From positions 3,100,001 to 3,164,000 of the forward strand of contig JBLDXI010000015.1 of the NCBI GenBank assembly GCA_047495785.1: a DNA stretch of 64,000 nucleotides. The letters are read 5' to 3'. The number at the start of each line of letters is the position of its first letter. Position 1 is the first letter of the stretch. The translations under genes and the position numbers were made by a program. Under the pieces are notes generated by a model. That model was not told the DNA's origin and did no database searches. It saw only the letters and a list, made by a program, of their open reading frames with translations. Positions 1 through 64,000 of this stretch are shown here, in pieces. Origin of the DNA: Lepidodermella squamata (taxonomy: Eukaryota; Animalia; Gastrotricha).

Positions 1-2
1 AG

Positions 3-986
3 GATTTGCCAGGTATACCTGGGCTATTCATGGCAACCCTTTTCAGCGCGGCCCTTAGTACCATTTCTTCTGGAATCAACGGTCTAGCCGCTGTTACATG
101 TCGTGACTACGGCGTTGAAGAATGGCTAAGAAACCGCGGCCATCCCGAGGGAAGAATCACAATGATCGCTAAATTTATTTCAATCCTATACGGGGCTCTT
201 TGCATAGTACTGATTTTTGTCATTCAATACCTACCTGGTCTGCTAGACTCAGCTCTAGCCCTGTTTGGCGCCTTGGGTGGGCCATTACTCGGCATTTATT
301 GCTGCGGAATTTTCCTGCCTTGGATCAATAAATACGGCGCTTTAGCCGGGTTATTATCAGCGTTATTCCTAACAGTCTGGATGACGGTTGGCGAGAAGGC
401 GAGTCAACACATCTCGCAGGCACAACGCGGCCCGAGTTTGTCTACAATGGCCTGTGATGCTCATTTCCTTCAGACGTCCCGGGCCCATGACGCCACGCCT
501 GAAGCTGCGGCTGGGTTGTATCTTAACCACTTCATTCCAGATAGGAAGACAGATTTCGGCCGAATCTCTGGACTCGAGAATCTTTACTCGATTTCTTACC
601 TCTACCTCTCAATTGTTGGCATCAGGTTTGCGAAAAATCAGCATTCAGTATTCATAATTTTTCAATTTTTTTCTAGCGTGTCGGCCTCGGTCGGCATTGT
701 TGTTAGCGCTTTCACAGGCTGGACTCACAACGTCGAGCTTCAATCGAATTTATTCCACCCAGCCGTTGTTCGATTGGCTGAAAAATACGGCTGGAAAACG
801 TGGAAATCACCTGCCCTTGAGGCTAAAGGCACCCTGCCGTCTATTCCAAGTCAAATGGTTATGCCTGGCGATGTCAGCCAAGAGATTTCACTTGAAACTT
901 ACGATAATGGTGATAATGAAACTAAATCAAATAATATTGTGATCAAGCGGGTTAACAATAAGTCTGACGATGAATGCCGTGTGTAA
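3..986 (+). CDS. SLC5 sodium:solute symporter (SMCT/SMVT-like), 3' part; gene starts upstream of the window
   Basis: DLPGIPGLF..LFSAALSTISSGINGLAAV, GALGGPLLGIY and LYSISYLY are typical SLC5A6/8/12 motifs. A 51-nt stop-free GT-AG intron at 626-676 is read through by the ORF track. Confidence 0.9.
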   Translation, partial: DLPGIPGLFMATLFSAALSTISSGINGLAAVTCRDYGVEEWLRNRGHPEGRITMIAKFISILYGALCIVLIFVIQYLPGLLDSALALFGALGGPLLGIYCCGIFLPWINKYGALAGLLSALFLTVWMTVGEKASQHISQAQRGPSLSTMACDAHFLQTSRAHDATPEAAAGLYLNHFIPDRKTDFGRISGLENLYSISYLYLSIVGIRFAKNQHSVFIIFQFFSSVSASVGIVVSAFTGWTHNVELQSNLFHPAVVRLAEKYGWKTWKSPALEAKGTLPSIPSQMVMPGDVSQEISLETYDNGDNETKSNNIVIKRVNNKSDDECRV

Positions 987-1128
987 AATTATCAAAATAA
1001 TCTGGCCACTAGTCTGATCCTATTCAAGTTGCTTTCCTAACCCTTTAGTATTTTTTAAATAAAATTTTCAAAATTAATGGAACCTTCTGGTTTCAGCCGT
1101 ATTTTTTTATTTAATTTTTTTTTCGGCG

Positions 1129-2361
1129 CTAGTTTCCGGTGTAATTTGAAGCGTAGCGTGACGGAATGAGGCCACGCCGGCTGCCGTACTCCTCCGCATT
1201 ATTCGCCGCTTCGTTGATGGACGTTGATGATGCTGACAAGGGTTGCATTTTGTAGTCGTGATTATGCCGATTCAACAGTTGTCTGCGAATAAGGAAAGCC
1301 ACGCTGAGCGCTATCACCGCAGTGATAACCAAAGATCCGAGAATTATCAGCGTAATCGCCCACCAGGTTGAAAGCGTTGCGTGATGATGGCCCTCGTTAA
1401 CTCGGCTATCATGGCAGCAAACTAATTTTGAATTAAAAATTTTTTTAATGTAGATTTGAGATATTAATTGCGCAACGAAAAACGAGTATGAAGCTGAAAG
1501 AAAAATGAGCAAACTATTTATTAAGCTGGCAACGATCTCGTTTCAGTGTGCTCTCATAGGATTCATTGATCAAACGAGAACAGACAATTAATTCATTTAT
1601 CATTAATTAATTTTAATTATCAATTAATTTTTAATTAATTATTATTGATTTCTCAAATTCAAAATAATTTTATAATTAATTTTATCAATTTGCTATGTTG
1701 CAATTTTCGAAATTTCGCTGCTCTAATGTCACTGTAGGAGAAATTGTTGATATTAATATTTTACTCTTATATCTTTGCTCTATTGTCGTTGCGCACTTCT
1801 TGTTTATGCAAAATCAATATTGCCTCGAATGATTATGAAGAATGATTATTAGAAAATTTAAAACTTACAATGGCCCTTTTCGCATGATATTTGACATTGC
1901 GACAGCCTTCGATGCCAATCTCGAGCCGAACAAGGTCCGTAAACTCCAGGCGATACAAGTGTCTCTTCTTTATTAGTTAAGAACACATATTCTCGCCCTG
2001 AATTGACTTTAGAAATGACCGAATCGCAAAATTTCGGCCCATTTTGGTCTTCGCAGGTCAGGGTCGAGGTTTGGCTGTATCTGCAATCGCCGCAGGCTAG
2101 ATCGCCACTGCAGAAGCCGACCTGAAACGACCAGTTTCCGGCTGAACCAGCAGCTGAGTTGGCGATGAAAATTCCCAGATGAACGTCGAGCCCGTTTTCA
2201 AAGGCTTGCAACAGATCTTGACATGTTACAGCGGCTTCACATGAGATGCTGTGAGACTCATTTTCGAATGATGCCACCGAGAGATTCACCGTTAAAAATG
2301 TTAGCGCGATGATTGAAATTAACCAAGTTGCTGTCATCAAAACTTTCCCACAGAATCGCAT
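1129..2361 (-). CDS. Type I membrane protein: signal peptide, Cys-rich ectodomain (possibly NTR/TIMP/NtA-like), one TM, short tail
   Basis: Exon 2361-1869 (GTAAG donor at 1868) joins in frame to exon 1421-1129 across an AT-rich 447-nt intron. TM is WWAITLIILGSLVITAVIALSVAFLI. The fold guess is weak. Confidence 0.65.
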
Positions 2362-3344
2362 TTGTGACTTATAAGGGGTTGTTTAAACATTGAGCGGGAT
2401 TATTATTATTATTATTCGTCATTATTAAGGTGGAAATATTGAGTGGATTTCTTATCTTATCGCCATTGTTCAGATAACAAAACCAGATCGTGGGCTTTTA
2501 AACGAAAAATCGCTGTAATTAATCCCTTTATGCGATGAGTTAGAAACAAAATTAATTAGCTTGCTAGAAGATCAGATGAAAAGATGAGATGATATAGAAA
2601 AATGTACGCCTATAACGAAAATTCTGATCCTAACTTGTTTCATCGGATTTTTCCTTAATCGTACAAGTCATGCGAAACGTTGCACATTGCGGATACTCCA
2701 TTCATGTTCCCAATTACGGGCCCCTATGAAAATTTATCATCACGTAGCCCGATTTCGTCACTTTACTTCGAAATTCTGGTAATTTAAAATTCGACGGAAA
2801 ATTGTCAATTTTGCCGCCGATTTCTTTGATCTGGGGTTAGCAAAGTTCAGGAGAGGCTCCCATCAAGGGTTGCAAGCACAGTCCGACGCAGCAGTATTCA
2901 GTATTCATCTCATGTAAAAGGATTAGTAGTCAAATTATTTATAGGTCATGAATTCGTCAATTGAGTAAAAAGTCAAACTCACATTAATCTTACTAAACGC
3001 CATTTTGCTATTGCTTTTGTACGTGAGATTGTGCAAAACTTGAATTTCACTCATTGCCCTCGAATAAAAGGCTGTTATTATTTATCGCCATGAATATTAT
3101 AGTACGCGTGCATGGGTAAATAAGGCGAAATTAAGGTGGATGCAGGTCGCTAAGCAAACAAATGAATAAAATGTGTCAGTTGATAAAAACTTGAACTGAA
3201 GTCAGGATGACGCTACATCGTCAAATACGGCATAACAAGTTCCTCTGAAGCTACTTGAAAAAACGACACGTTTGTTTAAACATAGGTCAATTTTTGCCTC
3301 TAATGAGGACAAATATTATATCATCTTCGATTTCCACCCTAGAA

Positions 3345-6300
3345 ATGGTTATTTTGATTTTTCTATTGAGTAATCTCTTCATCTCGACATCAGCCCAACC
3401 TCGTCAGATTGCTAGCATTAAGGCGATTGAATGCCAATTCGCAACTTACTTTTGCGGCTGGACTTTCTTGCCTGATGCTTCGAGAAACTCATCTCAGTCA
3501 CTGACGTGGTTGATCACCAAAGGCGGGCCGAAAAGTCAATTTAAAACATTTGCAGCAACTCACCTCATCGGCGATCCTTCTACAAGTGGGCGATCTTTCA
3601 GGACTGATACGGATGAAAAGCTAAAAGCCGCCTTAATCAGCCCACTCATTCCAGAAATCGATAGTCGAAGGCCGCGGTCAATGTGCTTTTCACTCATGTA
3701 TCAAGTCAGTGAAGACTCATCGTTATCGATTCATAAGACAATCGATGGCAACGAAACTCTGGATGATGAAGCGTTTCTCTATTCAAGCGATAACAATACC
3801 ATCGGACGATGGCTTAAGGTTCAGATAACAATTCGAGCCGCCCACGCTTTCCGACTTAAAATCGAAGCGGTGAGTCGGGTGGTTGATGGGGCTGTGAAAG
3901 TTGCGGCGGCCAAGTTATGGCTCGGTCACTGCCTACAGACTAACAATGACGTTTTCAAGCCACTGGAACCGATGACGAAATCGCGAGGTGCTGCGTCGAT
4001 GTGGAAGTTCGCCCTCTGGCCGAATGCAACTGTGCCGTATGAAATTGAGCCGGGTTCGAATTTCAGCGAAACTGCGCACCCTGCTCTGGCGCAGGCCATC
4101 GCCCAGGTCATGGCATTGACCTGCGTGAAATTCGTACCACGCTCTAATGAGGATGATTTTTTGATGTTCAAGCACGTTGAGGGCGAACTTTGCCGCTCAA
4201 CGGTTGGTTACCTGAGTGGGCAGCAGGACGCTGAGTTGGGTGATAAGTGCTTGAGAAACCTTGGAGAAATGATGGTGAGCTGAGACCAATTGAAGAGATA
4301 CTTGTTCATTTTGCAAATTTTCAGCATTTAGTCATGCATGTCCTCGGCTTCAGTCACGAGCATCAACGAGTCGATCGAGATGAGTTCATCAAAATAGATT
4401 ACACGAATGTTCAGGTTGAAGAATATTATCATCTTTCATCTTAACTTATTGATATTTGTCGATGACAGAAAAAAGGAGCCAACCAGTTGGCTATCGAAGC
4501 CAATGTTTTGATGCGGAAGGGTGCTTACGACTATGCCTCAGTTACCCACTTTCGGCCATATGCTTTGGCTATCGACAGAACGAAACCAACTATCATGGCG
4601 GTTCGAGACACTCCTCAGGCAAGGCTGATGGGCCAACGTTATGGTTTGTCTTATGGCGACATTGCTGCAATCAAGTTCGTTGATTTGGCATAGGATTGTT
4701 GACAATTTTCCTCATTTTATTAACATTTCTAGCCACGCCTATGATTGCCCCATCGATTTCATGCCTGGTAGTTTTCATTCAACAATCTCTTGCTTGTTAA
4801 TCTTCTAACCATTTGTTCTACAGTATGTGCACCCGCTTGTCAAAATGGTGGATCATGTCAGGGACCGAATTTCTGTTCCTGCCCGACCGGATTCACAGGC
4901 CAAGCTTGTCAACTGAAATTGCAAATGGCCATAACGACCGATGAACCGCTGCCGTGCCGGAACGGTGGGACCTATGTCTCATCGAATGCCTGCTTGTGTG
5001 CGGAAGGTTGGACAGGATTGAAGTGTGGTAGGTGTTGAAGTTGACCAGAATAATCTAATAATCCACCTTGAATTCTTTCTAGAAACACCCGTTTGCGTAT
5101 TTCCATGTCAAAACGGAGGCTATTGCTTTGCGCCTGGAGTATGCACATGCCGTAAGTTACTAGTTACTCGGCATTCATTACTAAAACTTTAATATCGCCA
5201 TTTTTCAGCTCCTGACTTTATGGGTCCTGCCTGTGAGATGCGAAATTCCATAGCTCGATCTAACTGCTCAAGACACACTGATTGTAATGCTCACAACGGC
5301 GGGGGGTTCTGTACGAAAGCTGGCAAGTGTTTGTGCACCGAAAACTGGTTTGGCGCCCGATGCAACGAACCAATCTGCCCGGGTGGCTGTGGCGAAAATT
5401 CTGAATGCACTGCCCCAGGGGTGTGCTCTTGCAGTAAGCTTTTGCCCCGCTTTGTATCTCTACTCTACAATATTTGCTTCTTTTTTTCCAGAGCCGGGTT
5501 TTGCAGGGCCAGACTGTTTCCTGCCGCCATCAACTTGTCCAGGAGGTTGCGGAGTGAATGGGTAACTTTGGTTATGCATGAATGAACAACTTGACAATGT
5601 TTGGTTTTATAGAGATTGCATTGGGCCTGGGGTTTGCCGATGTAAGCATGGATGGTCGGGACTTGGTTGCTCAATTCCTAGTCACTTCTGTACACCTCGT
5701 AAGTCCGACTTCAGTTTTGGAAATCTCGAAATATGTTCACATTTCTGTCAAGGATGCATCCATGGTCAATGTACTGGAATGGTGAGTTGAAGCCTGGATC
5801 ATAATTGGGATCATAGGTGTCACTTTAATTCCTTTCTTTCAGAACGAATGTACGTGCGACCCTGGTTACACTGGAATTGCGTGTGAACAAGTGGCTTATT
5901 CACCATTCGGCATCGGCAGTCCTTGTCAATTTTCAGCCCAGTGCAACGTCAACAATTCCCAGTAGGCTTGTTTCAAACATGTATCACTTTTACTTACCTT
6001 TCATTTCCCGCCGTTATTTAGCTGTGACCTGATTTCACTGCAATGCAAAAGCGGCATATGTTTGTGCAATCCTGGCTACGTGCTCGTCAATGGCCGGTGC
6101 TTGTTGTCGCGGAGTCTCGACGAGCCGTGCGACTTGCGCGAGACCACGTGCATCGACAACACGTTCTGTACAAACGACGGTCGATGCGCGTGTCGCGAGG
6201 GCTTCAAAAGAGGCCCCCTTAACAAGTGCATCAGCCCAGCGGCTACGAAACGGTACGGCGACCCTTGTGTGTCACCTAATGAGTGCTATCACGACCTCAC

Positions 6301-6931
6301 TTGCTCAAGGGGTGAGTAAAGACATTTATAATGACACTTGACTGTAATTTCTTCTAGAATCAGGGGTGTGCACTTGTCCTGGGGGCACTGTTCGGCAATC
6401 AGATTACACATGCAGATCGGTTCAATATGGAGATGGCTGTCGAACTGAGTTGGATTGCAGCCTCCTTGACCGGTAAGTATCCAGTTACCGACTTGTACGG
6501 TAGTGAGTTCAAAACTCGTTTTCAGAGCGATGTGTTCCAATGGTGTTTGTCAGTGCCAACCAGAGTATGACAAAGTCCAATATACAGCGGAGAATAACGA
6601 ACCGAAGTGGACCTGCGTTCGCATGGGCTCTGAAGCGTTAAGGAAGAACATGTCGTGCCCCTTCTCGCGCATTGATGTATGCGATCGTGAATTTGCTTGC
6701 ATTCAATGTCGCGAATCAACCGAAGGCCCTCGATGCTTGCGACCTGATACTCAGCTACCCGCTCCGGTAAGATTTTTCATAAGTATCTTCATTCTTTTTC
6801 AAATGTCTATTATTGTTAAGGCCGTCAACTCGAACCTACCGATATTATCGTCTGGCCCTAGACTACATTTTTCAATGCAACACTTACTGACTTCTTTCGC
6901 TTTGGTTTTAGAATGGATGGCGCTGAAATGA
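3345..6931 (+). CDS. Secreted/surface MAM + astacin-like (catalytically degenerate) + multiple EGF/Cys-rich repeat protein
   Basis: Signal peptide at ATG 3345; MAM motifs (CQF...CGW, ALISP, CFSLMY); astacin WPNATVPYEI, TCVKFVPR, HLVMHVLGFSHEHQRVDRD; many CQNGG-type EGF exons; introns e.g. 4275-4324, 4415-4468, 6767-6820; hydrophobic C-terminus. Confidence 0.88.
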
Positions 6932-7193
6932 TAGCTGCGTAGCTTCTTATTTTTTTGTAATTTATAGAAAAGGAAAATGCCGCTTCAAGATAATAAAAGC
7001 GCTAAAATCCGGTAATTCTGTGTCAAGTCGTGGGCGTCTGTGCGTCACGTATCACATTCGTTCGCAATGCAATTTTATCGCTATAAATTGTGACAATGAC
7101 AACAAGATAAGATAGTGGTTTTAAGGTTATTTTCAACCTGAAATTGCGACCTAGTTCTTACCATTTCGTCCAATATTGGAGGCAACCCTATCT

Positions 7194-8204
7194 ATGTCGT
7201 TCAGGGCCTTAATGCGGTATACACTGGTTGTATTGTTCGCCCTGGTTGTAGCAGCTCGGAATGCCAGCATATCTGAAGTCAGGAAAACGACCCTAGAAGA
7301 TCACTGCATAATTCCCAGTGGTAGAATTTCTGACCAGATTCTTCTGCCGTGGATATCACGCGACAGTCAGGCCGCGTGCTCCCACTGTTGTCACGGCAAT
7401 GATGCTCTTGAACTTCTCGATCAATATGGCCGGACTCCTTTAATGGAAGCAGCGAGAACTGGTAATATTGACCTAGCTAGGAACCTTATCAGTCAAGGTG
7501 CTGATATCAACGCTCAACGTCAATCAGATCAATTTACAGCGCTCATTTTTGCGGCTATAAATGGTCATCACGCAATTGTGGAATTGTTACTAAGAAGGGG
7601 TGCTGTAGTGTCTTCTAAAACTCGAGAGGGTAACACTGCACTAACTATAGCAGCAAAAATGGGTCGCAAAAAGTGTGTACAGTTATTGCTGGAATTCGGA
7701 GCTGAAGTCGGCGAACAGGATAATGATGGCCATAACTCTCTGATGTTTGCTGCATTTGGCTGCCATTCGAGTGTGGTTAAATTGCTGCTTGAAAACTCCG
7801 CTAATCCCGACGTAAGGCTGCATAATGGCCGGACAGCTTTAATAATCGCGGCTGGAATAGATTGCAGCGAAGTAGTTCATTTACTGCTTGAATACGGCGC
7901 AGAAGTCGACGCGAAAGGTAGGGATGGCTATACGGCTTTGATCTGGGCAGCGATGCATGGTTATCGAGAAGCAGCTGGTATGCTACTCAACCATGGCGCT
8001 GATGTGAATGCGAGAACTGCTGGTGGAAACACTGCCCTGTTATCTGCGGCCATGTATGGCCATAAAGCTGTGGTCAAAATGTTGTTAAGGCGTGGGGCTG
8101 ATGCTACCTTGCGAAACAAAGCTGGTTATACCGCGCTGCAAGTGTCGCAAGATCAGGAGGTTGCCATTATTTTGAAGAAATTTCTCACGAAATCGAAACC
8201 TTAA
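7194..8204 (+). CDS. Intronless ankyrin-repeat protein (~8 repeats) with N-terminal signal peptide
   Basis: MRYTLVVLFALVVAARNA leader followed by near-consensus GxTAL..AA..GH..VV.LLL..GADVNA repeats. ATG is at 7194 or 7212. Confidence 0.88.
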   Translation: MSFRALMRYTLVVLFALVVAARNASISEVRKTTLEDHCIIPSGRISDQILLPWISRDSQAACSHCCHGNDALELLDQYGRTPLMEAARTGNIDLARNLISQGADINAQRQSDQFTALIFAAINGHHAIVELLLRRGAVVSSKTREGNTALTIAAKMGRKKCVQLLLEFGAEVGEQDNDGHNSLMFAAFGCHSSVVKLLLENSANPDVRLHNGRTALIIAAGIDCSEVVHLLLEYGAEVDAKGRDGYTALIWAAMHGYREAAGMLLNHGADVNARTAGGNTALLSAAMYGHKAVVKMLLRRGADATLRNKAGYTALQVSQDQEVAIILKKFLTKSKP

Positions 8205-8713
8205 TCATGGAACTGGTCTGTTTGATCAATCCCGGTGTGTATTGTTATCTCAAGGCGAAACTCAAAAATATCTTTAAAGGTGCTGGACACTTATACAGTA
8301 TGCACTCATTGGAGTGAAAAATTAGGCTTTGAACCAAAGTGAAAATTATTTTTCTTCGTTATGCTGCGAACAAAGAGCTTTATTTCAATAAGTCTCCTCT
8401 CATTATTCTTCACGGCAATAAACTTCAAGGAATACTTTGCATCGGTTGTAGTTGTCCTAATGTATTACACTTCGCGGGGTAACCATGGCCGGAAACGTAC
8501 TGTAAGATCTTACATTTTAGCGCGAATGAATATTAATGGATACGAATCGAGCTTTCGCCGAGTTGGTAATCGATCTCCTTACCCACTCAGCTCAATTCTA
8601 CCAGGGCAAAAACAAATAAACACGGTACGAATATAGGTCAACCACCCTCTTGCGCTTCATGTACGTAATTTTACTTCGCTGCGATGATGGCTTGAGTAGA
8701 CCAACGCCCTTCT

Positions 8714-11700
8714 ATGGAAAACCTCGATTCCCAAGAGTCGATAAAATTTGGTACTATATAAATCCTCAGTTGTGTGACTTTTTGGTAAAAGTTATTTCTT
8801 TTCAGCGGACAGACAGCTTCGTATTTTTATTAGCTGCACATGGAGTCACAGGAAGAAAGAAGTCGAAGAAATCGCAGATAAGTTGGAGAGACAAACTAAT
8901 GGTAAAATACGATTTTCCTTGTTCAATGAATAACGATAATAAACTCATTTTTTAGCATCCGGCAAACTCATATTTGACGTATGGCGTGATCAGAAGCGGT
9001 TAGCTGATCATCTATATGTTGAATTAGCAGATGTAATTTCTTGAAATATTCAAAATTCGCTTTACGAAATATATTCCTTCTAGACCATTCTAACCGGTGA
9101 CGTTTTTCTAGCATTCGTGGATGACGAATATCAGCACAATAGCGAAATTAGCAAAGGTGAACTTTTGTACGCCATCGAACTCAAGAAGCGGGTCGTTATT
9201 GCCAAGTTAGCTAAGCTATCTCCTGGGTGGCTTGAGGCGATCAAGCGAGACGTTGCCTGGATCGATTACCCACAAGCCTGTCCGTCTCAAGATATTTACG
9301 TGAAAATCGTTGAAGAAATCGTCAAATTTTACATGCCGAAATCACCGACTCGGGGACCCAAGTTGAATATTTCATTTTATAAAATCAGGAAAAATATAAT
9401 ACCTTTCCCACAGAGAAAAAGCCAATCCTGTATTATCGAACCATTTGGGTGCGAAGAAAAACGATAAACCCGTCACTGATAGACTGAAAGCGGCGTTGAA
9501 TTTGCTTCGATTCCGAGTTCGATCATGTATCTATGGTTTCTTATTATTTCAACGTGGGGATCTGGTCAGACTTCAGGATCTAGCGTGTATGTGGGGAATG
9601 GAAAGCGTAGAAGAGGTCTTTCAACTCATAAGATCTTGCAACATCAGCGTCGATTGCATTAAGCTGGATCAGTCAAAAAGCTGTGCTGTTCTTGACGATG
9701 TTTTCTATGACGCGGCAATAAGTTCTGCTTGCGATGACTGGAAATTACCGAGCAGTCCCCACGTTATGGAAGAAATCTGCTGTAAAATCGCCAAGGGTGC
9801 CTCAAAAATGCCATCGACTCGTCCTTCAAAAGTCGGCGAGTCTAGTTACGAGGAAATCATGCTCTTCCTGGCATTGCGAAAACGGAGACGACAGGTTATA
9901 AACCGTGCAATATCTGGCCTCAATGCTAGAAGCCTCGCTGACATTTGCTGTTCGAAATCGAAGTCTCCCGACGAATTCGACATGACATTTTTGCACCTTC
10001 TTTACCACACCGTATGGAACGACGATGTGAAACATCATCCCAACAATACTTCAATCGGATGCATGCATTCCTATCACATGATAGAGAAAATATTGCTGAA
10101 ACTGAAGAGAGGCGGGGTGAATTTCGCGAGCTGCTTTGACGGCGTCAATCTTCTGACTGAACCAAGCAGCGACGGCGGATCGTTTTTGGGCGATGTCCTT
10201 TCTGATGCTGACATTGATGCATATCGATGGGATAGAGAACCTCTGCTGAGACTCTTATCGCCATGGAAGCATTCTTACCAAGAACAAAGATGGAAAGAAA
10301 TGCTGCTCAACGATAGTCAAACGTCGCTGAGTATTATCATGGCGATAGGAGGTGAGTCGGGGCCCTCTTTAGACGAAAGTTTCTTCGAGCGTGGCGCAGA
10401 GGCTAAAAGTGCTGCTCTTCTAGCTGCTGCTCGGACTGGCAACAAGGCGCAATTTGTTCGGCTTCATGACAAATTCGAACCAGACTGCGACCCGATGACT
10501 TTTCTCAACGAATCCGATCAAACTTGTCTCCATCTAGCAGCAGCCAATGGTCACATCGAAATAGCAGAGTTTATCATTAATCGACACTCTAACAGACTAG
10601 AATCAGCCTTGAACTCAACCGATCGTGATGGGAGAAACCCAGTGATGCTCGCTGCTCATAATGGCCACTTGGAATTGGTGAAACTTCTAGCATCTAAAAC
10701 GAGCAACAAAAGTTTGAAGGCTAAGGACAAAAACGGTCACACTGCGCTCGCATTAGCTGTCATGCACGGCTACTTTGGAATTGTTGAATTTTTGTTTAAC
10801 GAATATAGCCACGCGTTGAATCTGATCGACAATCAGAATTTATCGGTTTTATGCCTTTCGGCCGCTGCTGGCTATCAAGATGTGTTCGAGTTCGTCTATC
10901 GAAAGAAAAAGGCAACTTTGGGCGCTGGAGAAATCGCAACCGCTTTGTCCCTATCAGCAGAACATGGCTACATGGGTATCGTTAAATTCCTAATTGAAAG
11001 ACATCCTGAGATTGCGGAGGCAGTTAACGAAGAAGATCGGACCGCGCTTATGGCTGCCGCACAACGAGGACGTCTCGAGATTGTTCAATACCTGGCAGAT
11101 CAGTGGGAGGAGGGTCTGAAATTGAAAGACTGTAACGGCGACACTGCTTTGATGCATGCAGCTGCGAAAGGCCATGTTGAAACAGTTAGAATCCTCTGCC
11201 TCAAATTTGTCTTCGCGATTCACTGGCACAATGCCAATTACCAGCGCCCTCTCTCAGTCGCAGCGGAAAATGGTCATATCGATGCAGTTAGATTTCTTTT
11301 CGAGATATACCCCGAGGCTTCAAAGTTTTTTGATGCCCAAGGTCATTCACCTCTAACGTCTGCAGTTGCTAACGGTCACCTTAATGTAGCGGAATATTTG
11401 TTTAAAGCTCAACCAGCGACACTAAAAGCTCTTGACCCATTAAGGAGGAACGCTTTGCATCTTGCAGCTCTCGGGGGTGAGATCGAAGTAGTCAAATTCG
11501 TAAGCGAAAACATTGACGAAACCATGCGAAACGCGGTTGATATCGACGGCCGTTCTCCTGTTATGCTGGCAGCCTTGAATGGCCACACTGAGGTGGTCGA
11601 GTACCTGTTCAGACCCGAAAAGGCTCGCCAAATCGATCGGGAGGGGCAGAATGGTTTTATGCTTGCATCGATCGGTGGCAGTGTCGATGTTTTGAAATGC

Positions 11701-12249
11701 ATGCATAGTAAATCTAAGGATCTGTTATATCAACGAGACAAATACGGTCGAACTGCTTTAATTCTAGCAGCACTGCATGGAAATCTCAAGGCAGTCAAAT
11801 TTCTTTCCGACGCCGATGATCGGCCTAACATGAAGTTGATCTGCGAACAAGATTTCAATGGAAGGACAGCATGTATTGCTGCATCACAGCATGGATATCT
11901 TGAAATAGTGAAACTGCTCTTCGAAATCTGCCCAGAAGTTATGGATATAGCTGATTTCGATGGCCGGTCTTGTTTAATGGCCGCAGCTGCCAATGGTTTC
12001 ATAGAACTGGTAGAGTATCTGATCGACAAGCCTCGAGACGCGGCAATGCTTCGCGATAGAAACGACCGAACCGCTCTCGCGTACTCAGCGATGAACGGAA
12101 ATCTTCAAGTGAGCAAGTTCTTGTATGAGCGTTACAACTATGCCATCAACATTCGGGACAGCTCGGGCCTAACAGTCGGTGAACTCGCGGAATTGAACGG
12201 ACATTCTGAGTTGGCTCATTTTCTTACGGAAAAGGCTCGGAAAAAGTGA
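8714..12249 (+). CDS. TIR (TIR_2-like) + helical linker + ~17-18 ankyrin repeats, ~1107 aa, 5 exons
   Basis: Exons 8714-8750, 8806-8901, 8956-9032, 9084-9361 and 9414-12249 join in frame via GT-AG introns of 51-55 nt. Spliced N-terminus reads RIFISCTWS..EVEEIADKLE..FDVWRD..VFLAFVDDEYQHNSEISKGELLYAIELKKRVV. Confidence 0.85.
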
Positions 12250-12329
12250 TTGATTTAAGACATTTACTATGATATTATATGGTGATTGCAATCTGTTGAC
12301 GAATGCAAGATCAAATCCGAAAAGCTATG

Positions 12330-14705
12330 TTAATCATTAGCTATTGAAGTGCTAAATCCAGTTACTGCAGAATCAATATAATTCTGCCTTCGTTTGCTCC
12401 ATAACGGGAGGTAAAACGTAAAGTTAGCCGAGATTGAGTAAACCAGCATGCCAAAAGCTGCCGCCAGGATTTGATTGTTTTCACCTGATGAAGCGAGCAG
12501 AAATGTGAGAAGAGGGAAAACGCATAGAATCTCCACAGAGTTGTAAGCAGCCCATGAGACGGCCTTAATTTCCATGTCGCTTAGAAATTGATTCCTCTGT
12601 CTCCTTAAAATTGCTGCGATGCAACAAGCCGCGAATATCATCAGCAAATTAGCTACGATGAATCCTGCTAACCATGAGCTCCAGGTCTCGGAAACACATG
12701 TTGTTACCAGAATCTCAAAGTATGACCCTGCAACTTCGTCATAGATAGGGGCAGAAATAGTTTCACGAATCGTCAAAGGGTCTGATAGAATGCAAGCTAA
12801 TGCGCATATAAATGCACCTGCAGACACAGAAGTGGCAATTAAGGTTTGTATCTTCGATTGATGTAGAAAGGTCGATTGAAACATCCGCGGATCCCTCAGG
12901 TTTACAGACATCGCCGAGTTTCTTATGCTGGAAGTTGTCCGCCTGCTATGCCTGCTTAATTTCGGCATCAAATTATTCAGTTGCAGCCATTGCGCTGTTT
13001 TCCTTAAAGAGTAGAGCCTTGAGAAAATGGCTGAGTTCAACACGGTGACCCCAACGAAGCTAAACAATGGTCGGATACAGCATAGCGTTTCTTTGAGATA
13101 CGCTACTTCCAACACAAGCATGAACGCATCGAGATTCAGCAGAAAGCAACCTACAAATACGACAAAATTCGTTGCAGGATGATTGAAAACTAGCAGTTGG
13201 GAGGTCAACGTTTTGTTTTGCTTCAGCCTTATAAGCGTGAAAACCTGAAATACGCCTGCAACAACAGACAAGGAAGCAATCACGCCGAAAGCTGACATCG
13301 GAAATTCAACTGAAATGCGCCGAATATTCAGCAGGTCTTGAGGAGGTAGCCCATTAGGCGTGAACCAAGCTGCCCCTTGGAATTTAACGAGTTCATAAGT
13401 GCTGGCATTCAAAACGGTCCGATAATCAGTGTCTTTTCGTGTCACTTTGTAAGCATAACGATTTGAGCCATTAAGCCATTGGATAATCCACATTTCTTCA
13501 TCGTCGAGTTCCAAACGCTCCGAATATTTCAGCCGGCCGATTCTTATCCCATTGAAATCCAGATTTGCCGCTGAGTCATTCACAACCTTTGCAACTAAGA
13601 CAGGATTAGACGAGAAATCTCTCAGTGTCAAGTTGAATTTAGAGATCAAGACTTCTTCGCTTCTGTTGAGTGCTAGAATAGCTGCCATTGTCGCATCATG
13701 GCATAAGTGGCGCTGAGGATAATCGGGTACTAACTGCCCTGCCAAGTTATTCGAAACCTTGTCTTCAAACCGATCTAAATCGTAACCCAGTGGGGTTTTG
13801 CCGTAATTTTTTACCGCTCCCAGCCAACTGCCAATAAAAAAGGTTCCCTTCAACTGCTCGAAAAGCATTTCTCGGCTGCAACCCGGGGGCAATGTCAGAT
13901 AAGGACTGTCAGCAGCGAAGTAAGTGTAGAAGTTTGGAAAGAAGGCATATTGAGGTGGGCGCATGTTTCTTTCGTGGGAGAAGCATAGAAATTTGATAGT
14001 CAACGAAACTTGACCATGGGCGAAGACAATAAATCTCGCTTTGCTGGCCTTGACATCGTCGATAATATCGTAAGTGACATCAGATTCGCTTCCGTAATAC
14101 AAGACCGATATGTCGTTTTCGATCAGACCCTTTTGCAATGACTGTCCGAGCATATAATCATTTGCATTTGTCGAAAAGGTGAAAATTCCCATCTGGCCCC
14201 ACTTTCCGACTTGTTTCGCGAATAAAATAACGGCGATGGCCAGATTTTCATAGGGCATTTGAACGCGGTAAAGGCTTGAAAAAGTTTGACGCTTCCCTAT
14301 CAGGAATGGACCTGTGCAACCCTCGGCGAATTGAGCGAAGCCTAGTTTCCTTGTCACAAAGGCAACACTTTGACATGCCAATGAAGGTCCGACAACCACC
14401 GGTGAAAGGTAGGAGCTGTTATCACGGCGGTCATCGAATTCTCTGATAAAGTTGATGAAACTTTGAGGGGCTTTCAAAGCACTGCGGCCTTCATCGCGAA
14501 CGTTCAACACGATATGGTAATTACGAAGGATGTCGTCCCTAGAGTTAGCCACTTCTACAACGACGTCTGATGCAGCTTTGCACGCTTTGGCATTCGAAGG
14601 TTCTTGCCCGGTCAACGGCATCAGACTCAACAGCGACAAATCGATTTTTTTCGCTGAAACCATGTTGATCGTGTTGAATATTACAAAACAAATGCTTGGA
14701 CGCAT
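12330..14705 (-). CDS. GABA-B-like class C GPCR, subfamily A copy 1 (intronless)
   Basis: Signal peptide, Venus-flytrap-like ectodomain (LSLMPLTG..A..V.N.R.DIL..Y), seven hydrophobic helices, no Cys-rich linker domain; 791 aa. Confidence 0.88.
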   Translation of the reverse strand: MRPSICFVIFNTINMVSAKKIDLSLLSLMPLTGQEPSNAKACKAASDVVVEVANSRDDILRNYHIVLNVRDEGRSALKAPQSFINFIREFDDRRDNSSYLSPVVVGPSLACQSVAFVTRKLGFAQFAEGCTGPFLIGKRQTFSSLYRVQMPYENLAIAVILFAKQVGKWGQMGIFTFSTNANDYMLGQSLQKGLIENDISVLYYGSESDVTYDIIDDVKASKARFIVFAHGQVSLTIKFLCFSHERNMRPPQYAFFPNFYTYFAADSPYLTLPPGCSREMLFEQLKGTFFIGSWLGAVKNYGKTPLGYDLDRFEDKVSNNLAGQLVPDYPQRHLCHDATMAAILALNRSEEVLISKFNLTLRDFSSNPVLVAKVVNDSAANLDFNGIRIGRLKYSERLELDDEEMWIIQWLNGSNRYAYKVTRKDTDYRTVLNASTYELVKFQGAAWFTPNGLPPQDLLNIRRISVEFPMSAFGVIASLSVVAGVFQVFTLIRLKQNKTLTSQLLVFNHPATNFVVFVGCFLLNLDAFMLVLEVAYLKETLCCIRPLFSFVGVTVLNSAIFSRLYSLRKTAQWLQLNNLMPKLSRHSRRTTSSIRNSAMSVNLRDPRMFQSTFLHQSKIQTLIATSVSAGAFICALACILSDPLTIRETISAPIYDEVAGSYFEILVTTCVSETWSSWLAGFIVANLLMIFAACCIAAILRRQRNQFLSDMEIKAVSWAAYNSVEILCVFPLLTFLLASSGENNQILAAAFGMLVYSISANFTFYLPLWSKRRQNYIDSAVTGFSTSIAND

Positions 14706-16048
14706 TCGAATTTAATTCAAGTTTAATTAATAGTCCTAGAATACAGAAACATGTAAAATGCATATCGTTAGCGTCGTTGAATAACTCGGATTTAGGCTTA
14801 TTTACATCCGTTTCAAGGTCACGGGTGACAAATAAAAAGCGGTTTTTTTATCGTGATGAAGAGGCAAAAACAAAAGACTTTTTACTTGTCATCTATCACG
14901 TTGAAATGGACGCAAACAAGCCTAAATCCGAGTTATTCAACGACGCTAACGATATGTTTGTAGGGCAGTTGCTGGTCGGTACACAGCTGATAAATCCGTG
15001 CCACCACTCCGAGGTTAAAAGTGTCGATAAATGAAGCGGAAGGTTAGCAAGTCAATGCGCTAATGTCTACCCAAATAATCCTCTCCTAAGGCTTATTCGA
15101 TAATTCGATATTCGATTGATTTTGCTCCTACCTCATCCCCCGCCCTCTGTCCGATCCTAAACATCTTATTTGAAATTCCAAAAAATTGCTTCGAGTAAGA
15201 AAAATTCGCCACAGCCTTTCCGACTATCCTTCAGGAATGTTATTTTTGCATATCCGTGCAGGCTAAAATAGCAACTTGGTCCGGTGTTGCATGGGCACAT
15301 GATAGTTGATGTTAAATCCCTCGCGTCGATTAAGCGTCGAATACATAGTACATAGAGTGAGAAAGACGCCTAAGTCATGAGCGCGGTCTTCTCTTGGTTT
15401 TAGTCAACAATTTGTCCTCGAACATTTTTAGGACAAAGTAATAGAAGCTGACATCAGAACTAATCGAAGTCTAGCTCTCGACAATGGGATCAATGCTCAT
15501 TAAATAAAAAATAAATAGCAGAAACAATACTATTCCCACCGCCGATGAAACATTCTGGAAGTAAATCTAATAACTAATAAATCTGGGAGGCCAAAACTGC
15601 CGTCATAACCAAAACCGACTAAATATATCCAAGCAGTCCCCGCTGCTCCTGATACTCGTGGAAAACTTGAAATATTTGAATGTAAGCTCGAATTTGAATG
15701 GCTACTGCAAGCTCTTTACTAAATGGCATGATTGGCTTGATCGTGTTGATGCACATGATCGAAATGCGATCGGTATGACAAGCGTATCGGCATGAAAGAA
15801 CGCCAAAATAAACACTGCTAAAACGCGTTCATTAATCACGTACAACTAAACAGATTGATAAAGCGAGGTATTTGTCTTCGGTGGCTATTTCGAACTCGCG
15901 TCTGTTTATGATGCTGCCGGGCGTCCTTTCTGGATCACGCTGTACATCATCCCATTTTAGTTTGAAAAGAAAACTCATGTTTGCGATTAACGCGCTTTAC
16001 TTTTCGTGCTCACCAGAGACTAGCGTGTGATACTTCCGTCTTTCAAGT

Positions 16049-18577
16049 TCAAAGAACATTGTCACTCGTGTCATTATTTGTCGAACACCGAGGTTTCACA
16101 TGCACAAGCACAGTCGGCATTAACTGTGCTTGGGAGTTTCTCGGTGCCATTACTGATGCTGTCATCGACGATCTCAACATCTCGCCTTCAGACGGCCATC
16201 GATTGCTCCAAACAGGAAAAAAGCTGATAGAGCTGGCGGAAACGGAAAACGTTAGCATCCCCACCGCGGCAGCCAGGCATTTGTTGTTTTCGCCGCCGTT
16301 CGAAGAGTTGAGCACGTAAATTAATAGTGAGAATACGCCGAATATTGCGGTTGAATTGAAGGCGACAAAGCTCATGAGTTTAGTTTCGAGAGCGAAAAGA
16401 AATTGAGCTCCCTTCTTTTTCAGCATCATGCCCGCGAGAAAGCAGGAAACAGCCAATAAAACAAGGTTCGATAGGAAAAAACCTGAAATCCACGACCCGA
16501 ATTTCTCCGATGTGCACAACGAGTTCTGAAGGTCGTAATAAGACCCAGATTTTTCATCATAGATTGGCTGTGATATCTGATACGTAATAAAGAATGGATC
16601 AGTTTTAACCCAAGAAACACCGGCCGCAAGGGCAATTGAGGACAGGGAAATCGCTAGAATAGTTTGCTTGAACGATAGATTAGCAGTAATGGTTTTGAAG
16701 GCCAACATCCTTGCTGGGTCCTTAACGTGATTATCGATCGCAAGCGAAGAGCGTCGGCGGTTTGGCGACTCCAAGTTAGAAGAATTCCGATGACCAAATA
16801 CTGGGAGGTTGTTAGAAGATCCGCGCTTAGGGGTAGCATACAGCCGCATCCATCGGCTCATGCTGCGAAGTGAATAAAGTCGACTCACGATAGCAGAACT
16901 CATTACAGTCAAGCCGATGCAGCAAAGCAGCGGCCGGATGGGGCACATCAAGTGCTCAAAAAATCCTTTTTCAATCATCAGTATAGTAGCTCCAAGATTC
17001 AAAGTCAAGCATCCAATGAGCATTAGATAATTTGTCGATCGATGATATAAGAAGAATGACAATTCATTGTAGACAGTGATACAATGCAATTTGATGAGAA
17101 TGAAACCTTGGAAAATTGTTAGCACTGAAGTTACTGTAAAAACTGCAATTGAACCTGAGAGCGGGAAGGAGATTATCACGTGAAGAATGTTTGATAAATC
17201 TTGCGGTGGTTTTCCATTATTGGTGAACCAAACTACTCCCTGCACTCTAACTAATTCATAAGTGCTGGCATTGAGCACTGTGCGGTAATCATTTTCTTTT
17301 CTGGATACTTTGAAAGCATAACGATTTGACTCGTTAACCCATTGAATGATCCACATCTCTTCATCGTCGAGTTCTAGACGCTCGGAATACTTCAACCGGC
17401 CTATTCTTACTCCGTTGAAATCAATAGCCGCTGCTGTTGCATTCACAATTTTAGCTACGAGTTCTGGGCTAGTGACGAAATCTCGTAAGCTCATGTTGTA
17501 CTTTGATCTCAGGAAATCCTCGCTTCTATTAAGGGTTAGAATTGCAGCCAACGTCGCGTCATGGCATAAATGTCTCTGTGGGTAGTCTGGGACTTTTTGA
17601 TTATTTAAAGAACTCATCACTTTAGCTTCAAAATCGTCCAGGTCATATCCGAGCGGTGTAACTCCGTGATTTTTGACGGCTCCTTGCCAACTCCCAACAA
17701 AGAATGTAGCTTTCAGCTGTTCGTAAATGTCTTCCCTAGTGCATCCTGAAGGCAGCTCAAGAAATGCATTATCAGCTTCGAAGTAGGAATAGAAGCTAGT
17801 GAGGAAGGCGAATCTAGGTGGCCTCATGTCCTTCGCGTGGGCATAGCATAGAAAGTCAATAGTCAACGAAACTTCGCCATGCGCAAATACTATGAATCGT
17901 GCACCGGAAGTGCGGAAAGCTTCGACGATTTCGTTAGTCACTATAGGTTCGCTGCCGTAATACAGAACCTGAGTCCCACTGTCGACAAGACCTCGCTGGA
18001 CAGACTGGGCCAACATGTAGTCATTTGCGTTCAGGGAGAAAGTAAAAATCCCCATTTCGTTCCACTTACCAACTTGTTTTGCGAGCAAAATGATACCTAT
18101 CGCCAAGTTTTCGTAAGGCATCTGAACGCGGTAGAGACTGGAGAATCTTTGACGTTTGCCGATTAGAAAGGGGCCGGTGCAACCTTCTGCAAACTGGGTA
18201 TAGCCTTGCTTCCTAGCAATGAAAGAAACGCTTTGACACGCAACAGATGGTCCTACAACGACGGGTGATGGAAAGGAATTGTTGAGTGTAGAAACATCCT
18301 CAAACTCGCGTATAAAATTGATAAAACTTCGAGGAGCTCTCAAAGAACTGAGACCTTGGTCACGAACTTTCAGTGTTATCTTGTAGTCGGATAGGATGTC
18401 GGGTCGCGAGTTTACCGCATCAATGACCACCCTTGATGCTGCAATGCAAGTTCGGCCGTCAGAGGGTTCTTCGCCGGTCAGAGGCATCAAACTCAACAGC
18501 GAGAGTTCATACTGCTTAGCATAAGCTACTGTCGGTAGACGAAAGCATAAGGAAACCAAGACAAATATGATGATCAT
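16049..18577 (-). CDS. GABA-B-like class C GPCR, subfamily A copy 2 (intronless)
   Basis: Close paralog of 12330-14705 (shared FAEGCTGPFLIGKRQ, PDYPQRHLCHDAT, LKYSERLELDDEEMW); 842 aa. Confidence 0.88.
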   Translation of the reverse strand: MIIIFVLVSLCFRLPTVAYAKQYELSLLSLMPLTGEEPSDGRTCIAASRVVIDAVNSRPDILSDYKITLKVRDQGLSSLRAPRSFINFIREFEDVSTLNNSFPSPVVVGPSVACQSVSFIARKQGYTQFAEGCTGPFLIGKRQRFSSLYRVQMPYENLAIGIILLAKQVGKWNEMGIFTFSLNANDYMLAQSVQRGLVDSGTQVLYYGSEPIVTNEIVEAFRTSGARFIVFAHGEVSLTIDFLCYAHAKDMRPPRFAFLTSFYSYFEADNAFLELPSGCTREDIYEQLKATFFVGSWQGAVKNHGVTPLGYDLDDFEAKVMSSLNNQKVPDYPQRHLCHDATLAAILTLNRSEDFLRSKYNMSLRDFVTSPELVAKIVNATAAAIDFNGVRIGRLKYSERLELDDEEMWIIQWVNESNRYAFKVSRKENDYRTVLNASTYELVRVQGVVWFTNNGKPPQDLSNILHVIISFPLSGSIAVFTVTSVLTIFQGFILIKLHCITVYNELSFFLYHRSTNYLMLIGCLTLNLGATILMIEKGFFEHLMCPIRPLLCCIGLTVMSSAIVSRLYSLRSMSRWMRLYATPKRGSSNNLPVFGHRNSSNLESPNRRRSSLAIDNHVKDPARMLAFKTITANLSFKQTILAISLSSIALAAGVSWVKTDPFFITYQISQPIYDEKSGSYYDLQNSLCTSEKFGSWISGFFLSNLVLLAVSCFLAGMMLKKKGAQFLFALETKLMSFVAFNSTAIFGVFSLLIYVLNSSNGGENNKCLAAAVGMLTFSVSASSISFFPVWSNRWPSEGEMLRSSMTASVMAPRNSQAQLMPTVLVHVKPRCSTNNDTSDNVL

Positions 18578-19077
18578 GATTCGTAACGGAAAATTACATA
18601 AATGTCAAGACGTCACATTTTCAACTTAAAATAATCCACCCACGTTTCGATCCAAAATACAGGAAGGGAATATGAAGCTGCATTAGAATCAGTTTGCAAT
18701 TCGAGTATACTTTGTAAGACTCCTTTTAAGCTTTATTAAAATGACGTTCCAACAGCGTGAGTGATGTTTCTAATAGACAAAATGCTCGGAATGACATCTC
18801 CAGGTTAACGTCAACCTCTATTTTTAGACATTAACTTCTGAGCCAAATTTGAGTGTGCTTGCAATTGAGCATTTGAGACCTGAGGAGATCGACGTAACTC
18901 ATTTTACGTGATGTTTCTTTCACCTTGCCAATGGGCCTCTATTATCACCTATACATGCATTCATTGTTCGATAACATCCGTTTCTTATTCACAGAATGAA
19001 TGAATAAATGATTAAGCTATGAAAGGTACTTTCGTATGACTTCGTCGTTGTACTCAACAAGATGTTTGGAATAAAAG

Positions 19078-20627
19078 ATGGCATTATGGCACTGGGTACG
19101 ACAGCGAATAGTCTATGGAATCGCGATTGTCCTGGTTACAGCTTTTGCCATCTTCATCATATCATTAGTCGAAGCTCATGAACCTTTAAGAAAAAGCGAC
19201 AAAATACAAATCAAAACGCCATCAGGTAAATTCAGGCATTATCCTAATTGCATCATGTCAGATATCATCGTTAGAGCCTGAGAAACTACATACTGAATAC
19301 GACTATGAAGACGACGGCATACTCCAGCCAAGTGCGCCAATAAAAAGTCAGCAGCTTGCGGAATATCCTGAAATTTTCCAACCGGCCGCTTTTTATATTG
19401 AATCTACCAAAACAACGCGAAAGTTGGCAACTACCACGCCACATTTCGAAATTGTAGACAACCTATGGACTGATAATAAAACGAATGGTACTAACCGAGT
19501 CATTGCAACCACGAGACTGCAAAGCTGGCTTCGCCAAAACTACTTCGAAAAGATGAAACTCAAACACTACCATGGGTCTGCCGATATAGCACGGGTGAAT
19601 TATATTCGTATATATCTTAAATTAATTTGATTGAGTGAATTTACAGGTGTTAACCTTTTCTTTCGCCTGCAACGATCTAGCTCGTTATTTCCAAGGCGCA
19701 ATTAGCGTTTTTTATATCGCAGTTTTTCTCGGTCGAGTTTTCAATATGAAATGTTACAACAATGATGAGACGCTGGATCGATACTTTGAAATCAATGCTC
19801 CATTGTATGACGTCGATCCTGCTCTATACGACGAGAAGAATGGAAAGTCGATGTCAGTATCGCACGAAATACTCGATTTTACGCGGCCGAAATCTGGAGA
19901 GGAACAATTCAGAAAATGGGCCGAGATTGTCTCACGCGCAAAGTTGAGGTTGTCTCCACACATTACAATTCGAGCTCATTCGATCGCAGGCTTGAAAGGG
20001 GTGTTGGACAACCAGCGATTAAGGGCGAACGTTTCGTCACTTGTTGAAGATGTGAATGTCGGAGATACTGAAATTTTAACTCTACCAAGCGCCTTTCTGA
20101 AGGTTCATTTTAGCAAGCCAACTGACCGTCTAAAAGAGACATTCAATGCTCGATTTATCAACTTAACCAGCGTTTCTTGGAACTCTTCCTTCAAAATAGG
20201 AGTGGACATGAATTATGGCGAAAACGTTGTTTCAGATCATTCCTTAAGATGTATTCTTGATCGTATTACGGCGGTGGTTTCACTTCAAAAGGCAACTTCG
20301 CTGGTTTTTATCATGTCACAATCAGACGTTGCGGCTTATTGGTTAAAGAGCAAGATCGAAAGTTTCGTCTCTCGAAAAAACGTATCCACTTCAGTTATGA
20401 CAGCATCCAAAAAGATACAAGATGAAGACATAATTTATTCAAATTGGTACGCCTTGACACAGATGGACCACTTGATTATCGGCGGGTCAGGATTAGGCCT
20501 TAGTGCGGGGTTATTATCACTGGCTGCAATTGATCTATACATCGTCGATACTGAGAAAAAACAGTGCAAATTTGACAATAGACTAAATTTAAACACTCTA
20601 ACTTCAGGCGATTTATTTGAAAAATAA
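19078..20627 (+). CDS. Type II membrane fucosyltransferase-like (GT-B) protein with degenerate motifs
   Basis: Exons 19078-19225, 19275-19594, 19647-20627; N-terminal signal-anchor and stem; KIGVDMNYGE, VFIMSQS and WYALTQMDHLIIGGSGLG resemble alpha1,2/1,6/O-FucT motifs I-III. Confidence 0.6.
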
Positions 20628-20643
20628 AGTAAGGTCCATCCCC

Positions 20644-23109
20644 TCAATTTGCCTTGTACTGTGAGTGCCTTTTGGTCTCATAAACGCTTTGAGGTGTGAA
20701 GTTCAACTCAAAGGCATCAACGTCTAGTGATTTGTCGACTTTTGGCCATCGGCGAGAAGCAACTGGGTAGAAATAGATAGCAAAGTTCGACAAAGCGAAA
20801 GTTGCCAAGCCGATGGACAGAATTCCTGTCTGAAGGATGAAATTCGAGCTTGGTACGATGAAAACCATGAATACAACTCCGATGAAGATCGTGATGCTAC
20901 TTAAAGCCACAAGCCGGCTGGTTTGCAGCTCAAGTCGGTGACTATGAGGTATGACTTTGCTCAAGTTCCTCGCTTCATATGCGAAGTAAGCAGCAACGAC
21001 GAGGATGAATGCGTTAACTCCTATTAGGCTGCCTATCCATTGAATTTGATTATTAGAGTCGCAGTAGAAGAAAAATGTTCGATAATATTGATCCTCAGCA
21101 TAGTCGTAGCCTATGTCTGAATACCAAATATTAGCTTGATATGTTGTCGATTTTTGTCCTATCCAAAGGGCAAGTATCACCGAGGTCAAAATTGCTACTA
21201 TTAGCACACAGTGTCGCAATATGAGTGGGGTTTTCTCACGTTTAACTGACACATAAGTCAGCGTTCGTCGCAATCTCACGACCGAAGAGGCCGATGTAAA
21301 CTTGCTGAGCCGAATTAACAAGGCAATCTTCAAACATGTTATAGAGTTGATCATGCACAGACCAAACACTGACAAAATCACCCTAGCGTTGCATATCGAC
21401 GTCTGTGATGGTTCGACAATGAACAAAATCGCACTTGCATTGGTGGCTATGCAACTTAGAGCCAGTAACGATCCTGTTGATAAGTCGAAATGAACTTTAG
21501 AGTCGTGATTCCGCTTCGAAAAAGCAACGAGCAGCGTCACAACTATGTAAATAATTGATATGGAAACGATGCTGCAAACTACCCAAAACAAATATACTGG
21601 AATGCCCTCCTTAATGCCGAAAACAGTCGATAGGTCTTTAGGTGGCTGGCCTGTTCTAGTAAGCCAAACAGGGCTCTGCCGTTTCAAAACCTTGTAGTAT
21701 GATAAATTCATAAAATCAGTTGAATTTTCGGGTAGCTGTGAGACAATTTTGTATAGGAGAATCGGAGTCCGATTTTGATTGAACTGAACGACCCATGAAT
21801 CCTCCGTATCAACCTCGCGACGTATTGAGTAGGAGATTCTTCCAACTCTGAGGCCATCAACGTTTAGTTTAGCCGCCTCAATAATGACGCTGCGGTATAG
21901 ATCGGCTTGGAACTGGCCAAAGTCTGAAAGTGATTTGTTGAAACGCTGTTTTGTAATCCTTTCTGCGTTGTGAAGGGTCATGAATGCGGCAAGGGCAGTA
22001 TCGTGGTAGAGGTATCTTTGCTCGTAATCGCCTATTTTAGAATTTTGAAGCTCCTCCCTCAGAGCTGCATCGAAATAGGAGGCGTTGTACCCAAGGGTCG
22101 TCACGCCATAATCCTCAAAGGCACCTTGGAATGATCCGACGAAGAATGTAATTTTAAACACTTCATAGACCATATCTGTACTACATCCGGGTGGTGGATA
22201 GAACAGAGAATTGACCGGCGAAACGTAGCAGAAAAACGTGGCGATAATCACGTAATTCGGAGCTGTTATTCCCGCTTTGAAAGCATTACAGAAGAACTGG
22301 AAACATAGCACGTAATTGGTGTTTGTGAAAATAATGATTCGGCTTTGAGAGCTTTTGATCGATGCAACGACATCCATGCTGAAATCATACTCTCGGGAAA
22401 AGTACACGACTTGAAACCCAGATTCAATAGCTTTTCTATACATCATTTGGGTCCAAAGCACATCATTGGGTGTTCCAGCGAATCCGATAATACCAACCTG
22501 CATAGAGTCTTGAATGGAAATGAGATATAGAAATGCACACTTTATACTCACCTGTTTCCATGCTTTTTGATCCGACTTGAGGAAGAGCAATATCGGAATT
22601 ACAGTGTTAGATAAAGGTGCTCGAACGCGGAACACATTGCTATACAATTTTTTGTTAGAGACAAGAATGTCGCCATGGCAGTTCGGGGAAAATACAGCAA
22701 TATTGTACTGGCGGAGAATAGGTGTGACAGTGTTACATGAACCGCTAGGTCCGATAGCTAAAGGTGACATCACAGTCGCGGAGTCGTTCAGCAGCTTCAA
22801 GGTAGTAGGATCAAACCGGTTGTAAAATTGAACAGCAGCTCGAGGGGTGGCTATGTACAATCTAGCCTCGTCTGCTACGGCTACTTCAATTTGATGTTCC
22901 GGTAAAATGTCGCGTCTTGCGTTTATGACGCGGGCAACCAAACGAACGGATGTTTCAGCAACTTTGCCGTCAGAAGGCTCTGACCCTGTTTTCGCAATGT
23001 AGGTCAACACTAGCAGTTTGTTAGGCTTAGAAACTGGCTCCATTCCAGCTGTTAGGTAGCGGCAAAATTCTATAGCAATAAAGACAAGTCTCACGCTCAA
23101 GTCTAACAT
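20644..23109 (-). CDS. GABA-B-like class C GPCR, subfamily B copy 1 (2 exons)
   Basis: VFT + 7TM; 54-nt stop-free intron 22498-22551 at WKQ|VG, the same position as in the other B copies. Confidence 0.88.
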   Translation of the reverse strand: MLDLSVRLVFIAIEFCRYLTAGMEPVSKPNKLLVLTYIAKTGSEPSDGKVAETSVRLVARVINARRDILPEHQIEVAVADEARLYIATPRAAVQFYNRFDPTTLKLLNDSATVMSPLAIGPSGSCNTVTPILRQYNIAVFSPNCHGDILVSNKKLYSNVFRVRAPLSNTVIPILLFLKSDQKAWKQVSIKCAFLYLISIQDSMQVGIIGFAGTPNDVLWTQMMYRKAIESGFQVVYFSREYDFSMDVVASIKSSQSRIIIFTNTNYVLCFQFFCNAFKAGITAPNYVIIATFFCYVSPVNSLFYPPPGCSTDMVYEVFKITFFVGSFQGAFEDYGVTTLGYNASYFDAALREELQNSKIGDYEQRYLYHDTALAAFMTLHNAERITKQRFNKSLSDFGQFQADLYRSVIIEAAKLNVDGLRVGRISYSIRREVDTEDSWVVQFNQNRTPILLYKIVSQLPENSTDFMNLSYYKVLKRQSPVWLTRTGQPPKDLSTVFGIKEGIPVYLFWVVCSIVSISIIYIVVTLLVAFSKRNHDSKVHFDLSTGSLLALSCIATNASAILFIVEPSQTSICNARVILSVFGLCMINSITCLKIALLIRLSKFTSASSVVRLRRTLTYVSVKREKTPLILRHCVLIVAILTSVILALWIGQKSTTYQANIWYSDIGYDYAEDQYYRTFFFYCDSNNQIQWIGSLIGVNAFILVVAAYFAYEARNLSKVIPHSHRLELQTSRLVALSSITIFIGVVFMVFIVPSSNFILQTGILSIGLATFALSNFAIYFYPVASRRWPKVDKSLDVDAFELNFTPQSVYETKRHSQYKAN

Positions 23110-23349
23110 TTCGAAGCGGGTACACAATCTGACATTAGCTTAGCTTTGAACTGAATAATGCTTATCGATCTAAGAATATAAATTAGCCTGCTTTTATTAC
23201 GCTTTGACAATTCTTATGATTCATCGTATCGACGCCTCGATCTGATATGATAAGTGATAAACAATCTTGACAATTTTAGATGCTTTGGAGTTAATAAGCG
23301 TATGCCCACTACGCATCCTTAGGACATATTATTTTATTAGGAGTTTCAT

Positions 23350-26194
23350 CTAGGGACAAATGGCCCAATGAATTTCTTTGAACTCAACTGAATTCGCGTC
23401 ATCCAATAAGTTGAAGACAACAATGCGCAGCCAGCGCTCGTTTTTTCCAACAAGCTGAGCAGTGTTTTTCTCCGTGATTCCTTTTGGCTCAGTAACAAGG
23501 ATTATCGCTCTTTTCATACACCAATCATTCGCTTGCTGATCATCAATGCAAAGCGGCTTGATCAGCATTGTTTGGAAAATGCTCATCACAGGCGCAGTTA
23601 ATAAATCATCTGGGAGAACAATAAGGCAAGGAGTGACAACTCTGCAATACGTTTCCACCCGGTGAAGTTCTGGCGTAGAATCTTCCATTTCGACCATTTT
23701 CTTCGAAACCAAATAGCACCACTTTAGTGATATTTTAGAGGCTTGACAAATGGTTGGCAGCTTTTCCGATATTTGCTTACATTTATCGGTGTACCAATTG
23801 AGCTCCGCAATCTTCCATTTTACAGGAGGAGCTAAATCTCTGGGATATTCATGCCACAGTAAAGAGCCGAGCTCCCCTTTGTGGAGTGCGCGTGGCACGT
23901 TGAATGGTGCTTCAAGGTAAGGGTACAAGTCATCGAGTTGGAAACCATCATTTTGCTGCAATGCAAGTTTCAAGCCTGCGAGTATCGCCTGGTTATTACG
24001 CTTGTAGTTGTAACAAACGACCTTGGGGTGATGATGTAAATCCCTGCTCAAATCGTGGCGTTTGCATTTTCGCTCTTCAGCTGCTTTCAAAACATCGGCA
24101 ATAGCAGGGCTTGGCAAATTGGGGACATCGTTTTCAAGCTCGAAGCGCAACGTGTAAGGACGGAAATACTTATGAGCACCTGTAGCAAGATTCCGACTCG
24201 TTATTTCCAATACTTCTTGAAATTCATCGCACTGTATGACGTTCTCTCCGGCATAGCTCACGATCTCTCGAACTGCTTTCAAGGCCTCCGAATAGGGACG
24301 GTGAAGTTGCACTGAAAAGCTAGCATCTATTACTAAGTCGCCATCGAGCGGCCGGAATAAATGAATTGTTATCGAGGCATATCGAACACCAGGCTGGGTT
24401 ACACCTAGCAGGATCCCGTATTTCTCTTCAACATCCTCGGGTGGGAAAATTATTTGCTTCCCCTCGACTGAAGATATTTTCACAGAGTAGTCGAACCGCG
24501 GCGACGAAAACAGCGCTATATCGCACCAACCATGACTTGCCGTCTCATTCCCCACTTTTCTGAAAACAGAAACGTTTTCTCCCTTCCAAATTTCAACCTA
24601 TGCCAACATGAAAAGCTTTTGAGAAATCAAACATAATAAGAATGAGCTTGCCTTATTGGAGCTGTTTCTTAGTAAGGGCTTTGATTCAAGAACCAAATGA
24701 GATGGCGAATTATTTAGCCTTTGAAAACCTTTTATTACCACACCCCAACTGGCATAGATTGCCTTTCCATCGTGTAGTGAAATGCAGCGAACCCAGCAAT
24801 AACACTATGGGGATCCATTTTCCTTTATATGCTTCGGGGCAGCCGTAGTTCTGACAATAATCATTTCCTTTGGCTCATCGTATCGCAATTTCGTGCGATC
24901 AAGTAGAACTTGAGTTCGAATCGACCTTATTGTACCGCTTTGCTCTTCTAAGAAATTGAGCGGAAGATAGGCAACCGCCCAACTGAAATCAGTACTTTCT
25001 GTCGACCAAATCGCTATCCAGACTGGCTCAACGTCAACGTAAGTCTGTAATATTTCGTCATTTCGCCGCACTGCTAGCTGGTTTCGGCGGTATTTCATCA
25101 AATCGAATTTCTTCGAGGAGGCCCATCTTTGACGTTGCACCATTGTTTCTTCCAAACTAATGGCAACAGCTGCCATGTCATTCCAGCGCAGAGTGATTTC
25201 AGTATCATGGGGTTTATCAAACGGAGGCTCAAATAACACTGCCGAGCCGTGGATCCTCATTTCTTCCATACCTAGATGTCCCTCGTCCGCTGCTTCCCTA
25301 ATATCGCGAGCGTTCGCTCTACTCTTAATTTGATAATACCACATGTTGACATGCAGATTGTCTGGCAGATCATGATTGTGGCATCTTTTCCCAGGAAAAT
25401 CTGATCTTGGCCTCGCTAAACTGTGGCTTGCGAAAAGAACCCGAGCATATCTCACAGGATCGATAACAGGAAAGCGAACCGGATCGTTTACTTCTGTGAG
25501 ACCATGAGATGTTAATTCGTCTGGGCTGCTGTACCAGGTTGTTCGCTGATAGTATTTTACTTTCTTGTCGAATTTGCGAGGTATTTCAGCGGTGCCGAGC
25601 CACGTGCCGCTATTGCAATCTATCCATCCACCAATGAAAAGCTTTAATTTCCTTAAATTCCAACGCTTGGATGTTTGATTTGAATTCCAATCCAACAACG
25701 CCCTTTTCGTCGGATTGGGTTTCGGAAACTCCTCGAGAAGCCTTGAAATAAACTACCGCGCCGGATAATCGCATGATATCGGAATTGGGTTGGTATGAAT
25801 GGCGAAGTATTTGTGCGTTAGATATAACTTGGATTTCCATCGCAGCTACTGTACCCTTACTAGCAACCACTCTCAAAGCACCATCGATGACATCTGCGGC
25901 GTATTCGTTAGTAAACCTGTAGCTGTGGAGAAAGCCGGAGGCAATTTTCTATGATATTAGGGAGTTGCAAATCAAGTGTAATAAAACAAAACGAGGGTTC
26001 CTGCAAACCTGTTCGAATGAAACATTTTCGAAATTCCTAGATAAGGAGTCGGAGGCCAATATCAACTTACTAGCGAGTTCCGGCATGTACCTTCGCTCCG
26101 CAGGTGAGACCAGTTCCGTGAGCTTATTTAAAGCCATTTCAGTTTTTTCCAGATGAATCCGCAATTTTAAAAGTAAAGAGGCTTTAAGGGACAT
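23350..26194 (-). CDS. Large orphan protein (~850-900 aa); intact status uncertain
   Basis: Exon 26194-26009, intron 25949-26008, probable GC-AG intron 24598-24651. The frame break near 25610-25700 and the in-frame TAG at 24805-24807 need either weak introns or are lesions. No recognised domain. Confidence 0.55.
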
Positions 26195-26330
26195 TAAGAT
26201 GGATTTTTTTAAATCATGAGTTGATTCGTGCTGGGCGTGATTGTTCCATTCATCGCATTCTTTATTACTTCTCTACATCACTGTCTACAGAAAGCAAACA
26301 CAGCGTAGGTATGTGCCTTTTCGTTCGCGT

Positions 26331-28715
26331 TTAACGATGCTTCTTCTTTACGACGGAGTAGAAAAAAATACCAAAATTTGTCGATGAAAATAGGAGCAAC
26401 CCAATCGAAACGATGCCTGATTGCAGCACAAAGTTCGAAGATGGAACAACAAAAACAGCAAGCAAAGCTCCCGCGTAGATAGTAACGCTATTAACTGCCG
26501 ATAGCTTACTCATGAGCGCTTCGACTTTGTATCTCGCTGGCAGCATTTTTAGCTGTTTCCCACCTGCGTATGCCAGAAACGCAGCAGCAATCAATAGAGC
26601 TGCATTTACAGCCAGGAAACCACCTATCCAACTCATCTCATACGGAGAGTAGCAGTAATAGTACGTGAACCGATAATAGAAATCGCTAACGCTGTCGTAA
26701 TTAACATCTGATTCAGAGATCTTGACCTGATATTGCATTGATTCGAGCCCAAGCCATACAGCAAGAATTGCGGACGTAATTAGGGTGACAATCATTACGC
26801 ACCAGGTAATGATCACAGGATTGCGGTCTGCTTGCGCCAATTCGCTCTTGAAATATCTCCGACCTAATTTAACGAATGGCGTGATGATTGAAGCCTTGGT
26901 GAGCCTAATCAACAGTGTTATCTTGAGGAAGATTACTAAGCTCATTAGGGTGATGCTTAAAATTGCGGTAGACGTCCGAACTACACAAATCGATGCATCC
27001 ACGGGTTCTAATATAACTATCAGTGACCCAACCTGAGCGATAAGACATCCGATAGCGATGAAAATCTTGCTAGGAGAGTCGTGGTGGACTTCGACATGAA
27101 ATTGCCGCCTAGCAAAAATTATGGCAAACAGGACGCACTCGACGATAATAGCAGATGATGTCGACATAATGACAAACCAAAACAAAGCTTCAGGAATTTC
27201 GAGCTTGATGTTGAGAATATTCGATAAATCTCTAGTTGGTTGGCCAGTTCGAGTCATCCAAATAGGATCTTGTCTTTTGATCATTATGTAGTTTGTGACG
27301 TTTAAGTAATCCGTTGAGTTCAGCATTTGGGGCTGAAAGACAATTTTGAATACAACTCTTGGGGTCCGATTTCGACCGACCAGTTGAACGACCCACATGT
27401 CCTCATAGTCGAATTCTCGACGACTTGAATACTTGATTCCACCGTTTCGAAGGCCGTTCACTTCTAGTCTGGAACTTGCATCCATGACACTTTTGAAGAC
27501 ATCCTCTCGAACTTCACCATAATTCGCCAGAGACTTGTTAAATCGAGCCAATAAAAGTCGTTCGGCGTTATGAAGTGACAGAAATGCAGATAGAGCTGTG
27601 TCATGGTAGAGAAGCCTTTGGTCGTAATCAGCGAAACTGTTATTACCGATGTCATCTCGCAATGCTTTCTCGAAAAAAGCTAAATTATAGCCGAGAGATG
27701 TCATTCCAACTTCCTCCATGTTACTTTGGAATGATCCGGCGAAAAATGTTATCTTCAGGGTCTCTAGTAACATGTCAAAAGTGCATCCAGGTACTAAAGG
27801 AAACTGAGAATTTAGCGGTGAAACGTAGCCGTAAAATGTACTCAGGATAACGTAATTCGGAGCTCGAATGCCAGCTCTGTAAGCGTTACAGAGAAATTGA
27901 ATGCAAAGGGAATAAACCACGTTAGTGAAAACTATAACTCGAGCTGTACTGTTTCTCAAAGCCAGCAAGGCATCCACGGTGAAATCATACTCTCTTGAGA
28001 AATATACGACCTCGAGACCTGATTTGACAATTTCTCTATGCATCGATTGCGCTAAAAGCACGTCATTGGGTGTTCCAGCGAACCCGAGGATTCCAACCTT
28101 TATAACAATAGAAAGATTTAGTTAGCTACTTCTGATATTTAATCAATGAATTTCAACCTGTTTCCACCCGATCGTTTCGTGGGTAATAAATAGAAGGAAA
28201 GCGACAATCTGGGTTGACAAAGGATTCCGAATTCGGAACACATTCCCATATAGATTCTTGTTTAAAATAAACAAATCTCCATGACAGTTTGGCGAGAAAG
28301 TTACCATGTAGTATTGGCGCAGGATAGGAGCTGCAAAATTGCACGACTGCGCCGGTCCAATAGCAATCGGAGACATAATGGTTCGCGAGTCATTCGCAAG
28401 TCTCATGCTTATTGGATTGAAACGGTCGTAGAACTGAACGGCACCCCGCGGGGAAGCACCCGCTAATCTCGATTCATCGACAACAGCTATTTCCAGCTGG
28501 TGGTCAGGCAAAATGTCTCGTCTTGCGTTCACTATCTTGGCAACAAGACGAATTGAAGCCTCAGTAACTCTTCCATCTGATGGTTCACTACCAGTTTTTG
28601 CCATAAAGGACAATACTAACAGTTTATTTGGTTTTGAAACAGGCTCCAAAGATATGGTTTCACACAACACGAGGAGAAAGCCCTGAAGAAATAGTTTGCC
28701 CAGCATGCTTAACAT
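26331..28715 (-). CDS. GABA-B-like class C GPCR, subfamily B copy 2 (2 exons)
   Basis: ORFs 28143-28715 and 26331-28061 are joined by intron 28098-28157; EPVSKPNKLLVL..KTGSEPSDG N-terminus. Confidence 0.88.
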
Positions 28716-28891
28716 AGGTATGTTAAATGAAAGGCGCTCATCTTTTGGAACCTCAAAACACGCAACTCGAATTAATTAGCCATATTGAAATTTTATGGAT
28801 AGAAGTTATGTACATCATTAATTATTAACGAATAATCTAGGATCTAGACTTTTCACCAGATCAAAAATCAGCGACAATACTTATGCGAACA

Positions 28892-31261
28892 CTAGCGTTT
28901 GGAAATTCTGCTTCTCCTTACATCCGGCTGTGAATCTGTGTGAACTCGGCGTGTTGGCCATCGATTAGTCCATAGGGGGAAGAATATTATCATGCTCGTA
29001 GAAACGGAGTAAAGTACAGAGCCGATTGCAGCTGTTAAGATTTGACTTCGCTCATTTCCTCCGAACATATAAGTAATGAAGAGAACAAGAAAATAAAGAG
29101 TCGCGGAGTTGATTGTCGCAAGCCTAATTAGTTTGGATTCGTAATTGAAGAAATAGGGTATGTTTAGCTCTCTGCGAATAACGAAGGCGTAGAAGCAAGC
29201 AAGTAGCAGAAGTATTGTGTTAGCAACGATGAACGCTGCAAGCCAGTAGTTCCAATTTTGAGATATGCATGCTGAAGTCAGAGTGTCAAAGTACGATCCA
29301 GATACTTCATCGAAAACTGGCTGTGATACATGCCGAGTTACCATGAAAGGATCAGTAAATATCCACGCAAAGGAAGCCAAAAAAGAAATTACGCTTATCG
29401 ACGCTGCTACGATTGTTTGCCGCCTTGAAAGGCCAGACAGAGCTTTCGAAAACTCTGCATCGTTAAACTTTTTATTTTTTGAATTGGCTGAGCTGATTGT
29501 GTTCTCCTTACTTCTTTTGGCTTTCCGACTCAATTCCGCTTCTTTGACCCAGTTCCATAGGCCATAGAGGGAGTTCAAGCGAGAAGAGAAGAATGCCGAG
29601 GAAAAGGTGAAACCAATTGAAATGAGCAGGGGGCGAATAACGCATAGAGCATCTTCGAAATAAGTCTTCTCTAATGCGATAATGATTACACCAACATTCA
29701 GGAAAATGCAGCTTAAAATGATTAAACAATTCGTAGGCAAATGATCGAAGAAGACGGAGTCTTGCTTGCGGCGAAATCGTAATAGAAATGTGGAAATTTG
29801 GGCTGCTGTAACTGCTGATGAAATAGTAATTATGGCAATGGCTGCTCCTTGCGGGAACATGTCGATGTCATGGCGTATGGCTGATAGGTCGCGTGGAGGC
29901 GCTCCATTACTCATTGCCCAGACTATATCATTAACCTTGATAATTTGATATGTACTAATGTTCATAGCTGTCTTGAAATCGCGGCTATTACGCGTTATTT
30001 GAAACACGAACCGATTTACACCCTTCAGTGTTTGCATTATCCAAAAGTCTTCGTCATCAATTTCCAGCCGTTCCGAGTACTTCAGTCTTCCTATCCGCAC
30101 GCCAATAAAATCCAAAGCTGAAGCGGATTTATTTACCATATCTGCTACAAAGGCAGGATTATTCGAGAAGTTGCGAAGTGTCATGTTGTACTGTTTCCTG
30201 AGCACGTCTTCCGTTTTATTTAGAGTCAAAATAGCAGCCAGGGTTGCGTCGTGGCACAAATGGCGCTGGGGATAGTCGGGGACAATTTGATTCCCCAATG
30301 ATTCACTGACTTGACTCTCAAACCGCTCCAAGTCATAGCCAAGCGGGGTTGGCCCGTGGTTTTTCATAGCTCCAACCCAGCTTCCCATGAAAATAGTTAT
30401 TTTTAACTGAGCTTTCAGAATCTCACGCGTGCAGCCCGGTGGAGGGATCAGGGCAGGACTGTCAGCAATGAAGTAGAGGAAATAATTTGACAGAAAAGCG
30501 TATCTCGGCGCTCGCATTCCCAACAAATATGAAAAGCAAAGAAATTTGTGCATCAGACCCATTTGGCTGTGGGTGAAAACAAAGAACCTAGCCCCACTTT
30601 GCTTCGCTGCAGCTACAACTTCCAATGTAACATCTGGCTCACTGCCGTAGTACAGAACCGACATGCCATTATCGATCAAGACCTTTTGAACTGACTGACC
30701 GAGGGAATAATCACCTGCGTTGATCGAGTAGGTGAATACTCCTATCTGACTCCAGCCAGCGATTTGCTTGGCAAACAGAACGACCGGGATGGCTAACTTC
30801 TCGGAAGGCATCTGTACTCGATACAGGCTTGAAAAAAGATGGCGGTTTTGAAGAAGATGCGGACCGGTGCAGCCCTCTGAGAATTCGGTGAAGTGAAGCT
30901 TGCGCAGAACAAAGGCAACTTTTTGACACGCAATCGATGGCCCGACTACGACGGGAGAAACAAAGGACTTGTCATTGGTAAGTCGCTGATCTTCGAACTC
31001 ACGAAGGAAGTTGATGAAGCTAAGCGGGGCTGTCAAAGCGCTGCGACCTTCGTCCCTTACGGCTAACGTTAGGCGATAGTCAGGCAGAGTGTCGTTTCTC
31101 GCATTCACTGCGTCAACGACGACTTTGGAGGCAGCAATGCATGCTCGCCCATCCGCCGGTTCTTGACCAGTCAGCGGCATCATGCTTAACAGGGACAATT
31201 CGTACTGCTTCTGCGCAACCGTTAGCGCTAGAATGGCAGAAAAAATCGTTAGAAAATGCAT
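28892..31261 (-). CDS. GABA-B-like class C GPCR, subfamily A copy 3 (intronless)
   Basis: Paralog of A1/A2; signal peptide, VFT, 7TM; 789 aa. Confidence 0.88.
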   Translation of the reverse strand: MHFLTIFSAILALTVAQKQYELSLLSMMPLTGQEPADGRACIAASKVVVDAVNARNDTLPDYRLTLAVRDEGRSALTAPLSFINFLREFEDQRLTNDKSFVSPVVVGPSIACQKVAFVLRKLHFTEFSEGCTGPHLLQNRHLFSSLYRVQMPSEKLAIPVVLFAKQIAGWSQIGVFTYSINAGDYSLGQSVQKVLIDNGMSVLYYGSEPDVTLEVVAAAKQSGARFFVFTHSQMGLMHKFLCFSYLLGMRAPRYAFLSNYFLYFIADSPALIPPPGCTREILKAQLKITIFMGSWVGAMKNHGPTPLGYDLERFESQVSESLGNQIVPDYPQRHLCHDATLAAILTLNKTEDVLRKQYNMTLRNFSNNPAFVADMVNKSASALDFIGVRIGRLKYSERLEIDDEDFWIMQTLKGVNRFVFQITRNSRDFKTAMNISTYQIIKVNDIVWAMSNGAPPRDLSAIRHDIDMFPQGAAIAIITISSAVTAAQISTFLLRFRRKQDSVFFDHLPTNCLIILSCIFLNVGVIIIALEKTYFEDALCVIRPLLISIGFTFSSAFFSSRLNSLYGLWNWVKEAELSRKAKRSKENTISSANSKNKKFNDAEFSKALSGLSRRQTIVAASISVISFLASFAWIFTDPFMVTRHVSQPVFDEVSGSYFDTLTSACISQNWNYWLAAFIVANTILLLLACFYAFVIRRELNIPYFFNYESKLIRLATINSATLYFLVLFITYMFGGNERSQILTAAIGSVLYSVSTSMIIFFPLWTNRWPTRRVHTDSQPDVRRSRISKR

Positions 31262-32704
31262 TTCTGAGGGAAGCTGATTTCGATTGTCTATAATGGCTTT
31301 AAGAAAGGTAATTACTAGCTTGAATTAGATTAGTGTCACTTTAAACCTAAACTTCACATCCGCCGTTCAGTAGACGAAGTCACAAGCTTCGTCAAAGTGC
31401 TCTCGATTATTGCGACAGAAACAAATAGGATATCCTGCCACTTAGGTCATATTTTACGTCTGTCCCGAACAAAAATCTCGAATAGCATTGACAAGGCATG
31501 GAAAATTTTGAACCTAGTTACGCCACTGGTGTCACGCCACGAATTGTTATTTCTGTCTGGCGCGTGCCAGCAATAGCTGCGCCAGAAACCTGATGTAATT
31601 CTGCCTACAAAAATGCCTATCTGAACACATTTAGATCATCTTCCGCTTCGGAGATCAAAAGTAGTTAGCCTTAGTCTTTAAATAAAAAGCCTTAGTTTCG
31701 TACCGTCGAACGTGTTGTTACTAAAACTTCACTTAACATCAAGCAAGTCGGGTAGTCGGTCATGATCACGAGAACCCGTCACTGTTACAATTACGTTAAA
31801 CAAAAGGAATGAAAATTACCTAATAGTGGAACGTTATGCCGCGTCTCTAGCGGTATCCAGTTGCAGTTTGATAGTAAGCAGGTATCCATTTTCGATGCCG
31901 GCAAGAGGCTTTTCCGGCTGGCCTTGAACCGCTTGCTAAAACTAAAGAGCGAAATGCCTTGAAAAACTTAAATCCAATTTTACAGTTGTTATAGCTTAAG
32001 CGCAGCAAATGGTTGTTTACTGCTAGTCACCGTGCTCGCGTAAAGGAAATTCACTTTGCTAATTTGTGCAAAATAGGTGCGGTATTCGCAAGTTCCGACT
32101 GTACTGCCTTGCTCATGCATACTTTTCAGGATCTAGGCTCTCGGAATTAGGCAAGCAGGAGGTACTCTTTACTCTTGCAGGTATCGTTAGTTCCGCCTCA
32201 ACACTCAACAAGCTTTGTGTAGAAATCGCCTTTTTGCTTGTCCTTTGAAGTTAATAAAATGCCATCCCTATGAATTTTCATGTTGACCATTCGGAGAAAT
32301 CTGCGCCAAGGGATCCGAACTTCTCTGAGAATAAGAGTTCTCTTCTACAAAATCAAGTTTAGTCAGTCCCGAATTTCCGAATAATCAATTTTTTGCAACA
32401 CATGGGGTACACGGTAAGAAAGCGTTTGAATTTGTGTCTGCGATCCTTGGAATTCAGACACACGACGTAATTTCGGGAAATAAATTAAACAAAGATAAGG
32501 TATGAATCGTGAATACCTCATAAATCTTCGCTTTGCTGCTGGAGGCCGAGTCCGAAGCGTGCGCGTTCGCGTCCGGGCATTATTTTTGATAAGATAATCT
32601 ATTTTTCGAACTGAAGATGATGATAAGAAAAAGTCGAAGTTTATGGAAAACAAACGTAAAACTACCATAATAAAAATCAATTCTGTTTTAGCGTTTAGTA
32701 TCGT

Positions 32705-35063
32705 TTAACGCTGTTTCTTTTTTGCGACAGAGTAGAAAAAAATACCAAAATTTGTCGATGAAAATAGGAGCAACCCAATCGCGACTGTACCTGATTGCAT
32801 CACGAAGTTTGAAGACGGAACGACAACAACTGCAAGCAAAACTCCGGCGTAAATCGTAACGCTATTAGCCCCCGATAGTCTACTCATTAGCGCCTCGACT
32901 CTGTATCTCGCTGGAAGCATTCTCAGCTGTTTCCCACCTCCATATGCCAGAAACGCAGCAGCAATCAATAGAGCTGCATTTACAGCCAGGAAACCACCTA
33001 TCCAACTCATCTCATACGGAGAGTAGCAGTAGCAGTACGTGAACCGATAATAGAAATCGCTGACGCTGTCGTAATTAACATCTGATTCAGATATTTTGAC
33101 CTGATATTGCATTGATTTGAGCCCAAACCAAGCAGTTAGAAGCGCAGATATGATCAGCATGACTACCATTACGCACATGGTAATGATGAAAGAACTGCGG
33201 TCTTGTCGCGCCAATGATCTTGTGAAATATCTTCGGCCTAACTTTACGAATGACTTGGCGACTGAAGATTTTGCGAGCCTAGTTAACAGAATCATCTTTA
33301 GGAAGACTACCAAACTTAGCATCGTGATACTGAATACTGCACTAAATGTTTTGGCTGTGCAAATCCATGCATCTATTGGCTCCAAAATAGCTAACAGTGA
33401 CCCAGCCTGAGCGACAAGACATCCAACAGCGAATAAAATATTGCTGGCGTAGTCGAATCCAGACTGCAGTTTATGCTTAGCCAATAATATCACCACAACT
33501 GCACACTCAAAGATGATAACAACAGATGTAGATATAATAACGAACCATAACAAATCTTCAGGAATTTTCAGCTTCATTTCGAAGATGCTTGACAAATCCC
33601 TTGTCGGTTGGCCACTTCGAGTCATCCAAATGGGTTCTTGTCTTTCTAGTACTATGTAGTTCGTGGTGTTCAAAAAATCTGTTGAGTCCAGATTATGAGG
33701 CTGGAATACGATTTTGAATATCACTCTTGGAGTTTGATATCGACCGATCAGTTGAACGACCCACATGTCCTCGTAATCAACTTCTCGACGACTTGAATAA
33801 ACGATTCTACCGTTTCGAAGGCCATTCACGTCAAGCTTCGAACTCACTTCCATGACACTTTTGAAGACATCGTCGCGTAATTCCCCGAAATTTGTCAGAG
33901 ACTTGTTGAATCTGGTCCATAGAAGTCGTTCGGCGTTATGAAGTGACAGGAATGCAGCTAGAGCCGCATCATGAAAGAGAAGCCTTTGTTGGTAATCGGC
34001 GACATCTCCGTCACCGAGCTCTTCTCGCAGCGCTTCCTCGAAAAAAGTTGAATCGTAGCCGAGAGATGTCATTCCTACCTCCTCCATTCGACTTTGAGAT
34101 GATCCAACGAGAAATGTTATCTTCAGCATCTCTAATACCATATCAAAGGTACATCCAGGTGTCAATGGGAACTGAGAATTCGAAGGCGAGACGTAGCAGA
34201 AAAAGGTAGTAAGAATGACATAGTTTGGCGCTCGAATACCAGCTCTGTAAGCATTGCAGAAGAAATGAATGCAGAGCAAATAAACTGAGTTAGTGAAAAC
34301 TATAACTCGAGCAGTACTGTTTTTCAAAGATAGCATGGCATCCATATTAAATTCGTACTCCCATGAGAAATAGACGACCTCGACACCAGATTTCACGATT
34401 TCTCTGTGCATGGCTTGAGCGAGCAAAACGTCATTTGGAGCCCCAGCGAATCCGAGAATTCCAACCTGAAGACGAAGTTAATATTTTAGTTTAATATATT
34501 GCTAAAATGCTCACCTGTTTCCATTTGATGGTTTCATGATTAATAAGCAGAACAAATGCCGCGACTTGATTTGACACTGGATTGCGGATTCGGAACACGT
34601 TACCATAAAGCTTCTTATTGAAAACAAGCAAATCCCCCTGACAATTCGCTGAGAAAGTTGCCATGTAGTATTGCCTCATAATAGGAGCCGGAAAATTGCA
34701 AGACTGCATTGGTCCTATTGCAATCGGGGACATGATGGTTCGAGAGTCATTCAGGAGCGTCAGGTTCATCGGGTTGAAACGGTCGTAGAAACGAACGGCT
34801 CCTCGCGGTGAAGCAACGCCCAGTCTTGATTCATCAACGATAGCAATTTCAAGTTGATGATCAGGCAGTATGTCTCGCCTTGTGTTCACTATTTTGGCTA
34901 CAAGACGGACTGAAGTCTCTGCAACTCTTCCATCAGAAGGTTCACTTCCAGTTTTAGATATAAAACACAATACTAACAGTTTGTTGGGTTTTGAAACAGG
35001 CTCCAGGGATTTTGATACGCACCAAGCGAAGAGAACAAATTGAAGAAAAATGCTGACGATCAT
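32705..35063 (-). CDS. GABA-B-like class C GPCR, subfamily B copy 3 (2 exons)
   Basis: Intron 34466-34514; closest to B2. Confidence 0.88.
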
Positions 35064-36034
35064 TTTTTATTTTTAAAATGAAGTGTTAAATTTCCGCACA
35101 AAAATGACCAAACGGCTTAAGTAGCTATATTCAATCTCTCTGGATAGAAATTTCTTGCCATAGTAATTACAAGGCTCTCTATGTTTATGGGCTAAAAGAT
35201 CACTCTTTCTCTTATGATCGCAATTTTTATGCTCTTATTTGCATATCAAATAATATACCTTACAACACTTTTATTCCTGTTAAGTTCAACATTATTTCGT
35301 ACTTCCTCTTTCACATTTAGTGTACATTTATTTGTCTCCAGATGAAAACCCAGTTTGGATACGCGGTCAAAGAGTTATGGGGGTTCGTTTCTTTGCGAAT
35401 ACCTTTGACGAAGGCAAGCATCAGGGCTATTTAATTAGCGTTGATGAGCCTTGCATTCACTCCAGGGGGAATCGCCTTCACGTGCTCGATTCCGTACGTC
35501 AATCCGGCGGACATTGACGTCAATAGAACATAATATATACCATATCATATATGAGCTGATCAGGTTACACCTAGGTATCAAGTTTGAAGTATTGGCGTTG
35601 TAAGCACCTAACATAAGTGTGTGTTTGAGCCCTTCACCCTTATGTTTCCGATCTTATTACACTATAACATAACATAAGAGTAATAGCTAACTGTGGACTT
35701 TGACACGAAACAAACTGAACTATACCTCTATAATCCAATGGAGCTTTCACATTCAAATACCTGCACAAAATTATAAAGGCAAATATATTAAGCAACAAAG
35801 TTTGACGCTGATGATCAAACTAGAAAACCACTTGTCTCAACTTCGGAATATGTAAATGTTGATATATATGTCAATGTCGAGGTATCGGTTTCCCGTTTCC
35901 CGTTTTAAATACAGTTCTGTATTGCTCAGGAAAAGCAGTTAGAATAATGAACTCGGATGCGGAATAAATTAAATACATCGTAAACCATGAATTCAACTCG
36001 GTCTCAGATGGTAATCTAACGTTTATAATTGAAA

Positions 36035-38612
36035 ATGTTGACTATTTTGCTGTGTTTAGCAGTCTCTCAGCTAATACCTGTAAATACAGCTAATGAAACA
36101 GATAGATCCTGCGCAGAGTTAACAGATCTGAGGAACAAACAAGGCAAACCAACTTTAAATAACATCGGTTACCTTGGGAGTGGATATGACGTGATTTTCG
36201 CAAATCCACACCCTACTCAAAGTAAAGCGGGGATCGATCCTGGATATCGACAAAGCATTTTCGACCTAACTCATTATTGTGGAGATTTAACTGCTGATCA
36301 GCGATATCAAATCCCGGAAAATGTAACTGTTCGCAAACAGGTGTCTGGCAAACTCCATTTCACAGTGCAAATCATCAACAGCACTAAATCATTCACAAAA
36401 ACCCTCGGAACGTCGTATCAAATGGGCTTTGGTTCCAGTTCTGGCTCGAATGACACAAATAAGGGAAATTCTGGATGGGTCGGGAAGATTATCGGCGAGA
36501 GTTTTGGATCAGCTCTTGGTAATTTAGCGTCAAGAGTAAACCCAATCATCGGATCAGTAGTTACAGGAATTGGAAAACTGCTTGGTAACTTCGGAACCTC
36601 ATCAAGTGAGACGAATGAAGGTCATTCAGGTCTGGCATTCAGTGCAAGCCGCGACTTCAAGCATGTTACTGAAGAGCTCACCAAGCGTCACTCAAAATTT
36701 GTTGAAACTTCAGCTTCTTGCACTGTGTATAAAGCCTCCTTAAACACTTATGCATCCCCTAAACTAAGCCGTAACTTTCGATTGGCTGTAGAGTCCTTAC
36801 CAACTGACGACTTTGAAGACATTGATGTTCGAGATGAACGTTACTCATTTTTCTTCAACGAATATGGAACTCACGTTGTAACGTCGGTTCTTATGGGTGC
36901 TGCTTATGGTGAACGATATTCCATCGATGAAAATACATGGTCGAAAATCGAAGGGAAAAATATTGATTGGAAACTTGCGGCCAGCCGCACTACTCGTGAA
37001 AGTATTTGCAAGACTCAAGCAGCAAACTCCGACTCCGTATCGTACACTGAATGTATGACGTCGTCTGGAGATCAAAATTCAGAAAACAAAAATACATGGG
37101 GCGATAAGACAGGAACCTCTTTTTCTGAAATGTTTTCAGACCGTAGCGTTTACACCGTTGGCTCACTGCCGCCTGCTAACATGGCGGCTGAAAGCTGGAT
37201 TCAGCAGTCATTCGACAATCCAGTTCCGGTTCATCTAACACTCGACCTCATCGTGAATTTACTGACGAAAAAACATTTCCCGAACGATGAATTAATTGCG
37301 AAGCGCCGTGCTGGGCTATTAAAAGCCCTTGCTAGCTACTGCGAGACTGTCCTCCAACCCGGAGGTCACGTCGCTTCCTGTGAAATCCTCGAGGATCCTT
37401 CTGTACCAGATGAAGACTTTCGCTGTCGTAAGCTGAGTGCATCCGCAGTCGAGGAAATATCGCAAGCGGTGGAAAGAAAGTCAGGCTTACCTCAAGAAGA
37501 GTTTGAGGTTCTACCTGCGTCGTTCAATGGCGAGTTCTATTTGGTAACTAAAGAGAAAGTCAATCGCGTCCGTGGCAACGAACCATGCCACAGAAGCACG
37601 AAAGGCACAGCGAAACTGGTCATCATGGAACGAGAGTCTGAATTCACGTGCGTTACGAATGCTTTGGCCACTCTTAAAAACAAAATCGGTAAATAAAATT
37701 CATTTCAATCATGATCTCATTAAAATTTTATACACTGTAGATGACAAGCCGAACTACTGGGTAGGCATGACGCGAGAGATTGGAATGACATTTTCATGGG
37801 ATAACGGTGCTCCGTTCACTTATTCTTTAAAATGGGCAAGAGGGGAGCCCAATAATGCTACCAAGTCGTCATTGTATAGGAAGCAGCTAATTCGCAGTGA
37901 AGATCATGTTGTATTGCGCCATGAAGATAAACCTGGGGTACTGGATAGCTTCAGATTTGATGACGTCTCCGAGGTTGCTGATTGGCCTAATCCACTTTGC
38001 GAAGGCCGTTTACATCGATTAGGAGTGCAGCCAGATATAATAACCAGCACGAATTCGCCAATTTACTACGAACAACCGCTTTATCTTAGGAATCAAAGGT
38101 TTCAGAGTAACTTAAATGGACCTCTCGCAGGCCTTTCGCATCACGCCTCTCTCGCTGATACAAAATCCCCTCAATCGGAATGGAGGCATTGCCACCTGAA
38201 AGGGCCGCTTGTCTTTCAACAGAAAGGCTGGTATTATGAACAATGGCTGAAGATATCAAGGCCGGGTAACGCGATTCACTTCGGCGATGTTGTTCAAATA
38301 ACGAATTACCATGGAAACCCAGTTCTAGACAGCCATGGTACTTACAGCTTTACGGAAAGCAATGATGGTGACGGATGGCGAGCTGCGACTGATGATTTCT
38401 GGCGTATTGAACCTTGTTTTTCGTACAACTCGGAAAATAAGGCACAAAATGAACCAATTGTGAGGAATGACGATTGTGTGTATTTTGTTAACGTTTATTA
38501 TCCTGGTTGCTACTTGTATGCATATCAACATTCAATTACTTCCACTTTGTACATCAGCTGCAGCAATCGCAGTGCGAGGAAACATTTATGGCTAATCGGA
38601 GAAGATTTCTAA
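36035..38612 (+). CDS. Secreted MACPF/perforin-like protein with C-type lectin and C-terminal beta-trefoil (MIR/ricin-like) domains, ~841 aa
   Basis: Signal peptide; YLGSGYDVIFANP; MACPF signature YGTHVVTSVLMGA; intron 37689-37740 joins the two ORFs in frame; CTLD YWVG..FSWDNG..WARGEPNN; trefoil-like HFGDVVQITN..LDSHG..DFWRIE. Confidence 0.85.
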
Positions 38613-38873
38613 TTTTTTTAATCTCGGCTGACATTCTGAGCAGTAAAACTAAGGGCCCGGTGCAGATCGACATTTGTTTTGTAAACACGTCCATCGTGAA
38701 TCATGGCTCCCATCTTCCACTGGCATGGAAAGTTTAATTAAACGAGAGAGAAAATGACTCCTACAATTCCTGCAGGCCATTAGCCCAAAATCCCGCTTGA
38801 AAAGTTGTAAATTGTAGAGGTGACCAAATTAGGCTCGAACCCGCATGCACATAGATTTATCAGCATGCTCAGA

Positions 38874-41496
38874 CTAATTGGCAAAGTAAGCACCTGGTTT
38901 ACGCGAGAGCTTTGGCACAAATAATATGAGCATGCCCGAACAGCTGACGATCAAAATTAACCCAGAAACAGCTGAAAGCAAACCTCCGAAATCGTATGTG
39001 AAGAAGGCTACGATAGCGATTCCGCCAAGAATAACCATGACAACTGTGGCATAAGCGGATGCTCTTGCAGCAGCTAAATCACTTATGAGATCCGGATAAG
39101 CAAACTTTGCAGTGCTTACTGCCATGAATACCGTATAAAGACACAGCAGACCATTCAGAATAAACAAAATCGTAATAATAACAGTGGAGAGTTGTGATGA
39201 ATTGCTGCCGGCGACGCACGCATAGCTGTAAGGCTGTAATGCTAGGCTTATGTCCTCATTATCATAAAGCAACGTGCCGTTCAAGACTTCTAAGCGGAGA
39301 GGCTCGATGCCGAACCAAATCACGGTGAGCGCCGAACAAAATGCGGAGAATCCCATAGAAGCCAGCACAAGGGGTCTGATTGGTAAATCTGAGGATTTCG
39401 GCAACGATTTCAATGGAGGTAGTGACAAAGGTTGTAGTGTTTGACCCACATTTTTTCCTGCAATCACAGGGCCAGGGTGAGCAATGACTGATCGCATTGG
39501 GACTGTGCTTTTGGATCGCTCACCAAAGTGATGCGTGATTATTGACCCACGGTGCGATAGCTGATTTTTCCTATACTCATTGGACCTCATTATCCGATGG
39601 ACCACTCGCAATTTGACTGCTAGTGAGCTCATCATAAGCGGGAATCCAGCAGCCAACAAAATCGAAGCAACCATGCATTTGACAGGGATAAAATCGAATG
39701 AATCTGCAGGTAAAATGACGAGGACAAAGCAAAGCATCAAACCGTTTCCAATCAAGGTCAATGAGTTGCATAGCGGGATTGTACTGCTTACTTTAAGCCG
39801 CTTGATCACGTTGAGAACAAGAAGAGCTGAATCCAAGAGTAATAAGAGTGAGGCGAATGCCACCAGTACCGCAGAATCGACAATTTTAAAAGTCGCTTGA
39901 CGAAAGCTGATTATTATCAATGAATCACGTGGAGGTAAGTTATCTCTAGTTTGCCATACCAAGAGGTTCGAAATGATGTCGAACTTATTGATCCTCGAAT
40001 CGAAAGTAGCCACTGGCACGAACTTTTGAATTGCTGATGGATCAACATTTGATTTGTTCTGAGGTAGAAATTGAACTTGGAAAAAGGCGGAAAGTCCTCT
40101 TGGTGAGTTGAAGCTGCCATTGAAAATAGTCCCATAGAGACCTTTGTATGTTAGAGACTCGAACCGCCTTTTGGCAATTTTGAAGAATTCGTCGCCGTTT
40201 GATTTAAACGCTTCACGGCCAATCGCGAAATCCTGGATTGTGAGATTTTGACGCCACAAATCCGTATCTGTTGCGTTGGCGACTAAGGCGGTCACCATGG
40301 CTGTGTCATAAAAGGCGCTTCTGTAGGGGAACCAGTGAAAATGAAGCTCTGGCGACTCGATTCGGCTTTTCAGGCGATCTTCCAGTTCAACACCACTTAC
40401 ACCGAAGCTGTCTCTCTGATATGGGTCAAGGTTAATAACTGGAGCTTGACCGAACATGATTACTGATTTGAGGACTTCGTAAAGCATCGCTTCTGAGCAT
40501 CCTGGGACCATGTATCGCGCTCTAACAAATGAAGAAACCTCAGGTATAGAAGAATATTAAATACCCGAACTCACGGATGATTCGGCATGTATGGGAGAAT
40601 AGCGGCTTGTAAGAAAACGTATCCTGTCCCATATAATCCATACTTGTGTAGATAGCAAGCGAGTGGTGGCGCCCAGATGAGGTTGATAATAACAATTCTA
40701 GGATTCTTCATCTTCAGTTGCGACACAGCCGCGTCAAAGTCTTCAATTGTTGGCACAAAGCTTGTTATGATTAACTTGGACGACATGTCGATTTCGATGC
40801 CTAAATCAGCGAATCTATCGGCCATTTCTTTTTCACTTGATGAGTACTGATCGAAGGAATCAGACATGTAATATAGCTTCTTCCAGCCTAGTTTACTCGC
40901 AAAATCAGCCAATCCTTGAACAAATATTGCAGGAGATGGCCTATAATGAATGAATATAAAGTTACAAGCTCCAAAGGGGTAATAAAATCTTACAGTTGAA
41001 CATAGAAGCCATCGTATTTCCTTCTGTTATCGATGATGCTTGAATAAGGCACTTGACCAGTTGTTCCAACCCAATTAAAGTGGTGAAGTAGCATGCCGAT
41101 TTGATCTGCATCCTGGCAGAATGGACCCCCTGAAATCGGAATCCGAAGTTTTGATTTCGCCAAATCTTTTTCAATATTCGCTATGGTTTTCACGAATAGA
41201 TCAACTGCGATGTCTGGATAGCATGCTGAGTCGTATAGCTCGAATGCGAGGTTGTAACTGGACAGTATATTTTCCCGATGTATCACTTCCAGAGCCATCC
41301 GGATTTGTTCGGAAAATATCGGTCCTCCAGGATATAGTCCGCCGTAATTAAACATGAGAGGTATGGTAATCCTCGGCTTTCCTTGCCTTGAGCTATTTTG
41401 AATCTCAATAATTTCCGGCATGGGATCGTCAATTTTCAACTTTGCCGCTGAAATAGACAATAGCATTTCCGCTAAGAAAACTGCGAAAACTATCAT
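38874..41496 (-). CDS. GABA-B-like class C GPCR, subfamily C copy 1 (3 exons)
   Basis: Introns 40941-40993 and 40522-40574; ELYDSAC, GPFC, LGWKK and FVPKL motifs. Confidence 0.88.
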
Positions 41497-42058
41497 TTTT
41501 ACTGTAAATCTCAAAACTAAGATGGGATCGATGTAGCAGTATCAGTCATGTTTTGTTTTGATCTGCTCTTCTTTTTGTATGTCTCTACTTCTGAGTGCGT
41601 CATACAAGCAGGTACTACATAATAAGGATGAAAGCTAATCAGCAGTGTAAGGCCGAAGTCTCGAAACCGCCTCCTCAGATGGCAATTCGGCGTATATTTA
41701 TTGACCTGATACATGCGTTAAAACGAACTCTCTTCTTGCTTCTGCAGTCAAGGAAAAATTGTCATTTCAAAGCGTATCATGGTATTGCATCTCACAATTA
41801 AGCATGATTAAAATCGATCAAGGGTCAGTCTTCGATAAATGAGATAGGTCACATGATAAAAAAAAGTCGACTCTGTCATGCGTTTGATGGTTCTCCAATA
41901 TACTACAAAAAGTCACAAGACGAACTTATTCTATATAAAACGTATTCGATTTCACTTAACAACAAACTTCTTCGCCATTTTGACAACACCAAATATTAAA
42001 CAAAAATACCCGCAGTTTTCGCATTTCAAGTAGTAACACCTCTCGAATTTGAGATCTC

Positions 42059-44685
42059 TTAAGAGCTTGCGAAGAAAGAATTCGGCTTGCGCGACAATTT
42101 CGGGAGAAAAATCAGAGCTAAATTTGTCGTGCTAATCACCAGGACAAGCCCAGCTACGGCAGAAAAAACAGTGGCAGAGTTGCTCGAAAAGAAAGCAGTA
42201 GTCGCTGTGCCACCAAGGATGACTGTCACAACAGTTGCATACGATGCGTTTCTTACGGCAACAATGTCGCTAATTTGGGCTCGAATGTCTTTTCGGCCTA
42301 TGCTGACGGCAAGGAATACTATAAACAAGCATCCGATTCCATTCGATGCCAGTAAGATAGCAATTATCGTGATGGGTAGCAAAGAGCCACTATCGCTGAT
42401 CTCGCAGGTATAGGTAAAATGTTGATAAGCAAGACTTATATCGTTATCACTATAAACAAGATCATTCATCAAAATACCGATCTTGAGATGTTCGATGCTG
42501 AACCAAATAATTGTTATGATGAAACAACAAGCTGAGAAGCAAAGAATTGCGGCGATATGGAAACGAAGATTGACGTTGTACTGACCTCGAGCACTTTCCG
42601 AGACTGCTAAGGAGGGCTGCTGGGTGACTATTTCCTCGACCTTGGAAGAACTAGGAAGTTTGAATAGAAATATGTTCGGCTTTGTTTTCGACTTCGAAGC
42701 ACTCGCGTTCTTTCGAAGCACCTCAGCAACTTTAGCTTTCGCGATCAATGTGTAAGCTTGGTACAATTTCAGCCCGAGAGAGCTTACAATCAATGGAAAT
42801 CCAGCAACGAGAAACAATGTGGCCACCATACAGTGGATTTCCAAAAGCCGCGAAAAGCCACTTGGCAAAAGAATCAGATCAAAGAGCAGCATGAAAGCAT
42901 TTCCAACCAATATCATGATATTGACAGCCATAGTGGAAACCGCAACCCTTCTTCGCCCAACGATACAGATTACTAAGGTCCCGATATCAAACAAAAGCAC
43001 AAAACCCGCTAGCGTTACTACAACAACATTATCAGGGTATTTGAAAGCTGGCATTTGCACATTGACAATCACAGTCGCGTCCGAGGGTGGTAAATTATTT
43101 ATTGTCTGCCAAGACAATCGATCGCGAAATATAACAAGCTCGTTAGCTTTTGAATCGAACAATGCGACTGGAACGAATTTCTGAACCGAGGAAAGGTTGT
43201 CTACTAAATCTTCTGTCCTGCTCAGTTGCGGGAACTGTACTTGAAAGAAAGCTGCGACCCCCTCTTTCGAATTGAAGCTCCCATTCATGACCTCCCCGTA
43301 AAGACCCTTGAATGTCATCGATTCGAGCTGGGCCCTTATCAACTTGTGGACTTTACCCCCGTTGGACTTGAACTTCTCTCGGCCGACTGAATATTCAATC
43401 AAGGATTCATTCTGGCGCCGTAGGGCCTTGTCAGTTTCGTCCAAAGCAATTGCCGAGATGAGGGCCATGTCGTAGAAAATTGTGCGAAACGCAAACCAAT
43501 GGAAATGGAGTTCAGGATTTACGATTCTCTCTTTCATCAGAGCATCATATCGAGCACCAGTCATTCCGAATTGATCCTTGCTATTCAAATCAACGTTTAT
43601 GACTTGAGCTTGGTTGAAGAGTATCACTGATTTTAAAACTTCATAAATCATCAATTCAGTGCATCCGGGTACCAAGAATCGCAATCTGCATGAAACAAAA
43701 ACTTCAGTTATTATCATAAGCTTCTGCGTTAAGAAAAACTTGCGGGTGATTCGGCATGTAGGTCACTATTGCAGATTGTATGAAGGCATAGCTTGGTCCA
43801 TACATGCCGTTTTTGTAAAGATAACACGCAAAAGGTGCTGTCATTATCATGTTCATGATAACGATTCTCGGATTATTCTGCTTCAGTTGCGCAACAGCGG
43901 TTTCAAAAGCGTCCGGCGGAGGTATGATCCCAGTGTAAATCAATTTTGTACTTACATCAACTTCGATTTCAAAAAGTTTGAATTTGTCGAGCATCAACTT
44001 TTCAGTATTCGTGAATTGATCGATGGAATCCGTCATGTAGTAAACTTTTCTCCAGCCCATTGCCTTGACAAAATCTGGTATACCAGCTGGTAAAATAGCG
44101 GGCGATGGCCTAAAGTTCAATAAAGCTACAACTGCCGATATTATATGAATAAGCTTACATTTCAGCATAGAGCCCAGCGTACCTGGCTCGGTTTTCAATG
44201 ATATTTGCGTACAAAGATTGACCAGCTATGCCCACGAAGTTCAAGTGATGTAACATTGACGCAACGGGTTCAATGTCTTGGCATAACGGGCCGGCCACAA
44301 TGGGTGCACGTTGCTTTGATTTTGACGGATCGCTTTCCGTGTTTGCTATATTTTTCACCAAAGCAGCTACAGACAATTCCCAGTAACATTTTGTATCATG
44401 CAGCTCGAATGCCAAGTTGTAGTCAGGCAGAATATTGGCGGCACTCGCTACCTCCAAAGCAAGTCGAATTGATTCAGTGAAAAGCGGGCCACCGTAGTAT
44501 TCGCCACCGTAATTCAGCATGATTGGAATCAGAAGACGCTGTTTTCCTATACGAGTATTATTATTTGTCAACTCGATTACAGCTGGCATAGGATCTGAGA
44601 AGCTCAGTTTGGCCGCAAGGCCAGTTGATCCCAATAACACTGAAATTAGGAGAATACGTAACCAGAAAACTTCAATAGCCTGCAT
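42059..44685 (-). CDS. GABA-B-like class C GPCR, subfamily C copy 2 (3 exons, second intron GC-AG)
   Basis: Introns 44110-44158 and 43686-43743 (GCAAGT donor) at positions homologous to C1. Confidence 0.88.
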
Positions 44686-45699
44686 CGCTGATTTGACTCT
44701 ATTAGGTAAAATCACTTAGTCTTCAAATCCCTGACTATTAGGTCTTGGATCATTTCGGTGCACTTTTAGATTTCTCTTCCTTGTTTGAATGTCTTCCCGG
44801 ATATACCTAACACATTGCGGTTGTTATCCCCGACAGCTAAAAGGATTGTCCCATTAGCTTTTGCATTTGCAAATCATCGAAAAAAGCTGAAAGCTGAGAG
44901 CTCAGGATGTTACTGCAACTCACTATTCCCCAATGACCCGCTTTTGCAGACATTCTCTCGTTTCGACCTTTTGAGAGACCTTTTGATCAATCCTCGAGCA
45001 GCCAACAGATGCTTTCACGATTTAATTTCGAAGAGTAGCATAGAGTGCAGAGATTGCATAATACTTGGTATTTGGTATTTGATCTCAAATTCAACCTGCT
45101 CATCACTATCACCTAGTAGCAATTCGTAGCGTGGGAGAAGACAATATAATCGCTAGGTCAAAGATAAAATTACTGTTCGAATCGATCTCGCTCTTCCATT
45201 ACACAAGCGCTCTACGTATTTTTTCTGAGGTCAACTCACGCAAACTTATGCGGAGGAAAACGTGACTAATAATCAGCGCAGGCATTAAAATATCAAATTC
45301 AAAAGGCGGAAGTTTTAATTATAATTCGAGGCATGAAGAATTTATTATGGCGGACCTTCTGTCGTGCTTACGGCTTACGGCGGCGTAGTTGTTTTTAATT
45401 GGCTCATTTGTTTCGTCTCGCTTTGAATTTTAGCTGCTTACAGCAAATCGATTTCGGCTTTGAATTTCAGTCTTCCTTGTCTTTGCTCCGGGGGCCAATG
45501 AATTGCCTAGAGAACACACAAGCTTCGACCCCGTTGAGGAATGGACGTGACAGGTGTGAAACATCATCGCATCATTCAGAAAAGTTTCAGCCAACGACTA
45601 ATCTAACAGGACGAGAGCAAAAATACTGCCTATCCATTCAAGAAAAGAATTACATTTTGCGACATCAAAAAACGATTTGATTATCTAATTGTAATCTTT

Positions 45700-47890
45700 A
45701 TTACAACTTTCTCCAGCTCAAGCGATGTTAAATGTTAACCAAACGAGTCCAGCAATGGCAGAGAGTATTGTGGCTGGGTTTTCAGCAAAGAAAGCCGTGA
45801 AGGCAATGCCACCAAGGACAACCATGACAACAATAGCGTACGCGGCTATTCTTACTGATGCGATGTCACTGATTCGGCTTTCAAATGCTCTTCGTCCAAT
45901 GCTTATCACAAGAAAATTGGTGATTAAGCATAACAAGCCGTTCATTGCCAACAAAACGCCTATGAGAGACAATGATAACTTCGAGTTTTCTGAAATTCCC
46001 AACGCGCAAATATACGTGAAGGGTTGATAAGCCAAACTGATGTCATCTCTGCTGTAGATAAGCTCATCCTTCAGGATGACAGATTCAATGGGTTCCATAC
46101 TCAACCAAATCACTGCGAGAAGCAGGCAAGATGCTGTGAAAGTTGCTAGAACGACGCTTAAGTTTTATTTCGATTTGAATCGTTATCGATTCTGAACGCT
46201 TAGGCTCAACAGTTATTGCGCTAGTTCTGCTTGAAGTCGAGTTGACAGAAAAAGCATGTTCTGGTAACGCGGTTGAAAATGACGTTCTTTGCGATGTTCG
46301 TGACTTATTGATGTCAAAAGTTACGCTTGAGAATTTCTATTTGTCGTCAAATTCACGCGTGATGTTCGCGAGGCTCTATTGTTGGAAATAACCTTACAGG
46401 CTTGCTGAAGTTTATTTGCCAATGAGCCAATAACAGCTGGAAATCCAGCAACAAGAAATAGCGAAGCAATCGTGCAGTGGACATGAACATACTTGCCATA
46501 TTCAGCCGATAGAACAGTCAGAACATATATGAGCAGCAATCCATTCCCAGCTAGCAGTATCGAGTTAGCAGTTGGAATCGATTTATCCATTCTTTTTCGC
46601 TTGACTACGTTCATTACCAGAAAAAACAAATCGCAGGTGAGTAGCACAGCCGCTATGGAGAGAATGATTCTGCTATCCAGCTTTTTGAAAGCTGGTCTTT
46701 GTACAGCTACGACAAACAGGGAATCGCAGGAGGCAGCTTGTTGTTAGTCTGCCAGAAAAGTTTTTGACGACAAATCTCAAGCTTTTTCAACCCAGAATCG
46801 AAAGTGGCGACTGGGACAAATTGCTGATCTGAGGATGGGTCGAAATTTGCACCGATTCGACTTTGCTGTTTCGAGAACTGAATTTGAAAGAATGCCGTCA
46901 CGCCGTTTCTGGCGTTGAAACTGCCGTTTTGTATTCGCCCGAGTAGTCCATTATATGTCATTCTGTCGAACTGTCCCCGGAATAATCGATAGAACTCCTT
47001 GCCTTGGGTTATAAACTTTTCTTTTCCGATAGCATATTCCATAATAGTTTCATTCCGAGTGAGAAGCATTTCATTGGTCGAGTTGAGGGCAAGCGCTGCT
47101 ATGCGATGTCATAGAACGCCGACCGATATGCGAACCATTGAAAATGAAGTTGCGGCGACTCGATGCGTTCTTTCATCAACGCGTCAAATCGAACCCCTGA
47201 CAGACCGAATTGATCTTCAAGGAATGGATTAGTGTTTATGGCTTGCGCTTGACCAAACGTGATGAAAGATTTCAAAACTTCATAGAGCATTTCTTCTGTA
47301 CCGCCAGGTACCATATAACGCAGTCTGCAAGGTAAAAACAAGGTAGGTAACAATTGCAATGGAAAATTGTAAGATTGTAAGATCTTACAAGACTGATACG
47401 AAACCTGCGTATTTCGTTCGGTCTTCGATAACTCTGGCATATGGGGAGTGAGCCCCGACCCCCAACCCAATTGAGGTGGTGGAGTATCGAGCCGATAGGA
47501 TCGACGTCTTGACAGATCGGACCTACTAAGACGGGAGCGTGTGACTGCGATTTCGTCCGATTGCTATCTGGATCCGCGATGATTGTGATAAAGGTTTTAA
47601 CCGATAGCTCCATGTGGCACTTTGTATCATAAATCTCAAACTCGACGTTGTAGAATGTTTTCGCGGTTAATTGTTTCCAGAGTCATTCGCACCGGCTCAG
47701 TAAAAATTGGGCCCGCAAAATATTCGCCGCCATAGTTCATCATCACGGTTATTAACAGCGTTGGCTTGCCTTGCCGATTATTATTTTTCATACTAAATTT
47801 CTCAGGCATAGGCTCATACACGGAGAGTTTTGCGGCATAGAACACTGGTATTACTGCGAAACAAACGACTAAGTCGATAAAACTTGACAT
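45700..47890 (-). pseudogene. Class C GPCR subfamily C pseudogene
   Basis: Homology to C1/C2 is spread over several frames: shifts near 47650, 47460, 47100, 46727 and 46165, stop at 46321-46323, exon 2 absent. Confidence 0.85.
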
Positions 47891-48369
47891 AGGATTCAAA
47901 AAATTGCTGTTTTATAGTGTTGAAAAACGCGTTTGAAGTCTGCTTCTGTGCTCGATAGATATTACTGAAATGTCTCACATCTCACTGTCTACGGTCGGTT
48001 CCCGACAGGTTTCTTATTTGAGAATATTCCCAGCCTTCGTCAAACTCAAAGTCTGTGGAGAGTTTAGGAAGTTAGTGACAATTAATTCCTCACAGCCACG
48101 CATAAGTTCAGGCATAATTTCAGGTCTCGCCAAAAATGCAAAGACATTTAATGCCATTGACGTATGGTAAACAGTATCGATTGAATTCGCTAATTAATAA
48201 CCGTGTTTCGAAAACAGGATGTTTCCTATTTGAAGCGCTCGTTGCTTAGCGGCGGATTAGCTGTTCGAGTATTCCGGTTTTCAATAGCGAGCTTTTCATT
48301 ATTGACCAAGAAATAATTCTCTAAATTAAAAGCCATCTGCATAAAGTTATTTCCAGCTTTTAACAGAAT

Positions 48370-51300
48370 ATGGAAGACAAATCGGCGGGTGATGCGCCGC
48401 CGGGTGAACCTAAATTTCTATGGCTCGCTAAGCAGCATCAATGGCCTGCAATAGAAACAGCACTGTTACAACTACGGAAAACGAGAAAATATGGAGAACT
48501 GACAGCAACTGATGCGGTAATCAATTATCATTATTTTCAATAAACTTGAAACTTGAATTGAACTGCCGCACTAACAGGAGACAGGAATGAATTTGATGAT
48601 GATGTGCTGCAAAGATAACAGGCGCGCAGTTTTTGAGGCTCTCATCGATTTCGGCTTCGGAGTCAATGAACGGGCTTACGATGGCATGACCTGTCTGCAT
48701 TACGCTGCAGCGAATACAGCGGACATCATTGTCGACCAACTGGTACACCATGGCGCTGATGTTCTCGCCATTGGAGGGGTACGAACTTCGCACCTGGGAT
48801 ATACATTTTAATGCATCATTTATCTTTCAGCCTCATGCGCAACTGGCGCTTCACATAGCATGCCAAAGACCTTCTTCCGCCTTGATTATGACCAAATTCA
48901 TTTTGAGGAGAATGCCACCGAGTGGGCGTCTTATCATTGATGGCCTCGGGAATATCCCAGTTACCTATGCTGTGGAAACTGGAAACGATGTTTTAGTCAA
49001 GGAGCTACTTAAGGAATTACCCTTGCAGCAAGGCATCGAATGGCGTCATAAGGACACGAAAAACACTTTGGTAGGTCCATATCGGACTTGAAGTTACGTT
49101 GAAATACCAATTTTCTTAATAGCTTCATCTAGCGACAATGAAACGTGACATCACAACAGCAGAGACAATAATTGAAATGGGAAAAGCCGACTTGAATGCT
49201 CAGAATAAGTTAGGTCAAACTCCACTGCACATCGCTTCGGCTAACAGTGATGAGCGAATGATAAAGCTATTCAGCCGATATCCATGCGACTCGAACATTC
49301 AAGACAAAAACGGAGAGACGGCTTTACATTTCGCTGTTAGAGCTGGATGTACATCCATTGTTGTAATGCTAGCTGATCGCATGAAGGGTGATGTTCAGAT
49401 TCGAAAAAATGATGGCAGCACTTTGGTAAGCGATCATTCCCAACCTGCTGCATTTCGAACTTATTTTAATGACCATTTCAGATGCACCTCGCTGCAGAAT
49501 TCGGCCATGGAGGTTGCGTTCTGGCGCTTTGTAAGCGAGATGTGCCCCTGCACATGCCCAACAAAGCTGGGATATTATCGCTTCATCTAGCTGCCCGAAA
49601 CGGCTTCCCTAAAGTTGTGCAAATCCTTATTGAAAACGGCGCTCCCATCAACGCTCGAACGAAAGAGCGATATACAGCTATGCACTTGGCTGTACTTTAC
49701 AACAAACCTGAAGTTATTCAATTGCTGATGGGGGTTGGTGCCAATGTGGCTGTCCAAGGCGGCCCAGCTGGAGAATTGCCTCTTCACATCGCAGCGAGAA
49801 CTAATGCAGTAGAATGTGCCAAGATGTTGTTGCTAACCGGGGCAAAAGTCAACGACCCAACAGGAGCAGAACTCGAAACTGCACTTCATATGGCTTGTAG
49901 ACGAGGGCAAATGGCCTTGGCATCTTTATTGCTTGAAGAAGGTGCCGATGTTTTGTTGGTCTCACGCAGCGGTGAATCAGCTCTTCACATAGCCGTTCGA
50001 TACGCAAACTATCCTCTGGTCAAACTCATAATCAAACATGTCAAAAAGAAAATGTCGAAAAAGGAAGTGGTGAAGTTGGTCAATTTTCAGACTGTCGAAG
50101 GCGAATCAGCTCTGCATCTGGCTTGCGGGCTCGTACCAAAAGCACTCCATTACCCACTTGAAGATGCCGACATAGCCAGACTTCTACTAAAAAATGGCGC
50201 TGATCCGAATTTACTGACCCGATTTGTAAATGTTTCTCCATTCTCCTAGCTCAGTAAAATTATTTGTATTTTAGACCCTTGAATCGCCTATGCACTACTG
50301 TGCCCGAGTTGGAAACACTAATGTGTGCGAAGAGTTCGTTCAGCATGCCGTAACTTTCTTCCCGATTGCTTGGTTGTGATGCCATATATTGTGTCTTATA
50401 GGGCCACAACTTTCCACCACTGGCTAATAGACAAGCGCGAAATGGCTGGTCAGCTCTTTTAACGGCCTGTAACTATGGTCATCTCGAACTCATGGAGCTT
50501 TTAAGTAATATTTTCGAAATTTTGAATCAAATTCTTATCGGTCGAATTTCAGTTAGAAATAGCGCTCGAGTCGATATTTTCGACGAGCAAGGATTTTCAG
50601 CTCTGCACCTAGCGGCGAGTAACGGTTTCAAAGATTGTTGTGAACTGCTCTTGAAGAAAAAAGCCTTCGTCAACATTAAGACGAAAAACAGTATCACCCC
50701 GATATCCTTGGCTGGTAATATTTTCCTTTAAACATTTCTTCATGTAGACCAGGACATTTTTACAAGCCTCGAATGGTCATCGAGATGTGGTTCACATGCT
50801 TGTGAGTAAGTATGGCGCAGCTCATGACCTGACGAATATGGATAAGAAAACACCACTGCATCTGGCTGCGGAGAACGGGCATCAGGCAGTTGCCGAGGCT
50901 CTGGTTCAATTGAAAGCCAACGTTAACGCCGTTGATTCCGTAAGAAATCCTTTTATCGCTCTTAATTTTTATTTCCTGGTTACGTTTATTTATAGCTCGG
51001 GCAAACACCACTCCATCTCGCGGGTAAGGACTGTTTTTAGCTGACAATTAATAGCTGTTTATTAATAATGTTTTCGCGGGTTTTAGCTGAATGTGACCAC
51101 CCGGAAGTAGTTCAGATGTTTTTGAAGTCCTTTCCGGAGCTTGTCAACACGGCCAATCAAGACGGCATGACGTGCGCCCATATAGCAGCTGGTGAGCAAC
51201 AGCAATTTCGAGTATTTATTGTTGATTGATTGAAATAATTTTGCAGCAAAAGGCTCTGTTGCGGTTATAAGAGAACTCATGCGATTCAACAAATCAATTG

Positions 51301-54300
51301 TCATCAGCGCTCGCAACAAAACAACAGGATCACTTCCTTTGCATTTAGCGGCTGAGGCTGGGCATGCAGATGTTGTGAAGGTTCTTTTGTCCGCGGGGTC
51401 GCCGGCTCTGGCTGAAAACACGGACGGCATGACTTGCCTTCATTTAGCAGCTAAAGAAGGTCATTCAAATGTATTGGCGGCAATGCCGCACTCGCTATCG
51501 TGGAGTGTTCCTAGCGTAAAGGTGAAATGAACTAAAATTGTGGAAGATGAGCCTTCACCTACGTTTTGCGCTTACAGACTGGACTTACGCCAATACATGT
51601 CGCAGTATTTTACGGGCAGGTTGAACTTGTACGAGAAATGACAGCCAGAGTTTCACCTGATGTAAGAACGGAGAAGCCTGCTGCCTACAACATCGCGGAT
51701 AACAAGTTGAAATCACTCATTATTCTAGACGTGAGCAGATTTATCAGATTTATGGCGAATTTCATGTTGTTTACAAATTACAGTATGGTTTCTCACCACT
51801 TCATGTTGCTTCATACGCTGGGGTCGACAAAGCGATTCGCTTGCTCCTAAATTTCTCCGGGGTGGACGTAGAAGCACGAAGCGCAGTGATGGTACGGAAA
51901 TTAATCTTACGTGATAACATTTTTATTCATAGAATTCATAATTTTAATTCATAGAAAACTACGCCACTTCATCTTGCCGCGATGACAGGCCATCTGAACG
52001 TGTCGAGTCTTCTCTTGTCCCAAACATCAGCACTGATGAAGCTGCAAGATGCTCGTGGCCTGAAACCGCTGCACTTGGCTGCGAGAAACGGCCATTGCGA
52101 CATGGTCGCCAGTCTAATCAGTCAAGGTTCAGACATAAATACTTCGGACAACGTGAGTTCATCTTATTAGCTCATTGAATTTTTTAAACTCTGAAAATAG
52201 CATGGTTGGGTTCCTCTACACCATGCCACGCGATGTGGTCAATTGGGAGTGGTAAAACTCTTGCTAGAACTTGGAGCTAACGTCACTCATGCGACTCGTG
52301 ACGATCGTGTACCACTGAGTCTCTCGGCAGCCTCGAATCACGTCGATGTCTTCATGTACCTTTTGACCAAAGAACATGATACCGAAGCTCTGATGGAAGA
52401 CAAGAAATTCATCATAGATCTAATGAAGTGCGGTAAAGCGAATCACCAAAAAGCTATAGAAGAATTCTGTCTAGTCTCTGAATGCCCCTTGGAAATCGCC
52501 GCAAAATTGAGCTTCCTCTTCCTCAAGCAGTCAAGCCTCGACATAGAAAACCAAAAGGACATGATGGCAGCATCGAAGTTTTGCGAGGAACTAACTGGGA
52601 AACTTATGACGATTGCCTCGGATATGTCATCCCCCAGCAGAATTTTGAAAGCGGCAGATAAAAATGGCGTGCCTTTCATCGACATTCTCGTAGATGACAA
52701 GTTGAAGACCGTTGTTGCCGACGCTGCAGTTCAGCGTTACCTGACTGATGTCCTCGAGGGTGATTTGGGAATAACTGGGGTCAAAATGTTCGGACTATTC
52801 GTTCTGTTTGTCTTATGCCCACCGATTATGTTCGCAGCTTCGCTACCATTCGGTCATCGCTATCATAAAGTTCCTATCATCAAATTCATGTGTTCAGCTT
52901 CTGCTCATTTTCACTTCATTTTCGTTTTGAGCAGCGTCTGTGTTGTCCCAATATTTCCGAACTCTCAGCGAGACAATTTTTGGCCAACCTGGAATGAGGT
53001 CTTGTTACTTTGTTACTTGGGTGGAATTTTGACTGCCGAACTGACGAATCCATCAAACGGATCTGGTGGACGAATAATTCGTGGACTTACGCTAGCGTTG
53101 TCGGCATTGGCGATAATGCTACAAGTAATCGCAATAACGTACCCTGTTGATACCTACGAGGCGCAAATTTTGATGTACACTCGTAACGTCATCTTCTCTT
53201 TACCAGTCATGATCTCAGTACTATCCATAATCGAGGTAATGTCTCCTCACTGACCTTTACTAATGGTCTCTAATTCGAATTCAACAGATTTTGACGTTCA
53301 GCAAAGCGTTCGGTCCTCTCAGCATTATTCTGGTTTACATGATTCAAGAGGCAAGCACGGCTATCATAATCATGCAAATCTTCTTTGTCGGATGGTTCCT
53401 CCATAACCAAACGATCTTTACACCTGTTTGCCCTGGTAAAAAGAAGCTCATAAGATTATTCAGTCACAAAATATTCCCATAATTTAGATCTGGAGCCTGA
53501 GTTGACCTCAAAATGCCGTTGCAATATCAGGGTTCCCCCGGGATGTCCAACGCCTTATACCAAGGACAACAACGACTTCATAGTACCTGGCTGTTGGTCG
53601 AATGAAGAGCTGGTAACAGATAGCACACCTGCGTCTTGGATTATCGGCATCATCCACGGGGCGTTGTTTCAGCACGAAGACTTTTTGTGGTACCCAGCGG
53701 TGAGAAATAATGGACAGTGGTCGAGGGCTCCTCTGCAGATTGAAAAGGCGTGTTTTCATATCACCATGGTCCTTATTCTGCTTATGTTGGCTCTGGCCAT
53801 AGCGTCCGATACTTTGGAACGTTTGATCAAACGATCTGATGAAGAGTGGCAATTTGGCCGTGCTCAGCTCATTCGCAACATGAGTAAAACCTGTAAGTAA
53901 GAATATTGTTCCTTCGATGAAAATGAATAACCATGAATTTCAGCTCCAACGCCCCCGCCTCTCAATCTTTTGGTTAAACCAATAATTTACCTGCGAGCTT
54001 TCATCAAACGTAAAGGGCTGCTGTGCACAACATATGCGCCCTATTACATGATGATAGAGGAGGGTATCGGGGATGAAGGCGAAGCGGCTCACGAAGAAGA
54101 CGAGCCTGGCGTTATTGATGACATTATCAAATGGGTGAAGGATATCATCTATCGGAAACGGGTGAAAAAGCTTCTCAAAAATGCGATCAGGTCTCATTCG
54201 ATTGTATACTTTGGCGGTGAGCCGAAAAAACTCAGCCGAAAGGAATCTCGGGCTCGGCAGAAAGCGGTGAAGGAAGCTCGAAAGAGAAAGAAGCTGGAAA

Positions 54301-54594
54301 CGTTCTTACCAGAACCTTTACAAGAAGCTATCGATTGGGAGAAAGTTGTCGACCGCCATCGTGAAATCGAGGCAGAAGGCAGCGAAGATGAATACATTGA
54401 ACAACTTGATTGCTTCATGAGTGAACTTGAGGATTGGCAGGCTGAAATGTGGGAAGATCTCGATGAAATAGAGGTAATTATCATCGATCATTACTTCTTG
54501 CTATACTGATATACCTTTTTAGGATGATGAGGAACGCCTAATGATAGTTGGCTGGATGGTGGAAGAATTTAAAGATGTCGTCAAAGTTACTTGA
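48370..54594 (+). CDS. nompC: Divergent NOMPC/TRPN mechanosensitive channel (long ankyrin array + 6TM), many exons
   Basis: More than 20 ankyrin repeats with TRPN-type strings (VPLHMPNKAG, RVDIFDEQG, LMEDKKF, YHKVPIIKFM), SDEEWQFGRAQLIRNM TRP box and PPPLNL. Last exon 54523-54594. Confidence 0.88.
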
Positions 54595-55166
54595 GAAACA
54601 CATTTGTCAAAAAAATCATTTAGGTCGCACAACGTATTTTTTTGACAGAAATACGTTTGCCGTATCGTTATATAGACTTGATAGTAAAAGTTAGTCAATA
54701 AAACCAAAAAATCGCCGAAACAATTTCCATCACGCCAAGAAACTGACCCTTCTTGGCCTTCATTAACTTTCGAAAACAGTAAATGAAAAGATCAACAAAT
54801 TTATTATCATTAAATGTCTAGAATGATTATTTATAGAATTTGCTTTCTGCATCACATAAGATCTCGTTGCGTCATGTAGTTGGCGAGCAATATTATAACA
54901 TTTTGATTTTGTGCTCTTGTGCAGGGAAAGAAAGTGAGGAATGTGCGCATCGGGGCTCATTTAGTTTCCACCACTTCCACCAGCAGCAGCGGAACTCAAT
55001 TTACCAACCATACCTGACAAGCTCACGATGCTCATTCGGCTTCCATGAGCCTGAGAGGGGGGTGGCACAAATCCTGTAGATAACGTGCTGGTTAATGGGG
55101 CTTGACCGGGAACTCCGAAAACGGAAACTGCTGTTAATACGCGACCAATGTTCCTCGCGTGCTCGA

Positions 55167-57162
55167 CTAACTTGCTTGAGGCCCCGACGCTGTTGCGGAG
55201 GCCGGCGGTGCGACCCGTAGGATGCTCCCCAGTCGCTCTGAGAATCTGCAGGACGAAATTGTATTAAAGAAAGGCATCATGCCGTTTTCTTAAAACTTCC
55301 GGGGCTATAATATACTAAAGCCAGTCTAAAAGCCAGACAAAGCATGCTAAGCAATAGCACGAACATCATTATCTATATTCTAAGGGGAAGGTTTTGAAGC
55401 AAAACGGCAGCGGAATTATGTCTATGAATTAATATTCAAGCGCTAATAGTCTATATTAGCTGGGCTGATGTCGGCACATACCGAGACTTGGGCGGTTCTC
55501 GTTCGGCCGATTGCCCGCTGTCAGCCATGATCATCACGGTTTTGACAACTTGAGACAAGGTTGTCCATTTCGACGGTTTGCCCATGACAGACATGGACCT
55601 AGGTTTCGGCGGCGACTCCTCAGTTTTTCGCTCTTGGTCTCGTGTTACCACCTTTTTTACGAACATTGCTAGTTTTTCAATGGCCATAAATAAGCAAGGA
55701 GTGTGCATCAGAGAGTGACAATAGAAGAAAGCGACTAACATAAAGCACAAGACAGACATCAATTTTACGGTAATTAGTTGTTATGCTCTCAAGCTTCATC
55801 CATCGATTGCTAGGTAAAAATAGATGGTTAAAACATGGAAATGTTAGTTGAACAGCCGCTCTAAAAAGCAGTGCAGGCTCGACTTGGGCGACGGGTATAA
55901 CTTACCTCAAATTCGTGCATCTCAGGCTTTACCGTTGGTTTGAAAGACGGAGACGTTTTTGTGGTGTAAAGGTCAAGCAAAGTCCACAGTGGCAAAGCTT
56001 GCTCACGCCGATTCAACAGAGACCTCAGCTTAGCGGTTTTCGGCCACCCGGATGCAGTTCGATATGAGGATGTAGCCTGAACCTGATGATTTTGTTGCGA
56101 TTGGTTCCCACCCGCCTCAACTGCCGACGCTAGAGAGAGCAGAGTTCGTTGCTTGCTGCCAAGTGAAACAGGGCAGCGGCCGAAAAATTCGTCAATCGTT
56201 TCAATAACTTTATCTCGGAACTGCGCATCCTCCGTATCTTGGAAATGTACAGCTGCTGCTCGGTCACTAGCCATTATGGACTCGTTATCAAAACGAGAGC
56301 GATGCTTGCATATAGGACTGATTGGTCGCTCGTATTGGGACTTGAGTCTGACAGTTTTCTTCCAAATTAGCTGAAATCGGCGTCCGGCAATAGGAGCCAA
56401 TTGTATCTGGCTTTGCTTGTTCAAATCTTCTCGCAAGACCCAATCTAGGGCATTTAACTTCATTTCGGAGTCGCGAATTGAAGGATCAGCGCCGTGTCTG
56501 AGTAGCTCATAAGCAGCTCTGAAATAGCCCAAACGGATTGCCATGAGAAGAGGCGTGAGTCCAATGGCATTCCTCACGTCGACGTCGAAATCCCGTGCCC
56601 TGCAAATAGACAGAAGCTTCGTAAGGTAGCCAATATCATTTGCTTCGACCAGAACGTGCAGTGGGGTATTGCCATCCATATCGGCCTGAATAACATAGTC
56701 AAAAAATGTCAGCAACTACTGACTAAGACTTACATGAACGACATTGCGAGGAACAAATGTTTCATGTGAGAGAATAATGTCGACAATGCGATGGAGACCG
56801 AAAGAGCATGCGTAGTGTAGTGGGGTCTGGCCGAATCTATCCTCAACGTATGTGTTCGCCCCATTGATGAGCATCAGCCTGACGAACTTCTCAGCTAGGC
56901 GCCTGTCATCCAAAAGTAAGGCGACCATAAGAGGAGTTCTTCCATTCAGGTCGACGGAGTTAACTTTTTCCGAAACTGAGCTCAAATACTCGCCATCCTC
57001 TGCGCCAACATCGGCCGATGGATGGCGGGGGTTGTCCATATTGAGCAATAGTTGAGTTTGGTGATAACGGCCATCGAGGACGGTCTGATGCAACACTGAT
57101 TTTAAACGCTGGCGCCGGGTGGTTATCGGCCGGAGAACAACGGTAGCTGCAGCTGCTGCCAT
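55167..57162 (-). CDS. N-terminal ankyrin-repeat protein with low-complexity tail (ANKRD34/63-like); 3' exons uncertain
   Basis: GRTPLM, GQTPLHYAC, GNTPLH and GLTPLL repeats; intron 56686-56733; donor at 55905; likely exons 55651-55482 and 55245-55167. Confidence 0.7.
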
Positions 57163-58854
57163 TAAGTACGGCTTTCACGAATAGAAGAAACGGCAATAGA
57201 GTGCTCGCAAAAATAACCTAGCACTCGAAAGGGCGGCGTTGTCAGGGGCAGCGAACGCTCTATTGAATGCCCATTCTGCTACACCCATAGGAACTACTTA
57301 GTCGCTCTTGAAAAAAAATGAAAGGGAAATTCATGTCATAGTCTGCCCACTCAAGACTGCTACATGGATGTATTGAATTTGAACTGAAATTTGTGGAGAG
57401 GAAGAAGCAAAAAACCCTCTACCCTCTGTTTTAGGTACCTAAGAGGAAAAGCAAGAGCTATTTAAATTTCGGCCATATATTTTTGGTGTTTAGCTTGATA
57501 TTTTGAGTTCTTCAATCAATTTTCAGATTAAAAATCATCAACACCACCAACTTCGTGGCTAAAAACCATGCTACGCATCATATCCATTCATTTTTTTGTG
57601 TATAATATTTACGTGATGGAGCACGTGTTACGAGATCCCAATGCTGAGATTTTATGCAGAAACATTTAGCATGAGTATGTACAGCATAGGTACACAAATT
57701 CTATACTACTATACACGATGTATTTGATTACTATTTTCCATAGTGGTAGGAGAGAGAACTAGGCTTTCAACTTTACAAGCCCAAATAAACATATATTGCT
57801 TTATTCGTGCAAGAGAGCTTCCGATTCTTTGAATGGGCGAATTTGTTGAGAATTCAAATGTTCCAGCTCATTTCATGGTGCAAATGATTGCTGGCTCTCT
57901 GTCCGGTGTTGCCGAGCTTACCGTCGTGTACCCAATCGACAGCGTAAAAACTCGCATTCAAACCAGCGCAAACACTGCAGTGGTATCAGGCTCGAAAACT
58001 AATGTTTCCTCAAATTCCATTCGAAGCACCATATTGAGAATGTGGAGAATAGAAGGTCCATTCTCAATGACTAGAGGTATTACAGTCGCCGCAGCAGGAT
58101 CTGCGCCTGCTCAAGCCGCTTACTTCACCACTTACGAAAGAACAAAGCATTTTGTCGTCAATAAGCTGCCTTCAGAATCACATTTTTCTGCGCCAATAAG
58201 TCAAGCCGTGGGAGCTTGCTGTGCGACTGTAATGCACGACGCTGTAATGAATCCGGCTGAAGTCATAAAACAACGCATGCAGCTAAGTGGAGCAACTTTA
58301 TCTACTGCGAAACCGTCTGGACCCTTGGCCTGTGCTATAAACATATGGCGGACAGAGGGAATCGTCGCATTTTATAGAAGCTATCCGACGCAACTAGCAA
58401 TGAACATCCCTTTTCAAATTATACATTTCGTCATATACGAGACAGCTCTGAAAACACTAACGAAAAGTAAGGATTTCCAGCCACTCTACCACTCATTAGC
58501 TGGTGGAATTGGAGGGGGCTGTGCTGCTTTTCTAACCACTCCTCTTGATGTCTGCAAAACATTATTGAATACGCAATGGTGCTTGAAGTCATCCGAAACA
58601 CCGGTTAAGAGTTTGCCGCTAGCAGCGCGAGTGGTTTTCAATAATTTTGGGATTAGAGGATTCTTCCGGGGTGCAACCGCCCGAGTGCTTATCGAAGCTC
58701 CATCGACAGCTATATCTTGGACAGTATTTGAGTTCTTTAAACATCATTTAACCGCCCAAAAACTGTTCGTATCTGATAATTGATATCAAATCTGGTAGGA
58801 TGGCTGTGTCTTTCATGCCTCTTTCAGAAGTAAACTACCTCGGTTTTCTGCTTT
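57099..58854 (+). repeat. Tandem duplication unit 1 (promoter + mitoferrin + 3' flank)
   Basis: Blocks shared with 60182-61929, e.g. attttaaacgctggcgccgg, aaaaataacctagcactcgaaagggcggcgttgtca, catgcctctttcagaagtaaactacctcggtttt. Confidence 0.9.
57833..58783 (+). CDS. Mitoferrin-like mitochondrial carrier (SLC25A28/37 family), copy 1, His-substituted
   Basis: Three Px[DE]xxK motifs; HDAVMNPAEVIKQRMQ, FYRSYPTQLAMNIPFQ, TTPLDVCKTLLNTQ; intronless. Confidence 0.92.
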   Translation: MGEFVENSNVPAHFMVQMIAGSLSGVAELTVVYPIDSVKTRIQTSANTAVVSGSKTNVSSNSIRSTILRMWRIEGPFSMTRGITVAAAGSAPAQAAYFTTYERTKHFVVNKLPSESHFSAPISQAVGACCATVMHDAVMNPAEVIKQRMQLSGATLSTAKPSGPLACAINIWRTEGIVAFYRSYPTQLAMNIPFQIIHFVIYETALKTLTKSKDFQPLYHSLAGGIGGGCAAFLTTPLDVCKTLLNTQWCLKSSETPVKSLPLAARVVFNNFGIRGFFRGATARVLIEAPSTAISWTVFEFFKHHLTAQKLFVSDN

Positions 58855-59639
58855 GACTCGGTAAGAGTTTGTTCTATTGATGAGCCTGCTTAGCACTCAG
58901 AAGTAAAAACCGTTTCCTAAGGTTTACATTTTTGAAATGTTTAATTGCATATAGCGTCAGCAATCTCTTCGAATTACTGGCAAACGTCATTTGGTGTAAG
59001 GATCTGCCGGCCGGCATCGTGCGATCGAACTAACTAGCTTGTGATAATAATCATGTGTCATTTGATCATCAATTAGACAATGCCATGTTCGCTGTAGTTA
59101 TTTCTATATGATATTTATGGCCATGAATGGCAGATCCTCAATGTTCGATTCATTCACAATAAAGTATAGAGTAGTGCCTGGCCAAGTCTTGATGTTTCCC
59201 TGACATTTGGTCTGTGAAAGGTGAAAGATAATTCTAATAGGCTGACTGATGTTTCGTCCGATTCTTCGTCCATTTATTCTGAAGTCCTCTTGCCCGCCTT
59301 GCAGAGTTTCGAGTTGGCGGGGTGCGGGGTGGCGACGCGCATGGTTCTTCATGCATGGTCATCCTCTTTATCTGCCGCGATTTGTTTCAGAAACCCGCTA
59401 ATAGTAACCGATCAATACGGATCATGCGGTGGCTGCTGAGGGTCTCAGATCGATAGGCTCGGTAATGGCGACTCCACTTGAATCCTACCAAATGGGTCGC
59501 TTACGGATGCGATGCCGACCGCATTGCCGGGCTACTTTACCTGGGTAATGCGGCACCACGTGAGAAATAATACATGTACATAATGTACATATTTAGGTGT
59601 TTGGCTTTCAAAAATCATAAACTTGTCTCAAAAACTAGG

Positions 59640-59910
59640 CACGCATGCGGCAGAGCTACCGCAAACCCGCAGCCCGCAATGATGTTTCATAAAATGGTTG
59701 TTCGGCCGATATTGGAATTTGGATTACCGGCGCTCGAGAATTTCAGCGCACTTATTATTTCAAGCTCCGCTGCTTGGCGATCAGCACCTCATGTCCAGTC
59801 CTACGCCGATGATCTGACCCTCGTCAGTACTGGCGCTACCTTCCCGGGGGCTGGAGCAGGAGCACAGGTAGGAGTCGACCGCGTCGCCGCTTGGACCTAC
59901 CTCTAGCGCC
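59640..59910 (+). mobile_element. Degraded non-LTR (LINE) reverse transcriptase fragment
   Basis: YADDLTLV (RT catalytic motif) and HKMVVRPILEFG (LINE post-RT motif); no intact ORF. Confidence 0.6.
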
Positions 59911-60181
59911 ATTAGCGTTCCTTGGCTGTGAATGCTTGATTCTTGGTCAACTTTTCTACTGAAAGCTCATAAGGAAGCCTTACAATGATAACGTCCCCAA
60001 CCTATGTGGCCGCAGTTTGTCGTCGCTTCACACGGCCGTGCGCCGGCCGGCACTGTCACTGGCGCCGTACTACTCGCAACATTCCCTCGTCCGCTCTATT
60101 GCCGAATTCTGGTCTGTTTCAGCTCGTTTCATCCGATAGCCTTAAGCTCCAGGCTATAATTGACGGTGTGCCGTATAACAT

Positions 60182-61929
60182 ATTTTAAACGCTGGCGCCG
60201 GCCGGAAAATAATGTACGCTTTCAGAAGTAAATGCAATAGAGCCCTTGCAAAAATAACCTAGCACTCGAAAGGGCGGCGTTGTCATGGGCAGTGAATGCT
60301 CTATTGAATACACATTCTGCTACATCACTCATGAAAAAAGTGAAAGGGAAATACATGTCAAAGTCTGCCCACTAAAGACTGCACCGTGAATGCATTCAAT
60401 TTGAACTAAAATTCTATGAAAGGGAGAAGCCAAAAACCCTTCAATTTTGTGAGATCTGTTTTAGGTAAAGATAACAGCGATATATATTTCAATTTCAGCC
60501 AGCTGCCAACTGATTTTTTTGTGTTTCTCAATCAAGTTTGGTCTTGTTTTCCAGCTTACCAATAACATTCAAAAAATCATCCCCACCACCAACATCGTGG
60601 CTACTACCATGCTGCATCAACTCCATTCATTTTTGTGCATTATGCTTAAAAGCAAAGCGCGTTTTATCAGGCCACTATAGTAGTATAGCGTATAGCATTT
60701 TAGTAGTACCGGTTGGCATGAGTACTATCATGGGTACGTATATTCTATGATATATACTGTTCGCTATATAATGTATAGGCATTTTATCTATTACTTTCAT
60801 GTGGTACGAGAGTACTATGCATTGCACTGTGAAAGCCCGCAATATACATAAGCTTTAACAGCTTTATTCGGTCGAGATAGCTGCCGTTTAATTCTCGCTT
60901 CGTTAAATGGGCGAATTAGCCTTTTCGAATTCGAATGAATCAGCCCACTTCATGGTGCAACTGATAGCTGGCTCTCTGTCTGGAGTTGCCGAGCATACCG
61001 TCATGTACCCAATCGACAGCGTGAAAACGCGGCTTCAAACGGGTGCGAACACTGCTGCAGTTTCAGGCTCAACTAATAATTCATCCTCCAATTCCATTCG
61101 AAGTATTCTAGTAAGAATGTGGAGACTAGAAGGTCCTTTCTCAATGACTAGAGGAATTACAGTCGCCGCAGCAGGATCTGCGCCTGCTCACGCCGTTTAC
61201 TTCACCACTTACGAAAGAACAAAGCATTTTGTTACCAATAAGCTGCCGTCGGATTCAAATTTTTCTGCGCCAATAAGTCAAGTCGTTGGAGCTTGCTGTG
61301 CGACTGTAATGCACGACGCTGTAATGAATCCAGCTGAAGTAATAAAACAACGAATGCAACTAAGTGGAGCAACTTTATCTGCTGCGAAGCCGTCTGGACC
61401 CTTTGCGTGTGCTGTTAATATCTGGCGGACAGAAGGAATCGTCGCATTCTATAGAAGTTACCCGACTCAGCTAGCAATGAACATCCCTTTTCAAATCGTT
61501 CATTTCGTAATATATGAGACAGCGCTGAAGTACTTGACGGAAAGGAAGGATTTCCAGCCACTATACCACTCAGTTGCTGGTGGAATTGGAGGCGCCTGTG
61601 CGGCTTTTCTAACCACTCCTCTTGATGTCTGCAAAACATTATTGAATACGCAGTGGTGCTTGAAGTCATCCGAAAAACCGGTTAAGAGCTTTTCGCAAGC
61701 AGCGCGAGCAGTTTTCGATAACTTTGGCATCAAAGGATTCTTTCGGGGATCAACCGCCCGAGTGCTTATCGAAGCTCCATCTGCTGCTGTTTCGTGGACA
61801 GTATTTGAGTTTTTCAAACATCATTTAACCGCACAAAAGCTGTTCTTATCCGATAATTGATGTCAAAGATGATAGGATGAAGGTCTTTCATGCCTCTTTC
61901 AGAAGTAAACTACCTCGGTTTTTTGCTTT
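60182..61929 (+). repeat. Tandem duplication unit 2
   Basis: Colinear homology with 57099-58854. Confidence 0.9.
60907..61860 (+). CDS. mfrn: Mitoferrin (mitochondrial iron carrier), copy 2, canonical
   Basis: Retains EHTVMYPID and PAHAVYF; intronless. Confidence 0.93.
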   Translation: MGELAFSNSNESAHFMVQLIAGSLSGVAEHTVMYPIDSVKTRLQTGANTAAVSGSTNNSSSNSIRSILVRMWRLEGPFSMTRGITVAAAGSAPAHAVYFTTYERTKHFVTNKLPSDSNFSAPISQVVGACCATVMHDAVMNPAEVIKQRMQLSGATLSAAKPSGPFACAVNIWRTEGIVAFYRSYPTQLAMNIPFQIVHFVIYETALKYLTERKDFQPLYHSVAGGIGGACAAFLTTPLDVCKTLLNTQWCLKSSEKPVKSFSQAARAVFDNFGIKGFFRGSTARVLIEAPSAAVSWTVFEFFKHHLTAQKLFLSDN

Positions 61930-61984
61930 AACTTCTTTATTCATGAATTGGCATTTAGGATTTAAATTACCATCATTTTCATTT

Positions 61985-63200
61985 TCAACTGGTAACGTAA
62001 GTATTAATCCAGTCCAAGACTGAGCAAACTTTGCCGTAGACGCCTGGGTACAACGGCTTACCGCAGCCATTGCCATAGCTCACGACCCCGCATAGTTTGA
62101 AATACCCATCTTCAACGACCATCAGTGGACCTCCTGAGTCACCTTGGCAAGTATCAACCGCAATCAAAACAATGCCACCATTTACTTGTCCTTTTTCAAA
62201 TATTAGAGAGAATATTCAAAAGGAATCTCGAAGACTCACCTGCACACATCATTCGGTCAGTATAAGGGTAGTACCGCAATGCACAGTAACTAGTTGAAAG
62301 GATATCGACGACGCCATGGCGAAGAGTCGAAGTTGCTGTGGTTGCGCTTTCTGAGGTGCTACCCCATCCAGTAATATACGCGTATTGACCTGCTTGGCAG
62401 CCATCGGAACATGATTTAGGCAGGCATATCCGCTGAACAGACCAGTCCGTGAAATTCAGTGGCGCTTTCATTGCCACAGAATTCATCTATCATTTTTCAG
62501 CAGTAGAAAAACTCACATTCCAGTTGCAGGAGGGCAAAGTCGTAATCGTCGGTGTTAGCATTGTATAGGTTATGCTGGATCAGGGTTTTGACTGTTAGCT
62601 GGAACTGGCCCTCGTCGAATATATTCACGTCGTAATCAGCAAAAGTAGCTTTGATTGATCTTGTTTAGCATATCGAAAGGAAACACGTTATAAAATGATA
62701 CTTGAGGGCTGAGGGCTGAATTTACCCTGCCACAGCACGGCTGCAAGTTTAATTAAGATATGTTTGGTTCGGTCAAGTCGGAATGCTCAATGTTACCTAC
62801 TATGTGCAATGAGCTGCTGTTATGAGCCAGTTGGCGCTGATAATGCTGGCACTGCAAAGTTCTGCGCCATTTATGGTCAAGCGAACAAGCCTTGAAGATT
62901 GAAGACAATTATCCACCTAGGCTGCTGAGATTAAAAGCCATCCAATTACCAAGGATACTGCCCCTTGGGTGCCAACCCTCCGCCAACAATGCCTGCTCCT
63001 GGTTTATTCAGGGAGTAATAGTTTTTGTTGTGCCCGCAAGAAGAATTGACTGCCGGTGGTGGTTTAGGGGTCGAAATTGATCCTGTATTCGAAGGGTTAT
63101 TTGTGACTTGGCTACCACACGCAACTGCTTGCTGTCCACAGTAGACGACCATTGCTGCCAGCGTCAGATAGGTACTGACCATCGCCCATCTAGTTAGCAT
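61985..63200 (-). CDS. Secreted trypsin-like serine protease, copy 1
   Basis: Signal peptide, [26 protein letters not shown]; multi-exon including a 15-nt microexon 62726-62740. Confidence 0.92.
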
Positions 63201-63400
63201 AGCTTTAACATAAATGAATAGATCTCTTAATGAATGAAAATGTAATAAGGAGCACTGATGATGCGCCCACAGCTCCTGTCATGCAGCTCGTATGGCTACG
63301 TTATTCACTATCAAACTCTATTATCAACATTTCATGCTACATTTATTGAGATTCTTTCCGTCACCAAATAAATTCGATTTGCGTTCACAATTTCGATAGT

Positions 63401-64000
63401 TCAATTGGTTACGTAAGTGTTAATCCAGCTCAGTACAGAGCAGACTTTAGAGTATACACCAGGATATGAAGCTCGAGCACAGCCCTTTCCGTAGCTGACA
63501 ATGCCGCAAAGCTTGTAAAAGCCGTCTTCCACCGTCATCAATGGCCCGCCCGAATCACCTTGGCAACTATCCACTCCACCGCCGGTGTAACCTTTGTAGA
63601 AAGATGCAACCGTCATTATCGGGTCAAATTAATCTTACCGGCGCAAATCATTCGATCAGTATAGCCCGAGTATCGCGTTGAACAAGAACTAGAACTTAAA
63701 ATATTTACGACTCCGTGTTGCATTGTCGACGACGCTTCGCTAGCAGATTCAGAGGTAGTTCCCCAGCCAGCTATGTATGCGTATTGATCAACTTGGCAAC
63801 CATCCGAGCAAGACTTTGGCAAACAAATCCGTTGAACCGACCAATCAGTGAAGCTTAGTGCAGCTGTGGAGTCAAAGCATCAACAGCGAATGATCTATGA
63901 GGTTTTTAATATTACGCTTACAATCAAGTTGGAGCAGGGCATAATCGTAATCATCAGCGTTTTGGTTGTAAAGATTGTGTTGAACTATTTTCTTTATTGA
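63401..64000 (-). CDS. Trypsin-like serine protease, copy 2 (5' end outside the window)
   Basis: [25 protein letters not shown]; intron positions match copy 1. Confidence 0.9.

Follow-up and report, generated by a model that had tools for sequence, protein, structure and literature searches.

Does an animal, the gastrotrich Lepidodermella squamata, encode an NLR-like protein in which a TIR effector is coupled to an ankyrin sensor without an NTPase, as the first-pass annotation of this locus proposed? The window, i.e., the whole stretch of 64,000 nucleotides analysed here, points to a positive answer, given that a TIR_2 match, homology to WHD-HD2 and the absence of an NTPase all agree with the proposal. 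The locus probably holds an intact and constrained gene that combines a TIR_2 domain (with Glu96), the WHD-HD2 portion of an NB-ARC module and 18 ankyrin repeats, and that belongs to a rare animal TIR-NB-ARC-ankyrin family, the P-loop domain and ARC1 having been lost.

Gene structure and selection

The gene is predicted to consist of five exons (Table 1), through which a frame of 1107 codons runs without interruption, and it is, as modelled, a real and intact TIR-ankyrin gene with a predicted cytosolic product of 1107 aa. All four introns have GT-AG ends and pyrimidine-rich 3' ends, and the splice sites are supported by conserved intron positions, by homologues lacking the respective introns and by the pattern of polymorphism. 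In exon 1, an in-frame stop lies five codons 5' of the ATG and the donor reads TTG/GTACTA; the counterpart of this exon in the homologous L001 gene is similar, encoding 10 aa and ending in the same phase, with an Ala codon next. An ankyrin ORF further upstream (7176-8204) was considered as a fusion partner and rejected, because it stops 510 nt upstream and because of the in-frame stop that precedes the ATG. The L001 gene also shares the site and phase of intron 2 (QKN/A versus QTN/A), and it lacks intron 3, its ORF continuing there in the same protein register. Intron 3 carries eight allelic differences in its 51 nt, and those in the flanking exon bases (9026, 9092, and 9098) are synonymous only. 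A GPCR gene neighbours the TIR-ankyrin locus; an exact-sequence look-up gave no record for it.

Table 1. Predicted features of the TIR-ankyrin gene (positions within the window)
Feature	Position	Strand	Remarks
Exon 1	8714-8750	+	ATG at 8714; aa 1-12 and first base of codon 13
Intron 1	8751-8805	+	55 nt, GT-AG, phase 1; position and phase kept in L001 gene
Exon 2	8806-8901	+	TIR beta-A (RIFISC) and alpha-A
Intron 2	8902-8955	+	54 nt, GT-AG, phase 1
Exon 3	8956-9032	+	TIR beta-B (LIFDVWRD) and alpha-B
Intron 3	9033-9083	+	51 nt, GT-AG, phase 0; position shared with an intron of the L003 gene
Exon 4	9084-9361	+	TIR beta-C to alpha-E; motif SEISKGELLYA
Codon of Glu96 (GAA)	9159-9161	+	Catalytic-position glutamate of TIR
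Intron 4	9362-9413	+	52 nt, GT-AG, phase 2; connects TIR to WHD
Exon 5	9414-12249	+	aa 164-1107 and stop codon
Winged-helix domain	9472-9693	+	aa 184-257; putative equivalent of ARC2/WHD of NB-ARC STAND proteins
Helical domain	9697-10347	+	aa 259-475; putatively HD2/APAF1_C-like
Array of 18 ankyrin repeats	10402-12246	+	aa ~494-1107

The first-pass annotation had described four exons spliced in frame; the in-frame TIR exons and the motifs that it quoted stand, but the exons are five, and the fourth intron had gone unmentioned. This intron is needed because the large ORF (9445-12249) is not in the frame of the ORF that contains exon 4 (9117-9467), and it is the sole GT/AG pair that connects the two. 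Without it, the TIR frame stops at 9465-9467, and the locus could then be read as an artefact of the gene model, either a TIR-only gene next to a separate ankyrin gene or a gene into which an unseen NB-ARC exon is spliced. We hold this to be the least probable of the explanations considered here, since exons 4 and 5 are just 52 nt apart and the coding segment 9414-9480 is conserved at the protein level with the closest homologue, P0001, although the first ATG of its frame lies further downstream. Moreover, P0001 is a single continuous ORF that runs from TIR into WHD with equal spacing, and in the L001 gene, which has no intron 4, the TIR runs into the linker at the same distance (45 vs. 44 aa). 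A hidden NB-ARC exon was likewise rejected, tblastn with the NB-ARC domain of P0002 having found nothing across the whole window (best E 0.63, located elsewhere).

Alleles were compared using two DNA-like contig sets, the only ones found among the sequencing runs, in which no splice joints occur. The ‘opposite strands’ joints seen in contig set X1 were set aside as assembly artefacts of low-depth contigs. The allelic differences, 18 synonymous and 14 non-synonymous (pN/pS about 0.22; binomial P 9e-5), show that the gene is under purifying selection. The lack of the family's NTPase core would also fit a decaying remnant, a TIR-NB-ARC-ankyrin paralogue turning into a pseudogene after an internal deletion; nevertheless, the low pN/pS and the frame left unbroken across the five exons make this very unlikely. 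A further argument against decay is the P0001 gene, which is collinear with this one (13-1100 vs. 8-1094, 31% identity, E 4e-163), likewise lacks the NTPase and is present in two independent metagenome assemblies. From its occurrence in so divergent a homologue, the NTPase-less arrangement has therefore been kept over a long divergence, and because the collinear homologue belongs to another organism, the loss of the NTPase appears to be old.

The TIR domain

The predicted TIR domain (aa ~19-132) is of TIR_2 type, as had been suspected of the N-terminus from its motifs, which in the spliced model are RIFISC (aa 18-23), DVWRD (52-56), and FLAFVDDEYQHNSEISKGELLYA (78-100). An hhalign comparison with bona fide bacterial TIR_2 domains gave a probability of 96.9% (E 1.6e-10, aa 19-132), and with a profile built from three bona fide TIR_2 domains the spliced aa 1-165 reached 24.2 bits, whereas the best of 1000 shuffles reached 6.1 bits. 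With Pfam TIR_2 (PF13676), whose curated cut-off is 28 bits, the domain was scanned in pieces, each of them falling below that cut-off: exon 2 alone matched profile positions 1-23 (E 0.014, 16.3 bits), the second TIR halves of the homologues matched positions 36-111 at 18.4 and 21.9 bits, and partial in-register matches were obtained in the homologues P0001:1-135 (E 0.003) and L003:556-900 (E 2.6e-4). Protein-language-model features of exon 4 gave 0.93 to TIR_2 clusters. The AlphaFold model of exon 4 alone (92 aa, a half-domain) was unusable, with a pLDDT of 45.9 and an order of elements, E-H-E-...-H, that is compatible but not probative. Sequence searches of the PDB returned only chance matches for exon 4 alone and, for a profile of the TIR second halves, only the Cat1 TIR (E 0.66).

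Enzymatic TIRs have a conserved glutamate at the start of alpha-C. Its counterpart here is Glu96, a residue invariant across the three family members; in the alignments it falls opposite the conserved Glu of C-x-x-E in three bacterial TIR_2 domains and opposite DEL in the Cat1 TIR. In many NADase TIRs, the catalytic Glu is preceded by Trp-Cys, and it had been noted from the start that here the Glu of the WCxxE motif is kept and W-C is changed to I-S; both observations hold, Glu96 falling in the conserved catalytic-position column. The I-S substitution is one of the points suggesting that, in a protein of the same architecture, the TIR might be a non-catalytic scaffold or adaptor of the MyD88 or TLR type, recruiting TIR proteins without cleavage of NAD+, the others being the absence of an oligomerisation module and the poor score of the closest homologue's TIR against the TIR_2 profile (11.2 bits). 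The last of these points to a loosening of conservation along the NTPase-less branch. We regard a scaffold role as rather unlikely, considering the invariance and the alignment of the glutamate, and also the TIR_2 type of the domain, which is reportedly the one usually linked to enzymatic TIRs.

The middle region, the missing NTPase and the ankyrin array

The stretch between the TIR and the ankyrin repeats was initially taken for ~280 aa of unrecognised helical sequence. It is in fact ~325 aa long (165-490) and, to judge from its model and its relatives, it is a winged-helix domain followed by an HD2-like helical domain, as in the NB-ARC (Apaf-1-type) STAND module. The first-pass annotation had proposed AlphaFold for this linker, and the resulting AF2 model, moderately confident (pLDDT 68.8, four sequences), is WHD-HD2-like and is matched by the WHD-HD2 of Apaf-1, CED-4, and plant NLRs at Z 8-10; its WHD shows the order H-H-E-H-H-E-E with a pLDDT of about 80. 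Among the VIA structure matches, Apaf-1 360-593 (WHD+HD2) reached Z 10.1 over 193 aligned residues, a Z of about 10 for the helical domain lying in the range where chance arrangements occur, and CED-4 373-487 reached Z 9.4 (rmsd 2.6-2.9). The top rows of an Atlas shape search with the linker were NB-ARC or related STAND ATPases.

Among 1.8 billion protein representatives, phmmer found only three relatives of the linker (P0001, 3e-23; P0002, 6e-8; P0003, 3e-7), and all of them share with the WHD the motif YGFLLF..V...DLA..WG. In P0002, a Pfam NB-ARC domain (aa 111-332) stands immediately ahead of the part homologous to the linker, and in P0003 that part is preceded by a GLPL motif. A PDB search with the linker profile retrieved only a chance match to AP2; PADLOC and NCBIfam gave no match for the linker or for P0001 and only P-loop-level ones for P0002; and none of the 134 pattern matches of the linker motif in a JGI metagenome scan was related. 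Word-index searches with the linker, with aa 1-640 of P0002 and with exon 4 found only the query itself, the TIR-NB-ARC-ankyrin family being absent from the annotated proteomes covered by this search.

From the predicted proteins, the P-loop domain and ARC1 are wholly missing in this gene and in its P0001 homologue. Neither Walker A (GxxxxGK[ST]) nor Walker B occurs in aa 1-500, Pfam matched neither NB-ARC nor AAA in the product, and GLPL and ARC1 (HD1) were not found in the ~20 residues that separate the TIR from the WHD; no NTPase is encoded in the window, consistent with the earlier report that a P-loop is lacking. At the GLPL position of the relatives, P0002 has GHPL and the P0003 gene GLPL. 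The MHD-type His, a contact of ADP, also appears to be absent: in the column that we infer to be that of MHD, from motif comparison in the A2 alignment, this protein has L-D-D and P0001 has I-Q-Q, and only P0003 has the His (I-H-Q).

A C-terminal repeat sensor, as in NB-ARC/STAND NLRs, is present in the form of the 18 ankyrin repeats. Of these, 17 were recognised by a repeat HMM built for the purpose and one is an N-terminal cap, a total that matches the ~17-18 counted at first sight; Pfam Ank_2 covers the region with an E of 3e-99. The product has no TM-like segment, again as first noted, the best 19-aa hydropathy being 1.6 and falling within an ankyrin repeat, and a transmembrane receptor was rejected for that reason.

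Comparison with known systems

The full-length members of the animal TIR-NB-ARC-ankyrin family, which are unannotated (P0002, from the L003 gene, and P0003, from L007), resemble this gene in that their head is a TIR of TIR_2 type that keeps the Glu, their WHD-HD2 is homologous and their ankyrin array is long; one intron position is shared as well. Unlike them, the present gene has no nucleotide-binding domain, ARC1, Walker A or GLPL, and it has Asp at the presumed position of the MHD His.

The plant TIR-NLRs of TIR-NB-ARC-LRR type, such as RPP1 and WRR4A, are alike in their N-terminal TIR with a Glu at the catalytic position, and their WHDs have the same fold (Z 6.1-6.4), as does that of NRG1C (Z 7.6), a truncated plant NLR that starts at its WHD. 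NRG1C likewise lacks the nucleotide-binding domain, and it also lacks the TIR that is kept here; it antagonises its full-length neighbours (bioRxiv 10.1101/2021.01.27.428547; PMC12177489). In contrast to plant TIR-NLRs and TN/TX proteins, the present gene is an animal one with ankyrin and not LRR repeats, and common descent of the architecture is not implied.

The structures that match aa 184-475 best are those of Apaf-1, CED-4, and Dark, at a sequence identity of about 10%, although the product has no CARD, NBD-HD1 or WD40. SARM1 is also an animal cytosolic protein that joins a helical-repeat regulatory or sensor domain to a TIR with a catalytic-type Glu. However, its ARM-SAM-SAM-TIR order is not found here: the domain order is reversed, with the TIR N-terminal and of TIR_2 type, the repeats are ankyrin and not ARM, and Pfam detected neither ARM nor SAM, the octamerisation domain of SARM1, which was itself absent from the results of all searches in this analysis. 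The language-model clusters nearest to the linker were fungal NLRs in which WHD_GPIID/DUF7791 is followed by ankyrins (0.81, a lead only); in these, too, the ankyrin sensor follows immediately on a WHD, but they keep NACHT or NB-ARC, and they gave no significant sequence match.

Possible mechanism and significance

If the protein is an intact member of this family, its ankyrin array would bind a ligand or a partner, and the WHD-HD2 remnant could be a rigid connector or clamp between this sensor and the TIR. The TIR would signal through self-association, most likely by NAD+-derived signalling or by NAD+ depletion. TIR enzymes normally need an oligomerisation device, and none is evident in the predicted protein; with the ATP-driven oligomerisation engine missing, the clustering of the TIR would have to come from elsewhere. 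It might be templated by the ligand. Alternatively, the protein might attach to full-length paralogues at their TIR or WHD surfaces, and it could then act on those receptors as truncated plant NLRs do, either as a sensor partner or as a damper. Taken to its furthest point, this would make it an NTPase-independent, STAND-derived animal immune protein whose ankyrins and WHD-HD2 gate a TIR NADase without a nucleotide switch, or else a partner or damper within the oligomers of full-length paralogues, an independently arisen counterpart of regulation by truncated NLRs in plants; we offer this as a speculation, unlikely to be right as a whole.

TIR-NB-ARC receptors are a hallmark of plant immunity and, to our knowledge, an animal family built on the TIR-NB-ARC logic has barely been documented; in the literature searched, no use of terms such as TIR-ANK or TIR-NB-ARC-ANK was found. 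The locus can be regarded as a natural deletion experiment, in which the ATP-driven switch and the oligomerisation engine are gone, yet selection has retained the TIR, the sensor and the putative WHD-HD2 connector in two lineages or more. An active protein would reveal how control of a TIR effector is possible where there is no nucleotide switch, and a regulator would indicate that animals, like plants, tune their full-length NLRs by means of truncated ones.

Gene structure and support for the splice junctions

At the locus of the TIR gene, two ORFs, 9117-9467 and 9445-12249, lie in separate reading frames, and three-frame translation combined with a list of GT/AG sites permits a single in-frame model, whose predicted product has 1107 aa. 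Its introns (55, 54, 51 and 52 nt) are all GT-AG with pyrimidine-rich 3' ends, and an in-frame stop lies five codons 5' of the ATG at 8714. The three small exons and exon 4 proposed by the first-pass annotation are correct in this model, which also includes a fourth intron (9362-9413) that went unmentioned there and that connects the TIR exons with the large ORF. Retention of intron 4 would extend exons 1-4 across 9362-9467, as far as the stop at 9465-9467, and yield a TIR-only protein of ~198 aa, a possible alternative isoform.

Exons of the TIR gene and neighbouring genes (window coordinates)
Feature	Position	Strand	Basis
Upstream ankyrin ORF	7176-8204	+	
Exon 1	8714-8750	+	splice model
Exon 2	8806-8901	+	splice model
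Exon 3	8956-9032	+	splice model
Exon 4	9084-9361	+	splice model
Exon 5	9414-12249	+	splice model
Class C GPCR-like gene	12330-14705	-	

Of the two neighbours, the upstream ORF is a separate gene of 342 aa, whose end lies 510 nt ahead of exon 1. Its N-terminus is hydrophobic and resembles a signal or anchor sequence, and about eight ankyrin repeats come after it (Pfam Ank_2, E 5e-64); ankyrin proteins with a secretory or membrane anchor are unusual. The downstream one is a single-exon gene for a 791-aa class C GPCR-like protein (ANF_receptor, E 9e-10), convergent with the TIR gene, the stop codons of the two being only 80 nt apart.

The two sequencing runs that contain the locus are DNA-like contig sets with no splice joints, so the junctions rest on three indirect lines of sequence evidence, namely homologues, coding conservation and polymorphism. 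The sole close relative, P0001, comes from animal-like metagenome contigs of two assemblies (L001 and L002), on which it was called as an ORF in prokaryote style, and its gene, once spliced, has introns at the exact positions and phases of introns 1 and 2; it has none at sites 3 and 4, where its ORF is continuous and both protein register and spacing match, the distance from the end of the TIR to the WHD motif being 44 vs 45 residues in the comparison of the two genes. A more distant gene, on contig L003, has an intron at site 3. Codons 9414-9480 are conserved at the protein level yet lie upstream of the first ATG of their frame, which implies that they are reached by splicing. In the DNA sequencing run X2, eight differences inside the 51-nt intron 3 belong to a second haplotype, present at roughly half depth, while the allelic differences in the flanking exon bases (9026, 9092, 9098) are all synonymous. 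A mis-joined gene model is poorly supported.

The diverged haplotype was seen at 9026-9098, 10449-10533, 10949-11012 and 11520-11616; such strong divergence at half depth indicates a highly heterozygous diploid source. Among the 32 listed allelic exon differences, 18 are synonymous and 14 non-synonymous, for 734 and 2587 sites, respectively (pN/pS ~0.22, binomial P 9e-5). The gene is intact and constrained, and its being a decaying copy is poorly supported.

Domain composition

The spliced TIR domain was examined in pieces and with locally built profiles. Against Pfam TIR_2, exon 2 (profile 1-23, E 0.014), P0001:1-135 (profile 36-92, E 0.003) and L003:556-900 (profile 48-111, E 2.6e-4) all matched in register, below the 28-bit cut-off. 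Language-model features of exon 4 scored 0.93 to TIR_2-annotated clusters; an AlphaFold model of this exon alone, which encodes part of the TIR, was unusable (pLDDT 45.9). A PDB search with a profile of the TIR second halves (E up to 10) returned one chain, that of Cat1, a CRISPR-associated TIR, with E 0.66 and an alignment at the ..CWDEL motif. Of seven weak tblastn matches of the L003 half to plasmids, three are proteins annotated as TIR, and these, whose domains score 86-104 bits with Pfam TIR_2, served as a bona fide set. An HMM built from these three bacterial domains gave 24.2 bits for spliced aa 1-165 (best of 1000 shuffles, 6.1) and 38.0 bits for the L003 gene, and hhalign, run with the three-member family alignment against them, gave a probability of 96.9 % (E 1.6e-10, aa 19-132), collinear across exons 2, 3 and 4. 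Judged from sequence, the N-terminus carries a TIR of the TIR_2 type, in agreement with the TIR_2-like domain originally noted. Glu96 (codon 9159-9161), invariant across the family, aligns with the conserved, catalytic-position Glu of the C-x-x-E motif, and I-S stands where the WCxxE form of that motif has W-C, just as had been read; a purely scaffolding TIR is the rival to an enzymatic one.

The linker between TIR and ankyrins (aa 165-490) had no match in Pfam, PADLOC or NCBIfam and no relative in a word-index search, and exhaustive phmmer against 1.84 billion representatives found three relatives only: P0001 (E 3e-23), P0002 (6e-8) and P0003 (3e-7). In P0002, the homologous part (aa 362-617) sits between a Pfam NB-ARC (aa 111-332, E 7e-7, P-loop GESGVGKT) and the ankyrin array, and because the first half of a TIR is encoded on L003 ahead of the P0002 ORF, that gene is a TIR-NB-ARC-WHD-ANK. 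The contig exon of P0003 starts with ..CCGLPLMANLL.. (the GLPL motif of ARC1) directly before its linker-homologous part, and a WHD-type motif, Y.FL.F......V..LA..W, is common to all four sequences. AlphaFold, given the four-sequence alignment, modelled a winged helix (H-H-E-H-H-E-E) and, after it, a helical domain (pLDDT 68.8 overall, ~80 in the first 130 residues). Foldseek placed Apaf-1, CED-4 and plant NLRs in its best rows, with weak E-values (0.01-0.4); VIA-align gave Z 10.1 for Apaf-1 residues 360-593 (193 aligned), Z 9.4 for CED-4 373-487 (rmsd 2.6-2.9) and Z 6-8 for the WHDs of wheat, NRC, ADR1, NRG1 and RPP1; and most rows of an Atlas shape search were NB-ARC or related STAND ATPases (TM 0.39-0.48). 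Each structural score is moderate alone, and together they agree with the sequence context that the linker is, as modelled, a WHD plus HD2-like domain. What had first been described as unrecognised helical sequence can now be recognised.

No Walker A or B was found in aa 1-500, the gap from TIR to WHD is only ~20 residues, and tblastn of the P0002 NB-ARC against the 64-kb window gave nothing (best E 0.63, in an unrelated place). Because the defining NTPase is missing, the product is not itself an NB-ARC protein. The ADP-contacting MHD histidine position, by an inferred column assignment, holds Asp in the product, Gln in P0001 and P0002, and His only in P0003. The spliced L001 gene, likewise without NBD and ARC1, is collinear with the product over its full length (13-1100 vs 8-1094, 31 % identity, E 4e-163), and the P0001 linker is far closer to that of the product than are those of the NB-ARC-bearing relatives, which fits a single, ancient loss of the NTPase. 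A repeat HMM found 17 ankyrin repeats, 18 with one N-terminal cap (Pfam Ank_2, E 3e-99), and no transmembrane segment was found in the product; the lack of a P-loop and of a membrane segment, and the count of ~17-18 repeats, had all been anticipated. The product is a cytosolic TIR(E96)-WHD-HD2-ANK18 protein that descends from a TIR-NB-ARC-ANK family.

Relatives and proposed mechanism

The full-length TIR-NB-ARC-ankyrin family is known here from P0002/L003 and P0003/L007. On the metagenome contig L003 (ENA ERZ23486787), a TIR-NB-ARC-WHD-ankyrin gene of 1617 aa is complete at 185-5187, with exons 185-406 and 556-5187, and L002, of the same assembly, carries the NTPase-less P0001 gene, so both forms may occur in one organism. 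Surveys of invertebrate immunity describe NB-ARC/NACHT proteins that carry TPR, WD40 or ANK repeats, along with numerous orphan TIR architectures (PMC6321704, PMC5094078, PMC8260672); the terms TIR-ANK and TIR-NB-ARC-ANK were not found in the literature searched.

On the basis of what is established for STAND proteins and TIR enzymes, we infer that the ankyrin array would be the recognition surface, that a rigid WHD-HD2 link would position the TIR and that its output would require TIR-TIR association. The NBD is the usual driver of oligomerisation in STAND proteins; since it is missing, association would have to rely on ligand-templated clustering or on docking to full-length paralogues, the latter making the product a sensor partner or a damper. 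For a damper there is a known precedent in NRG1C, a truncated plant helper that begins at its WHD and antagonises NRG1A/B (bioRxiv 10.1101/2021.01.27.428547; PMC12177489). Among known STAND/NLR-like TIR receptors, the TIR gene is best filed as an NTPase-less member that keeps WHD-HD2.
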